58,823 nt of DNA from an uncultured Piscirickettsiaceae bacterium (lineage in GTDB: Bacteria > Pseudomonadota > Gammaproteobacteria > GCF-002020875). The notes under the pieces are model-generated. The model was not told the DNA's origin, did not search any database, and saw nothing but the letters and a program-made list of their open reading frames with translations. The stretch is taken from NCBI GenBank assembly GCA_964654355.1, contig CAZZIQ010000001.1:1-58823 (forward strand), given 5' to 3'. Both the position numbers and the translations under genes were made by a program. Shown here in pieces: positions 1-58,823 of the stretch (the first letter of the stretch is position 1; every line of letters begins with the position of its first letter).

Positions 1-24
1 GTTCAAATCCTGCCCCCGCTACCA
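1..24 (+). tRNA. 3' end of a tRNA cut by the window edge, probably initiator tRNA-Met (metY-like)
   Basis: GTTCAAATCC (T-loop/T-stem) is followed by the acceptor strand CCCCGCT, then A, then CCA. This is nearly identical to the E. coli tRNA-fMet 3' end as I remember it. It lies directly upstream of rimP-nusA-infB, as metY does in E. coli. The anticodon is outside the window, so the isotype is inferred. Confidence 0.65.
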
Positions 25-125
25 ACACAGCTTTTTGCTGGCCCCGATTCCGGGGTCTTTTGCTTTTTTTACACCAGAAATGGTCAAGCAAAGGTCCGGG
101 ATGAGGAAGCAAAAAGAACGAGATC

Positions 126-146
126 GGGGCCTTTGGCCCCTTTTTT
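126..146 (+). terminator. Rho-independent terminator after the tRNA
   Basis: GGGGCC (126-131), loop TTT, GGCCCC (135-140), then TTTTTT (141-146). Confidence 0.7.
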
Positions 147-205
147 GTGGGTTTTATTTTTGCCTGTTGTGCAGGCTGTTGTTTAGCCAAGAGGAGCGCG
201 AGCGC

Positions 206-664
206 GTGGCGATTGCCAGTCCACAAGTTGATGACGTGATTCGTCCCGTGGTGGAAGGCATGGGCTTCGAGTATGTCGGCGCTGAACAGGCGCAGCAGGG
301 GCAGCAGCAGTTGTTGCGGGTCTATATCGACAAGCCGGCAGGTATTGATATTGATGATTGCGCGCAGGTGAGTCATCAGCTCAGTGGTGCACTGGACGTT
401 GCTGACCCGATTCGTGGCGACTACACCCTTGAGGTGTCTTCACCGGGGATGGACCGCCCGCTGTTCAGTTTGTTGCATTACGGCCGGTATGCGGGTGTGC
501 GCGCCAAGTTGCGTTTACATCGACCTGTAGATGGACAGCGTAACTTCCAAGGCGAGTTGTTGGGTGTGGACGATGGGTATATCGGCATTCTCGACGACAC
601 CCGTGGTGAGATTTGGTTGGATTGGGCGGATGTTGAGCGTGGTCGCTTGCAGCCTGATTTTTAA
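206..664 (+). CDS. rimP: Ribosome maturation factor RimP
   Basis: The product VAIASPQVDDVIRPVVEGMGFEYVG...LEVSSPGMDRPL is RimP-like and sits upstream of nusA. The tracked ORF starts at 35, but that extension runs through the terminator hairpin at 126-146. The in-frame GTG at 206 gives a typical ~152 aa protein. Confidence 0.85.
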   Translation: MAIASPQVDDVIRPVVEGMGFEYVGAEQAQQGQQQLLRVYIDKPAGIDIDDCAQVSHQLSGALDVADPIRGDYTLEVSSPGMDRPLFSLLHYGRYAGVRAKLRLHRPVDGQRNFQGELLGVDDGYIGILDDTRGEIWLDWADVERGRLQPDF

Positions 665-730
665 GTTTTTTCGCGCAATGTACAGCATTGCATTCCGGGG
701 CCTAGCCTCGTTTGGGAGAGAGTCAGAGCA

Positions 731-2257
731 ATGAGCAAGGAAATCCTTCAAGTTGTGGAGGCGGTTTCCAACGAACGCGGTGTCAGTCGAGAGGATATTT
801 TTGAAGCTCTCGAAGCGGCACTGGCGATGGCAGCCAAAAAGCGTCACGCAGAAGATATCGAGGCGCGGGTTGCGATTGATCGTAAGACCGGCGACTACGA
901 AACCTTCCGCGTGTGGGAGATCCTCGATGGCGATGAGCCGGGTATCGAGATGGAAAACCCGGATGCGCAACTTTGGCTGATTGACGCCAAGGATGAGCGT
1001 GCTGATGCGCAGGCTGGCGAGACCATCGAAGAGCAGATTGAAAACGTCGAGTTTGGTCGAATTGCAGCGCAGGCCGCAAAGCAAGTGATCGTGCAGAAAG
1101 TGCGCGAAGCCGAGCGCGCCAAGGTGGTTGAAGAATACCAACCGCGTATCGGTGAGTTGCTCTCCGGGATCGTCAAGCGTGTTGAGCGTGGTAGTGCAAC
1201 CATCGATATCGGTGGCGGCATTGAAGCCATTGTTCCGCGGGAACACATGATTCCGCGCGATTCCATTCGTGCTGGTGATCGCCTGCGTGGATATTTATTT
1301 GATGTGCGTGCAGACGTGCGCGGCCCGATGTTGTTCTTGTCACGTACGCGCCCGGAGCTTCTTATCGAGCTATTCCGGATTGAAGTTCCGGAAATCGGTG
1401 AAGGCCTGATCGAGTTGCTTGCTGCGGCACGTGATCCTGGTTCGCGCGCCAAGATTGCAGTGCGTAGCCATGATCGTCGCATTGATCCGGTGGGTGCATG
1501 CGTCGGTATGCGTGGTTCACGTGTACAGGCGGTTTCCAATGAGCTGGCTGGCGAGCGTGTCGACATCATCATGTGGGACGACAACCCCGCGCAGTTCGTG
1601 ATTAATGCAATGGCGCCGGCCGAGGTCGCTTCCATCGTGATGGATGAAGACTCGCACAGCATGGACCTCGCTGTTGCAGAAGATCAGCTGTCAAAGGCAA
1701 TTGGTCGCGGCGGTCAGAACGTTCGACTCGCAAGTGAGTTGAGTGGTTGGACGCTCAATGTGATGAGCGAAGAGGACTTCGAAGCGAAGACCGAAGCAGA
1801 AACGGCTGATCTGCAGCGTACCTTTATGCAGGCGCTGGATGTGGATGAAGATGTTGCCTTGATTCTGGTTCAAGAAGGCTTCTCTAGTATTGAAGAAGTC
1901 GCCTATGTGCCGGAAGAAGAAATGGTGCAGATCGATGAGTTCGACGCTGACATCGTCAAAGAGCTGCGCGATCGTGCACGCGATGTGTTGTTGACTCAGG
2001 CGATTGCACAGGAAGAAAAGCTTGAAGGCGCGCAGCCAGCGGATGATCTGCTCAACATGGAAGGCATGGATGAGCGTACAGCTTTCATATTGTCTGCGAA
2101 TGGTATCGTGACGCGCGAAGATCTAGCGGAACAAGCGACCGATGATCTGATGGATATCGAAGACTTGGCCGAGCTGGGTGAAGAGCGCGCATCCGCGTTG
2201 ATCATGAAAGCGCGCGAAATCTGGTTCGAAGAATCTGAGGAAGCCGGCGCGAAGTAA
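731..2257 (+). CDS. nusA: Transcription termination/antitermination factor NusA
   Basis: 508 aa. It has S1/KH-type sequence (GRGGQNVRLAS) and an acidic C-terminal repeat region, and sits in the conserved rimP-nusA-infB order. Confidence 0.95.
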   Translation: MSKEILQVVEAVSNERGVSREDIFEALEAALAMAAKKRHAEDIEARVAIDRKTGDYETFRVWEILDGDEPGIEMENPDAQLWLIDAKDERADAQAGETIEEQIENVEFGRIAAQAAKQVIVQKVREAERAKVVEEYQPRIGELLSGIVKRVERGSATIDIGGGIEAIVPREHMIPRDSIRAGDRLRGYLFDVRADVRGPMLFLSRTRPELLIELFRIEVPEIGEGLIELLAAARDPGSRAKIAVRSHDRRIDPVGACVGMRGSRVQAVSNELAGERVDIIMWDDNPAQFVINAMAPAEVASIVMDEDSHSMDLAVAEDQLSKAIGRGGQNVRLASELSGWTLNVMSEEDFEAKTEAETADLQRTFMQALDVDEDVALILVQEGFSSIEEVAYVPEEEMVQIDEFDADIVKELRDRARDVLLTQAIAQEEKLEGAQPADDLLNMEGMDERTAFILSANGIVTREDLAEQATDDLMDIEDLAELGEERASALIMKAREIWFEESEEAGAK

Positions 2258-2278
2258 CGCGTCCGGGAGGGAACAGGC

Positions 2279-4810
2279 ATGTCAGAGGTTACGGTTAAAC
2301 AGCTTGCCGAGGTCGTCGGGACGCCCGTCGATCGTCTGCTCGAGCAGCTCGAGCGGGCGGGTGTGGACAAGCGCAGCCCCGATGATGCGGTGTCTGACAC
2401 GGAAAAACAGACCCTACTGAAATATTTGCGTGAAAGTCATGGTGAGGGTGATGCGCCGAAAGCGGGTGGTCGCAAGATTACGCTGAAGCGCAAAACCACG
2501 ACGACGTTGAAGACTGGTGCAACCGGGGCTGCAGCACGCAGTGTGAATGTTGAAGTGCGTCGCAAGCGTACGGTCGTCAAGCCGGGTGAATCTGTTGCTA
2601 AAGCAGAGGAAGTAGGCAAGCCGGAAGATTTGCGTGCCAATCTTGAAGCCGATCGTGCCAAGCGTGAAGCTGAGCAAGCTGAGCAGGCGCGTCTGGAAGA
2701 AGAGCGTCGCCGCCTGATGGAAGAGCGTCGCGAACAAGAGGCGCGTGAAAAAGAAGAAGCACGTAAGCGCGAAGAAGAGGCGCTGAAGAAGGCAGCTGAA
2801 GACGCTAAGCGTGCAGAAGCGGATCGTCAACAGGCGCCGGCTGCACGCGCAGATAAGCCGGGCGCGCGTCCCGGTAAGAAGGGTCGTGAGCGCAGCGATG
2901 ACAGTCGTGAAACGCGTTATGGCCGTAAGGAATTACATGTAGAGGCAGGCGATCGGCGTAAGCGTTCGAAGAAGACCTCACGCCGTTCACAGCCTGCGCA
3001 AACCGGTTCAGGTGAGCATGGCTTCACCATGCCGACTGCGCCGGTCGTGCGCGATGTTGAAATCCCGGAAAGTGTCACGGTCGGTGCGCTCGCGCAGAAG
3101 ATGTCGGTGAAGGCGGGTGAAGTAATTAAGGCCATGATGCGCATGGGTAGCATGGTGACGATCAATGAAACCTTGGACCAGGACACGGCTTCGATTGTGG
3201 TCGAAGAAATGGGCCATAAGCCAGTGCTGATTCAGGAGGGTGCGGTTGAGCAGGAAGTGCTCGCCGCTATGAAGGCCGCTGAAGGCGAAGGTATTCCACG
3301 TTCAGCGGTGGTCACCATCATGGGCCACGTTGACCATGGTAAGACCTCGTTGCTGGATTACATTCGCAAAGCCAAGGTTGCATCAGGTGAAGCGGGTGGG
3401 ATCACTCAGCATATCGGTGCCTATCAAGTGCATACCGATCATGGTGAGATCACCTTCCTTGATACCCCGGGCCACGCTGCGTTCACGGCAATGCGTGCAC
3501 GTGGTGCCAAGGTTACGGACATCGTGATTCTTGTCGTTGCCGCCGACGATGGCGTGATGCCACAGACCTTGGAGGCAGTACAACATGCTAAGGCCGGTGA
3601 TGTGCCGTTGATTATTGCGGTAAACAAGATTGATAAGCCGGATGCTGACCCGGAGCGCGTACGTTCTGAGTTGGCACAGCATGATGTGATTTCGGAAGAG
3701 TGGGGTGGTGGCACACAGTTTGTGAACGTTTCCGCGCATACCGGTGAAGGCGTCGACACGCTGTTGGATGCCATTTTGTTGCAAGCCGAAGTTTTGGAAT
3801 TGCGCGCAGTTTCTGATGCGCCTGCGCAAGGCAGTGTTATTGAGGCGCGCGTTGACAAGGGGCGTGGTGTAGTTGCCAGTGTCATCATTCAGTCTGGCAC
3901 CTTGCGTAAGGGCGACATGCTCCTGGCCGGCCGCGAGTACGGTCGAGTGCGTTCGATGATGAACGAACGTGGTGAGATGCTGGAATCGGCAGGTCCATCA
4001 ACGCCGGTTGAAGTGCTTGGTTTGTCCGGAGCACCTGAAGCTGGTGACGAAGCAATCGTGGTTGAGAACGAGCGAAAGGCGAAGGAGATCGCTGAATACC
4101 GCCAGGCAAAATATCGCGATCTCAAATTGGCGCGGCAGAAGCAGGCCACGCTGGAACGCATGTTTGACCAGATGGGCAGTGAAGCCAGCGCTGAAGCTAA
4201 GGCGGTTAATGTTGTTATCAAGGCCGATGTCCATGGTTCTGCAGAGGCGATTTCTGAGTCGTTACAGAAGCTCTCAACAGATGAGGTCAAGGTTTCGGTT
4301 GTGTCCTCCGGCGTTGGCGGGATCAACGAATCCGATGTGAATTTGGCAATTGCATCTAACGCAATGTTGATTGGTTTTAACGTGCGTGCAGATGCGACGG
4401 CGAAGAAACTCATCGAACGCGAAGAAGTGCCGTTGCATTACTACAGCATCATCTATGAATTGATTGATGATATTCGTGGCGCGATGTCCGGTCTCCTAGA
4501 GCCAGAGTTCAAGGAAGAAATTATTGGTCTGGCTGAAGTGCGCGATGTATTCCGTTCGCCGAAGTTTGGTGCCGTCGCCGGCTGTATGGTCGTGGATGGG
4601 ACGGTCAAGCGTAGCAACCCGATTCGTGTGCTGCGTGACAATGTCGTGATTTACGAAGGTGAGTTGGAGTCACTGCGTCGCTTCAAGGATGACGTTAGCG
4701 AAGTTCGTTCCGGTACCGAGTGTGGTATTGCGGTGAAGAACTACAACGACGTCAAACCAGGCGACCAGATCGAGGTCTACGAGCGCACGCAGGTGAAGCG
4801 TCAGATCTAA
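2279..4810 (+). CDS. infB: Translation initiation factor IF-2
   Basis: 843 aa. It has a K/E/R/A-rich N-terminal region and the GTPase motifs [17 protein letters not shown] and NKID. A GGGAGGG Shine-Dalgarno lies upstream of the ATG. Confidence 0.97.
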
Positions 4811-4828
4811 TCTACATTCCTGATCGTC

Positions 4829-5227
4829 ATGCATTCCTCATCAACGCGTACGCGCCGGATTGCGGAGCAGGTGCGGCGTGAGTTAGCGCTGCAATTGCAG
4901 CGTAATTTTGTGTCGCCTTTGCTGAGCCGGATCACTTTTACTGCGGTAAAAATCTCTGCTGATCTCTCCGTGGCGCGCGTGTATTACACGGTGCTGGGTG
5001 CCGAGTCCGAAGCAGACAAGCCATTGCAGCAAGAAGCAGGTGATGCGCTGCGTGATATTACGCATGAGTTGCGCCATGCCTGTGCGCAGAGTCTGCGCCT
5101 ACGTAAATCCCCTTTACTCACCTTTGTGCATGATGACTCGGTTGCCTATGGCAGCCGCATGGATCACCTCTTGCGTGATTTGGTGCAGGACGAAACAAAC
5201 GACTCGCAAGGTTCCGAAGACGCATGA
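4829..5227 (+). CDS. rbfA: Ribosome-binding factor A
   Basis: 132 aa with RIAEQVRRELA... typical of RbfA. It lies between infB and truB. Confidence 0.9.
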   Translation: MHSSSTRTRRIAEQVRRELALQLQRNFVSPLLSRITFTAVKISADLSVARVYYTVLGAESEADKPLQQEAGDALRDITHELRHACAQSLRLRKSPLLTFVHDDSVAYGSRMDHLLRDLVQDETNDSQGSEDA

Positions 5228-6153
5228 GTCGTCGTAAGCGCCGAGGCCGTCCCATTGACGGCATTCTTTTGTTGGATAAGCCACTGGGTTTGAGTTCGAA
5301 CCAGGCCTTACAGCAGGTCAAGCGTCTTTACCAAGCAGCAAAAGCAGGTCATACCGGCAGTCTCGATCCGCTCGCTACGGGCGTCTTGCCGATTTGTTTT
5401 GGCGAGGCGACCAAGTTCAGTAGTTATCTTCTCGATGCGGATAAGTCGTATCGCGCTACCTGCCGCTTGGGGATGCGCTCGACCACTGGCGATGCTGAGG
5501 GTGAGGTAATCGAGCAATGCGACCCATCACATCTGACGCAAGCCGACTTGGATCAAGTGCTTGCGCAATTTCGTGGCGAGATTGCGCAAATCCCGCCGAT
5601 GCATTCCGCCGTTAAGAAAGATGGACAGCCCTTGTATAAGTTGGCGCGCAAGGGCGTCGAGGTCGAGCGAGAGGCCCGCGAAGTGACAATCTACGCGCTC
5701 GAGCAGATTTCCTGGCAGGGTGCGGAGTGGGCTCTGGATGTGCGCTGTTCCAAGGGCACCTACATTCGAACCCTGGTCGAGGACATTGGCCATGCCTTAG
5801 GTGTCGGTGCGTATTTAACGGCATTGCGGCGGACCCATGTGGCGGGTTTAGAGGGTGAGATGGTTCCGTTTGCACAACTGGAAGCTTGGGTGGGTGCGAA
5901 GGCCTTCGCTGAGATGGACGCAGCTTTGTTGCCAGTCGATCAAGCGTTGCTGCATTTCCCGGCGCTGAGTCTAGATGCCGATAGTAGTTTTTATCTGCGT
6001 CAGGGCCAGGCCATGCGGGTGGACGGCGCCCCGACCCATGGCAGTGTGCGTCTCTACGACGCCACAGGCTGTTTTTTTGGACTGGGCCGCATTGATCGCG
6101 AAGGGCGGGTTGCGCCGCAGCGCCTGCGTGCTCAAGACGCTGATCAAGATTGA
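5224..6153 (+). CDS. truB: tRNA pseudouridine-55 synthase TruB
   Basis: GILLLDKPLGLSSN and GHTGSLDPLATGVLPI (catalytic Asp motif). The start overlaps the rbfA stop in an ATGA. Confidence 0.95.
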   Translation: MSRRKRRGRPIDGILLLDKPLGLSSNQALQQVKRLYQAAKAGHTGSLDPLATGVLPICFGEATKFSSYLLDADKSYRATCRLGMRSTTGDAEGEVIEQCDPSHLTQADLDQVLAQFRGEIAQIPPMHSAVKKDGQPLYKLARKGVEVEREAREVTIYALEQISWQGAEWALDVRCSKGTYIRTLVEDIGHALGVGAYLTALRRTHVAGLEGEMVPFAQLEAWVGAKAFAEMDAALLPVDQALLHFPALSLDADSSFYLRQGQAMRVDGAPTHGSVRLYDATGCFFGLGRIDREGRVAPQRLRAQDADQD

Positions 6154-6172
6154 TCGGTAGATCGGTATATGG

Positions 6173-6201
6173 TTGTTCCGCCTACGGTGGCCCGCTAGAA
6201 T
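6173..6201 (+). promoter_or_regulatory. Candidate sigma-70 promoter for rpsO
   Basis: TTGTTC (6173-6178), a 17-nt spacer, then TAGAAT (6196-6201), about 115 nt upstream of the rpsO ATG. This is a sequence match only. Confidence 0.4.
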
Positions 6202-6315
6202 ACGCGCTCTTTTGGGGCTCAGGATCCGGTCCCCGCAGATGCGGGCAGGGACGGATCGCAGCGATCATTCGACTGCAAGGCCATGGTTCCGCACCACATT
6301 TGATTTGGAAACAAC

Positions 6316-6582
6316 ATGATTACTCTAGAACAGAAGAAAGACATTCTGGGCAAGTTTGGCCGCGGCGACCGCGACACCGGCTCTCCCGAAGTGCAGGTAG
6401 CTCTCCTGACTGCGCGCATTAATGACCTGACCGGTCACTTCAAAGCCAATAAGAAGGATCACCACTCTCGTCAGGGTCTGCTGCGCATGGTGAACCAGCG
6501 CCGTAAGCTGCTGGACTACCTCAATCGCAAAGATCATGGCCGCTACGTTCAGCTCATTGGTGAGCTGGGCCTGCGTCGCTAA
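6316..6582 (+). CDS. rpsO: 30S ribosomal protein S15
   Basis: 88 aa; [32 protein letters not shown] is unmistakably S15. Confidence 0.97.
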
Positions 6583-6596
6583 GTTCGACATATCGA

Positions 6597-6627
6597 CGGG
6601 CCGCCTTCGGGTGGCCCGTTTCATTTT
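6597..6627 (+). terminator. rpsO terminator / pnp leader hairpin
   Basis: CGGGCCGCC (6597-6605), loop TTCG, GGTGGCCCG (6610-6618, one G-U pair), then TTTCATTTT. In E. coli the rpsO-pnp spacer carries a terminator and an RNase III-processed hairpin. Confidence 0.65.
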
Positions 6628-6669
6628 CAGGCGCCGTGTCGGCGTAACTTCGACAGCTAGGATTTGACA

Positions 6670-8763
6670 GTGAATTCGATCAAGAAAAGCTTCCAGTTTG
6701 GTAACCAGACCGTCACCTTAGAAACCGGTGAGATTGCGCGTCAGGCCACAGGCGCAGTAGTGGTCACCATGGGTGAGACCGTTGTGCTCGTGACCGTTGT
6801 CGCAGAGAAGGATGCGCAAGAAGGCCGTGACTTCTTCCCGATGACCGTGAACTATCAAGAGAAGTTCTACGCTGTCGGCACCATTCCGGGTAGTTTCTTC
6901 CGTCGCGAAGGTCGTCCAAGTGAACGCGAAACCTTGATTTCACGCTTGATCGATCGTCCGTTGCGTCCGCTATTCCCGAAGGGCTTTACCAACGAAGTGC
7001 AGATTATTGCGACGGTAAAGTCTTATGACAAAGAAACTGACACTGAAATCCCGGCAATGATTGGTGCTTCTGCAGCCCTGGCGATTTCCGGTCTGCCGTT
7101 CAATGGTCCGATTGGCGCTGCACAGGTCGGTTATCGCAATGGCGAATACATTCTGAACCCGAGCATTAAAGACAAGAACAACACCGACCTGCTGTTGTCG
7201 GTGGCGGGTACCGAGGATGCGGTTCTGATGGTGGAATCTGAAGCCAACATGCTGTCGGAAGAGGTCATGTTGGGTGCGGTGCTGTTTGGTCATGAGCAAC
7301 TGCAGGTGGTGATTAAGGCGATTCGTGAGTTGGCGGCCGAAATTGGTAAGCCAGCATGGGAATGGACGCCGCCGGCTGAAGATACGGCGCTGGCTGATGC
7401 TGTGAAAGCAGCAGGCGAAGCCGCGCTGGTTGCGGGGTATCAGGTTGCGGACAAGATGGCGCGCTACAACCAGCTCGACGCTGCGCGTAAAGACATCGCT
7501 GCCAAGGTGGTGACTGCCGACGGCCCGTGGGATGAAGCGACCGTAATGGCCGCCATCCACAAGCTGGAAAAGAAGATTGTGCGTGGCCGCATTTTGGAAG
7601 CACAGCCGCGTATCGATGGTCGTGATAACGACACCGTGCGTCCGATTAGTGTGCGCACCGGCGTTTTGCCGCGTGCCCATGGCTCTGCCTTGTTCACCCG
7701 TGGTGAAACTCAGGCCTTGGTTGTGACCACGCTCGGCACCGAGCGTGATGCGCTGGTTGTGGATGCGCTGGAAGGTAAATCCACCGAGCGCTTCATGCTG
7801 CAGTACAACTTCCCGCCGTTCTCCGTTGGTGAGACTGGCCGTGTGGGTAGTCCGGGTCGTCGTGAAGTGGGGCATGGCAAGCTCGCTATGCGTGGCGTGC
7901 AAGCGGTGGTGCCGAAGGGTAATCAATTCCCCTACACCCTGCGTGTCGTTTCTGAGATTACCGAATCCAATGGGTCGAGCTCTATGGCCTCTGTGTGTGG
8001 CAGCTCGTTGTCCATGATGGACGCTGGTGTTCCGCTGAAGGCGCAGGTGGCAGGTATCGCGATGGGTCTGATTAAGGATGGCGATCAATTTGCGGTTCTA
8101 ACCGATATCCTCGGTGATGAAGATCACCTCGGTGATATGGACTTCAAGGTGGCGGGTTCTGAAAGTGGTGTAACTGCGTTGCAGATGGACATCAAGATTC
8201 AGGGTATTACCCGTGAAATTATGGAAATCGCCTTGGAAAAAGCCCGTGCTGCGCGCCTGTACATCTTGGGTGAAATGAACAAGGCGATTGCGGCGCCGCG
8301 ACAAGAAGTCTCTGCGCATGCACCACGCTTCATCACTATGAAGATTGATCCGGAGAAGATTCGTGATGTCATCGGTAAGGGTGGCGTTACTATTCGTTCC
8401 ATTCAGGAAGATACCGGAACCACCATCGAGATCGATGACGATGGCAACATCAAGATCGCTGCAACAGATTCGGTTGCCGGTGAAGCGGCGAAAAAGCGTG
8501 TTGAAGATATCGTGGCCGAAGTCGAAGTGGGCAAGATCTACGAAGGCAAGGTTGTGAAGTTGATGGACTTCGGTGCGTTTGTTTCGTTCCTGCCGGGCAA
8601 AGATGGTCTGGTGCACATCTCGCAGATTTCCAACGAGCGTGTGGAGAATGTGGGCGATCACCTCAATGTTGGTGACACCGTTAAGGTTAAGGTGCTGGAA
8701 GTCGACCGTCAGGGTCGTGTGCGCCTAAGCATGAAGGCGGTGCTCGAGGGCGAGGCTGCATAA
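6670..8763 (+). CDS. pnp: Polyribonucleotide nucleotidyltransferase (PNPase)
   Basis: Two RNase PH domains ([15 protein letters not shown]) followed by KH and S1 domains. The start is either TTG 6664, which is 1 nt after AGGA, or GTG 6670, which is 7 nt after AGGA and is preferred. Confidence 0.95.
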
Positions 8764-8783
8764 GCCCTTGGCTGATTGCGGCG

Positions 8784-8812
8784 AAAAAAGGGGGCCTTGG
8801 CCCCCTTTTTTT
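8784..8812 (+). terminator. Rho-independent terminator after pnp
   Basis: AAAAAA, then GGGGGCC (8790-8796), loop TT, GGCCCCC (8799-8805), then TTTTTTT (8806-8812). Confidence 0.8.
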
Positions 8813-8865
8813 GGTACTTTTCCCTTTGGTTTTTTCTGGTTTTCTCTAAAGGTTTCTTTGTCTTC

Positions 8866-9615
8866 ATGCACATCCTTGTGAGTAACGACGACGGTTATTT
8901 GGCTCCGGGCATTCGAGCGCTCGTGGATGCATTGCAGCCGTTGGCGGAGTGCACCGTGTTCGCGCCCGATCGCAATCGCAGCGGCGCAAGTAATTCCTTG
9001 ACGCTGGAACTGCCGGTGCGGCTCAGCCGTGCCGATAATGGCTTTTGGCGGGTGGAAGGAACCCCCACCGACTGTGTGCATCTCGCGATCACCGGCGTGT
9101 TGGATGAGGAGCCCGATTTGGTGGTTTCCGGCATCAATGCGGGCGCAAACTTAGGCGATGACGTGCTCTATTCCGGCACGGTTGCTGCCGCTCTTGAGGG
9201 CCGCTTCCTTGGTTTGCCTGCCATTGCTCTGTCGATGGCGTCGCATGATCCTCAGCATTACGCCACCGGAGCCAAGGTTGCTGCGCACTTGGTGCGCGGC
9301 ATGCGTGCGCAGCCACTCAAAGCCAACACGGTTTTAAACGTAAACATTCCGGATTTGCCATGGTCGCAGCTACGTGGTTTTCGGGCGACGCGTCTGGGCC
9401 ATCGGCATAAAGCCGAAGCGGCCGTGCCCATGCTGGATCCACGTGGCAAGACGGTATATTGGGTCGGCCCTGCCGGCGGTGAGCAAGATGCAGGCGAGGG
9501 CACTGACTTTCATGCGGTGCGTGAAGGTTGGGTCTCGGTGACGCCACTGCAAGCTGACCTCACCCATCATCGCTTGCTCGGTGATGTGGGTGGATGGCTG
9601 GAGAATCTTGCGTGA
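8866..9615 (+). CDS. surE: 5'/3'-nucleotidase SurE
   Basis: [11 protein letters not shown]... is the SurE N-terminal signature. The tracked ORF starts at 8776, but that extension covers the pnp terminator. The ATG at 8866 gives 249 aa. Confidence 0.93.
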
Positions 9616-10265
9616 GTGGTTATGGCGTGACCTCACCGCGCATGCGTGAGCGCCTCGTAGAAGAGCTCGAGCAACAAGGCATTACCAGTCTCGATGTGTT
9701 GGATGCGATTCGCACGGTGCCGCGGCATGAGTTTGTCGAAGAAGCCCTGTGGCATCGGGCCTATGATAACGATGCTTTGCCCATCGGCCATGGCCAAACC
9801 ATTTCACAACCGTACATCGTTGCGCGCATGACCGAAGCCTTGCTGGGTGGGCGTCATGCGCTGGGTCGTGTGCTCGAAATTGGCACCGGCTCGGGTTATC
9901 AGGCTGCCATTCTGTCGCGGGTCGCGCGCGAGGTATTTTCGATTGAGCGCATTGATGCGCTGCATCAATTGGCGCGCCAGCGCTTTCAACAGCTCGGCAT
10001 TCGCAACGTGCGTTTGAAGCTGGATGATGGCCGGGTCGGTTGGCCCGACTTTGCACCCTATGACGGTATCTTGGTCACTGCCGCACCGCCGGGGGTGCCG
10101 CGCGCACTCGCTCAACAACTCAAAGAAGGGGGGCGTTTGATTGTGCCGGTCGGTAAGCAGGGCGCGACACAAGAGTTGGTTGAGGTGCGGCGTGAGGGTG
10201 ATGAGTTTCCGAGTCGAGTCTTGGAAGCTGTGCGCTTTGTGCCGCTGCGCGCCGGAACGCAATAG
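9612..10265 (+). CDS. pcm: Protein-L-isoaspartate O-methyltransferase
   Basis: [15 protein letters not shown]-binding motif and surE-pcm synteny. GTG 9612 forms a GTGA overlap with the surE stop and gives the N-terminus [14 protein letters not shown], typical of Pcm. ATG 9594 is the alternative start. Confidence 0.9.
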
Positions 10266-10267
10266 CC

Positions 10268-10849
10268 ATGGCGTTGTTTAGCACACTCTACAAACGCAGT
10301 TTGCAGTGGGCCCAGCATCGTCATGCTGAACGTTATTTGTTTGGTTTGAGCGTGGCGGAGTCGAGTTTCTTTCCAGTGCCACCGGATGTGATGTTGATTC
10401 CCATGACCTTAGCGCGTCCGCAGCGCGCATGGTGGCTGGCCTTGCTGACCACAATTGCCTCGGTGTTGGGTGGCGTGTTGGGGTGGCTGTTGGGTGTGTG
10501 GGCCTTGGAGGCTTTGCTGCCTTGGATTGAGCGCTTAGGGTATTTGCCTGCCTATGAATCTGCTGTGGCGGATTTCCGGCACTGGGGCATATGGATTGTG
10601 TTTCTCGCCGGCTTTACGCCAATTCCTTACAAGATTTTTACCATCACGGCGGGCAGCTTAGCGATGCCCTTATTGCCCTTTGTGTTGGCTTCAATGGTTG
10701 GCCGTGGCGGACGCTTTTTTTTGGTGGCGGCGCTGATGCGTTGGGGCGGCCCACGCATTGCAGCACTGGAAGAAGCGTGGATGGAGCGGATTGGCTGGTC
10801 GGTAGTCGTTTTGGCAATTGGCATTGGTATTGCGGTGGCAGCGACATGA
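10268..10849 (+). CDS. YqaA/DedA-related inner-membrane protein
   Basis: 193 aa and multi-pass hydrophobic, with SFFPVPPDVMLIPM and GFTPIPYKIFTITAG motifs as in the YqaA (COG1238) family. Confidence 0.7.
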   Translation: MALFSTLYKRSLQWAQHRHAERYLFGLSVAESSFFPVPPDVMLIPMTLARPQRAWWLALLTTIASVLGGVLGWLLGVWALEALLPWIERLGYLPAYESAVADFRHWGIWIVFLAGFTPIPYKIFTITAGSLAMPLLPFVLASMVGRGGRFFLVAALMRWGGPRIAALEEAWMERIGWSVVVLAIGIGIAVAAT

Positions 10850-11778
10850 GACAAAGACAAAGAAATGGTTTGCGTGCGGGTGCGTGGGCGATTGCCGTGA
10901 TAATTTTGGTCGGTTGTTCTGCTGCCGATCCGCGTAGCTTGCCGGTTCTGAATGCCGCGCGCCCGGCCAATGAGGCGCCGGAGACCTACAAGGTGCGGCG
11001 TGGCGATAGCCTGTATTTGATCGCCATGGAATTTGATCTGGATTGGCGCAATCTGGCCGATTGGAACGACATTGGTCGCAATGGCGTCATTTATCCCGGG
11101 CAGATTTTGCGTCTGCATGGAAGCTCGCAGGCTCAGCCGCAAACGGAAACGTTAGACCTAGCGCCAAGCATCGCGAGCAGTGTGCCAGACACTTATGTCG
11201 TGCAGCGCGGCGATTTTCTCAGCAAAATTGCCGAGCGTTTTGGCTTGGCGTGGCAGGATCTCGCGCGTTGGAATAGCCTAAAGAAGCCGTACACCTTGAA
11301 GGTTGGCCAGACCCTGCGTTTGCGTGGTGATGTGACCGGATCTACGACACCGACAGCGCGCGCCACCAAACCCGCGACAACTTCGCGTCCATCCCAATCG
11401 ACACCCGCTCGCACAGTTGCCGGCAAAGGGAGTTGGCCGTGGCCGAGTGGTACGCGCCAGGTGCAAAAGAGCGGTAAGGGAATTGATTTGTTCGGCAAGG
11501 AAGGCGATCCAATCAATGCGGTCGCGCCAGGGCAGGTGGTCTACAGTGGTTCAAACCTAGTGCGTTACGGCAACCTTGTTATCGTCAAGCATGATGAGCA
11601 TGTCCTCACCGCCTATGCGCACAACGCCAAGATCTTGGTTAAAGAAGGAGATGCAGTGAAGGTCGGACAGAAGATTGCCGAGATGGGCAAGACCGGCACC
11701 GATCGTGTGCGTTTGCACTTTGAGGTGCGGGTCGACGGCAAGGCCGTTGATCCGTTGCGCTACCTCGGTAAGCGCTGA
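10846..11778 (+). CDS. nlpD: Murein hydrolase activator NlpD (LysM + M23 peptidase lipoprotein)
   Basis: Lipoprotein signal AVIILVGC|SA, two LysM repeats (YKVRRGDSLYLIA, YVVQRGDFLSKIA) and a C-terminal M23 domain (LHFEVRVDGKAVDP). The ATG at 10846 forms an ATGA overlap with the upstream stop. The tracked start at 10591 is an over-extension. Confidence 0.9.
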   Translation: MRQRQRNGLRAGAWAIAVIILVGCSAADPRSLPVLNAARPANEAPETYKVRRGDSLYLIAMEFDLDWRNLADWNDIGRNGVIYPGQILRLHGSSQAQPQTETLDLAPSIASSVPDTYVVQRGDFLSKIAERFGLAWQDLARWNSLKKPYTLKVGQTLRLRGDVTGSTTPTARATKPATTSRPSQSTPARTVAGKGSWPWPSGTRQVQKSGKGIDLFGKEGDPINAVAPGQVVYSGSNLVRYGNLVIVKHDEHVLTAYAHNAKILVKEGDAVKVGQKIAEMGKTGTDRVRLHFEVRVDGKAVDPLRYLGKR

Positions 11779-11798
11779 GGATTTATTATCAGCCACTG

Positions 11799-11824
11799 AA
11801 AACCCGGCTTTGGCCGGGTTTTTT
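11799..11824. terminator. Bidirectional terminator between convergent genes
   Basis: AAAA, then CCCGGC (11803-11808), loop TTTG, GCCGGG (11813-11818), then TTTTTT. It lies between nlpD (+) and the minus-strand gene that ends at 11832. Confidence 0.8.
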
Positions 11825-11831
11825 GTTGGTT

Positions 11832-12206
11832 TTAGATCTGAATCAAGCCGGCACAGGCCGCCCGCTCTTCATTTAGCAGGACATTCCAGGTGCGGCAGGC
11901 GGCACCCGTTTCCATGACTTCCAGCCCAATCTGGTGTTGCTGGAAGAAGCGTAGGACGTCGTTGTGTGGGAAACGGTGCACCGCACCGCTGCCGAGTAGG
12001 ACGATTTCTGGGCGTTGTTCAAGGAACGGGGCGCAGTCTTCCGGGCGTAGCGCGCTGATGTCGGTTAGCGCCCAGTTCTGCGGGCGAGGAAGGTCTGGCA
12101 GCAGAAGCAGGCTGTTGCGATAGGTGATGTCCGCCAGCTGGATTTCGCCGCGGTCGTAGCGCTGGATCCGGAGCGGGTTGTGGGCGTTCTCGAGATTGAG
12201 CTGCAT
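11832..12206 (-). CDS. Mth938/NDUFAF3-like (DUF498) small protein
   Basis: 124 aa. The sequence [25 protein letters not shown]...EIVLLGSG...[16 protein letters not shown] matches my memory of the DUF498 family. Confidence 0.6.
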
Positions 12207-12310
12207 GGCCGCATTCTAGCGCCAGCGGGGAGGGACCGGCATGGGATTTTTGCTCCGAAACGAATAGACTTACGCACTTTATTTCTACGGAATTCTGCCG
12301 CAGGTCCACC

Positions 12311-13522
12311 GTGCAACCTAACGATCAGTTCCAGCGTATTCAGCGCTTACCCCCCTACGTTTTTGCTATCGTCAATGAATTGAAGGCGAAAGCGCGAGCG
12401 CGTGGTGAGGACATTATCGATTTTGGCATGGGTAATCCGGACCAGCCGACGCCGCAGCACATCGTGGATAAGCTGTGTGAGGCGGCGCAGCGTGGCGATA
12501 CGCATCGTTACTCTATGTCCAAGGGGATTCCCCGTCTGCGTCGTGCGATCAGTACGTGGTACAAGAATCGTTACGACGTTGAAATTGACCCGGACAGCGA
12601 AGCGATTGTGACGATTGGCTCGAAAGAGGGCCTTGCGCATTTCGCGCTCGCGACCGTTGGCCCCGGCGATTCGGTGTTGGTGCCGAACCCAGCCTATCCG
12701 ATCCATCCGTATGGCTTCATCATCGCCGGCGCCGATGTGCGTCATGTGCCCTTATTGCCGGGCGTGGATTTCTTTGCCGAGTTGGAAAAAGCGATTCGCG
12801 ATTCCTGGCCAAAGCCCAAGTTCTTGGTATTGAACTTTCCGGGGAATCCGACCACGGATTGTGTTGAGTTGGACTTCTTTGAGCGTGTGATCGAGATCGC
12901 CCGCGAGCATGGGATCTGGGTGGTGCATGATCTCGCCTACGCTGATATCGCTTTTGATGGTTATGTGGCGCCGTCGGTACTGCAGGTCCCAGGTGCGAAA
13001 GACATCGCCGTCGAATTCTTTACTTTGTCCAAGAGCTACAACATGCCGGGATGGCGTGTGGGCTTCATGGTGGGCAATCCGACCTTGGTCGCTGCGTTAT
13101 CGCGGATCAAGTCGTATCTGGATTACGGCATGTTTACTCCAATTCAGGTTGCGGCAATTGCCGCGCTTGAAGGCCCACAGGATTGTGTATCTGAGATCTC
13201 AGAAATGTATCGCGTGCGTCGCGATGTGCTCTGCCAAGGCTTGAACAGTATTGGTTGGTCGGTTACGCCGCCGAAGGCCACCATGTTCGTATGGGCGCCG
13301 ATTCCAGAGCCGTATCGCGAGCTCGGTTCCCTCGAGTTCTCTAAGAAATTGTTGGCTGAGGCCAAGGTTGCGGTTTCCCCTGGTATTGGTTTTGGTGAAT
13401 ATGGGGACGGCTTTGTGCGCTTTGGCTTGATTGAAAATGAACATCGTACCCGTCAGGCGATTCGCGGCATTCGCGACATGTTCCGCCGTGATGGTTTGAT
13501 GCAAATGGATAGTGACGTATGA
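12311..13522 (+). CDS. alaC: Class I/II aminotransferase, AlaC (YfdZ)-type alanine transaminase
   Basis: [36 protein letters not shown]...[38 protein letters not shown] closely parallels E. coli AlaC. PLP-lysine motif [15 protein letters not shown] start. Confidence 0.8.
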
Positions 13523-14829
13523 ATCCGGTGAAGGTTGGAATTTTGGGTTTGGGCACCGTTGGTTGCGGTGCGGTCAATGTATTGCGCCGCAATCTGGATG
13601 AGATTACCCGTCGTGCAGGGCGTGAGATTCAGGTCGTTGCAGCGGCGGTGCGTGATTTGCAGCGTGCGCGTGCCTGCGCCACCGACGGCATTCGTCTGAC
13701 CGATGATCCGATGGTGGTCGCACAGGATCCAGAAGTTGAAATCGTTCTGGAACTAATGGGCGGCACTGGGCTGGCGCGTGAATGTGTGTTTGCGGCAGTG
13801 ACCGCCGGCAAGCATGTGGTAACGGCGAACAAGGCCTTGATTGCGACCCATGGCAATGAGTTGTTCAAGTTGGCGCAAGACAAGGGTGTTGTGGTTGCGT
13901 TCGAGGCCGCTGTTGGTGGTGGTATTCCGATCATCAAGGCGATTCGTGAAGGGCTTTCTGCGAATCGGATTGAGTGGCTGGCGGGCATCATCAATGGTAC
14001 CGGCAACTTTATTCTGACCGAGATGCGCGACAAGGGGCGCGCGTTTGAGGACGTATTGGCTGAAGCGCAGGCTTTGGGTTATGCCGAAGCCGATCCGACT
14101 TTCGATGTGGAGGGAATCGATGCGGCACATAAGCTGACCATTCTCGCTTCCATTGCATTTGGGATTCCGTTGCAATTTGAACGTGCCTACACCGAAGGCA
14201 TTAGCAAGATTGCGCCAGAAGACGTGGCGTATGCCACTGAGCTTGGCTATCGCATCAAACATTTGGGCGTCGCACGTCGCACCGAGCAGGGTGTGGAGTT
14301 GCGTGTGCACCCAACCTTGATTCCGCAGCGTCGCCTGATTGCAAATGTCGATGGTGTGATGAACGCCGTCCTGGTGCGCGGTGATGCGGTTGGGCCGACT
14401 TTGTATTACGGCGCGGGCGCCGGTGATGAACCAACAGCGTCGGCGGTCTTGGCGGATACGGTGGACGTGGTGCGTGCCTTGACTTCAGATCCGAACAATC
14501 GGGTTCCGCATCTTGCGTTCCAGCCGGATGCGCTACAAGACTTGCCGATCCTTGATATCGAAGACATCGAAACCGCTTATTACCTTCGTCTGGAGGTCTT
14601 GGATAAGGCTGGTGTGCTCGCAGATGTAACCAGCATCTTGGCGGAACAGAACATCAGCATTGAGGCACTGATCCAGAAAGATGACCTCAGCGACGCGGAT
14701 ACGGTCCCGGTGATCCTGTTGACCCATTGCACACGTGAAGGTGCAATGAACCGCGCGATCGCGGCTATGGAGGCACTGAGTAGTGTGCAAGCGCCGCTCA
14801 TGCGCATCCGTGTCGAAAGCTTGGCGTAA
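13519..14829 (+). CDS. hom: Homoserine dehydrogenase
   Basis: 436 aa with an N-terminal NAD-binding GILGLGTVG and a C-terminal ACT-like region. The start forms an ATGA overlap with alaC, and thrC follows. Confidence 0.92.
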
Positions 14830-14840
14830 TTTATTTTTGA

Positions 14841-16010
14841 ATGGGCGATGCCCAAACTGATGAGAGTTTGACTGTGCGTTATACCGGATTGATTGAAAAG
14901 TATCGTAAGTATCTGCCGATTTCTGAATCGACCCCGATCATTAGTTTGGGTGAAGGCAATACACCACTAATTCACTTGCAGAACATTCCTGCCGCGCTCG
15001 GTTTGGATGCTAAGCTTTATGTGAAGTATGAAGGTTTGAATCCGACCGGTTCCTTCAAAGATCGCGGGATGTGTATGGCCGTGACCAAGGCGGTTGAAGA
15101 AGGTAGCAAGGCGATCATTTGTGCTTCGACCGGAAATACCTCGGCGGCCGCGGCGGCCTATGCTGCACGCGCAGGGATTACGGCCTTTGTGTTGATCCCG
15201 GATGGCAAGATTGCCATGGGCAAGTTGGCGCAGGCGATGATGCACGGCGCTGTTGTAATTCAGATTCAAGGCAACTTCGACGATGGTATGCGCTTGGTGA
15301 AGGAAGTTGCGGACCATGCACCTGTGACCATTGTGAATTCCATCAATCCGTATCGTCTGCAGGGGCAGAAGACGGCAGCTTTTGAAATCGTTGAAGAGCT
15401 CGGCGATGCGCCGGATTTTCATTGTTTGCCGGTTGGCAATGCGGGCAATATCACCGCGCATTGGATTGGCTACTGTGAACTGACCACCAAACCCGGCGAG
15501 CATGCGACCAACGCTTGTGCATTCTGTGAGGGTGAATCTGGTTGTGCTTATGGCCAGGGCAAGAGCGGCAAGCGGCCGCAGATGGTGGGCTATCAGGCTG
15601 CAGGCTCGGCGCCGTTCATTCGTGGTGAGATGGTCGACAATCCAGAAACCATTGCCACTGCCATTCGTATTGGGCATCCACAGTCTTGGGACAAGGCTTG
15701 GAAGGTCATGGACGAATCCAAGGGCTGGTTTGATGAATGCACGGACGAAGAAATCTTAGTTGCGCAAAAATTGCTGGCGGAGAAAGAAGGCGTGTTCTGT
15801 GAACCTGCTTCTGCAACCTCCGTTGCGGGCGCTTTACGCGACCTACAGTCCGGCAAGATTCCGGCCGGTTCCAGCGTCGTTTGCACCCTGACCGGACATG
15901 GCCTGAAGGACCCAGACACTGCGATCAAGCAGTCGACGTGTCCGGTGATTACGGTTCCCGCCACCCTCGACGCGGTTCGCGAGGCCATCCTCGGCAACAC
16001 GCGCGCGTAA
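14841..16010 (+). CDS. thrC: Threonine synthase (short class) with a Cys-rich insertion
   Basis: SFKDRGM PLP-lysine motif, [15 protein letters not shown], and hom-thrC synteny. GTG 14874 is an alternative start. See the finding on the insertion at 15474-15569. Confidence 0.92.
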
Positions 16011-16026
16011 GCGCAACGGAGCGTTC

Positions 16027-16818
16027 GTGCCGCACGCGGCCACGCTGTATCACCCCAACCTGTTTGCGCAGCTTCCGACTTTGCCGGAGGCGCTGAGGCA
16101 GCGTCTGGCCTGCGGTAATCTGTCTACTGAATTACCCATGGCCGCGATTCGTGCGCTAGCCGCGGGCGTGATCCTTCCGCCTGAGCATTACTTGCTTGCA
16201 GTCGATCTCATACATCTCTATCCCGATTTGAATCGCGTGCGCTTGGTCTTTCCAGATGGAATGGATGGCGTACATGCTGATGAGGCCCAGCGCTTGCTTG
16301 ACTGTTGTCGTCCTGTCTTTGCCGCACAAAGCATGCAGTTGTTATTCGCACAGGGGCGGCATTGGTTGTTAAGTGTGCCAGCCTCGCACGCCGTTACAGA
16401 CGCAACTACGGCAACGAGCTTTACGGATCCACAGCGTGCACAAGGAATGCCCTTGGATGAGGCGATGCCCAAGGGTGAGGTTGGTCGTTTGTGGCGGCAG
16501 TTGATCAGTGAGATTCAGATCGAACTGCATCATGCAGAAGTGAATCAACAGCGTATTCAAAAAGGACATATGACCTTGAATGGAGTGTGGTTGTGGGGAT
16601 GGTCTACGCCAGCTGAATGTATGTCCCTTCAGGATCAGCATTTGAGTTGGATGAATGAGGCGCATGCACTTGAGCAGATTGAAGCGGAGATGCGTGATGC
16701 CGAAGTTTTGCGCTTGTGCTCCGACGCGGGAAGTTGGGTTTGGCAGAAAAAAGACGTTTGGAAGTTTTGGCGTCGCCGCCAAGCAAAGCGTGCGCCGTTT
16801 GTGATGGAGATCGAATGA
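16027..16818 (+). CDS. Conserved hypothetical protein
   Basis: 263 aa with a GTG start. I recognise no catalytic motif. The C-terminal half contains NGVWLWGWS. The stop overlaps the recJ ATG in an ATGA. Confidence 0.55.
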   Translation: MPHAATLYHPNLFAQLPTLPEALRQRLACGNLSTELPMAAIRALAAGVILPPEHYLLAVDLIHLYPDLNRVRLVFPDGMDGVHADEAQRLLDCCRPVFAAQSMQLLFAQGRHWLLSVPASHAVTDATTATSFTDPQRAQGMPLDEAMPKGEVGRLWRQLISEIQIELHHAEVNQQRIQKGHMTLNGVWLWGWSTPAECMSLQDQHLSWMNEAHALEQIEAEMRDAEVLRLCSDAGSWVWQKKDVWKFWRRRQAKRAPFVMEIE

Positions 16819-18545
16819 AACGCCAAGTATGTCAGCGTGAGGTTCCTTCTCAGGCCGATGTGCTGGCTGGGTCGGTCCCCGTGCGTTTGGCTAAGATTTA
16901 TGCTGCGCGCGGCATTCTGGATTCCACTGACTTAGATCTAAGCCTGCAGCGCTTGCCATCACCACAGGGTCTACGTGGCATGACGGAAGCAGTCGGCTTG
17001 CTAGTTGAAGCACTTGAACAAAAACAAAGCATCGTCATCGTTGCTGACTTTGATGCCGATGGCGCAACCAGCTGCGCACTGATGGTTTCGGCTCTGCAAG
17101 CGTTGGGTGCAGACGAGGTTCAATTTGTGGTGCCGGATCGTGCCCGCGATGGCTATGGCTTATCGCCCAACGTTGCGGAGGCCGCTGCTGCAACCCTGCA
17201 AGACCCACATGGCGCTTTGCTGATAACTGTCGATAACGGCATCTCTAGCCATGCGGGTGTGGCCCATGCGCAAGCGCTGGGGTTCAAGGTGTTGATTACC
17301 GATCATCATTTGCCAGGCGATACCGTACCTATGGCTGAGGCTTTGGTGAATCCGAATCAGTCGGGTGATAACTTTCCGAGCAAGGCCCTGGCTGGAGTTG
17401 GTGTGGCGTTTTACGTCTTGCTAGGCTTGCGCGCTGCATTGCGTGAGCGCGGATGGTTTTCCACCCATCCCGAACCGAATCTAGCCGATTGGTTGGATCT
17501 GGTGGCCTTGGGCACAGTTGCGGATTTGGTCCCGCTGGATCGCGTCAATCGCATTCTGGTGGCGCAAGGGATTGCGCGCATTCGGCGTGGTCAGGCACGT
17601 GCAGGGATTCGTGCATTGCTTGAGGTGGGTAAGCGCGATGCGGCACGCCTCGTGGCCAGTGATCTCGGCTTTACCGTCGGGCCGCGGATTAATGCGGCGG
17701 GCCGTCTAGACTCCATGCGCCTTGGGGTTGAATGCCTGCTTGCGGATAGTGAACAGGCAGCGCGTTGGCATGCGCAACAATTGGATCAGATCAATCATGA
17801 GCGACGTGGGGTGGAACAACGCATGCGCACGCAGGCGGAGGCGGCCTTGCGCAAGCTGCATCTCGATGAGGACCTTCCCTGGGGCGTGAGTTTGTTTCAA
17901 GAAGACTGGCATGAGGGTGTGGTTGGACTCGTCGCTGGTCGTGTCAAAGAACAAATTCATCGCCCAGTGGTTGTGTTTGCTGAGGTTCAACCCGGATTAC
18001 TGAAGGGCTCGGGGCGATCGATTCCTGGGCTGCACTTGCGCGATGCGTTGGCGACCTTGAATGCGCGGCATCCCGACATGATCGAGCGTTTTGGTGGGCA
18101 TGCCATGGCTGCAGGTCTGACCTTGCCACGCGCACAGTTTGCTGGCTTTGCCAGCGCGTTTGATGCTGTGGTGCGGACACAGATGAATGCCGCGGATCTA
18201 GAGGGCGTGGTATGGACGGATGGTGCGTTGGGCGCCGTTGAGATGCGTCTCGATCTGGCGCAGGCGCTGCGCGATGGTGGCCCCTGGGGCCAGGCTTTTC
18301 CTGAGCCGGTGTTTGCCGATGTGTTTCAGGTCAGCGAACGTCGTGTGGTCGGTGACCAGCACCTGCGCTGGCAGTTGACCCACCGCGAGGGCGGGCGATT
18401 TGAGGCCATCCACTTCAATCCGCCAGCCGAGCTACTGCAGGGGCCGGTCCCAACACAACTACAGGCAGCCTATCGTCTTGATGTGAATCATTGGCAGGGC
18501 CGCGACCGGCTGCAGCTGTGCGTGGAATACGCCGAGCCGGTATAG
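16815..18545 (+). CDS. recJ: Single-stranded-DNA-specific exonuclease RecJ
   Basis: DHH-family motifs VADFDADGATS, DNGISS and ITDHH. The ATG at 16815 gives 576 aa. The tracked start at 16716 overlaps the previous gene. Confidence 0.93.
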   Translation: MKRQVCQREVPSQADVLAGSVPVRLAKIYAARGILDSTDLDLSLQRLPSPQGLRGMTEAVGLLVEALEQKQSIVIVADFDADGATSCALMVSALQALGADEVQFVVPDRARDGYGLSPNVAEAAAATLQDPHGALLITVDNGISSHAGVAHAQALGFKVLITDHHLPGDTVPMAEALVNPNQSGDNFPSKALAGVGVAFYVLLGLRAALRERGWFSTHPEPNLADWLDLVALGTVADLVPLDRVNRILVAQGIARIRRGQARAGIRALLEVGKRDAARLVASDLGFTVGPRINAAGRLDSMRLGVECLLADSEQAARWHAQQLDQINHERRGVEQRMRTQAEAALRKLHLDEDLPWGVSLFQEDWHEGVVGLVAGRVKEQIHRPVVVFAEVQPGLLKGSGRSIPGLHLRDALATLNARHPDMIERFGGHAMAAGLTLPRAQFAGFASAFDAVVRTQMNAADLEGVVWTDGALGAVEMRLDLAQALRDGGPWGQAFPEPVFADVFQVSERRVVGDQHLRWQLTHREGGRFEAIHFNPPAELLQGPVPTQLQAAYRLDVNHWQGRDRLQLCVEYAEPV

Positions 18546-18611
18546 TTGCGGGTTTTTTAGGGCCGCTCGTTTGGGGCGGTGACAACAGGCTTTTTGGATC
18601 ACCACATCGCT

Positions 18612-19707
<1,096 letters not shown>

Positions 19708-19724
19708 TTTTTATTGGAAAGCTT

Positions 19725-21242
19725 ATGTCAGAAGAAAATATGGACACGGTTGCAGAGCGTGGCGATGCCGAAGAAAACAAGCTGATTGCCGAGCGTCGAC
19801 GCAAGCTGGATGCCTTGCGCGAACAGGGTCAGGCCTTTCCGAATGATTTCCGTCGTGATGCCATGGCGGGCGAACTTCTGGCGGAATATGCAGAGAAGTC
19901 AGCTGAAGATCTTGAGGCCGAGCCGCGTCGAGTAGCGGTGGCGGGGCGCATGATGGCCAAGCGCATCATGGGTAAGGCAGCTTTCACCCATGTGCAAGAC
20001 ATGACCGGAAAGATTCAGTTATTCGTGCAGCGCGATGCCGTTGGCGAAGATGTCTATGCTGCATTTAAGGGTTGGGATATAGGCGACATCGTGGGTGGCG
20101 AAGGCACGTTGATGAAGACCAAGACCGGTGAATTATCGGTGCGGGTCGATGCGTTGCGCTTACTGACCAAGTCGGTGCGCCCATTGCCAGAGAAATTCCA
20201 TGGTCTAACCGATACCGAACAGCGCTATCGTCAGCGCTATCTCGATCTGATCATGAACGAGGTCAGCTCTAAGGTTTTTCGTGTGCGCACCCAGGTGGTG
20301 CAGTTCATTCGTGATTACCTCAATGCGCGCAGCTTCCTCGAAGTCGAAACACCGATGATGCAGGCCATCCCGGGTGGTGCGACTGCGCGACCCTTTGCAA
20401 CGCATCACAATGCGTTGGATATGCAATTGTTCTTGCGCATTGCCCCTGAGCTTTATCTCAAGCGCCTTGTGGTGGGTGGCTTTGAGCGGGTTTATGAGAT
20501 TAACCGCAACTTCCGCAATGAAGGTCTATCAACGCGCCACAATCCAGAATTCACCATGCTCGAGTTCTATGAGGCCTATGAGGATTATCACCACCTGATG
20601 GATCTCACCGAGGATTTATTACGTAAACTCGCAGTGAAAGTGTTGGGAACAACGCAGGTAACCTACCAGGGTGACGCCTACGATTTCGGCAAGCCGTTTG
20701 TGCGCATGACGGTGAAAGATTCCATCCTGCACTTCAATCCGGAGCTAAGCGAATCGCAGATTAGCGATCCAACCCAAGCGCGCGAGGTGGCGAGGGGGCT
20801 GGGCATTCCGCTCAAGGATGGTTATGGCTTAGGCAAGGTGCAGATCGAGATCTTCGAGAAGACTGTCGAACATCGTCTCAAGGACCCGACCTTCATTACC
20901 GCCTACCCGGCTGAGGTTTCGCCCTTGGCGCGACGTAATGATGCGGACCCGTTTGTTACCGATCGTTTTGAGTTCTTCGTGGGTGGTCGCGAAATTGCGA
21001 ATGGCTTTTCTGAGCTCAATGACTACGAAGATCAGGCCGAGCGTTTCCGTCAGCAAGTCGTAGAGAAAGAGGCGGGCGATGACGAAGCGATGCATTTCGA
21101 TGCTGATTACGTTACTGCATTGGAGCATGGGATGCCGCCAACCGCTGGTGAGGGGATCGGGATTGATCGCTTAGTGATGTTGCTGACGGACTCACCTTCA
21201 ATCCGAGATGTCTTACTGTTCCCGCACATGCGGCCACGCTAA
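19725..21242 (+). CDS. lysS: Lysine--tRNA ligase (class II)
   Basis: 505 aa with [20 protein letters not shown] (motif 2 region) and [11 protein letters not shown] (motif 3). prfB-lysS synteny as in E. coli. Confidence 0.96.
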
Positions 21243-21272
21243 ACCGCACAGAAAATCCCCAAGAGTCTCCCG

Positions 21273-22265
21273 ATGAAAATCGCCATCATTGGTGCAGGGA
21301 TGGCGGGGCTAACGGCTGCGCGCGCTTTGTCGCAGCAGCATGAGGTTGTGGTTTTTGAAAAGTCGCGCGGGGTCGGCGGGCGTATTGCAACACGTCAGCA
21401 TGAAGCCTTTTTCTTTGATCATGGCGCACAATTCTTTGCTGCGAAGACGCCTGTGTTTCGCGATTTTATTGCACCATATCTGGATACAGGCGTGGTTGCG
21501 ATCTGGAAGGGGCACTTCCAAGAGCGCGATAAACACGGGGTCTTGAGCGAACGTGAATGGAGCGATGAGCCCGCGCATTACGTGGGGACGCCGAGTATGA
21601 ATGCGTTTCCTAAGGCGCTTGCGCAGGGTCTAGCTGTTCGTCGAAATACACAGATTCAAGCTGTAGAGAAAACCCCTTCTGGCTGGTCGCTGTCTGTAGA
21701 GGGCGGCGAAAACTTTAGCGGTTTTGATTGGCTCATCTCGGCGATTCCTGTTGCGCAGGTAAGCGCCTTGCTGCCAGGCGGTATGACGTTTTCATCCCTG
21801 CTCTCCAAAATTGAGATGCAGGCCTGTTATTCGCTCATGCTGGGCTTTGATGAGCCTGTTTCGTTTGAGTTTGATGCGGCATTGATCCACGAAGCCGACA
21901 TCAGTTGGATTTCGGTGAACGCCTCAAAACCAGGGCGTAATGCCGATCCAACGCTATTAGTGCATTCAACCAATCGCTGGGCGGAAGCCAATGTCGATTT
22001 GCCGCGCGCACAGGTCATTGAGCATTTACTGCACGAAACTGCTATTCAGGCGGGAACGATCGTACATCAGGCAACGCATGTTGATGTGCAACGTTGGCTT
22101 TACGCCAATGCTGAGAAACGAGTTGACGCAGAACCCTGTTTTATTGATTTCGATCAGCGCATGACCGTATGCGGAGACTGGTGTATTCATGGCCGCATTG
22201 AGGCTGCCTTTTTGAGTGGGCACGCCGCTGCAGCTGCCATAGCCGGGCAAAACGCTATTTGGTAA
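21273..22265 (+). CDS. NAD(P)/FAD-dependent oxidoreductase (amine-oxidase/renalase-like)
   Basis: N-terminal dinucleotide-binding motif KIAIIGAGMAGLTAA...VVVFEKSRGVGGR. 330 aa. The substrate is unknown. Confidence 0.65.
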   Translation: MKIAIIGAGMAGLTAARALSQQHEVVVFEKSRGVGGRIATRQHEAFFFDHGAQFFAAKTPVFRDFIAPYLDTGVVAIWKGHFQERDKHGVLSEREWSDEPAHYVGTPSMNAFPKALAQGLAVRRNTQIQAVEKTPSGWSLSVEGGENFSGFDWLISAIPVAQVSALLPGGMTFSSLLSKIEMQACYSLMLGFDEPVSFEFDAALIHEADISWISVNASKPGRNADPTLLVHSTNRWAEANVDLPRAQVIEHLLHETAIQAGTIVHQATHVDVQRWLYANAEKRVDAEPCFIDFDQRMTVCGDWCIHGRIEAAFLSGHAAAAAIAGQNAIW

Positions 22266-23874
22266 TGATCTCGGGCCCCATCGCAAGGGTGGGCAGCCAC
22301 GTCGACAGCGCGGGTATGTAGGTGATAAGAATCAAGAACACAAACAACACCGCCACGAAAGGCATGGCGGCTTTGACCACACGTGCGAGGCTCATGCCTG
22401 TAATTCCGGATGTAACGAAGAGGTTCAGTCCAATCGGCGGGGTAATCATGCCGATTTCCATGTTCACCACCATGATGATGCCAAGATGAATGGGGTCGAT
22501 TCCGAGCTCCATCGCGATCGGAAATACGACGGGCGCGACGATTAGAAGTAACCCGGATGGCTCCATGAACTGGCCACCGAGTAACAGCAAGATGTTCACG
22601 GCGATGAGGAAGGTGAACCAGTTAAAGCCAGCACCCAGCATCCATTCGGTAATCACTTGAGGGATGCGCTCCGCAGATAGGGTATGCGCAAAGATCAAGG
22701 CATTGGCGATGATGAACATCAGCATCACTGTAGTTTTGGTCGCGTCAAGGATCACGCTTTTGGTTTCACCTCCTGCAATGGCGGGCAGGAAGCTGCGGGA
22801 CATTAGACTAAGGTTGCGCCCCCAAATGCTTAGACCTTTCCAAAGAAGATAGAGCATGAGGAGTGGGTTTGCGGTTCGGCCACGCCAGAACAAATAGATC
22901 GCCATCAGCACAACGGAAGTGATCCCTGTCCCTTGCAGGCGCAGGAGGAAGGTATCTCCCTGGCTTTTCCCTAGCGCGAAGAAGATGAGAATCAGTGCAA
23001 CCATGAAAAAGCTGAGGCCATATACGCTTGCTTTGAAGCCAATTGCTGCGGCCGAGCTGTCGGTGTTGCGTATCCAGGGTTCGTTTTTGAATGGGCCCAT
23101 GTCGCGATAGATGAAAACTGCAACAAAGGCGGAATAAACCGCGGCCGCCGCAGCCGCTTCGGTTGGCGTGAACACGCCGCCGTAGATGCCGCCCATGATG
23201 ATGACGATTAAAAACAGTCCCCAGAAGGCATCCTTTGCGGCGGTGGCCAGCTCGCTTAGCCCTTTCCAAGGTTCTGAGCCTAGCTTCTTGTAGCGAGCTA
23301 CCACATAGATCGCCAACATCAGCATCAGGCTGGCGAGAATGCCAGGAATGATGCCGGCGATGAACATACGCCCAACTGAGACATCGACAGCCGCGGCATA
23401 GACCACCATAACGATGGAAGGTGGAATCAGAATGCCGAGTGTGCCGGCATTAGCAATGACGCCAGAGGCAAATTCTTTGGTGTAGCCCACTTGCCGCATG
23501 CCGGCGATGGCAATGGTGCCAATGGCGACCACCGTGGCAGGAGAGGAGCCAGAGAGTGCGGCAAACATGGTGCATGCCAATACAGAGGCCATCGCCATGC
23601 CACCACGAAGATGGCCTACGCTGGCAATGGCGAAGCGAATCAGGCGTTTCGCGACGCCACCGGTCGACATAAAACTGGAGGCGAGAATGAAGAAGGGAAT
23701 GGCAAGCAGGGTGTAATGCGTTCCCACTCCAAATAATGAGATCGCAATAGACGAGAGCGAGTCGTCGGTGAACAGAGCGATGAACAGAATCGATGAAAGT
23801 CCAAGCGAGAGACCGACGGGCGCGCCCACCAGTAGGAAGACGAATACCATGCCAAAGAGGAAGAGGGCTTCCAT
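22255..23874 (-). CDS. dctM: TRAP transporter large permease (DctM family) with an extra membrane insertion
   Basis: 539 aa and very hydrophobic, with DctM-like blocks (LLAIPFFILAS, TGGVAKRLI, GSSPATV, FTPTEAAA, GIDPIHLGIIMVVN). It follows dctQ by 3 nt. Confidence 0.85.
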   Translation of the reverse strand: MEALFLFGMVFVFLLVGAPVGLSLGLSSILFIALFTDDSLSSIAISLFGVGTHYTLLAIPFFILASSFMSTGGVAKRLIRFAIASVGHLRGGMAMASVLACTMFAALSGSSPATVVAIGTIAIAGMRQVGYTKEFASGVIANAGTLGILIPPSIVMVVYAAAVDVSVGRMFIAGIIPGILASLMLMLAIYVVARYKKLGSEPWKGLSELATAAKDAFWGLFLIVIIMGGIYGGVFTPTEAAAAAAVYSAFVAVFIYRDMGPFKNEPWIRNTDSSAAAIGFKASVYGLSFFMVALILIFFALGKSQGDTFLLRLQGTGITSVVLMAIYLFWRGRTANPLLMLYLLWKGLSIWGRNLSLMSRSFLPAIAGGETKSVILDATKTTVMLMFIIANALIFAHTLSAERIPQVITEWMLGAGFNWFTFLIAVNILLLLGGQFMEPSGLLLIVAPVVFPIAMELGIDPIHLGIIMVVNMEIGMITPPIGLNLFVTSGITGMSLARVVKAAMPFVAVLFVFLILITYIPALSTWLPTLAMGPEIITK

Positions 23875-23877
23875 AGC

Positions 23878-24564
23878 TTAACGGGATTCGCTGGGTTCAA
23901 CGCGATGTTCGTTGACCAAGTCTTCGCTCTCGTGTCCTGCGATCACCGCATCACGTTCATCACGATAAATCTCGATCATGGCTTGTAGGCTGCGAAAAGC
24001 GAGCAATGCTAGTCCAATTGGCAGGATTATCAGGACAAGCCAGCGCTGAACGCGCTCTTTGACGCCGAAGGTTTCCTGAATGAATTCGGGCCAGCGCAGC
24101 TCTTCTGTGCCGATGTTGATCTTGTACATCTTTGACCAGTACTCGATTGCGCCAGAGCGAGAATCGATGCCTACAGACTGGAGAACGCTAGCATCGAGCA
24201 AAACAAGGCCATAGATCAGGCCTGTGGCGGCACCCAAGATGGCCAGCCCTTTGGCGATACTGCGTGGCACCAGCTTCAGAACAATATCGACCCCAAGGTG
24301 AGTGCTGCGACGAATGCCATAACTCATGCCTACCAAGATCAGCCAAGAGAACAACACCATGGTGAATTCCAGCGCAGCTGACCAGCCGGTATTGAAGAGA
24401 TAGCGTGCAACGACCTGGCCAAAAGAAACCAGTGTCAGGAGCGCCATGAGTAGGATCAGTAGGTTGTCTTCAAGTTTTTCAACAGTTCGTGGCGACAGCC
24501 GCTCCCAGATAAAGAGTACAGCAATAAATCCAAACAGAAGTAGATGTGGCGTATAGCCAGTCAT
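23878..24564 (-). CDS. dctQ: TRAP transporter small permease (DctQ family)
   Basis: 228 aa with four hydrophobic segments, located between dctP and dctM. Confidence 0.8.
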   Translation of the reverse strand: MTGYTPHLLLFGFIAVLFIWERLSPRTVEKLEDNLLILLMALLTLVSFGQVVARYLFNTGWSAALEFTMVLFSWLILVGMSYGIRRSTHLGVDIVLKLVPRSIAKGLAILGAATGLIYGLVLLDASVLQSVGIDSRSGAIEYWSKMYKINIGTEELRWPEFIQETFGVKERVQRWLVLIILPIGLALLAFRSLQAMIEIYRDERDAVIAGHESEDLVNEHRVEPSESR

Positions 24565-24628
24565 ATAAATTTACGAGACACGACGAGGCAGCGCGGAGGC
24601 TGCTTCGTCGTCACTCCTGTTGGCTTCG

Positions 24629-25618
24629 TTAGGATGCGTCAGCGTCACGAATGATGTCGGCACCAATTTGACCTTCAAACTGCTTCCAAACTGGCTTCAT
24701 CGCGTTGATCCATTGCTGACGCTGCGCAGGCGACAGGGTGCGAATCGTTCCGCCTGCATTGATGATGTTGGTGCGGTTGGCATTCTCTTTGTCTTTTACG
24801 GAGTTGTTGGCTTCCTGCGTAACATCGTTTGCGATCTTGATGAACTTGGTGCGGGTATCCGCGTCAAGGCTATTTAAGAAGTCTTTCGAAGTCATGAAGA
24901 GGTAGGCTAGCAGTTGATGATTGGTCTCCGTTGTGCCGTCTTGCACTTCAAAGAACTTCTTGGTGTAGATGTTGGACCAGGTGTTTTCCTGTCCATCCAC
25001 AACGCCAGTTTGTAGTGCACCGTAGACTTCCTTGAAGGCCATCGGCTGGGGAGAGGCGCCCATCGCCGCAATCATGGCTTTAGCAACATCCGAGTTTTGT
25101 ACACGGAACTTGAGTCCATTGGCATCCTTGGGAGTAAGCAGAGGTTTGTTGGCGGAGAAATGCTTCATGCCGGACATCCAGTAACCCAGTCCTACAAAGC
25201 CAACATCTTCCATGGCGTTCAGCAACTTTTGACCGGTTTTGGATTGGGTGAAGCGCATGGCAGCATCAATATCTTCGAAAATGAAGGGCAGGTCGAAGAC
25301 ACCATATTTCGGAGTGTACGAGCCGAATTTAGAGAGCGAGGGTGCAAGTAACTGAACATCCCCCAGAAGCAGCGCTTCGAGCTCTTTTGAGTCACCAAAC
25401 AGACTGCTGCTTGGATATACCTGTACGCACATTACGCCATTGAGTTCAGCATTCACGCGCTCGGCGAACTTATTTGACGCCACCACTTTGGGATGTGTAG
25501 TGCCGCCGGTGACATGTGAGAGTTTTACGACTCGTTCGCCAGGGTCGCAGTTTGCGCTGGCGATGTTGGCGCTGAGTGCGAGCGCCAGTGATGATAAGAC
25601 CATGGTTAGTTTCTTCAT
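24629..25618 (-). CDS. dctP: TRAP transporter substrate-binding protein (DctP family)
   Basis: 329 aa with a signal peptide (LALALSANIASA) and DctP-like sequence (VQVYPSSSLFGDSKELEALLLGDVQLLAPS..FDLPFIF). Confidence 0.85.
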   Translation of the reverse strand: MKKLTMVLSSLALALSANIASANCDPGERVVKLSHVTGGTTHPKVVASNKFAERVNAELNGVMCVQVYPSSSLFGDSKELEALLLGDVQLLAPSLSKFGSYTPKYGVFDLPFIFEDIDAAMRFTQSKTGQKLLNAMEDVGFVGLGYWMSGMKHFSANKPLLTPKDANGLKFRVQNSDVAKAMIAAMGASPQPMAFKEVYGALQTGVVDGQENTWSNIYTKKFFEVQDGTTETNHQLLAYLFMTSKDFLNSLDADTRTKFIKIANDVTQEANNSVKDKENANRTNIINAGGTIRTLSPAQRQQWINAMKPVWKQFEGQIGADIIRDADAS

Positions 25619-25736
25619 TGTGACGCTCCTCCGGGGTGGATTGAATCGCCTTTATCTACAAACTTGTGAGCCTTGTAAATAGGGCATGTGAATTTGTCGC
25701 TGCATCAGAGTCGGCTGCAATTCTGATGGACGGCGG

Positions 25737-28112
25737 CTAAGTCTTGCTCAGCCGTAACCATGTCGACAGTACGCTGTCGGGGTTCAGAGACAGGCTATCA
25801 ATGCCTTGTTGCATCAGCCATGCGGCAAGCTCGGGGTGATCCGAGGGCGCCTGCCCACATATGCCGACATATTTTCCGGCTTTTTTGCAAGCGGCAATGG
25901 CTTCTGCGAGTAGTTTCATTACGGCTGGGTCGCGCTCATCAAAGCGATGAGCAACCAAGCCTGAATCACGGTCGACACCGAGCGTAAGCTGGGTCAAGTC
26001 ATTGGATCCAATCGAGAAACCATCGAAATGCTCGAGGAATTGTTCTGCGAGCAAAACATTCGCAGGAATCTCGCACATCATGATGATCTTTACGCCTTCG
26101 CTGCGACGTAAGCCGTTGTCTGCAAGTAGCGCAACGACTTCGCGTGCCTCATCCAGCGTCCGTACGAACGGCACCATGACTTGCACGTTGTCGAGCCCCA
26201 TGTCTTCGCGTACTGCCTTGAGCGCCTGACACTCAAGCGCAAACGAGCCAGCAAAGTCTTTGGATAAATAGCGACTGGCGCCACGGAAACCGAGCATGGG
26301 ATTTTCTTCGGTAGGCTCGAAATTTTTCCCTCCAATGAGATGCGCATATTCATTAGATTTGAAATCCGAAAGGCGCACGATGACAGGATGCGGGGCAAAA
26401 GCAGCGGCGAGACTGCTAATGCCTTCGCGCAATTTCTCAACAAAGAATTCCGCCGGTGTGGCATAGCCACGGGTGCGCTCATCAATCGCGCTCTGCACAT
26501 CTTCCGAAATCGCATCTGGCTCGAGTAATGCGCGTGGATGAATGCCAATGCTGTTGCTGATGATGAACTCAAGTCGTGCGAGCCCGATTCCGCGATGAGG
26601 TAGCCGAGCGAAATCGAAGGCGCGCTCGGGGTTGCCAACATTCATCATGATCCGAACCCCCGGCTCGGGGAGGTCGCCGATATCCGTTTCAATGTGTTGG
26701 AAGGCGAGTTTTCCAGCGTAGACGCGACCGGTTTCGCCTTCGGCACAGGAAACGGTCACCGTCTGGTCGTCTTCAAGACGATCGGTGGCGTCACCGCAGC
26801 CAACAATGGCCGGAATGCCCAGTTCGCGAGCGATGATTGCGGCATGGCAAGTGCGTCCACCACGGTTGGTGACGATGGCGGAGGCTTTTTTCATCACCGG
26901 TTCCCAGTCAGGATCGGTCATGTCGGTCACGAGCACATCGCCGGCCTGCACGCGTTGCATCTCACGCACGCTGGGAATGATGCGTACTGGACCTTGACCA
27001 ATACGTCCACCAATGGCGCGCCCTTCGACCAGAACTGCTCCTTCTTCTTCGAGTCTGTATTCTTCGATACAGAGTGCGGATTCCCGACTTCGCACGGTTT
27101 CGGGGCGCGCTTGCACGATATATAGCGCGCCGGTGTTGCCATCTTTCGCCCATTCAATATCCATGGGCTTCTGGTAATGCTGTTCGATGGCGATCGCCAT
27201 TTCCGCCAAACGGCTTGCTTCGGCTTCGTCGACACAAAAGCGCTGTTGCTCAGCCTTGGTAGTCTCAATGACTTCTACTGGCGAGCCGCCGTCGCGGTTA
27301 TCTCGATAGATCATGCGCAGTTTCTTGCTACCGAGTGTTTTACGTAGCAGAGCTCGCTTGTGCGAATGTACCGCTGGTTTGTAGATTAAGAACTCATCGG
27401 GATTGACCTGGCCTTGGACGATGGTTTCACCGAGCCCCCAGGCTCCTGTGATCAACACGGCGTCGCGAAAGCCTGATTCGGTATCGAGGGTGAAAATGAC
27501 GCCGCTTGCGCCGAGGTCACTGCGGACCATTTGTTGCACGCCAGCGGAAAGCGCAACGCTGTGATGATCAAAGCCTTGATGAACACGGTAGGCGATGGCG
27601 CGATCGTTATAGAGTGAGGCAAAGACATGTCGAATGCGTTCCAGTACCGCATCAATGCCGCGCACATTTAGATACGTTTCTTGTTGGCCGGCAAAGGATG
27701 CATCGGGCAGATCTTCTGCCGTCGCAGATGAGCGCACGGCACAGGACAAGCTGCCAGCGCTAATAGTTTCAAGGCGTTGGTGCGCATCGCGAATGGCTTG
27801 TTCAAGTTCGGCAGGCAGCGTTGCTTGTGCAACCCAGCTACGGATCTCAAGCCCAGTCTGTTCGAGCGCGGCGAGGTCTTCGATGTCGAGCGCATCAAGC
27901 TCTTGTTGAATTCGTGTCGTAAGCTGGTTGTGTTCGAGGAAAGCGCGAAACGCATGTGCAGTTGTTGCATAACCAAGGGGGACCTGGACGCCGAGTGGAG
28001 CCAGGTGCTGGATCATCTCGCCGAGCGAAGCGTTCTTACCGCCCACAATCTCAACGTCCTGCATGCCTGCATGCGCGAGATCGATCACCCATTCCTTTGC
28101 ATGTTGTTCCAT
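25737..28112 (-). CDS. ppsA: Phosphoenolpyruvate synthase
   Basis: [11 protein letters not shown] and the phospho-histidine region [21 protein letters not shown]. The ATG at 28112 is preceded by GAGGA and gives 791 aa, against ~792 aa for E. coli PpsA. The tracked start at 28211 is probably an over-extension. Confidence 0.95.
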
Positions 28113-28260
28113 CCCGTCCTCGTGTGTTTGGTTTCTTGTTGTAACGACGCCGGTTTGCGGTTCGGCAGGGACTGGTTGATCATCCTGCAAACGGGATGAC
28201 ATTTCTACCATGCGGTGATTTACCGTTTCTCCTTTTTTATTTGTACTCAGGGCCTTCGCT

Positions 28261-29070
28261 ATGACTAAGCGCGCGGTTTATTTTGTTTCGGATGGCACGG
28301 GCTTCACGGCGCGTGCGATGGGGCGCAGCCTGCTGAGTCAATTCTCGATCGAGTGGGAAGGGCATTTGCTGCCAGATTGTGCCGAGTCAGGGGTGTTGGA
28401 GAACTGCATCGCGAACTTCGCCAGCAATCCAAGTCAAGAGCTCCCAATTGTGTTCGCCACCCTAATTGATCCGGCGGCATTGCAGCGTCTACGCGAGGCC
28501 AATTGCATCCTGATCGACCTCATGGCGCAGCCCTTGCAGGAGCTTTCGACAGCATTGCATCTGAACCGGCAGGCGCGGCGTGGGCATACCCATGGAATGG
28601 AGAACCTCGCCAACTACGATGAGCGGATGGATGCGGTGCAGTTTGCGCTCAATCTGGATGATGGCATGCGTCCTGATCGTTACGAGCAGGCCGACCTCGT
28701 GCTGACTGGGGTTTCTCGTGTTGGTAAAACGCCAACAGCCATGTACCTGGCGATTCAGTTTGGCTTGCGAGTGGCGAATGATCCATTGATCCCGGAGGAT
28801 CTCGAGAGCGAGCGCTTACCGGAACGCTTGTTGCGGGTGCGAGAACGCGTTGTTGGGCTTACGATTGAGCCGCAGCGATTACAGGCGGTGCGCCAAGCGC
28901 GTCGCCCGGATAGTTCGTATGCGGCGTTGGAGACCTGTCAAAAAGAATTGCGTGCCGCAACGACGCAGTTCCAGCACGCTGGGATTCCGGTGTTTGACAC
29001 CAGCCGCCACTCGATTGAGGAGTTGGCGGCAGCCATCTTGCACGTGCGCGACCCGCGTGGGGTCATTTAA
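28261..29070 (+). CDS. ppsR: PEP synthase regulatory protein (PpsR, DUF299 kinase/pyrophosphorylase)
   Basis: [12 protein letters not shown] and the P-loop-like [15 protein letters not shown]. It is divergent from ppsA, as in E. coli ydiA-ppsA. Confidence 0.9.
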
Positions 29071-29075
29071 CGCGG

Positions 29076-30158
29076 CTACTTAATCCGCTCGACCTTGTCC
29101 GCCTGTGGGTCTGGCAGCGTGTAAGGCAGGCTGCCGACCTGTACGGGAATCGAGTGCGCATCGTCAAAGAAGATATCGCCACGCTCCGCCGCGGCGATTT
29201 CCAATACAGCAAGACCTTCCCATTCGTCATCGCCGTTGCGTTGCGCATCTACGATCTTGCCGGCGCCTTGTCCAGATTTACTGCCAGGCGAGTGCAGATC
29301 CATGCCCGGTAAAACCAGGTCATCGGTTTTAAAGAGGATAGGAAACATGCGCCGCTTCAGGGTGCCTAGGTATTGCATGCGGGCGACCACTTCTTGGCCG
29401 GGGTAACAACCCTTGGTGAAGCTGACGCCATTGAGTACTTCAAAGTTGAGCATTTGTGGCACGAACGCCTCTTGGGTTTCGCCACGCACCTGCGGTACGC
29501 CCGCGCGGATCTTGAGTAGGCGCCAAGCAAATGCGCCGACGGGGCGAGCTTGAACTTGCAGCTGGGTCCAGAGCTTTTGGGCATGGTCTGGATTGCAGAG
29601 AATCAAAAAGCGCGGCCGCTCACCAGAAAGGCGGATGATGCTGTAGTTGGGCTGCGTGACACAGGCATCGACCTCGCTTGGGATCTCATCGACCACACTG
29701 GCGAGTAGTTGATCGGCGCGGTTACCCGCCAATCCGAACTGCACCCAAGCGTCGCTATCATCCTCAACGGTTACCTTCGCACGTAGAACGAACATGCGTA
29801 GTCGCTTGAGCGTGCTTTCTGCCAGTTCCATCGGAAGGTGGAGGTAATAACGGTCGCCACGCTGAACGATGCGCATCGTGGCGAGGACGCGACCTTTGGC
29901 GCTGCACCACGCACTCCGCTGGCTATGCGTTTCGCTTACAGCGTGGATGTCATTGGTGAACTGACCCTGGAGGAAGCTTGCGGCCTCAGTGTCATGTACG
30001 CTGATCAGGGCGTTATGAGAGAGGTCGGCGATCACGAGGCCGTTGCGGACGAGATGAAGCTCATCCTGTGGCGCGCCGTAGTCGCGGACTCGGTAGGGCA
30101 CGGCCGTATCAAACTCTGCGCCAACATCTTGCAGAAAGGCTTTCCAGTCTTCACGCAT
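29076..30158 (-). CDS. ygfZ: Folate-binding Fe-S cluster repair / tRNA-modifying protein YgfZ family
   Basis: 360 aa, aminomethyltransferase-like, with the KGCYPGQE motif (here FTKGCYPGQEVVARMQY) typical of YgfZ. Confidence 0.8.
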   Translation of the reverse strand: MREDWKAFLQDVGAEFDTAVPYRVRDYGAPQDELHLVRNGLVIADLSHNALISVHDTEAASFLQGQFTNDIHAVSETHSQRSAWCSAKGRVLATMRIVQRGDRYYLHLPMELAESTLKRLRMFVLRAKVTVEDDSDAWVQFGLAGNRADQLLASVVDEIPSEVDACVTQPNYSIIRLSGERPRFLILCNPDHAQKLWTQLQVQARPVGAFAWRLLKIRAGVPQVRGETQEAFVPQMLNFEVLNGVSFTKGCYPGQEVVARMQYLGTLKRRMFPILFKTDDLVLPGMDLHSPGSKSGQGAGKIVDAQRNGDDEWEGLAVLEIAAAERGDIFFDDAHSIPVQVGSLPYTLPDPQADKVERIK

Positions 30159-30323
30159 GGGAGATTCTCGGTAGAAAGTGGCTGTAAGGGAGTGTCTCCA
30201 GTCTGGGGTTCTTGCAGCAGAATCTCAAGCCCATCAGTCGTTTCAGATTCGCCCTACAGGATGCTTGAGCGGCGTGTGGTGACGATCTATGCTTGTGCAG
30301 TGGCAACCTCGACACATTCCTCC

Positions 30324-30686
30324 ATGAAATCTGCAAAAGCGCCTTTGTATTTGCAGCTCTGGCGAATGCGTTTCCCGTCGACCGCGATTGCTTCCATTCT
30401 CCATCGTATTTCTGGGGTCATCCTGTTTCTAACCCTACCTTTGCTCGCGCTGTTGGTCAGTGACCTTCTGGTGGGTGAAAGCATGGCTGCTTGGGCGACC
30501 CCGATGTGGCAGGCCCTGTGGCTGCTGCTGATTTGGGCGTGGACGCATCACATGGTTGCGGGCATTCGCTTGTTACTTGCTGACTTCCATTGGGCAATGG
30601 GTGCAGCGGCTGCGCGTATGAGTGCTTGGCTGGTGATCTTCATCTCACCGCTGATTGCGTTTGGGCTGTGGGTGGGGTTGTTCTGA
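30324..30686 (+). CDS. sdhC: Succinate dehydrogenase cytochrome b556 subunit
   Basis: MRFPSTAIASILHRISGVILF matches E. coli SdhC (IRFPITAIASILHRVSGVI). The tracked ORF start at 29838 overlaps ygfZ antisense. The ATG at 30324 gives 120 aa. Confidence 0.9.
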   Translation: MKSAKAPLYLQLWRMRFPSTAIASILHRISGVILFLTLPLLALLVSDLLVGESMAAWATPMWQALWLLLIWAWTHHMVAGIRLLLADFHWAMGAAAARMSAWLVIFISPLIAFGLWVGLF

Positions 30687-31009
30687 TGCGCTTATTTAGT
30701 GGCTTGCGCGCTTGGTTGTTGCAGCGCATCAGCGCCGTCTTCTTCTTGCTATTTGGCGCTTACCTTGCATCGAGCCTGCCTTGGCAGCAAGCGAGCGCCG
30801 CGTGGGTGGCGTGGTTCACCCCGAGTCATCGTTTGTTGGTTGTGGCGGCTGTGTGGTTCATTCTTGGGCATGCTTGGGTCGGCCTGCGTAATGTGTTGAT
30901 GGATTATATTCATGCGCCTGCGCTGCGACTGACGCTGATGCTAGGGGTGGCTTCGGTGCTGCTGATACAAGCCTTTTGGTGGGTGCAACTCATGGGAATC
31001 CCCGCATGA
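30686..31009 (+). CDS. sdhD: Succinate dehydrogenase hydrophobic membrane anchor
   Basis: [21 protein letters not shown] matches E. coli SdhD ([21 protein letters not shown]). The start forms a TGATG overlap with sdhC. Confidence 0.88.
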
Positions 31010-32778
31010 ACGCAGCCGCTGTAGAAATTCGTCAGTTTGATGCGCTGATCCTTGGTGCGGGTGGTGCGGGCTTGCGCGCAGCCCTGCGCTTGGCCGAGAC
31101 AGGTGCGCGAGTCGCAGTGGTGTCCAAGGTGTATCCGACGCGTTCGCATACGGTTGCAGCACAGGGCGGCATCAATGCGGCCTTAGCCAATGTAACACCT
31201 GATCACTGGCACTGGCATTTCTATGACACGGTCAAGGGCAGTGACTGGCTCGGCGATCAAGACGCGATTGAATACATGTGCCGTCAAGCTTCGCGCTTGG
31301 TGATTGAACTTGAGCATGCCGGTGTGCCCTTTTCACGTTTGGATGATGGGCGGATTTATCAGCGTGCGTTCGGCGGGCAAACCCAGAACTTTGGTGGTGA
31401 ACAGGCGGCGCGCACGTGTGCGGCGGCGGATCGCACGGGTCATGCCATCCTGCATACCTTGTATCAGCAGAACCTCAAAGCACGAACGTTCTTTTTTGAT
31501 GAAGTGTTTGCGCTGGACCTGCTTACCAATGAGCGGGGGCATGTGCAGGGCGCTAGCGTATTGTCGTTACAAACCGGGGAGCCCATGTTGTTGCAGGCAC
31601 GCACAACACTGTTGGCAACCGGTGGCGTTGGTCAGATGTACCGTACCAATACCAACGCGCGCATCAACACCGGTGACGGTATGGCGATGGCATTGCGTGC
31701 GGGTATTCCGTTGCAAGACATGGAATTTATCCAATTCCATCCCACCGGCGTTGCCGGTAAGGGCATGTTGCTTTCTGAGAGCGCGCGCGGGGAAGGTGGA
31801 TATTTGATGAACAGCGAAGGTGAGCGCTTCATGGAGCGTTATGCGCCGAAAGCTAAAGACCTTGCCAGTCGTGATGTGGTCAGTCGTGCGATTTATCAAG
31901 AGATCGCAGCAGGGCGGGGTTGCGGCCCAGACAAGGATCACGTCCTACTTAAGGTTGATCACTTGGGTGAAAAAGTAGTGGCCTCCCGGCTGCCCGCCAT
32001 TCGCGAAAGCGCAAAGATTTTTGCTGGGGTAGATATGGCCAAGGCGCCCGTGCCAGTTTTCCCGACGGCGCACTACACCATGGGAGGCATCCCCACGAAC
32101 TATCGAGGTCAAGTCGTAGTTCCTGCAGGTCATGGTGAAGAGCCGGTTCCGGGGTTGTATGCCGTGGGCGAGTGTGCCTGTGTCTCTGTCCATGGTGCAA
32201 ATCGTTTGGGTGGAAACTCTTTGTTGGATTTGATTGTGTTTGGTCATGCCGCGGGCGAAGAAATGGCTGAGGCCTTGCGTGAGAGTGATCCGGCACAGCC
32301 GCTTACTGACGGGGCCCGTGAGCAGGGTTTGCGTCGTTATCAGCGTTGGGCGGAGACAAGTGAAGGAGGCGAGTCTATTCCGCAATTGCGTGCCGAATTG
32401 CAGCGCACCATGGAAAAACATTGTGGTGTCTATCGCGACGCGGAAACCTTGCAGGCTGGGATTGAAGCCGTGCAGGCTTTGCGTGCGCGTTACGATCAAG
32501 CGCGCCTTGAAGATGATTCCAAGGTATTCAATACCGCGCGGATCGAAGCGCTGGAATTAGGCAACCTCTTGGATTGTGCCTTGGCGACGATTCATTCGGC
32601 GGCTGCGCGGACGGAGAGTCGCGGCGCGCATAGTCGGGTGGATTATCCAGAGCGCGATGATCGCAACTGGCTGCGTCATACTCAGTTCTTTCTCAAAGAT
32701 GCGAAGGTCGAGAGCAAGCCGGTGCGGTTGCGCCCCTTGAGCGTGGAATCAGTGCCGCCACAGGAGCGCGTGTACTGA
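31006..32778 (+). CDS. sdhA: Succinate dehydrogenase flavoprotein subunit
   Basis: [28 protein letters not shown] (covalent-FAD His region) and HPTG. The ATG at 31006 forms an ATGA overlap with sdhD. Confidence 0.96.
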
Positions 32779-33491
32779 TGGCTGCGGAACTCACGCTCGA
32801 GGTGTATCGCTATTTGCCAGAGCAGGACGCTGCGCCGCGCATGCAGGCCTTTACGATCCCATCCGCAGTCGTGCGGAACGACTGGATGGTGCGAGATGCC
32901 TTGATCTGGGTTCAGGAACATCTGGATTCGACCTTGGCGTTTCGTCATTCCTGCGGTGAGGGTGTGTGTGGCTCAGATGGGTTGCATATCAATGGCCGCA
33001 ATCAATTGGCTTGCATTACCCGAATTGCTGAACTGAAGTCTCCGATTAGTATTCGTCCGCTCCCCGGCATGCCGGTGGTGCGTGACTTGGTGGTGAACAT
33101 GGATGGTTTCTGGGCAGGGTATCGTGAGGTGGAACCGTGGTTGCAAAGCTCCCATCCGCAAACCGAGCGTGAGCAGCGCCAGAGCCCCGAACAGCGCGAA
33201 GCGCTCGACGGTCTGTATGAATGCATTTTGTGTGGCTGTTGTACCGCAGCCTGTCCGTCCTGGTGGTGGAATCCAGATCAATACCCGGGTCCGGCAGCCC
33301 TACTAGCAGCAACACGGTTTGTCGCAGACTCGCGCGATGATCGAGCTATGGAGCGTTTGGATGCACTGGATGATCCAATGAAACTGTTTCGTTGCCACTC
33401 GATCATGTCCTGTACGCAAGTCTGTCCAAAGGGTCTCAATCCAGCGCGTGCGATTGGAGAGCTGCGCAGTCGTTTGCTTAAGGGCAAGTGA
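32778..33491 (+). CDS. sdhB: Succinate dehydrogenase iron-sulfur subunit
   Basis: CGEGVCGSDGLHINGRNQLAC (2Fe-2S, with Asp in place of the third Cys as in E. coli), CILCGCCTAACP and CHSIMSCTQVCPKG. Confidence 0.95.
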   Translation: MAAELTLEVYRYLPEQDAAPRMQAFTIPSAVVRNDWMVRDALIWVQEHLDSTLAFRHSCGEGVCGSDGLHINGRNQLACITRIAELKSPISIRPLPGMPVVRDLVVNMDGFWAGYREVEPWLQSSHPQTEREQRQSPEQREALDGLYECILCGCCTAACPSWWWNPDQYPGPAALLAATRFVADSRDDRAMERLDALDDPMKLFRCHSIMSCTQVCPKGLNPARAIGELRSRLLKGK

Positions 33492-33523
33492 ATTCCTTCA
33501 GTTCGATGGTCCGAGCGATGCCC

Positions 33524-33784
33524 ATGGATGCTGCAACATCACGTGCTTTGGCTTGGCAATGTCGGCGCGGATTATTGGAGCTTGATCTCTTGTTCGAGCA
33601 AGTTCGTGAACAGCTTGAGCAACTCTCAGATCTGGAACAAATGCATGTTCTGAAGGCGCTTGGGTGCTTATTGCCACAGGCGGATCTCGATTTGCAGGCG
33701 TGGCTGATTCAGGGTGAAGCAGTCAGCGATGAAGACTTGCGTGAGCCGGTGCAGCGGTTGCGCAGTCTGCTGGGGATTGTCTAG
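33524..33784 (+). CDS. sdhE: FAD assembly factor SdhE (YgfY family)
   Basis: WQCRRGLLELDLLF carries the RGxxE signature of SdhE. It is ~86 aa from the ATG at 33524. The tracked ORF begins at GTG 33488, and ATGs at 33506 and 33518 are alternative starts. Confidence 0.8.
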   Translation: MDAATSRALAWQCRRGLLELDLLFEQVREQLEQLSDLEQMHVLKALGCLLPQADLDLQAWLIQGEAVSDEDLREPVQRLRSLLGIV

Positions 33785-33793
33785 TGCGCTTTT

Positions 33794-35407
33794 TTAAGGC
33801 TTCAGGATGGTGTCCTGCGCTTCTGGTGATGGATCTGGATAGTCGCGATTGAAGTGTAGGCCGCGGCTTTCTTTGCGTTCCAATGCGCAGCGGATGATCA
33901 GTTCGGCAACCAAAGTGAGGTTGCGCAGCTCAATCAAGTTGTGGGTTACGCGGAAGTGACCATAGTATTCTGCGATCTCTTGCTGCAATAACGCGACACG
34001 ACGCTGTGCGCGCTCAAGGCGTTTGGTCGTGCGCACGATGCCAACGTAGTCCCACATGAAGCGGCGCAGTTCATCCCAGTTGTGCGAAACCACAACTTCT
34101 TCATCCGAATCGGTGACGCGGCTTTCGTCCCAAATCTTGAGCTCATGTGGTTGTTGCCACTGCGGGAGTGATTGCAGGATGTCTTGCGCTGCATTGCGGG
34201 CAAACACCAAGCATTCCAACAAGGAATTGCTGGCCATGCGGTTAGCGCCATGCAAACCCGTGTGCGCGGTTTCGCCAATGGCATAAAGTTGTGGTACATC
34301 CGTACGTCCATGTAGATCAGTAACCACGCCGCCGCAGGTGTAGTGCGCTGCCGGCACGATTGGTATGGGTTCGTGACTGAGGTCGTAACCAAACTCGAGC
34401 ACGCGCGCATACACCGTGGGGAAGTGTTCGCGCACAAACTCGGGGCCACGGAAGGAAATATCGAGCAGTAGGTGGTCGGCGCCAAGGCGCTTCATTTCAT
34501 GATCGATGGCCCGCGCTACGATGTCGCGTGGCGCGAGTTCGCCGCGCCGGTCAAAGTGCTGCATGAAAGGTGTGCCATCGGGTAGCAACAAGCGACCCCC
34601 TTCGCCACGCACTGCTTCCGTAATCAAGAATGATTTAGCCTGTGGGTGATAGAGACAGGTGGGGTGGAATTGATTGAATTCCAGATTGGCGACCCGGCAG
34701 CCTGCGCGCCATGCCATTGCGATGCCATCCCCCGTCGCGAGATCTGGATTGCTGGTGTACAGATAAACCTTGCTGGCGCCACCCGTGGCGAGCGCGACGG
34801 CGCGCGCACTGAAAGTGCGCACTTGGTCGTTGCGGGCATCGAGCACATAGGCGCCTTGCACGGCATTGGGTGTGTCCTGCTGTCCGCCGCGATGGGTCGG
34901 TTTGCGTGCCGTGATCAGGTCGATTGCGATGTGATCTTCATAAAGATCAATGTTCGGATGCAGGCGCACTTGCTGGGCCAGGGTGAGCTCGACGGCCTGG
35001 CCGGTAGCGTCGGCAGCATGCACGATGCGGCGATGGCTATGGCCGCCCTCGCGGGTCAGGTGCAGGCGACCGTCATGGCCATCACGGGTAAACGCCACAC
35101 CGCGTTCGACGAGTTCGGCAATCGCGGCCGGAGCTTGTTCGGCCACATGGCGGATGACATCTGGATGTCCGAGCCCAGACCCTGCATCGAGCGTATCAGC
35201 GACATGGGCCTCGACGGAGTCGTTTTCATCAAGAACTGCGGCAATGCCCCCTTGCGCATAATAGGTATTACCCTCATGCAGACTACGTTTGGACAGCACT
35301 GCGACGCGCGCATGCGGAGCAAGGTGCAGGGCAAGTAAAAGCCCAGCGGCACCGCTACCGATGATCAGGACGTCATGTTGCAGGGAATCTGCGGAGTTGT
35401 GAGGCAT
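33794..35407 (-). CDS. nadB: L-aspartate oxidase
   Basis: [15 protein letters not shown] and an SdhA/FrdA-like flavoprotein fold. It is divergent from rpoE, as in E. coli and Pseudomonas. Confidence 0.95.
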
Positions 35408-35558
35408 GGGCCGAGCGCGGTCGATCCGGTCTGGGAAGGGGTGGTTATATCTGGGAGAATTTTAGCTGAAGGTCAATTTCAGCAGGCGTTAGATTTTTCA
35501 GGTAAATTCCCAGTCGAAGCTTTGTTTGAAGATGGTTCAAATTCTGCGTTGAACCGCT

Positions 35559-35586
35559 GGAACTATACCACGCAGCCGGAGTCTGA
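35559..35586 (+). promoter_or_regulatory. Candidate sigma-E/AlgU-dependent (autoregulated) promoter of rpoE
   Basis: GGAACTA (35559-35565), 16 nt, then TCTGA (35582-35586). The known consensus is GAACTT-N16/17-TCTGA. The -10 element ends 6 nt before the rpoE ATG. Confidence 0.5.
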
Positions 35587-35592
35587 AGCCTC

Positions 35593-36222
35593 ATGCCAGA
35601 ACTGCACGCCGTGACCGCATCACCCATTCCGAGCCCGGATGCCGAGCGCTTGCGCGCGGAGGAGGCGTTATTGGTGGCCAAGGCCCAGCAGGGCGATTCG
35701 CGTGCCTTTGATCTACTGGTGCGTCGCTACCAACATCGCGTAGCGGCCCTGGTGACTCGCTTTCTGCGTGACCCGGAAGAGGCCTTGGACGTCACCCAAG
35801 AAGCCTTTGTAAAAGCGTGGAAGGCCTTGCCGCGTTTTCGTGGCGACAGCGCCTTCTACACCTGGTTGTATCGCATCGCCGTGAATCTGGCCAAGAATGT
35901 GCTTGAACAGCGGACCCGTCGCCCGTTGTTGATGGCGAATGCGCCCTCGGCTGATGATGACGATTTGCCTGATCTCGAACCCAGCCACATCGATACCCCG
36001 GAACATGTTGCTTTGCGTGACGAGCTGCATGCGTCGGTCATCCAAGCTATGCGCGAGCTTCCCGATGAATTACGTACGGCTCTGCAGTTGCGTGAACTCC
36101 AAGGTATGAGCTACGAAGAAATCGCGATTGAAATGAACTGTCCGATTGGTACGGTTCGTTCCCGTATCTTCCGCGCGCGTGAGGCGGTTGATCGGGTTGT
36201 ACAACCGTTCATGCGTAGCTAG
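35593..36222 (+). CDS. rpoE: ECF sigma factor sigma-E (RpoE/AlgU)
   Basis: QQGDSRAFDLLVRRYQHRV, FYTWLYRIAVN (region 2) and LQGMSYEEIAIEMNCPIGTVRSRIFRAREAV (region 4). rseA/B/C follow. Confidence 0.93.
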   Translation: MPELHAVTASPIPSPDAERLRAEEALLVAKAQQGDSRAFDLLVRRYQHRVAALVTRFLRDPEEALDVTQEAFVKAWKALPRFRGDSAFYTWLYRIAVNLAKNVLEQRTRRPLLMANAPSADDDDLPDLEPSHIDTPEHVALRDELHASVIQAMRELPDELRTALQLRELQGMSYEEIAIEMNCPIGTVRSRIFRAREAVDRVVQPFMRS

Positions 36223-36256
36223 CAGCTATACCGATTTGTCGCAGTAGTACCTCAGT

Positions 36257-36898
36257 ATGACTTCACCGACTCGCTCTCAGCACTCGCCGTCTTCTGCGGA
36301 CGTCGCAAGTCTTGCGCCCGATCCAGATTCGCCTCTGGGGCAGCGTCTGCGCTTATCCGCAGCGATGGATGGTGCGGTAACGCTCGCTGAGTTAGAACAT
36401 GTGCTGGATGATGTTGAGCATGATCCAGCGCTTGCAGCTACGTGGTCGCGTTATCACCGTATTGGCGAGACGCTGCGGGCTGCACACAGTGCGGATGAGA
36501 TTGACGTTGCATTTGATGCAGATTCGATTGCAGCGCGTGTCGCTGCAACAATCGGCAAGGATGCGGCGCAGCCTGCCAAGACCGAGCAGATGACTAGGAA
36601 TCCTGTGAGCTGGGCGTTGGCGGCTTCGATCGTTTTGGCTGCGGTTGTGAGCGTGCTTGCTTGGCAAACGGTTGATTTGGCGCCTTCGAATTCGGCAGAA
36701 GTGGCTGTGGTGGATCCCGCGCCGCGGATTGCGCGCACGCAAACCGCTTCAAACAATCTGCTGCCCCTTCCGCCGCAATCTGAGCGTATCCAACGTTATC
36801 TTGAGCAGCATCATGCGGGCCAGACGGCAGGCGCCGGAGCGATTCCGGGCATCTTGCCTTGGGTTCGTGTGGTTGGTTTCGATGCCGAGCGTCCATGA
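36257..36898 (+). CDS. rseA: Anti-sigma-E factor RseA/MucA
   Basis: N-terminal LSAAMDGAVTLAELEHVL...WSRYHRIGETLR matches the RseA N-domain (LSALMDGE...W..YHLI). There is a single central TM segment (WALAASIVLAAVVSVLAW). Confidence 0.85.
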   Translation: MTSPTRSQHSPSSADVASLAPDPDSPLGQRLRLSAAMDGAVTLAELEHVLDDVEHDPALAATWSRYHRIGETLRAAHSADEIDVAFDADSIAARVAATIGKDAAQPAKTEQMTRNPVSWALAASIVLAAVVSVLAWQTVDLAPSNSAEVAVVDPAPRIARTQTASNNLLPLPPQSERIQRYLEQHHAGQTAGAGAIPGILPWVRVVGFDAERP

Positions 36899-37863
36899 CG
36901 CGATTCCGTGTCGTCCTTCTTTCGCTGAGCCTACTGAGCGCAAACGCGACGTTTGCGGCCGATCCGCAGCAATTGCTGGCACGTATGGGGCAAGCTGCGC
37001 AGCAACTCGATTTTGACGCCACCTTGGTCTATCGGATTGGAGAGCGGATGTTTCCCATGCGCTTGGAACATCGCGTCGCCGCGCAAGGGCAGCAAGAACG
37101 ACTGGTGCGTCTAGACGGTGCCTTACGCATGGTGCAGCGTAATGGTGAAGCGGTGACCTGTTCATTGTCGGGTGCAGATGCGGAATACCGTTCACAAGCC
37201 TTGCAGCAAACTCTATTCAAACGCCTAGGCCAGGGTACGGCCATGAATGCCTATGCCTTGCGTTATCTTGGAGCAGAGCGTGTCTCTGATCGTCTCGCCC
37301 ATGTTGTTGCGTTGGATCCCGGAAGTGCTGATCGATACGGCTTGCGTTTGTGGCTGGATCAGGAATCGGGCCTTTATCTTCGCGCTGCTTGGGTTGATGC
37401 GGAAGGCGAACGTCTAGAAGAAGTGCAATTGACCGAACTCAAGGTGTTTGGTGATCTCTCCGACCTTGCCGAGCAGGTGATGCCAACTTCGCCTTCAGAG
37501 GCGCAGGAGTTGCTGTCTCAGCACCCACAGCCGGCCTGGCTGCCACAGTGGCTCCCGCAAGGTTTTGAGGTTCTGCAAGTGCATGCCATGGACATGCCAA
37601 GCACTTCCGGAGTCGAGGGGCGAGTTTGGCATGTGCTCGCCGGTGATGGGATTGCCAGTCTGTCGATTGTGATTGAGCCGGCAGAAGCAGAGCCTATCGA
37701 GGGACGCTTTGCTTTAGGTGCGTTGCATATGCACAGTGACGTGATGGCAGGCAGCCTGCAGCGGGTCCTGATGGGTGAGTTGCCACCAGCAACCTTGGAA
37801 CGAATCGCTGAATCCATGCAGCCGATTTCAGTCAGCCCTCTCAGTGCGCAGAATCCATCATGA
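36895..37863 (+). CDS. rseB: Sigma-E regulatory protein RseB/MucB
   Basis: Signal peptide MTRFRVVLLSLSLLSANATFA|AD, ~322 aa, with ATGA overlaps on both sides (rseA and rseC). Confidence 0.85.
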   Translation: MTRFRVVLLSLSLLSANATFAADPQQLLARMGQAAQQLDFDATLVYRIGERMFPMRLEHRVAAQGQQERLVRLDGALRMVQRNGEAVTCSLSGADAEYRSQALQQTLFKRLGQGTAMNAYALRYLGAERVSDRLAHVVALDPGSADRYGLRLWLDQESGLYLRAAWVDAEGERLEEVQLTELKVFGDLSDLAEQVMPTSPSEAQELLSQHPQPAWLPQWLPQGFEVLQVHAMDMPSTSGVEGRVWHVLAGDGIASLSIVIEPAEAEPIEGRFALGALHMHSDVMAGSLQRVLMGELPPATLERIAESMQPISVSPLSAQNPS

Positions 37864-38330
37864 TTGAAGAACAAGCTCGAGTGGTTGCCGTCCAAGGCGA
37901 GCGCGTTTGGGTGGAGGCGATCAAACAATCGGCCTGCGGCTCCTGTAGTGCGCGTGGCGGCTGTGGCACATCCGTTTTGGGCAAAGTTTTGGGCGTGAAG
38001 TCGGTGCGGGTTGAGGTCGATCCAGATCAGATTCGTAACCTTCGGTTAGACGAGCAAGTCTGGATTGCGATTGAAGAGGGCGAGTTGGTGCAGGGCACCC
38101 TTTGGTTGTATGGCCTGCCTTTGCTGTTCCTGCTTGGTGGCGCACTGCTCGGGACGTTGGTGGCACCGCAGTTCGGTATCCATCCCGATCTTGCGGCGGT
38201 ACTTGCTGCTGGGCTTGGCTTGGGTGGCGCGCTTTTGTTGTTGCGTCGGCGCTTGCAGCCACGTGCCTTGCCGCGCATTTTACGCCGCGTGGCAGTTGAT
38301 TATGTGCAGCTGAGCCCGCTGCAGTCTTAG
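37860..38330 (+). CDS. rseC: RseC/MucC (SoxR-reducing system) family protein
   Basis: 156 aa with an N-terminal Cys cluster (ACGSCSARGGCG) and two C-terminal TM helices. Confidence 0.85.
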   Translation: MIEEQARVVAVQGERVWVEAIKQSACGSCSARGGCGTSVLGKVLGVKSVRVEVDPDQIRNLRLDEQVWIAIEEGELVQGTLWLYGLPLLFLLGGALLGTLVAPQFGIHPDLAAVLAAGLGLGGALLLLRRRLQPRALPRILRRVAVDYVQLSPLQS

Positions 38331-38387
38331 TCCTAGCGCAGACACTGCTCAATGATTTTTTTGAATCTATCCAAATGGGGATCACAC

Positions 38388-39875
38388 ATGAAGTTGCCTA
38401 AGTCAATGCATACAATCTTGTTCGCGTTTCTTACTTTGTTGGCAATGATGAGTGTTTCGTCGCGGCCAGCGCTTGCGCATGGCATGAGTGGTCTACCGGA
38501 CTTCACGCAGTTGGTCGAGACCGCAGGTCCAGCAGTCGTTCGCATTGATGCGGTACAGAAACGACAGATGAAGATTCCGCAGATTGGTATGCCAGATCTA
38601 CCCGAGGGCGCGCCATTCCAAGACTTGCCGGACATGTTTCGCAAGTTTTTCGAACGCGAGCATGGCAATGGCAACGGCGGCACGCGCGAATTTGAGAGCC
38701 AGTCGCTCGGTGCGGGAACCATCATTTCTGCAGACGGTTACATCCTCACCAATCATCATGTGGTCGATGGCGCGGAGTCACTGAAGATCCATTTGTTCGA
38801 TAAGCGCGAACTGGAAGCGAAGGTGATTGGCTCTGACCCTGAGTCCGATATTGCCCTGATCAAGATTGACGCTACTGAATTGCCAGTTGCCAAGATTGGC
38901 AAGTCTGCAGAGATCAAAGTAGGCGAATGGGTGTTGGCGATTGGATCGCCATTTGGTTTCGAGCGCTCCGCTACTGCGGGTATTGTGAGCGCTACGGGCC
39001 GTCATGTGCCGGGTGAAGAGGGTGCGTACAACTATGTGCGTTTCATTCAGACCGATGTTGCGATCAATCCGGGCAACTCGGGGGGTCCTCTGCTGAACCT
39101 CGATGGTGAAGTGGTGGGCATCAACTCGATGATTTACAGCAAGTCAGGCGGCTACATGGGGCTATCGTTTGCAGTGCCGATTGATGTGGCGATGGATGTT
39201 GTCCAGCAGTTGCGTAGCAACGGCAAGGTCACCCGTGGTTATCTTGGCGTGTTGATTCAGCCGGTAACGCGTGATCTTGCGGAGGCTTTTGGTATGGATC
39301 GTCCGCGCGGTGCCTTAGTCGCGCAGGTGATGGAGGATGCTGCCGCAGCACGCGCAGGTGTGCAGGTGGGTGATGTCATCTTGCGCTTCAACGGCCAAGA
39401 GGTCGCCAGTAACGATAGCTTGCCGCCGCTCGTCGGCCGCTCGCCGTTGGATCGTCCAGTAGCGATGGTGGTACTGCGCGATGGTAAGCAACTGACCCTG
39501 CAGGTGCGTTTGGGTGAGCTCACTGCCGATGTGCGTGAAGCCATGCGCGGCAGCAGTCCGGTGCCGACCGACACCGCAGCCTTGGAGATCAAGCCGCTCG
39601 GGATCCAGGTGCGTGCGATTGATGAAGAAACCCGTGCGAACGGCAGCGGCCTACCCGTAACCGGTGGGGTTGAGATCGTGTCGATTGCCGAGGATGCGCA
39701 AGCTGCTCAGGTCCTGATGCCGGGAGATTACCTGCTTAACCTCAATGGCGATGCTGTACTGAGTCCGGCGCAGTTACAGGAGTTGGTTGCCGCGGCCGAT
39801 TTGGATCGCCCACTGCGGTTGTATGTGCGTCGTGATGACTCCAACCTGTTTGTTGCCATGCGCCTCGCGCGATGA
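38388..39875 (+). CDS. degP: Periplasmic serine endoprotease DegP/MucD (HtrA family, 2 PDZ)
   Basis: Signal peptide, catalytic triad context TNHHVV / DIALIKI / GNSGGPL, and two PDZ-like regions. The ATG at 38388 is chosen over the tracked 38352. Confidence 0.92.
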   Translation: MKLPKSMHTILFAFLTLLAMMSVSSRPALAHGMSGLPDFTQLVETAGPAVVRIDAVQKRQMKIPQIGMPDLPEGAPFQDLPDMFRKFFEREHGNGNGGTREFESQSLGAGTIISADGYILTNHHVVDGAESLKIHLFDKRELEAKVIGSDPESDIALIKIDATELPVAKIGKSAEIKVGEWVLAIGSPFGFERSATAGIVSATGRHVPGEEGAYNYVRFIQTDVAINPGNSGGPLLNLDGEVVGINSMIYSKSGGYMGLSFAVPIDVAMDVVQQLRSNGKVTRGYLGVLIQPVTRDLAEAFGMDRPRGALVAQVMEDAAAARAGVQVGDVILRFNGQEVASNDSLPPLVGRSPLDRPVAMVVLRDGKQLTLQVRLGELTADVREAMRGSSPVPTDTAALEIKPLGIQVRAIDEETRANGSGLPVTGGVEIVSIAEDAQAAQVLMPGDYLLNLNGDAVLSPAQLQELVAAADLDRPLRLYVRRDDSNLFVAMRLAR

Positions 39876-40132
39876 GCACTGCGCAGCCCCTCGCGCTGCA
39901 GGTGATGGTCCGGCAGGGCTGTCATCTGTGCGAGGAGCTGGTAGAGCGGTTGGCGCGGCATCCGCGTGCCGCTGAATTCACCATGGCGACGCTCGATGTT
40001 GATTCTCGGGCCGATTGGCAGGCGAAATATGGTCTGCGGGTGCCTGTGGTGCTGGCCGGAGAGGCCGAAATCTGCGAATATTTCCTCGATTTTGAACGGT
40101 TGGAGCAGGCCCTGAATCACTCCGGTGCCTGA
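39872..40132 (+). CDS. Glutaredoxin-like small protein (DUF836-type thioredoxin fold)
   Basis: 86 aa with the CxxC motif (QGCHLCEEL) near the N-terminus. The start forms an ATGA overlap with the degP stop. Confidence 0.7.
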   Translation: MSTAQPLALQVMVRQGCHLCEELVERLARHPRAAEFTMATLDVDSRADWQAKYGLRVPVVLAGEAEICEYFLDFERLEQALNHSGA

Positions 40133-40158
40133 CTCACCGATTCTTCCTGTTTTGTTTG

Positions 40159-40181
40159 GCGCGCCACTGGCGCGCTTTTTT
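40159..40181 (+). terminator. Rho-independent terminator ending the rpoE-degP-grx-like transcription unit
   Basis: GCGCGCC (40159-40165), loop ACT, GGCGCGC (40169-40175), then TTTTTT (40176-40181). Confidence 0.8.
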
Positions 40182-40210
40182 CATCATGCTGCGATGCAGC
40201 GGAACCTTTG

Positions 40211-42025
<1,815 letters not shown>

Positions 42026-42043
42026 GCGGGGTAAGATTCGGCG

Positions 42044-42811
42044 ATGGATACGGATTTCGAATTTTGGCTGACGCTGGCGGTGCTGGTCACGGGTACGCTG
42101 ACGCTATTGGATCGCTTGTGGTTGCAAAAATCACGTGGCAGTAAAGCACGACCCACGATACTCGAATATGCGCGTTCGTTCTTTCCGGTATTGCTCGCCG
42201 TCTTGGTATTGCGCAGCTTCTTATTTGAGCCGTTCCGGATCCCCTCCAGCTCGATGCGCCCAACCTTGGTGGTGGGTGATTTCATCTTGGTCAACAAGTT
42301 CACTTGGGGCCTGCGTCTTCCGGTTACGCATCACAAAGTTATACCGCTTGGTCTGCCCGAGCGGGGTGATGTGATGGTGTTTCGTTTCCCGCAAGACCCT
42401 GGGGTTGATTTCATCAAGCGCGTGGTCGGTCTGCCCGGTGATGAAATCGAATACCGCAATCGCGTGTTGTACGTGAATGATAAAGAGATGGCGCAGGCGC
42501 CGCTCGGTGAGCATCTGTGGCGTAATGCCGAGTGCGAAACTATTCGCTCCGATCGTTTAACAGAAGATCTGGGCGATGGACGCAGTCATGAGATTTTGGT
42601 GATTCCACAGCGTGAGTCGCTGGAAGGACGCACGGTGGTGCCTGCGGGGCATTACTTTGTGTTGGGTGACAACCGTGACAACAGCCGTGACTCGCGTTAC
42701 TGGGGCTTTGTTCCAGAACAGAACATTGTTGGTAAAGCCGTTGCAGTCTGGATGTCAGCTGAATTCAAGTGTGGCGGCGGTGTCGACTTTGGGCGGATTG
42801 GCGGCATCTGA
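42044..42811 (+). CDS. lepB: Signal peptidase I
   Basis: N-terminal TM segment, catalytic Ser box IPSSSMRPTL, Lys box GDFILVNK, and GDNRDNSRDSRYWGFVP. Confidence 0.94.
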   Translation: MDTDFEFWLTLAVLVTGTLTLLDRLWLQKSRGSKARPTILEYARSFFPVLLAVLVLRSFLFEPFRIPSSSMRPTLVVGDFILVNKFTWGLRLPVTHHKVIPLGLPERGDVMVFRFPQDPGVDFIKRVVGLPGDEIEYRNRVLYVNDKEMAQAPLGEHLWRNAECETIRSDRLTEDLGDGRSHEILVIPQRESLEGRTVVPAGHYFVLGDNRDNSRDSRYWGFVPEQNIVGKAVAVWMSAEFKCGGGVDFGRIGGI

Positions 42812-42820
42812 TTAACGCGA

Positions 42821-43504
42821 ATGAGGGATCTGGAGCGCCTACAACGTGGACTCGAGTATGTCTTTCGTCGACTCGAGCTGTTGGAGCAGGCGCTGACGCA
42901 TCGCAGTGTGGGGTCGCATAACAATGAGCGTCTTGAGTTCTTGGGCGATGCCGTACTGGGTGTCATCGTTGCGGAATCCCTCTATCAACGTTTCCCTAAA
43001 GCCGAAGAAGGTGTGCTCAGTCGTTTGCGTGCGCAAGTCGTGCGACGTGAGAGTCTGGCCGTGCTAGCGCGTGATTTGGATCTCGGCACACATCTGCAAT
43101 TAGGCGAGGGCGAGCGCAAAAGTGGCGGCTGGCGGCGTGATTCCATTTTGGCGGATGCGATGGAAGCGGTGATCGGTGCGGTATATCTCGACTCGAATTT
43201 TGATACCGCACGCGCGTGGTTGTTGCAGCGACTGGCAGGTGCGCTTGAGCCTCTGGCGCCGGAAGAGGCAGTGAAAGATCCGAAAACCCGTTTGCAAGAA
43301 TGGTTGCAAGGACGACAGTGGCCCTTGCCGAATTATGTGTTGTTGGAAGAGCATGGCGAGGCCCATGCACGCCAGTTTCGGGTGGCGTGTCGGATCGAGT
43401 CACCTGAAGGCCTACGCTTCGAAACCCGTGGTGAAGCCGGTAGTCGCCGGCGCGCCGAACAAGTGGCTGCAGAAGCGGCGCTGGATGATTTGGAATCAGC
43501 ATGA
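42821..43504 (+). CDS. rnc: Ribonuclease III
   Basis: ERLEFLGDAVLG signature and a C-terminal dsRBD. Confidence 0.95.
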   Translation: MRDLERLQRGLEYVFRRLELLEQALTHRSVGSHNNERLEFLGDAVLGVIVAESLYQRFPKAEEGVLSRLRAQVVRRESLAVLARDLDLGTHLQLGEGERKSGGWRRDSILADAMEAVIGAVYLDSNFDTARAWLLQRLAGALEPLAPEEAVKDPKTRLQEWLQGRQWPLPNYVLLEEHGEAHARQFRVACRIESPEGLRFETRGEAGSRRRAEQVAAEAALDDLESA

Positions 43505-44397
43505 GCAACACGCAGCATTGTGGTCGTATCGCGATCGTGGGTCGTCCGAATGTCGGAAAGTCCACGTTGCTGAATGGATTGGTCGGACACAAAATCAGTA
43601 TTACCGCGCCGAAGCCACAAACCACCCGCCATGCCATTCTCGGCATCCATACCGTGGGCGCGAATCAGTTTATTTATGTCGACACGCCCGGCCTACATCG
43701 CGAACAGACCAGTGCATTGAACCGGACCTTGAATCGCACTGCGCGCGCCAGTTTGAATGAAGTGGATGTGGTGTTGTTCTTGATCGAAGCTATGAACTGG
43801 CGGGATGAAGATCAGCAGGTATTGGATTTACTGCGTCATCTCACGATTCCGGTGCTGTTGTTGGTGAATAAGATTGATCGCATTCCGGACAAAGACGAGC
43901 TGTTGCCGTTCTTGGCAGAAGTAAGTCAGAAGCACGCTTTTGCCGCTGTGGTGCCGTTATCGGCACGTCGGCACAAAGACCACCAACGCTTAGAAGAGAT
44001 CCTTGCGGATCATTTGCCGCAAGCGCCGCATATTTTTTCTGAAGATGAGATTACCGATCGCAGCATGCGCTTTCTTGCTGCGGAACGTGTGCGTGAGAAG
44101 CTGACGCGTGCGCTGGAAAAAGAATTGCCGTATGCCTTAACGGTTGAAATTGAAAGCTATACCGAAGAGCCGGAGCGCGATGTGATTTCAGCGTTGATTT
44201 GGGTAGAGCGTGAAGGGCAAAAGAAGATTGTGATCGGCGAGGGTGGCAGCATGTTGCGCCGCGTTGGACAAGCTGCGCGCGAAGAACTGGTTGAGTTGTT
44301 GGGTAAGCGGGTGCACTTGCAGTTGTGGGTAAAGGTGCGCAAGGGCTGGTCCGATGATGAGCGTGCCCTGCTTAGTCTGGGTTTTGGTGATTCCTAG
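43501..44397 (+). CDS. era: GTPase Era
   Basis: GRPNVGKSTLLN, DTPG, NKID and a C-terminal KH domain. The start forms an ATGA overlap with rnc. Confidence 0.95.
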   Translation: MSNTQHCGRIAIVGRPNVGKSTLLNGLVGHKISITAPKPQTTRHAILGIHTVGANQFIYVDTPGLHREQTSALNRTLNRTARASLNEVDVVLFLIEAMNWRDEDQQVLDLLRHLTIPVLLLVNKIDRIPDKDELLPFLAEVSQKHAFAAVVPLSARRHKDHQRLEEILADHLPQAPHIFSEDEITDRSMRFLAAERVREKLTRALEKELPYALTVEIESYTEEPERDVISALIWVEREGQKKIVIGEGGSMLRRVGQAAREELVELLGKRVHLQLWVKVRKGWSDDERALLSLGFGDS

Positions 44398-44400
44398 TCC

Positions 44401-45105
44401 GTGGGTGTTGCAGCTCAGCCGGCGTGGTTGTTGCATGCGCGTCCATTTCGCGAGCGCTCACGGATTGTTGAATTGTTCACTCAGGCGAATGGACGCATTG
44501 CGGCCGTAGCACACCTCAAGCGTGGCGAAGAGGGATTGCTGCAACCATTTCGGCCCTTGTTGGTGGGTTGGCGTGGACGCGGTGAGCTGCCAACCTTGAG
44601 TCAATGCGAAGCCGCTGCGCCGGCGTTTTCTTTGCAGGGGCGGCGTAATTGGTGTGGGTTGTATCTCAACGAGCTGTTACTGCGTCTGTTGCAGCGCGAG
44701 GATGCGCATCCTCAGTTGTTCGCCCATTACGGCCACGTGCTGACCGGATTGGTGGAATCCGAAGCGGAGGCGATCTGGCTGCGGCGTTTTGAGCGCGAAT
44801 TGTTGGATGCGCTGGGCTATGCCCTCAACCTTGAGGCGGATTGTGTGGGTGCCGCGATCGATCCAGAAGTCACCTATCGCTGGCGGGCGGGGCAAGGTTT
44901 TATGCCTAATTCGACGGCTTCGGAGTGGAACTTGCGCGGTCGATCTATTCAAATGCTGGCACGGGGTGAGGATGCTGATGATCCTTCAGTGCAGCGGGAT
45001 CAGCGTACCTTGATGCGACAGGCGTTGGATGAGTTGCTGGAAGGGAAGCCGCTCAAGAGTCGTCAGCTGTTTCAGCCACGAATGCGCAACACGAAGGAAT
45101 CTTGA
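44401..45105 (+). CDS. recO: DNA repair protein RecO
   Basis: 234 aa with a GTG start. QPAWLLHARPFRERSRIVELFT is typical of the RecO N-terminus. Synteny era-recO-pdxJ. Confidence 0.88.
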   Translation: MGVAAQPAWLLHARPFRERSRIVELFTQANGRIAAVAHLKRGEEGLLQPFRPLLVGWRGRGELPTLSQCEAAAPAFSLQGRRNWCGLYLNELLLRLLQREDAHPQLFAHYGHVLTGLVESEAEAIWLRRFERELLDALGYALNLEADCVGAAIDPEVTYRWRAGQGFMPNSTASEWNLRGRSIQMLARGEDADDPSVQRDQRTLMRQALDELLEGKPLKSRQLFQPRMRNTKES

Positions 45106-45151
45106 AGAAAAGAGTCCTGACAGAAGAATCGTACATGGCGATCAATAACGA

Positions 45152-45892
45152 ATGATGAATCACTCAACTTTGCTGCTGGGCGTGAATTTGGATCATGTCG
45201 CAACGCTGCGACAGGCGCGTCGTACACCTTATCCAGATATGCGCGATGCGGTGCGTATTGCTGAGGCCAATGGTGCGGACTCGATTACTTTGCATTTGCG
45301 CGAAGACCGCCGCCATATTCAGGATGACGATGTGTTTGGTCTGCACGGCTTGCTGAAAACGCGGATGAATCTGGAAATGGCGGTCACCGATGAGATGCTG
45401 ACGATCGCTGCGCGGCTACAGCCGGCGGATTGTTGCCTCGTGCCCGAGCGTCGTGAAGAGCTGACCACCGAGGGTGGGCTGGATGTAGCGGGTAACATGA
45501 GCCGTTTACGCGATGCCTGCGCCCAATTGTCTGCGGCAGGCATTCGCGTTTCCCCCTTTATTGATCCTGATCCGAAACAGATTGAAGCGGTTGTGGAGGC
45601 GGGTGCGCCGGTGTGTGAGCTGCATACCGGGCGTTATGCCGATGCGCAGACTCAGGCCGAGGCGGATGCTGAGTTTGCGCGCATTGAAGCGGCAGCCAAG
45701 CTTGGCGCGGAATTGGGCCTGCAAGTGAATGCTGGCCACGGCCTGCATTACGAAAACGTTGCGCGGGTTGCTGCGATTCCACAATTGGTTGAGCTCAACA
45801 TCGGGCATGCGATTGTCGCGCGCGCACTGTTTGTTGGGCTGGCAGAAGCTGTGCGTGAGATGAAACAAGCGATGTTGGATGCGCGAGCGTAG
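45152..45892 (+). CDS. pdxJ: Pyridoxine 5'-phosphate synthase
   Basis: [27 protein letters not shown] and ELHTG motifs. Confidence 0.95.
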
Positions 45893-45897
45893 GCCGC

Positions 45898-46335
45898 ATG
45901 ATTGTTGGCATCGGTACAGATTTGGTTGAGGTGGTGCGGATGCAAGAGGCATTGTCGCGTCATGGTGAACGCCTCGCGACACGCATCCTGACCGCTGAAG
46001 AGTTGGATGAATTTCATCGCAGTGCCGCACAAGATCGATTCTTGTCGAAGCGCTTTGCGGCAAAAGAAGCCGCTGCGAAGGCCTTGGGCACCGGGTTTGC
46101 GGAAGGCCTTGGTTGGCACGATATCGCGGTGACGCATAATGCTTTGGGTCGGCCCGAGTTGCGATTCCAAGGCGCGGGACTGCGTTTGCTGCAGAAGCTT
46201 GGCGCCAACCGGAGTCATCTCACGATTGCAGATGAGCGTGGGCATGCCGTTGCCTTTGTGGTGCTAGAGCAAGAACCCGTTGCTGCGGCAACGATGATGC
46301 TGCGCTCAGCCCAAGCTGCGCAAGAACAACAATAA
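45898..46335 (+). CDS. acpS: Holo-[acyl-carrier-protein] synthase
   Basis: IVGIGTDLVEV...FAAKEAAAKALG. It has a C-terminal extension of ~20 aa compared with the ~126 aa I remember for E. coli AcpS. Confidence 0.88.
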   Translation: MIVGIGTDLVEVVRMQEALSRHGERLATRILTAEELDEFHRSAAQDRFLSKRFAAKEAAAKALGTGFAEGLGWHDIAVTHNALGRPELRFQGAGLRLLQKLGANRSHLTIADERGHAVAFVVLEQEPVAAATMMLRSAQAAQEQQ

Positions 46336-46388
46336 ACAATAAGTTGATCACCACAGTACATAGACCCCCCCGTTGCATGGAGCACACA

Positions 46389-47306
46389 ATGGGACGCGCC
46401 CAATCTGACGTACATCCTCAATTTTTGACCATCGAGCAAACTGTCGGTAATACACCGCTGGTGCGGCTGCAGCGTTTAAGCGAAGGCTGCAAGGCGACGG
46501 TGTTGCTGAAACTCGAAGGCAACAACCCCGCCGGTTCGGTGAAAGATCGCCCTGCATTGAACATGATTGCCAAAGCTGAAGCGCGCGGTGAGATCCAGCC
46601 GGGCGACACCTTGATTGAAGCGACCAGCGGCAATACCGGTATCGCGCTGGCCATGGCCGCGGCCATGAAGGGCTATCGCATGGTGTTGGTGATGCCGGAG
46701 CATATGAGTGCGGAGCGGCGTGCGGTGATGCGTGCCTACGGTGCTGAGCTGGTGCTCACCCCGAAAGACGCGAGCATGGAAGGCGCGATTGATTGTGCCC
46801 GGGAAATGGAAGCGGCGGGCCAAGGCCGCATCCTCGATCAATTCTCCAATCCGGATAACCCGTTGGCGCATTACGAGTCCACGGGCCCGGAGATCTGGCG
46901 CGACACGGCCGGGCAGGTCACCCATTTTGTCTCCTCCATGGGCACCACTGGCACCATCATGGGGACTTCAATGTATCTGAAAGAGGTTGCGCCGCAGGTC
47001 GAAATTGTCGGCGTGCAGCCGCAAGAGGGTGCGGCCATTCCTGGGATTCGGCGTTGGCCGCAGGAATATTTGCCCAAGATTTATGACCCGAAGCGGATCG
47101 ACCGGATTGTTGATGTAGGGCAGCAGGACGCGGAAGACACCATGCGCGCCTTGGCTGCGCGTGAAGGGATTTTCTGTGGGGTTTCCTCGGGGGGTGCGGC
47201 TGCGGTGGCACTGCAATTGGCGCGTGAGGTTGAGGGCGTGATTGTGGCAATTGCCTGCGATCGTGGCGATCGCTACCTTTCGACCGGGGTGTTCCCGGAC
47301 CGCTAG
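46389..47306 (+). CDS. cysM: Cysteine synthase B (O-acetylserine sulfhydrylase B)
   Basis: It aligns almost end-to-end with E. coli CysM as I remember it (IEQTVGNTPLV, LEGNNPAGSVKDR, EATSGNTGIALA, SSMGTTGT, IPGIRRWP, ICDRGDRYLSTGVF). GGAG lies 6 nt upstream of the ATG at 46389. Confidence 0.92.
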   Translation: MGRAQSDVHPQFLTIEQTVGNTPLVRLQRLSEGCKATVLLKLEGNNPAGSVKDRPALNMIAKAEARGEIQPGDTLIEATSGNTGIALAMAAAMKGYRMVLVMPEHMSAERRAVMRAYGAELVLTPKDASMEGAIDCAREMEAAGQGRILDQFSNPDNPLAHYESTGPEIWRDTAGQVTHFVSSMGTTGTIMGTSMYLKEVAPQVEIVGVQPQEGAAIPGIRRWPQEYLPKIYDPKRIDRIVDVGQQDAEDTMRALAAREGIFCGVSSGGAAAVALQLAREVEGVIVAIACDRGDRYLSTGVFPDR

Positions 47307-47434
47307 CCAGCGTTGTGTGCCTCAAGGCATAAGCAGGTTTTATTGAAAATCGGCCCTTCGTAAACATGTACGAAATCTGTTTATGACCATTTATTAAACA
47401 GTATGTTATGAATTATTATTCATGTTGAGTGGAG

Positions 47435-48220
47435 ATGGTTTTGGCGACGAATACACTGGTTTTTGACATCGAGACCGTTCCAGATGCCGCGTTTGGCGCG
47501 CGTTATTTCGAGCTTGATGGGCTCAGCCCGGAGGACGCCGTTAAGGCAATGGCGCATCTGCGCCAGCAGCAAAGCGGATCGGACTTCCAGAAGCTGCCAT
47601 TTCATCAGGTGGTCGCGATATCCGCGGTTTGGCGTGGGCGCGGAGATGAGATCAAGGTCCTTTCCTTCGGCACGCCCGAGTCCGATGAGGCGGAGTTGAT
47701 CCGGCAATTTTTCGGTGCCATCGACAAGTACAGCCCAACCTTGGTGTCGTGGAACGGTAGTGGCTTTGATCTACCGGTCTTGCATTACCGCGCCATGAAG
47801 CACGGCATCGAGGCGCCGCGCTATTGGGAAACTGGCGCCAACGACCAGAGCTTTCGCTGGAATAACTACATCAGTCGCTACCACGAGCGGCACACCGACC
47901 TGATGGACTTGTTGGCGCTGTATAACCTTCGTGCTGCGGCCCGCTTAGACGAAGTTGCCAGCCTGTTGGGCTTTCCGGGCAAGCTGGGCATGGATGGATC
48001 GAAGGTCTGGGATGCATGGCTCGCGGGCGAAATCGTCGGAATACGCGATTATTGTGAGACCGACGTGCTCAATACATGGCTGGTATACCTCGCATTTGAG
48101 CGCTTCCGGGGCAATTTGCAGGGCAGCGAACTCGAGAAAGAGCATCAAATCTTGCGTGATTTGTTGAAGAGCGCGGATAAGCCGCATTTGCAGGAATTCC
48201 TCAGCGCGTGGCCGGCATAG
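47435..48220 (+). CDS. Predicted 3'-5' exonuclease (PolB exonuclease-domain-like, RNase H fold)
   Basis: LVFDIETVPD (ExoI-like DxE), SWNGSGFDLPVL (ExoII-like) and YCETDVLNT (ExoIII-like). A GAGTGGAG Shine-Dalgarno precedes the ATG at 47435. The tracked GTG is at 47429. Confidence 0.65.
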   Translation: MVLATNTLVFDIETVPDAAFGARYFELDGLSPEDAVKAMAHLRQQQSGSDFQKLPFHQVVAISAVWRGRGDEIKVLSFGTPESDEAELIRQFFGAIDKYSPTLVSWNGSGFDLPVLHYRAMKHGIEAPRYWETGANDQSFRWNNYISRYHERHTDLMDLLALYNLRAAARLDEVASLLGFPGKLGMDGSKVWDAWLAGEIVGIRDYCETDVLNTWLVYLAFERFRGNLQGSELEKEHQILRDLLKSADKPHLQEFLSAWPA

Positions 48221-48309
48221 GTCGAGCCTGTTACTATCCCGACTGAATTAGTCAACAAAAGCCCATCGATTGATAGGGCTTTTGCCTCTACCGGTGACCG
48301 TCGCCGGCC

Positions 48310-48729
48310 ATGCAAGGAATCCCTATGACCTCGGTTGCCCAGCATATCAACATCGAAAATCTCTCCGATCAGGACCGTAATCGTCTTGGTGAGATCGTGC
48401 TGGATCAGATGGAAGACTGGGGGTTGAGTAAAGACCATCAGCTGGCGTTGCTTGGTCTTGAGGGTAAATCACGCTCGCTCAGTCGCTATCGCCATGGGCA
48501 TCCTTTGCCGGATGATCCGGATGTGTTGGAGCGCGTGCGTCATTTGCTTGGGATTGGCGAGGCGCTGCGCGGCTATTTTCCGCTGAACCACAAAGGCGGC
48601 AGCGTCTGGCTGCGTAACACCAACAAGTATTTTCTCAAGAAGCCGCCACTGCGCATGATGTTGGAGGATGGCCTCATCGGCATGCACCGTGTCTGGGTCA
48701 ATCTTGACTGCACCCAAGGCTGGGATTGA
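48310..48729 (+). CDS. Hypothetical protein, possibly Xre/MbcA/ParS-type antitoxin-like (DUF2384-like C-terminus)
   Basis: 139 aa. The C-terminal ...WLRNTNKYFLKKPPLRMMLEDGLIGMHRVWVNLD resembles the 'P..L....G...V...L' end of DUF2384 domains. This is from memory only. The alternative ATG at 48325 has a better SD (GGAA). Confidence 0.35.
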   Translation: MQGIPMTSVAQHINIENLSDQDRNRLGEIVLDQMEDWGLSKDHQLALLGLEGKSRSLSRYRHGHPLPDDPDVLERVRHLLGIGEALRGYFPLNHKGGSVWLRNTNKYFLKKPPLRMMLEDGLIGMHRVWVNLDCTQGWD

Positions 48730-48797
48730 TCGTCCCGGGTTTCTGCGCTCGAGATTGATGCAACACGACCGCGTCTGAGCCGTTACACTGCGCCGCC

Positions 48798-50123
48798 ATG
48801 TCGCGACGCAAACCCATTCCTACCGAACCCCTTGATCTTGAAATTCTGCGCCTGAGCCCAGAAGGGCGTGGTGTGGCGCGCACCGAAGAGGGCAAGGCCA
48901 TCTTTGTGTCCGGTGCATTACCTGGTGAGCACGTGCGCGCGCGGATTGTGAAGCGCCATCGTCGCCATGATGAAGCCCGTGTGGTGGATGTTTTGCAGGC
49001 CTCGCCCGACCGTGTGGAGCCTACATGTGCGGCGTTTTCCTTTTGTGGTGGTTGCAGCTTGCAGCATCTCGATCACGCCCAACAAATCGCAAGTAAACAA
49101 GCTGCATTGCTTGAGCAGCTTGAGCGTATTGGCGCAGTCAAACCGAAGCAGGTGTTGCCGCCGGTCATGGGGCTGCAACTCGGCTATCGCCGTACAGCAC
49201 GGATTGGTGTGAAACATGTCGATAAGCGTAGCGAGGTCTTGGTTGGTTTTCGTGAGAAGCACTCCAGCTATATCGTCGACATGCAGGCGTGCCCGGTGTT
49301 GGTGCCGCAAGTCGGCGAACAGATTGCGGCCTTGCGCACCTTGATCGCGGGCCTGGAAGCCAAGTCACGCATTGCGCAGATTCAGGTGGCTGCAGGGGAT
49401 AACGCGACGGTCTTGGTCTTGCGCAACTTGGACCCGTTGAGCGATTCCGATCAGCGCGCACTGGCCGAATTTGGGCAGGCGCAGGGCCTAAAGATTTGGC
49501 TGCAGCCCGGTAATGAGACCACTATTGCGCCGCTCACTGAGCACGATCGGGTTGCGTTGAGCTATGCCTTGCCTGCCTTTGATTTGCGTATGCAATTCTT
49601 GCCAACGGATTTTGTGCAGGTGAACGCATCCGTGAACCAGCAAATGATTCAGCAAGCCTTGGATCTGCTTGCACCACAAGCCGGCGAGCGTGTCTTGGAT
49701 CTATTCTGTGGCTTGGGCAATTTCACCTTGCCGTTGGCGCGCAGCGGTGCACGCGTCACAGGAGTGGAGGGGGATGCGGGCTTGGTTGAGCGCGCGCGCT
49801 TGAATGCCGAAGCAAATGGATTGGAAGCCGACTTTTATGTTGCCAATCTGTTTGATCAAGATCTTGAAGCGCCTTGGATGCGCGACCACTGGGATGCCTT
49901 GTTGCTCGACCCGCCACGTAGTGGTGCGGAGCAAATCGTGCGTCAAATTCATCGCTTGAATCCACAGCGCATCGTCTATGTTTCTTGTGACCCTTCCACG
50001 CTCGCGCGCGATGCAGGAATCCTCAAGGAGCAGGGCTATCGTTTAGTGGAAGCCGGCATTCTCGATATGTTTCCGCATACCACGCACGTCGAGTCTATGG
50101 CGCGATTCGTGCGTATTCGCTAA
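48798..50123 (+). CDS. rlmD: 23S rRNA (uracil1939-C5)-methyltransferase RlmD (RumA)
   Basis: N-terminal TRAM-like domain, Fe-S Cys cluster (CAAFSFCGGCSLQH...C), SAM motif VLDLFCGLGNFTLPLA, and the catalytic-Cys region VYVSCDPSTLARD. Confidence 0.9.
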   Translation: MSRRKPIPTEPLDLEILRLSPEGRGVARTEEGKAIFVSGALPGEHVRARIVKRHRRHDEARVVDVLQASPDRVEPTCAAFSFCGGCSLQHLDHAQQIASKQAALLEQLERIGAVKPKQVLPPVMGLQLGYRRTARIGVKHVDKRSEVLVGFREKHSSYIVDMQACPVLVPQVGEQIAALRTLIAGLEAKSRIAQIQVAAGDNATVLVLRNLDPLSDSDQRALAEFGQAQGLKIWLQPGNETTIAPLTEHDRVALSYALPAFDLRMQFLPTDFVQVNASVNQQMIQQALDLLAPQAGERVLDLFCGLGNFTLPLARSGARVTGVEGDAGLVERARLNAEANGLEADFYVANLFDQDLEAPWMRDHWDALLLDPPRSGAEQIVRQIHRLNPQRIVYVSCDPSTLARDAGILKEQGYRLVEAGILDMFPHTTHVESMARFVRIR

Positions 50124-50127
50124 TTCC

Positions 50128-50478
50128 GTGACCGAATTCACGCCCGAAGAAGAGCGCTTTCAATGGCTGCATGAAATGCAGGTTTTGATCGGGATCGGCT
50201 TTGCCGAAGAACAGGCCGTGAGCCTGATTTGTTCGCGCAAGGGCCTTCCGCAGGATCCATCGTTTACGAAATCTTTGTTGATCGAATACGCTCGGGCACG
50301 CGTGCAACAGCGCCACATGCCGAGACTTTCTGCCTGGGCAATTCCTTCGATTGTTGCGAAGTATCCCCTCAGTGAGGACGCTGCGATTGAGCAACGTCGC
50401 GCCGAAATCTTGCAGGCCTGTGAGGGCGTCACAAAGCCCGCCGGTCTAAAACCACGCACGCCACCGCGGATTGTGTGA
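50128..50478 (+). CDS. Hypothetical protein (GC-rich, co-oriented with rlmD)
   Basis: 116 aa with a GTG start 4 nt after the rlmD stop. Its composition resembles the core genome rather than the downstream island. I recognise no motifs. Confidence 0.45.
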   Translation: MTEFTPEEERFQWLHEMQVLIGIGFAEEQAVSLICSRKGLPQDPSFTKSLLIEYARARVQQRHMPRLSAWAIPSIVAKYPLSEDAAIEQRRAEILQACEGVTKPAGLKPRTPPRIV

Positions 50479-50519
50479 TTCAAGCAAACGCGCAAATACT
50501 TCTACAAAAAAATAAATAC

Positions 50520-50548
50520 TTGACAGATATCTTGATGATAATGAAGAT
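50520..50548 (+). promoter_or_regulatory. Weak candidate sigma-70 promoter for the island operon
   Basis: A perfect -35 TTGACA (50520-50525), 17 nt, then GAAGAT (50543-50548; 3 of 6 matches to TATAAT, including A2 and T6). The -10 ends 9 nt before the first ATG (50558), so the mRNA would be nearly leaderless. Confidence 0.25.
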
Positions 50549-50557
50549 TGTAACCAA

Positions 50558-50977
50558 ATGTTGTTGTCGGTGATTACAAGGTTCTATCTGGAAATCATTC
50601 TTGCTGTTTGTGCGTCATTCTTTCTTATTTTTTCTGTCTCTGTAGCGACTGCTGCAGAAGAAACACTGTTTGAGAGCAGTAGCTCTATTGGAATACAAGT
50701 CATGACAAAGATCAGTCGGTCTGATGCGATAGACCAAGTTGAGGCGAATTCAATGCTCCTGGCGGGCCGTCTCCTGAGTCAATACATCAAAAGAAGGTCT
50801 TCTGATCTATGTCCTGACAGAGCAATCGTATCCGTTAACACGCAAGGACTTTCAGTGAGAGTCATCAATAATCAAATAAGTCCTGACTTCGAGGGCAATG
50901 TTCGCCATCGATATGAAATTTCCATAGATAAGGCCGATCTTGATGCATTAGCGATCAAGAATTGTGGTTTTTTCTGA
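50558..50977 (+). CDS. Island gene 1: small exported or membrane-anchored protein, unknown function
   Basis: 139 aa. The N-terminal hydrophobic segment ends in VATA|AEE. The mature part has an amphipathic helix (SRSDAIDQVEANSMLLAGRLLSQYIK) followed by beta-like segments, and two Cys residues (DLCPD, KNCGFF). Confidence 0.7.
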   Translation: MLLSVITRFYLEIILAVCASFFLIFSVSVATAAEETLFESSSSIGIQVMTKISRSDAIDQVEANSMLLAGRLLSQYIKRRSSDLCPDRAIVSVNTQGLSVRVINNQISPDFEGNVRHRYEISIDKADLDALAIKNCGFF

Positions 50978-51019
50978 CCTCAAATCCCATTTATAAATTA
51001 AAACGATGAGGATGCTCTC

Positions 51020-52657
51020 ATGAATCCAAGCCCACTCAAGATAGCAATCGTAGGCGCCATTTTTGGCTTTGGCATACCAAACGCTTCATTAGCCGCCGTT
51101 TCTGCAAGCGCTGAAGCTTCTGTGGCGGTTAGTCAGGCGCAGACATTGCAACCAAGATTCATACCATCTAAGACTGCTTTTGAGCAGGCTAAAGCCTTTG
51201 TTAAAGAGCAGGGTGTAAAGCAGGGATGGGATACAGATCGAGAAATGTATGTGCAGATCGGTACAGCGTATTTTGACAATGAAGACCCTGCCTATGACAG
51301 CACTTTTGTCACAAAGCGCTCATTGGCTTCAATGCAAGCTACGCTCGAAGCGAAAGCGAAAATTATAGAATTTATCAACACCAAAATGAGTGCGATCGAT
51401 CAGGTGACGACGCCAGGTACCGATCTCTCTGCAAGATTCAATAAAGACATTAGGATGCTTGAAGGGAAGCTCAACAAGCAAAGAGAAATTCTTGCCAAGT
51501 TGATGGCAGAGGTCGATGCCAAAGAAGCGGATAAGCTGTCTGGCGTGACAATCGGTGATCGTATGAAGGCGTTAATGGATGCGAGCATCAAGAAGCTAGA
51601 CCAAACCTATAGTGCAAAAAATATTTCTGAAGAAAAAAGAGAAGAGTTCGAGAGAGCAAAGAAGAAATATGATGAGGCGATTGCCGGCTATGAAGACCTG
51701 AAGGCCAAGCTAGAAGAGACCAAGGGAAGTATCCGTAAGGAATCCTCTTCAACGGTTGAAACGATTTCACAAATGCCACTTTTTGGCGCTACAACTGTGG
51801 CTCAGTTCGAATCTTTCGACAAAAAGAAAGAAAGCTATAACGTCTCTGTGGTTGTAATGTGGGGAAAGAAGACAGAGCGCGTCGCCCGGGCTTTGTTGCA
51901 AGGCGAAGACTTCCCTGTTCCTCCCGGTGACCAGTCGATTGAAGATTGGGTTGACTCCAATAATTGGTCGACATCGACCGGTGGTCGTCAATTCCGAGAC
52001 AAAGACGGAACTTTCCACTTTGTAGGCATTGCCGCTGCAGATGCAGGTGAGACGGCAATGGATCGAGAAGATGCTATGGGCGTTGCAGAACAGATGGCGA
52101 AGAAAGAAGTTGCCATGTCTCTGTTCGCGGACGTGATGTCTCATAAGAAGGCGCAAGAGGCAATGCAGGTTCGTTCCGGTGGAAATGGAAAAGACACCGT
52201 ACAAGCTGGACAAAGTTTTGCCAAAACCGTGCAGCAATCGATTGAGGATCGTCAGATACAAGGTCTTCAGCAGCGTTTTGGTGGGTTTGTTGAGCACCCC
52301 ATTTCGGGTAAAGAAATCTACGTTGCTATCTATTCCTTGGACAACAAATCGGCAAAAGCCGCCATATGGGCAGAAGAGCGCAACTACTTGACTTCAATTC
52401 TTGATGAGAAGGCTCAGCAGAAAGCCAAAGGCCGTACCGATGGTTACAAGGATGCAGTAGAGGCAGCGAAGAAAGATCAGACTGAATACAACAACGCGCG
52501 AGCTGCTTCGTCATCAGACTTAAAAACAAAAGCAGCTTCGTCGGCGACATCACAAGAAGTCGTTTCTGAGCAGGTAGATACTGGTACGGATGCACCTCGC
52601 CGCTCACGCTCAGGTGTCTTCTCTGGGGCAGGTCAATCTGGCGGTTTGAATTGGTAA
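51020..52657 (+). CDS. Island gene 2: secreted protein with two LPP20-like modules and a long coiled-coil insertion
   Basis: 545 aa. GAGGA lies 7 nt upstream of the ATG. Signal peptide KIAIVGAIFGFGIPNASLA|AV. A K/E-rich heptad-like region spans ~aa 135-240. The C-terminal module is FVGIAAADAGETAMDREDAMGVAEQMAKKEVAMSLFADV...EIYVAIYSL. Confidence 0.8.
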   Translation: MNPSPLKIAIVGAIFGFGIPNASLAAVSASAEASVAVSQAQTLQPRFIPSKTAFEQAKAFVKEQGVKQGWDTDREMYVQIGTAYFDNEDPAYDSTFVTKRSLASMQATLEAKAKIIEFINTKMSAIDQVTTPGTDLSARFNKDIRMLEGKLNKQREILAKLMAEVDAKEADKLSGVTIGDRMKALMDASIKKLDQTYSAKNISEEKREEFERAKKKYDEAIAGYEDLKAKLEETKGSIRKESSSTVETISQMPLFGATTVAQFESFDKKKESYNVSVVVMWGKKTERVARALLQGEDFPVPPGDQSIEDWVDSNNWSTSTGGRQFRDKDGTFHFVGIAAADAGETAMDREDAMGVAEQMAKKEVAMSLFADVMSHKKAQEAMQVRSGGNGKDTVQAGQSFAKTVQQSIEDRQIQGLQQRFGGFVEHPISGKEIYVAIYSLDNKSAKAAIWAEERNYLTSILDEKAQQKAKGRTDGYKDAVEAAKKDQTEYNNARAASSSDLKTKAASSATSQEVVSEQVDTGTDAPRRSRSGVFSGAGQSGGLNW

Positions 52658-52675
52658 ATGACCGAAGGAAAAAAC

Positions 52676-54139
52676 ATGAACTTTAGTAAAAAGATTTTTC
52701 TTGCATCAGCATTATCGCTGTCGTTCTTAGCTCATCCGGGTGTTGTGGCCGCAAAGTCTGTCAGTGGCATTACTGTTGAGATTCCGTTTTCTACCAAAGT
52801 GAAGCGTGCTGTTGGTGCAGAGGCAATTTCGCTGACAGCCAGTCGTCAGTATGAAAAAACAGGGGTTTTTTCCAGCGACCCGACTGATGAAGAGTTGAAA
52901 AAAATTAAGGCGCAGGTCGAGTCTTCTGCCAAAAAAGAACTTCTTAACAAGTATCTTGCGCGTATTCCTGCTTCAGATATCAAGCAGGCAGATCGATCCA
53001 GGCTCAACGCACAAGTGGATTCGCTTGTCTACGACGTGAGCGTGAGCCACCAGATTGACAGCAGCAATAAGACCATCAATTTTGAGGTGTCAGGGAAAAT
53101 TAATACCAATCTGATCGATGAGATTGGAGGCTATAAGCCATCTGAAGACGACATGAGAAAGGCGGAAGAGTCCGCACGTATGGCGGTTTTGGACAAGTAT
53201 ATTGCCAATCAAGATGAGTCGAAAATCGATCAGATCGAAAAAATGAAGTCAAAAGTCTATGAGCGTATTGATGAGGTCGTTACATCCTCAAGGATCACGA
53301 ACTACAAGGTAAATGCCGAGCGCAAGGTTATTGCCTTCTCCGTGAAGGGAAAGGTTAATGACAAGCTCTTCGACAAAATCCTTTATTCAGATATCGAAAA
53401 GGTATCCCGCTCGGAAAAAAGACCCTTCACATATGTGATTGTTGCTCGTGTTCAAGATGAAACAACGCGCTTCACGATGGATCCGAACGTAGAAAAAACC
53501 AATGAAACGGGCTCTGGTAGCACATCTGTCAAAGAAAATAAAACAGCAGATGACTACCAAGACAATGCTTCATCTGAGACATCAGTGAAGATGGAAAAGA
53601 ACAAATCTAAGTCCGTAGAAAGATCGAGTGGCGTCACGAAAAATGTCACCAAATTCAAAGATGTGACTTGGAAGCAATACAACAGTAAGTCTGTTGATGC
53701 GAATATCAAAAAAGTGCTTCGTGATGGTGGCTACAACCTGAAGGGTTTTGGTCGACTCCTTAGGAGATCTGGTGTCGATCTTGAGCTCGAAAAAATCGAA
53801 TCTGATTTGCTGACTGGGAAGATATCTCCAGAAGTCGAAGACGGTCTGTTCGATGTGATGGAAGGTAGTGGTACTGAGCTGTTCGCCAAAGGCACGATGG
53901 ATGTGGATAGCGTTCAGCCCGATGCAGCTACTGGTGGCTGGAAGGCGCGTGTTCAGGTTTTCATCGAGGTGCTCGGCTTCACCGACGATTGTGAAGCTTG
54001 TGTGCTGGGCGTGGTCGAGGATGCCTATTTTGGTATCGGTCCGTCAGAAGAAGCCGCGATTGACCAGGCTGTTGGTGATGCTGCTACAGAAGCAACCAAA
54101 AGCATCGTCGCGCAGCTTCGATCTGAGCAGATTCAGTAA
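52676..54139 (+). CDS. Island gene 3: secreted modular protein with an internal tandem ~80-aa duplication
   Basis: GAAGGA lies 6 nt upstream of the ATG at 52676. The tracked ATG at 52658 immediately follows the upstream stop. Signal peptide MNFSKKIFLASALSLSFLAHPGVVA|AKS. There are two homologous modules (aa 76-156 and 162-241, in track numbering), a K/S/T/N-rich linker, and a C-terminal alpha/beta module ending GIGPSEEAAIDQAVGDAATEATKSIVAQL. Confidence 0.8.
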   Translation: MNFSKKIFLASALSLSFLAHPGVVAAKSVSGITVEIPFSTKVKRAVGAEAISLTASRQYEKTGVFSSDPTDEELKKIKAQVESSAKKELLNKYLARIPASDIKQADRSRLNAQVDSLVYDVSVSHQIDSSNKTINFEVSGKINTNLIDEIGGYKPSEDDMRKAEESARMAVLDKYIANQDESKIDQIEKMKSKVYERIDEVVTSSRITNYKVNAERKVIAFSVKGKVNDKLFDKILYSDIEKVSRSEKRPFTYVIVARVQDETTRFTMDPNVEKTNETGSGSTSVKENKTADDYQDNASSETSVKMEKNKSKSVERSSGVTKNVTKFKDVTWKQYNSKSVDANIKKVLRDGGYNLKGFGRLLRRSGVDLELEKIESDLLTGKISPEVEDGLFDVMEGSGTELFAKGTMDVDSVQPDAATGGWKARVQVFIEVLGFTDDCEACVLGVVEDAYFGIGPSEEAAIDQAVGDAATEATKSIVAQLRSEQIQ

Positions 54140-54145
54140 ATTCTG

Positions 54146-55387
54146 ATGGGCTTCATGATGAACAAGAAAATCTTGGTCTTCCTGCTCGCTTTCATGGCGG
54201 GGCCAGCGCTCGCAGGTCCTGTCGATGAAGTGGGTGTAACGGCTTTCGGTGTTGCCTCAACCAAGCAGGACGCAATCAAGAAGGCGCTTGTGCAGGCTGT
54301 TGAGCAGGTAAATGGCGTAATTCTCGATTCTAAAGAGAAAACCTCTCTTGAATCTATTGCGGAACAAGCGTCTGCTTCTGCGGAGGTGTCTGCATCGACT
54401 ACGCGTGCAGATGGCTCTGCATCAAGCGCAAAATCAACTGCGCTTTCGAAGGCAAAATCTTCGTATGCAAAGAAAGAGAGTTCGCAGGACACCACCACAA
54501 AAACAAGTGGAGTCGTACGCTCTTGGCGTCTGCTAGGTCTTGAGAAGCAGTCAGATGGCCTGATTGAAGCGAGCGTCGAAGCCAAGATTGCTGTCCTGAA
54601 AAAGTCCAGTTCCAAGAGAACCAAGGTTGTTCTTCATATTGCTACTGACAATGAAAACTCCCCATTAATGAAGATTTTTTCGACTAAGCTCCAGGAGCTT
54701 TTCTCAAAGAGCAGAAAATTTGCCGTTCTAGATCGAGAAAATGATGAGCTTTTTGCGAGAGAGATCGATCGTGCGAATCAGGGTGGGTCTGTTCCACGTG
54801 GCGTGCTTTCTAAGGGCGGCAGTGATGCGCCAGATTTGATTGTCTCGATGAGCTATGAAGCGATTAATTCTGAGAATGGTGTGGAGTTTTCACCGAGGAT
54901 CAAAGTTCTTGATCTGGTGTCTCAAGAGTCGATCTATAACGGCTCGAAGCGGATTCGGATCAACTCCGATGATGCGGATCGTAGGGTTGCAGGGAAAATC
55001 AAATCTGCGGCGAAATCCATGCATAAAGAGTTGATTGAAAAAATCGCGCAACCGACTGTGCTTGGGTTTTCAGGAAATGCATTCACGGTGAGCCAAGGTT
55101 CTGATTTTTTTAGGGTTGGAGACCAAGTCCAGATCACTGCAGCGGTAGATGAGGTGAAAGATCCGTATACCGGCGAAAGATTGGATTATGTGTATGAAGA
55201 CCTTGCTCTAGGGAAGGTCCAATTCGTGAATACAAATATTTCAACAGTGTCTGTAGCTGAATCCGATATTGATCGAGTTTTTGATTATGCGGAGCAGGGA
55301 AAAAAAATTCTCGTCCGCTCAATCAAGAAAAAGATCGATACCAAAGACATGAAAAAACAAGCTGAGGACTTTTTGAATGATCTATAG
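54146..55387 (+). CDS. Island gene 4: secreted FlgT-like three-domain protein (LPP20-like N, CsgG/TolB-N-like middle, beta-rich C)
   Basis: Signal peptide KKILVFLLAFMAGPALA|GP. The N-domain is VTAFGVASTKQDAIKKALVQAVEQVNGVIL. The middle domain is KLQELFSKSRKFAVLDRENDELFAREIDRANQGG...DLIVSMSY. The C-domain is FTVSQGSDFFRVGDQVQI...LALGKVQFVNTNISTVSV. The start could be 54146, 54155 or 54158. Confidence 0.8.
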   Translation: MGFMMNKKILVFLLAFMAGPALAGPVDEVGVTAFGVASTKQDAIKKALVQAVEQVNGVILDSKEKTSLESIAEQASASAEVSASTTRADGSASSAKSTALSKAKSSYAKKESSQDTTTKTSGVVRSWRLLGLEKQSDGLIEASVEAKIAVLKKSSSKRTKVVLHIATDNENSPLMKIFSTKLQELFSKSRKFAVLDRENDELFAREIDRANQGGSVPRGVLSKGGSDAPDLIVSMSYEAINSENGVEFSPRIKVLDLVSQESIYNGSKRIRINSDDADRRVAGKIKSAAKSMHKELIEKIAQPTVLGFSGNAFTVSQGSDFFRVGDQVQITAAVDEVKDPYTGERLDYVYEDLALGKVQFVNTNISTVSVAESDIDRVFDYAEQGKKILVRSIKKKIDTKDMKKQAEDFLNDL

Positions 55388-55910
55388 TCGTGCTGCATCT
55401 CTACTTGTTGTTGGTTTGCTAGTGCAGGGCTGTACAGGCGGCTCGGTTGGTAATGTTCGGCTTGACCCTGTGTCGACTCAACTCGTTCAGAGTGTCGTTG
55501 TTGATAAGGCCAATCAATGCAAACTAGTCGCAGTTCTCTCTGTTAAAGAAGCGAACGATACCGGCTTGGCTGGAAAGTATGGATCTAGGATCCAGAATCG
55601 ATTTATTGATCAGGCGTCTCAAGTCCCGGGAAGAACCTACTCAATTTCTACGGAGTACAGAGCCATCCCTATCGAGCAGTTCATGCCGGGCGGTGACTTC
55701 GTTTCTGATCGGAAGATCATGTCTGACCTTCAGTCAAAAGGAATTGATTGTCTGCTTTCAGGGACGTTTTGGCTGAGTAATGGTGTATGTGAGACCACTC
55801 TTAAGCTCCATCGATTCCCATCGATGCAGCTGATTTCTAGCGAAACCAATGCATATACCAAAAGCTGGTACTCAAATCAGTCCGTTTCTCAGCAAGACTT
55901 CTGTAAGTAA
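55377..55910 (+). CDS. Island gene 5: small lipoprotein, TolB-N/LpoB/FlgO-like fold predicted
   Basis: 177 aa. Lipobox-like LLVQGC|TGG. The pattern KLVAVLSVKEANDTG...IQNRFIDQASQ...IMSDLQSKGIDCLLSGTFWL...TTLKLHRF is typical of that alpha/beta module. The start overlaps the end of gene 4 by 11 nt. Confidence 0.8.
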   Translation: MIYSRAASLLVVGLLVQGCTGGSVGNVRLDPVSTQLVQSVVVDKANQCKLVAVLSVKEANDTGLAGKYGSRIQNRFIDQASQVPGRTYSISTEYRAIPIEQFMPGGDFVSDRKIMSDLQSKGIDCLLSGTFWLSNGVCETTLKLHRFPSMQLISSETNAYTKSWYSNQSVSQQDFCK

Positions 55911-55930
55911 TCGTACGTCCTAGGATTTAA

Positions 55931-57358
55931 ATGATGTCTACTATGAAAAAAACCCTTATTTCAGTCTCAATTGCCGCAGCATGTTCATTTAGTGCGCAGG
56001 CATTCAATTTTGGTGATTTCGCAAAACAAATGGAACAGCAGATGGGCGGCAGTGCCCAGCAGCAAGACTCTGGCGCCAATTCAGGGGGATTCGGCGGTCT
56101 GTTCGGTGGCATGGGCGCCCCAGCGCAATCTTCCGGCGCGGCCTCTAGTCAAGATCCGATGGAATTCGCATGCCGTAGTGTTTATGGGCCGCCGATGAAA
56201 TTGGCAGATCTTGGCAAATCGAATGAAGAAGTTGTTGGGGAATATTTCAACCTGACTGCCAATCTTGATGAGGTGCTGATCATTGATGCCACCAAAAACT
56301 ATGAGGGGTCGTTTACAGGTCTTTCTGAAAAGCTGTTTGAGTCATTCGAGGAAAATGAGCCGCGTAAGATCGGCATGGAATACTTAAGAAAACCTGGCAT
56401 CGAGACGCTTGCCCAGATTATTCATCAATCAAAAACGGCAGATAGTTATGAAGAAGATGATGGATTTGGCTCAGTAAAGCCATCAACAAGATCCAATATG
56501 CGCGCTGTCCTTGGGTTAATCCTTTTGCAGTACAGAGATTCGGGCGTTCTGAAAAATCCTAATGCAGGAGTCGAACTGTTACAGAAGGAATCCAAGAAAG
56601 TCAAAATTGCTGGAACAATGATTGGTAGAGCTCATCTTTATGGTGACTTGTTGCAGAAAAATTATGACGCAGCTGGAAATTATCTCCTCCAGTCAGGCGG
56701 CAATGCGGCTTATACAAAATTGAATGACCAGACTCTGGCCTCCATTGCGAATGAAGCTTTTCCAGGATTTCCAGAGAGCGTGAAAAATCAGATTGTCTCT
56801 CTCAGCCAGCAGAGTGCGAGTATCCAGGCCGAGTTAGCCAAGCAAAAGAATGCCAAGTCTGGGTCTGACCTGGTTCAGCGCGCCAATGTTCTCATCGAAG
56901 AGGGGCAAAAAATTGATGACCTGACCTTAGATGCATTGGGCGCAGGATCAAAGATTGCAGATCGCCGTGCAAAAGCGAACTTTGCTAAAAATGAAATGTC
57001 CGGAGCGAACGATCTCCTCGATTTCAATTATCAACAGAGCAAAGAAAGCCAAAAGATTATTGAAGAGACGCTGAGCAGTAACGTCACCATGGATGACGAG
57101 GCCAAGAACAAGTTCGCAGAGGCGAACAAGCTCCGTGCCGAGAATTTGGGCAAACTCAATTCGCTCAAGTCACAAGTAGCCATTTCATTTTTCACAGACG
57201 GCTTAGGGGAAACGCTTAACGCTGGTCCAGTCATTAATCGCTATTTCCGCGACACCTGCCAAATGAGCAAGCGAATGAAGGACTATGCGGAAGAAGAAGC
57301 CATTCCAAAGAAGGAGATTAGTAAAGCGGCTATGGATGAAATGATGATGGATGACTAA
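55931..57358 (+). CDS. Island gene 6: secreted protein with a G/Q/S-rich disordered N-region and a helical body
   Basis: 475 aa. AGGA lies 5 nt upstream of the ATG. Signal peptide KKTLISVSIAAACSFSAQA|FN (IAAAC could alternatively be a lipobox). The low-complexity stretch is QQMGGSAQQQDSGANSGGFGGLFGGMGAPAQSSGAASSQ. The remainder is predicted helical or coiled-coil and ends in an acidic MDEMMMDD. Confidence 0.8.
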   Translation: MMSTMKKTLISVSIAAACSFSAQAFNFGDFAKQMEQQMGGSAQQQDSGANSGGFGGLFGGMGAPAQSSGAASSQDPMEFACRSVYGPPMKLADLGKSNEEVVGEYFNLTANLDEVLIIDATKNYEGSFTGLSEKLFESFEENEPRKIGMEYLRKPGIETLAQIIHQSKTADSYEEDDGFGSVKPSTRSNMRAVLGLILLQYRDSGVLKNPNAGVELLQKESKKVKIAGTMIGRAHLYGDLLQKNYDAAGNYLLQSGGNAAYTKLNDQTLASIANEAFPGFPESVKNQIVSLSQQSASIQAELAKQKNAKSGSDLVQRANVLIEEGQKIDDLTLDALGAGSKIADRRAKANFAKNEMSGANDLLDFNYQQSKESQKIIEETLSSNVTMDDEAKNKFAEANKLRAENLGKLNSLKSQVAISFFTDGLGETLNAGPVINRYFRDTCQMSKRMKDYAEEEAIPKKEISKAAMDEMMMDD

Positions 57359-57360
57359 GC

Positions 57361-58599
57361 GTGCTTTCTCGGCGTATTTTTTTACAAGGAGTGGCTGCGC
57401 TGCCGATAGCCTTATTGGCTGCGCAAAAGCGGGCGCTAGCGCAGATTGGGCCTGAATTTTATTGGTCTGGTGTTGGGTTCTCAGTCGCTGAAGCCAACAA
57501 AGCTAAATATTTTTCTCAGATCCTGGGTGGCCTCGAGTTGCGCGGAGGGATGTCTCAACTCGAGTCTGCATTCTCTTCCCAGCTTGCAAATGCATTCGGT
57601 GAAGAAAATGTACATCGAGATCCATTCGAAATGTTGGATCTGGATGAAATCCAAGGTAGTTTGCTTTTCTCAGTTGTTTTTGATTATGAGCAATTCTTGG
57701 AGATCCCGGATCTCGGTGCAAAAGGCGGTCAAGATCTCGTCAATTCAATGATTTTTGCTACGGCAACGATCTTTGTTGTGAGTGACGATGAGCTTCGCAT
57801 CAAATATAGCATTCCGTTTTACACCAAAGCCCAGCCGGTAAAGATGCCGTTGCCCGAAATTGCATCAACAATGCTTTTCGATGGATTTGATGAAGGTCAG
57901 TCAATCGTTGAATACATGGGTTCTAAGATCTCCGAGAAAAAATTCGAAGAGAGTGCCTGTTATACGCCTTTGCTGAGGGTTGTTAATTCCAGTATCCGAG
58001 ACAAAGCCTCAACCATCCTTCGTGAGGTAGGGATTGATGGTTGGGTCACGGATGAGTTTGTGGGGAGTGTGCTTTCCTCGAGCTTGGCTATGAAGGGCGG
58101 TTTATCGGTTCTCCCGCATAAGGCAAACAGCTCGATTGGCTTTAAAGGGCTGATTGGCCGATTCAAGAATCGTGAAGCCTCGGACCTTCTTAGAAGTTTG
58201 GATGAGCTTCAGCCAGACATTACCTTCGATATTGAGGTTCGAAAAATTGTCCGTAAGTTAAGTGGCTCAACTGCGACAAATCGTACCTATACACGCTTCG
58301 TCGTACTGAAAATCGTTGCTACGGAATCAATTGACGGAAAGGCTGTTTTCGACGGAAAGATTGGCTTTGGCGCGAATCATGAAGTTCCGATCTCAATGAT
58401 GAAGGATGGAAAGCTTCCTGCGCTGGACTCGAATCTCTATTTCCAAATCATCATCAGCCTGATTGACACCTTTGTTGAGGGGGTAATGAAGCTGGACTGG
58501 GAGCAGTTGGAATCCATCAATCTTAAAAAAGCTGCAAATGAATCACAGGTCGGCGCATTGGCAGACCTTCTTATCAAAGCAAGAGATATGTGCTCATAA
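57361..58599 (+). CDS. Island gene 7: Tat-signal periplasmic protein, unknown function
   Basis: 412 aa. The GTG start lies 2 nt after the gene 6 stop. The N-terminus MLSRRIFLQGVAALPIALLAAQKRALA|Q matches the twin-arginine consensus S/T-R-R-x-F-L-K. I see no Cys/His cofactor motifs. Confidence 0.75.
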   Translation: MLSRRIFLQGVAALPIALLAAQKRALAQIGPEFYWSGVGFSVAEANKAKYFSQILGGLELRGGMSQLESAFSSQLANAFGEENVHRDPFEMLDLDEIQGSLLFSVVFDYEQFLEIPDLGAKGGQDLVNSMIFATATIFVVSDDELRIKYSIPFYTKAQPVKMPLPEIASTMLFDGFDEGQSIVEYMGSKISEKKFEESACYTPLLRVVNSSIRDKASTILREVGIDGWVTDEFVGSVLSSSLAMKGGLSVLPHKANSSIGFKGLIGRFKNREASDLLRSLDELQPDITFDIEVRKIVRKLSGSTATNRTYTRFVVLKIVATESIDGKAVFDGKIGFGANHEVPISMMKDGKLPALDSNLYFQIIISLIDTFVEGVMKLDWEQLESINLKKAANESQVGALADLLIKARDMCS

Positions 58600-58649
58600 T
58601 AACTCTGGGCATTTTCGCGCAGAAACGTATTGAATGATTGGTGTGTATA

Positions 58650-58823
58650 TCAAGTTGGTTTCGGCTTAAGTACGAGTTTTCCCCGCATGCCACCAGCCTC
58701 GATGCGGCGATGTCCTTCGGCGGCTTGTTCGAGCGGATAGATTTTAGCCACTTCAATTTTGAGGCTGTCGGTTGCCATCAAGGCCGCACAGCGACGCAGG
58801 ATTTCGCCTTGATGCCTACGTGC
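58650..58823 (-). CDS. C-terminal fragment of a zinc-type alcohol dehydrogenase / quinone oxidoreductase (MDR family), truncated by the window edge
   Basis: The reverse-complement frame reads ...ATDSLKIEVAKIYPLEQAAEGHRRIEAGGMRGKLVLKPKPT*. The 'L...A.EAH..+E.G...GK+VL' ending is typical of MDR quinone oxidoreductases. It is absent from the ORF track because its start lies outside the window. Confidence 0.6.
   Translation of the reverse strand, partial: ARRHQGEILRRCAALMATDSLKIEVAKIYPLEQAAEGHRRIEAGGMRGKLVLKPKPT

Follow-up and report, generated by a model that had tools for sequence, protein, structure and literature searches.

A widespread cluster of genes for exported proteins with FlgT-, CsgG- and FlgO-like modules, and its possible role as an envelope scaffold

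Introduction

H-rings have been described from gammaproteobacterial motors of the Vibrio type, and modules of the CsgG, LpoB and LptE type are also found in roles that involve no ring. CsgG, the curli channel, is a lipoprotein. The C-domains of FlgT and TsaP form rings around envelope machines and the tail of FlgP docks into FlgT (PMC13626733; bioRxiv 10.1101/2020.05.29.123786). TsaP is a LysM protein that forms a belt around PilQ, the secretin of the type IVa pilus; its C-domains are FlgT-C-type β-rolls and form a heptameric ring (bioRxiv 10.1101/2020.05.29.123786). An SHS2 fold is common to FlgP, Lpp20 and FlgT (PMC12222027), and FlgT carries a C115-C287 disulfide (PMC13626733).

Here we describe a gene cluster from an uncultured Piscirickettsiaceae bacterium that combines modules of these kinds. 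The cluster is widespread and previously unannotated; profile and database searches found no characterised pathway or annotation that covers its proteins, as the earlier note on this DNA had supposed, and all sources label them "hypothetical". The window is the whole stretch of DNA analysed (58,823 nucleotides).

Results

Organization of the block

Seven closely spaced ORFs (g1 to g7, Table 1) occupy 50558-58599 of the plus strand, with successive junctions of 42 nt, 18 nt (or 0), 6 nt, an 11-nt overlap, 20 nt and 2 nt. A hydrophobic segment was present at the N-terminus of all seven products (best 12-residue Kyte-Doolittle mean 2.1-3.0) and no second transmembrane-like segment was found in any mature part. 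Hydropathy and motif patterns predicted Sec export for g1-g4 and g6, lipidation for g5 and Tat export for g7. The ORFs, coordinates, sizes, junctions and general export had all been reported in the earlier note and were reproduced, as was its division into five Sec signals, one lipobox and one Tat signal, with the qualification that the lipobox pattern also fits g6. The block is best read as a single, co-transcribed-looking unit of genes for exported proteins, a view supported by the sequence. The leader 5' of g1, presumably its promoter region, contained no consensus sigma-70 site and gave no Rfam match; terminator-like sites did not clearly exceed the level in shuffled sequences, and no direct repeats flanking it were found.

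The GC content of the block is 0.461, against 0.558 upstream and 0.563 downstream, a dip of ∼10 GC points. The block had been called compositionally foreign in the earlier note; the dip stands, but cluster GC is lower than flank GC in most lineages that carry the cluster, and the sister lineage has it at the identical chromosomal site, so that low GC is only partly informative on foreign origin. Where the window is annotated, it has housekeeping genes only, and flagellar, pilus, secretin and curli genes were absent there, as had been claimed; neither were flagellar, pilus, secretin or curli genes linked to the cluster at any annotated related locus.

Selection was estimated against the sister lineage, which is 85% identical, pN/pS replacing dN/dS where dS was saturated. 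Genes g2-g7 were under strong purifying selection, with dN/dS of 0.02-0.12 for g3 (0.03), g5, g6 (0.02) and g7, and pN/pS of 0.09-0.20 for g2 (0.09) and g4. Purifying selection on g1 was not strong (33% identity to its sister-lineage counterpart, pN/pS 0.57). This gene was absent from all other cluster variants examined and its product had no Pfam match; it appears to be lineage-specific and barely constrained, and its status as a component is doubtful.

Table 1. Positions of the genes, domains and other features of the block in the window
Feature	Position	Strand	Basis or remark
AT-rich leader 5' of g1, left edge of low-GC block	50479..50557	+	Sequence reading; presumed promoter region
g1, 139 aa, N-terminal hydrophobic signal or anchor	50558..50977	+	ORF, hydropathy
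g2, 545 aa, Sec-exported accessory, C-terminus ...GLNW	51020..52657	+	ORF, hydropathy
g3, 487 aa, Sec-exported core protein	52676..54139	+	Alternative start 52658 gives 493 aa
g4, 413 aa, Sec-exported FlgT-like core protein	54146..55387	+	HMMER family, Pfam matches on relatives
g4 N-domain, ∼aa 25-125, LPP20/SHS2-like	54218..54520	+	Sub-cut-off profile matches
g4 middle domain, ∼aa 145-295, CsgG/LpoB/FlgT_M/TolB_N-like α/β module	54578..55030	+	Profile matches
g4 C-domain, aa 306-373, FlgT-C/TsaP-type β-roll	55061..55264	+	Profile against PDB sequences
g5, 177 aa, divergent FlgO-family lipoprotein (putative), accessory, variant A only	55377..55910	+	Pfam, lipobox
g6, 475 aa, Sec-exported core protein	55931..57358	+	ORF, hydropathy
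g7, 412 aa, Tat-exported core protein, predicted CsgG/LptE/FlgT-like α/β fold	57361..58599	+	AlphaFold2, Foldseek
g7 twin-arginine signal peptide, aa 1-27, MLSRRIFLQ...KRALA|Q	57361..57441	+	SRRIFLQ motif
g7 lobe 1, aa 33-191	57457..57933	+	Model: E33-40, H44-79, E101-115, E126-141, E144-157, H164-191
g7 lobe 2, aa 205-409	57973..58587	+	Model: E205-212, H214-244, E287-303, E307-322, E327-343, H352-409

A conserved core with variable accessories

Genes g3, g6 and g7 were all present at 17 of the 19 loci that had been retrieved solely by g4 and had enough flank, and g3 was found at 30 of the 31 loci whose sequence extended 1.3 kb or more 5' of g4. The core genes thus stay together in distant lineages. 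At four loci (L025, L044, L074 and L081) the gene order was rearranged and the set retained. Colinear homologues with 21-33% identity occur in Rubrivivax, Burkholderiaceae and Piscirickettsiaceae MAGs, and Burkholderiales and Caballeronia sp. SBC2 are among the carriers. Judged by gene content, what is conserved is a core of four genes, g3-g4-g6-g7, with interchangeable accessories, rather than the seven genes of the earlier note; in other genomes it is the core that co-occurs, while g1 is confined to its lineage and the accessories vary.

The accessories of variant A are g2 and the FlgO-like g5, and homologues of g2 were found at variant A loci only (L011, L015, L022-L024 and L069). The FlgO-like gene is absent from most loci. 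The accessories of variant B are genes for an SH3b protein, an M48 protease and two small exported proteins, together with a CHASE2 sensor gene. The SH3b and M48 genes precede the cluster, and CHASE2, Ser/Thr kinase and FtsW/RodA-type genes are often close by, the kinase and FtsW neighbours at 5-6 loci only.

Domains of g4 and relationship to TsaP

An exhaustive HMMER search gave 318 representative homologues of g4, mostly with full-length matches. Pfam matches among 71 family members were to CsgG (47), LpoB (43), FlgT_M (9), TolB_N (5), LPP20 (5), FlgT_C (2) and FlgT_N (1), at positions consistent between members; all those to FlgT_M, FlgT_N, FlgT_C and LPP20 were below Pfam gathering scores, and the matches were on relatives only, the g4 of the window itself having none. 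At the N-terminus, LPP20 matched residues 38-136 of one member (P0011, below the Pfam cut-off), and positions 27-123 of the g4 profile (A1) weakly resembled the Campylobacter jejuni scaffold chain 9hmf_C (E = 0.054). Between about residues 126 and 300, members reached 45 bits for CsgG and 36 bits for LpoB, above gathering scores; one CsgG match (P0058) spanned 185/210 profile positions, and profile positions 148-267 resembled CsgG chains (E = 5e-4). The profile also matched both C-domains of Pseudomonas aeruginosa TsaP (6ve2_O, E = 8.6e-13) and a Myxococcus xanthus TsaP chain (3jc8, E = 5.5e-5), and did not match the PDB sequence of FlgT at E <= 1.

These data support a three-domain, FlgT-like layout for g4, in which an LPP20/SHS2-like N-domain is followed by a CsgG/LpoB/FlgT_M-like middle domain and then by a FlgT-C/TsaP β-roll. 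The first two had been proposed in the earlier note and are upheld by the family-level matches. The β-roll had been missed. Unlike TsaP (6VE2, 3JC8), g4 has no LysM domain and carries a single β-roll, placed after the LPP20-like and CsgG/LpoB-like domains, and no pilQ or other pilus gene lies close to the cluster.

The FlgO-like lipoprotein g5

The match between residues 34-160 of g5 and Pfam FlgO scored 17.3 bits (E = 0.0044), short of the cut-off of 22.6, and precomputed FlgO matches were found on its homologues at L019 and L069-L071. The lipobox, LLVQGC, fits the PROSITE pattern and its Cys is kept in all g5 homologues. Both the lipobox and the FlgO-type assignment of the earlier note therefore hold, and g5 is supported as a divergent FlgO-family lipoprotein. 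The +2 residue is A or T among the homologues; in the window it is T, not D.

The Tat-exported protein g7

The twin-arginine motif of g7 withstood comparison, R4 and R5 being invariant in an alignment of 36 homologues (A7). No Pfam or PDB match was obtained at the sequence level. A confident AlphaFold2 model built on the 36 sequences (pLDDT 82.2, pTM 0.83) gave as best Foldseek matches FlgT 3W1E, CsgG, the Vibrio LPHT ring 8Z5N, GNA1162, Cj1090c and LptE, with E = 3e-5 to 1e-3 and target-normalised TM <=0.62. The model thus shows a fold of the CsgG/LptE/FlgT type for a protein that the earlier note had left unassigned. Both lobes have the identical secondary-structure order of strand, helix, three strands and helix, and g7 may consist of two tandem modules of the FlgT/CsgG/LptE type; the split between lobes was drawn from this order and not from coordinates.

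The remaining exported proteins g2, g3 and g6

Neither g2, g3, g6 nor g7 belongs to a Pfam family. No Pfam match was seen in the g2 proteins scanned, in the g3 family or in any of 20 g6 family members, and none of the three had a PDB match at the sequence level or a fold that could be assigned. The g3 protein comprises tandem duplicated units of ∼75-110 aa (z = 10 against shuffles) followed by a C-terminal domain in which two Cys are nearly invariant. In g6, a G/Q/S-rich N-terminal linker is combined with invariant Cys at C81 and C443, and low-complexity G/Q/S-rich stretches are present in g2 as well. The SIAAAC sequence of g6 fits the PROSITE lipobox pattern, but its Cys is not conserved across the family. 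Acidic-aromatic C-terminal tails are present on g2, g3 and g6. The LPP20/FlgP-type modules proposed earlier for g1, g2 and g3 could not be detected by Pfam or hhalign, none of the inter-family hhalign comparisons exceeding 20% probability.

Discussion

We tentatively suggest, at somewhat less than an even chance, that the envelope proteins of the block are a self-contained set and form a periplasmic scaffold, one that is attached to the outer membrane and does not depend on the flagellum.

The LpoB/CsgG-like modules might instead act from the outer-membrane side on peptidoglycan synthases or hydrolases, as their regulators or adaptors, in a cell-wall complex with no ring scaffold. The small α/β module is of the same kind as in LpoB, the activator of PBP1B, and in LptE-like lipoproteins; some of the LpoB matches in the g4 family exceed the gathering score, and the neighbours of variant B fit such a role. 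A distant paralogous cluster in Azospirillum sp. TSH100 p1 and metagenome locus L077, also uncharacterised, has a full-length g4-family gene beside annotated YcfL and LpoB genes and a DUF6844 gene (a domain also present in Francisella FTL_0572). All its products are exported and have the same acidic-aromatic C-termini, but its partners are not g3, g6 and g7, and the g2, g3, g6 and g7 profiles detected none of them. This reading is nevertheless unlikely. Neither g4 nor g7 is a lipoprotein or has the long disordered linker of LpoB, the module of g4 sits inside a three-domain protein with a ring-type β-roll, the variant in the window has no SH3b, M48 or peptidoglycan-enzyme gene, the cluster is linked to neither lptD nor a PBP gene, and the kinase and FtsW neighbours are confined to the few loci given above.

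A CsgG-type (type VIII-like) outer-membrane secretion channel, with g4 and/or g7 as the pore and g2, g3 or g6 as secreted surface or fibre subunits, is improbable. CsgG is the commonest Pfam match in the g4 family, CsgG and GNA1162 (DUF799-type) rank high among the structural neighbours of g7, CsgG chains align with its model over ∼260 columns (E ∼3e-5), and the G/Q/S-rich stretches of g2 and g6 would suit fibre subunits. However, the target-normalised TM of these chains is modest at ∼0.4, and the highest values (0.5-0.6) belong to smaller, non-pore lipoproteins that share this type of module (LptE, Cj1090c and 5TSE). CsgG is lipidated, whereas the Sec signal of g4 lacks a lipobox and g7 carries a Tat signal; csgE/F/A/B-like genes and amyloid repeats are absent, and the window's g4 has no CsgG match.

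The block could also be a displaced flagellar H-ring or disk locus, with g4 as FlgT, g5 as FlgO, another gene as FlgP and the motor encoded elsewhere. As in the Vibrio H-ring of FlgT, FlgO and FlgP (3W1E, 8Z5N), g4 has the N-M-C domain order of FlgT, the gene for the FlgO-family lipoprotein lies directly 3' of that for the Sec-exported FlgT-like protein, FlgT heads the structural neighbours of g7, and the acidic-aromatic tails recall that of FlgP. The differences make this very unlikely: flagellar genes adjoin no annotated locus, no flagellar counterpart is known for the obligatory partners g3, g6 and g7, the FlgT Pfam scores of the g4 family stay below cut-offs, the FlgT disulfide is missing from the window's g4, which contains no Cys at all, most variants dispense with the FlgO-like gene, and Burkholderiales carry the cluster. 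That unrelated genes for exported proteins became adjacent by chance on a horizontally acquired island, as low GC, an unconstrained g1 and varying accessories might suggest, is scarcely credible and already contradicted by the co-occurrence of the core at independently fetched loci despite rearrangements and at 21-33% identity, and by the tight or overlapping junctions.

In the proposed flagellum-independent scaffold, the lipoprotein g5 would anchor the complex at the inner leaflet of the outer membrane, and the β-roll and middle domain of g4 would mediate its oligomerisation, comparable to that of FlgT around the LP ring and of TsaP around PilQ. The g7 protein would fold in the cytoplasm and, after Tat export, add further ring or lattice layers. 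Structural partners would be provided by g2, g3 and g6, whose acidic-aromatic tails may dock in grooves of FlgT-like subunits in the manner of the Vibrio FlgP tail. By analogy with these systems, we infer oligomerisation into a ring, disk or lattice; no partner machine for a ring to encircle is encoded in the window. With no gene in the window for an ATPase, a polytopic membrane protein or a barrel, assembly would be passive, and the product may be a stiffening, spacing or docking structure of the envelope, or a platform for envelope surveillance.

An operon of seven exported products

The seven genes g1-g7, which the earlier note had described as a contiguous run of exported proteins, were recomputed as open reading frames at 50558-58599 of the window, and both lengths and junctions agreed. 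By hydropathy, a hydrophobic N-terminal segment was found in all seven products and a second transmembrane-like segment in none of them, in agreement with the export signal assigned to every product; g5 carries a lipobox, g7 the motif SRRIFLQ, and three export routes are represented. The window was found to encode neither an ATPase nor a polytopic membrane protein nor a barrel. Searches of Pfam, NCBIfam, PHROGs and PADLOC with the seven window proteins returned nothing significant, the notable match being a sub-threshold FlgO on g5. A defence-island or phage origin of the block was rejected, as neither PADLOC nor PHROG gave it support.

Outside the block the window consists of core chromosome of an ordinary gammaproteobacterial kind, and the ccm operon lies just past its end. 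The annotated parts of the window contained no flagellar, pilus, secretin or curli gene, as had been claimed; pilus genes were also absent near g4 in the annotated related loci, and flagellar genes from the whole window and from within 10 kb at any of those loci. No mobility gene was present in the window. Around the block there were no flanking direct repeats and no clear excess of terminators, and it yielded neither a consensus promoter nor an Rfam match. A 116-aa open reading frame directly after rlmD, with host-normal GC, no Pfam family and a sister-lineage homologue at dN/dS 0.12, delimits the low-GC block on the left.

Coordinates of the genes and loci described in the text (window positions unless a fetched homologous locus, L0xx, is named)
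Feature	Position	Strand	Remarks
Surrounding genes in window			infB-rbfA-truB-rpsO-pnp, nlpD, rpoE-rseABC-degP-lepA-lepB-rnc-era-recO-pdxJ, sdh, rlmD
116-aa ORF	50128-50478
g1	50558-50977	+	ORF
g2	51020-52657	+	ORF; C-terminus (...GLNW), 52640-52657
g3	52676 (or 52658)-54139	+	ORF, alternative starts within 52658-52678
g4	54146-55387	+	ORF; 11-nt overlap with g5
g5	55377-55910	+	ORF; compared with L011 5578-6111 for dS
g6	55931-57358	+	ORF
g7	57361-58599	+	ORF
Segment after g7	58600-58660		without UPF0114 and GmrSD_C genes
Two extra sister-lineage genes	L009 2631-3757; L011 8793-9919
478-aa protein, variant A	L069 279-1715
SH3b/M48/CHASE2 layout, variant B	L072 1858-5081
Xa	L016 5149-5787; L081 10185-10844
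Caballeronia sp. SBC2 cluster	L081 8956-14320		plasmid pSBC2-3, SBC2_RS38295-38320
YcfL-LpoB-DUF6844 cluster	L082 5179-10182; L077 1263-4900		L082: Azospirillum sp. TSH100 p1, E6C72_RS31085-31105

g4 has the domain layout of FlgT

An exhaustive HMMER search with g4 yielded 318 representative homologues, most of them 380-440 aa long and aligned from end to end. Among 71 relatives scanned individually, Pfam matches were recorded to CsgG (47), LpoB (43), FlgT_M (9), TolB_N (5) and LPP20 (5); at E < 0.01 the FlgT families accounted for nine (FlgT_M), two (FlgT_C) and one (FlgT_N). The order along the proteins is LPP20/FlgT_N at ~38-136, CsgG/LpoB/FlgT_M at ~126-300 and a FlgT_C/TsaP β-roll at 306-373. 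At positions 306-373 the family profile (A1) matched both C-domains of Pseudomonas aeruginosa TsaP (E = 8.6e-13), and at positions 148-267 it matched CsgG (E = 5e-4). In TsaP the C-domains, β-rolls of the FlgT-C type, surround PilQ as a heptameric belt (bioRxiv 10.1101/2020.05.29.123786), and an SHS2-like fold is common to FlgT-N, FlgP and Lpp20 (PMC12222027).

Judged from these profile matches, g4 has the FlgT domain layout, the N-M-C arrangement being family-level evidence, with no Pfam match on window g4 alone. The LPP20/FlgP-like N-terminus and CsgG/LpoB-like middle proposed for g4 are borne out by matches that fall in order along the relatives, in most of them to CsgG or LpoB and in few to FlgT_M or LPP20. 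g4 is not FlgT itself, because the FlgT Pfam scores lay under the cut-off (FlgT_M reached at best 25.0 bits among the scores listed, against 31.2), the A1 profile did not match the solved FlgT sequence (3W1E) at E <= 1 and window g4 has no cysteine; FlgT carries a C115-C287 disulfide (PMC13626733). CsgG scored 24.5-45.3 bits on relatives (gathering score 20.8) and did not match window g4 at E <= 1. The export signal of window g4 is of the Sec type and lacks a lipobox.

g5 is a probable, divergent FlgO-family lipoprotein

Window g5 aligned with 121 of the 130 positions of Pfam FlgO (PF17680) at 17.3 bits (cut-off 22.6; E = 0.0044). As precomputed FlgO matches (E <= 1e-5) are on record for its homologues from L019 and L069-L071, g5 was classed as a probable, divergent FlgO-family lipoprotein, which agrees with the TolB-N/CsgG/LpoB/FlgO type first suggested for it. 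The protein fits the PROSITE lipobox pattern, and the cysteine is kept in all homologues, with A or T at +2. FlgO is a cell-envelope protein whose gene in Vibrio lies beside flgT and flgP. The overlapping 5' neighbour of g5 is the FlgT-like g4, and no FlgP/LPP20 match was obtained in any g5 neighbour.

g7 is a predicted Tat substrate

The N-terminus of g7 reads SRRIFLQ, then GVAALPIALLAA, then ALA with cleavage before Q, and fits the succession of S/T-R-R-x-F-L-K motif, h-region and AxA cleavage site. The twin arginines, recognized in the earlier note, are invariant across the 36 sequences of the g7 alignment, and by this motif g7 is a putative Tat substrate. In a distant homologue from Caballeronia the signal is of the Sec type, not Tat.

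Sequence methods found no named relatives of g7, and its profile matched no PDB sequence. Word-indexed searches returned two matches for g7, eight for the g7 profile and one for the g3 profile; distant homologues were obtained instead through the exhaustive HMMER search with g4 and the loci fetched through g4. An AlphaFold model on nine sequences (pLDDT 40) was discarded, and the alignment was widened to 36 with diverse homologues from an exact look-up, giving a pLDDT of 82.2 and a pTM of 0.83. Among the best Foldseek matches of this model in the PDB were FlgT 3W1E (E = 3.2e-5), many chains of CsgG, GNA1162, Cj1090c, LptE, the Acinetobacter baumannii minor lipoprotein 5TSE and, from the Vibrio LPHT ring 8Z5N, a chain of 352 residues that from its length is probably FlgT. 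TM-scores reached 0.62 when normalized to the target and ~0.25 when normalized to the query, a difference to be expected if a single target domain covers one of two lobes in the query. The order strand-helix-three long strands-helix occurs twice in the model, and we read g7 from it as a putative tandem pair of CsgG/LptE/FlgT-M-type modules, presumably split into two lobes.

The remaining families

No Pfam family was found for g3 and g6 (19-20 members each, scanned singly) or for two g2 proteins, and LPP20 was matched by none of g1, g2, g3 and 19 g3-family members. The g3 and g6 profiles had no match among PDB sequences, the two g2 proteins likewise had no relative there, and g6 matched nothing among plasmids. 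g3 contains an internal tandem duplication (z = 10) and two nearly invariant cysteines; g6 has two invariant cysteines and also fits the lipobox pattern, at a cysteine that is not conserved. Of the two in-frame ATG starts of g3, that at 52676 (487 aa) is used in the ENA and NCBI calls and is preceded by the Shine-Dalgarno-like GAAGGA, and the upstream one (493 aa) is used in the JGI calls for the sister lineage.

LPP20/FlgP-type modules had also been claimed for g1-g3. Comparison by hhalign gave probabilities of 9-14% for g3 with g4, 2% for g2 with g4 and at best 20% for any pair of cluster families; since no pair exceeded this value, such modules in g1-g3 are not detectable by sequence, and at that level the claim is unsupported. 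Sequence-detectable modules common to the cluster families were ruled out on the same all-against-all comparison.

A conserved core with variable accessories

Homologous loci were fetched through g4 alone (4 from genomes, 49 from metagenomes) and searched with iterated profiles of the seven proteins, and co-occurrence was counted in the g4-anchored loci with at least 1.3 kb upstream and at least 4.5 kb downstream (n = 19). g3, g6 and g7 were each present in 18/19, and all three in 17/19. Proteins of the loci were 21-33% identical to those of the window, and the set was kept despite rearranged gene order in L025, L044, L074 and L081. The co-occurrence proposed for all seven genes therefore stands for g3-g4-g6-g7 and fails for the others, g2 and the FlgO-like g5 being confined to variant A and g1 to one lineage.

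In L069-L071, variant A has the order 478-aa protein, g2, g3, g4, g5, g6, g7 and a YdjM membrane protein. The 478-aa protein is exported, has no counterpart in the window, and was matched neither by Pfam nor by any cluster family profile. In variant B, the commonest, the small exported proteins Xa and Xb stand in place of g5, an SH3b protein and an M48 peptidase precede the cluster, small transmembrane proteins follow g7 and a divergently transcribed CHASE2 gene is often adjacent. The SH3b/M48/CHASE2 layout was seen in L072 and about 10-20 other loci, and Ser/Thr kinase and FtsW/RodA-fusion genes lay near the variant B cluster in 5-6 loci. These neighbours hint at a connection with envelope sensing or the cell wall.

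A cultured carrier is Caballeronia sp. SBC2, where the order is g4-Xa-Xb-(g7-like)-g3-(222 aa), all annotated as hypothetical; the locus lies on a 795-kb secondary replicon, and its flanks carry an IS701 transposase and two site-specific integrases. One g7 homologue is on record in 218 blocks of the collection, spread over more than 100 contigs. The source names of the operon proteins and their homologues were all 'hypothetical protein', bar one evident misnomer.

More distant g4 relatives belong to another conserved cluster, YcfL-LpoB-DUF6844-(g4-like), in Azospirillum sp. TSH100 and L077. Its fuller order is (about 440 aa)-YcfL/DUF1425-LpoB-DUF6844-(g4-like); it is also uncharacterised, and in Azospirillum it adjoins a gene for a giant Ig-like domain protein. 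DUF6844 occurs too in the non-flagellated Francisella (FTL_0572), and no functional literature was found for it.

Selection and origin of the block

A sister lineage (L009/L011), 85-95% identical, carries the same block at the same chromosomal site, with rlmD and the 116-aa ORF on one side and a convergent Zn-ADH/ccm operon on the other. Between the window and this lineage dN/dS was 0.02-0.12 for g3, g5, g6 and g7, and pN/pS was 0.09-0.20 for g2 and g4, for which dS was saturated; on these low ratios g2-g7 are constrained genes. g1 was 33% identical with a pN/pS of 0.57 and was found in no other variant; it is lineage-specific and doubtful as a component. The dS of g5 was 0.39, against 1.2 to >2.5 for its neighbours, and could reflect a recent recombination patch or RNA constraint. 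In the sister lineage two further genes separate g7 from the convergent ADH gene: one overlaps the g7 stop and encodes a UPF0114 (YqhA-like) membrane protein, the other encodes a GmrSD_C/HNH-type nuclease domain protein. The window has neither.

The block had been called compositionally foreign. Its GC content is 0.461, against 0.558 upstream and 0.563 downstream, and this 10-point dip is real. In most lineages, however, the cluster lies 3-9 points under its flanks (cluster/flank 0.40/0.49 in L069, 0.475/0.55 in L016, 0.53/0.58 in L059 and 0.655/0.69 in L045; also L030, L022 and L025), so the dip is partly intrinsic to these genes and alone is no proof of recent foreign origin. The 10-point gap, the island context in Caballeronia and the patchy taxonomic spread are compatible with horizontal transfer. 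Since the sister lineage has the block at the same site, any transfer would predate the split between them.

A proposed outer-membrane-tethered scaffold and its alternatives

The reading that we favour, with somewhat less than even confidence, is that the operon specifies an outer-membrane-tethered scaffold. The products would assemble beneath the outer membrane with g5 as a lipid anchor, g4 may oligomerise by analogy with FlgT and TsaP, and g7 would contribute further layers. FlgT is present in 26 copies around the LP ring (PMC13626733), and TsaP in seven around PilQ (bioRxiv 10.1101/2020.05.29.123786). TsaP has an N-terminal LysM and two FlgT-C-like domains, whereas g4 shares the β-roll only; LysM was matched neither by window g4 in Pfam nor among the families matched by the 71 relatives.

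At the C-terminus of many proteins, both here and in paralogous clusters, an acidic run precedes an aromatic residue (DW, DDF or PW). g2 ends in GLNW, a C-terminal Trp occurs in 37/71 g4-family proteins, often after an acidic run, and Xa, DUF6844 and the LpoB-like neighbours (L076, L077, L082) end in DDF or PW. Such termini may, by analogy, be a common docking tail, and they fit the scaffold picture. In Vibrio, a groove in the FlgT ring is the docking site for the C-terminal tail of FlgP, which ends at F143 (PMC13626733).

A peptidoglycan-associated regulatory complex, to which the LpoB matches and the variant B neighbours could point, is unlikely. LpoB, a lipoprotein of the outer membrane, has one globular domain at its C-terminus, carried on a long disordered linker, whereas g4 combines three folded domains with a Sec signal that lacks a lipobox, and the LpoB-domain matches occur only in relatives. 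Distinctly unlikely is a CsgG-type secretion channel, for all the CsgG matches to g4 relatives and the g7 model: CsgG is N-terminally lipidated, unlike g4 and the Tat-signal-bearing g7, and is accompanied by csgE, csgF and amyloid subunit genes, but profile scans of the operon proteins found no curli gene families. FlgT and the g4 family share the N-M-C order, yet FlgT is associated with the flagellar motor (LP ring, MotX/MotY) and the annotated g4 loci have no flagellar genes within 10 kb; a displaced flagellar H-ring locus is thus very improbable. An accidental gene neighbourhood is scarcely credible beside a core retained in 17/19 loci.

That the scaffold, built from the g3-g4-g6-g7 core with its accessories, is moreover a free-standing periplasmic ring, disk or lattice beneath the outer membrane, independent of flagellum and pilus and kin by descent to their accessory rings, is possible but on balance doubtful. 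Were it true, such assemblies would occur commonly in aquatic Gamma- and Betaproteobacteria. Either they would be the pool that supplied the flagellar H-ring/disk proteins and TsaP, or the same modules would have been exapted in parallel, and the Tat-exported, double-module g7 would be a previously unseen component.

The cluster is a genuine, conserved and wholly unannotated envelope gene cluster, in which known FlgT-, FlgO-, CsgG- and LptE-type building blocks are reused in a non-flagellar, non-pilus setting. As accessory rings of envelope machines, FlgT, FlgO, FlgP and TsaP are textbook examples. Here a FlgT-like protein and a probable FlgO-family lipoprotein stand in a conserved setting unconnected with flagella or pili, in the company of the core families g3, g6 and g7 and the accessory g2, all labelled 'hypothetical protein' and without a Pfam family. 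Because cultured Caballeronia sp. SBC2 carries the cluster, the role of these modules outside the flagellum is directly testable, and the cluster bears on the origin of accessory-ring parts in the evolution of molecular machines.
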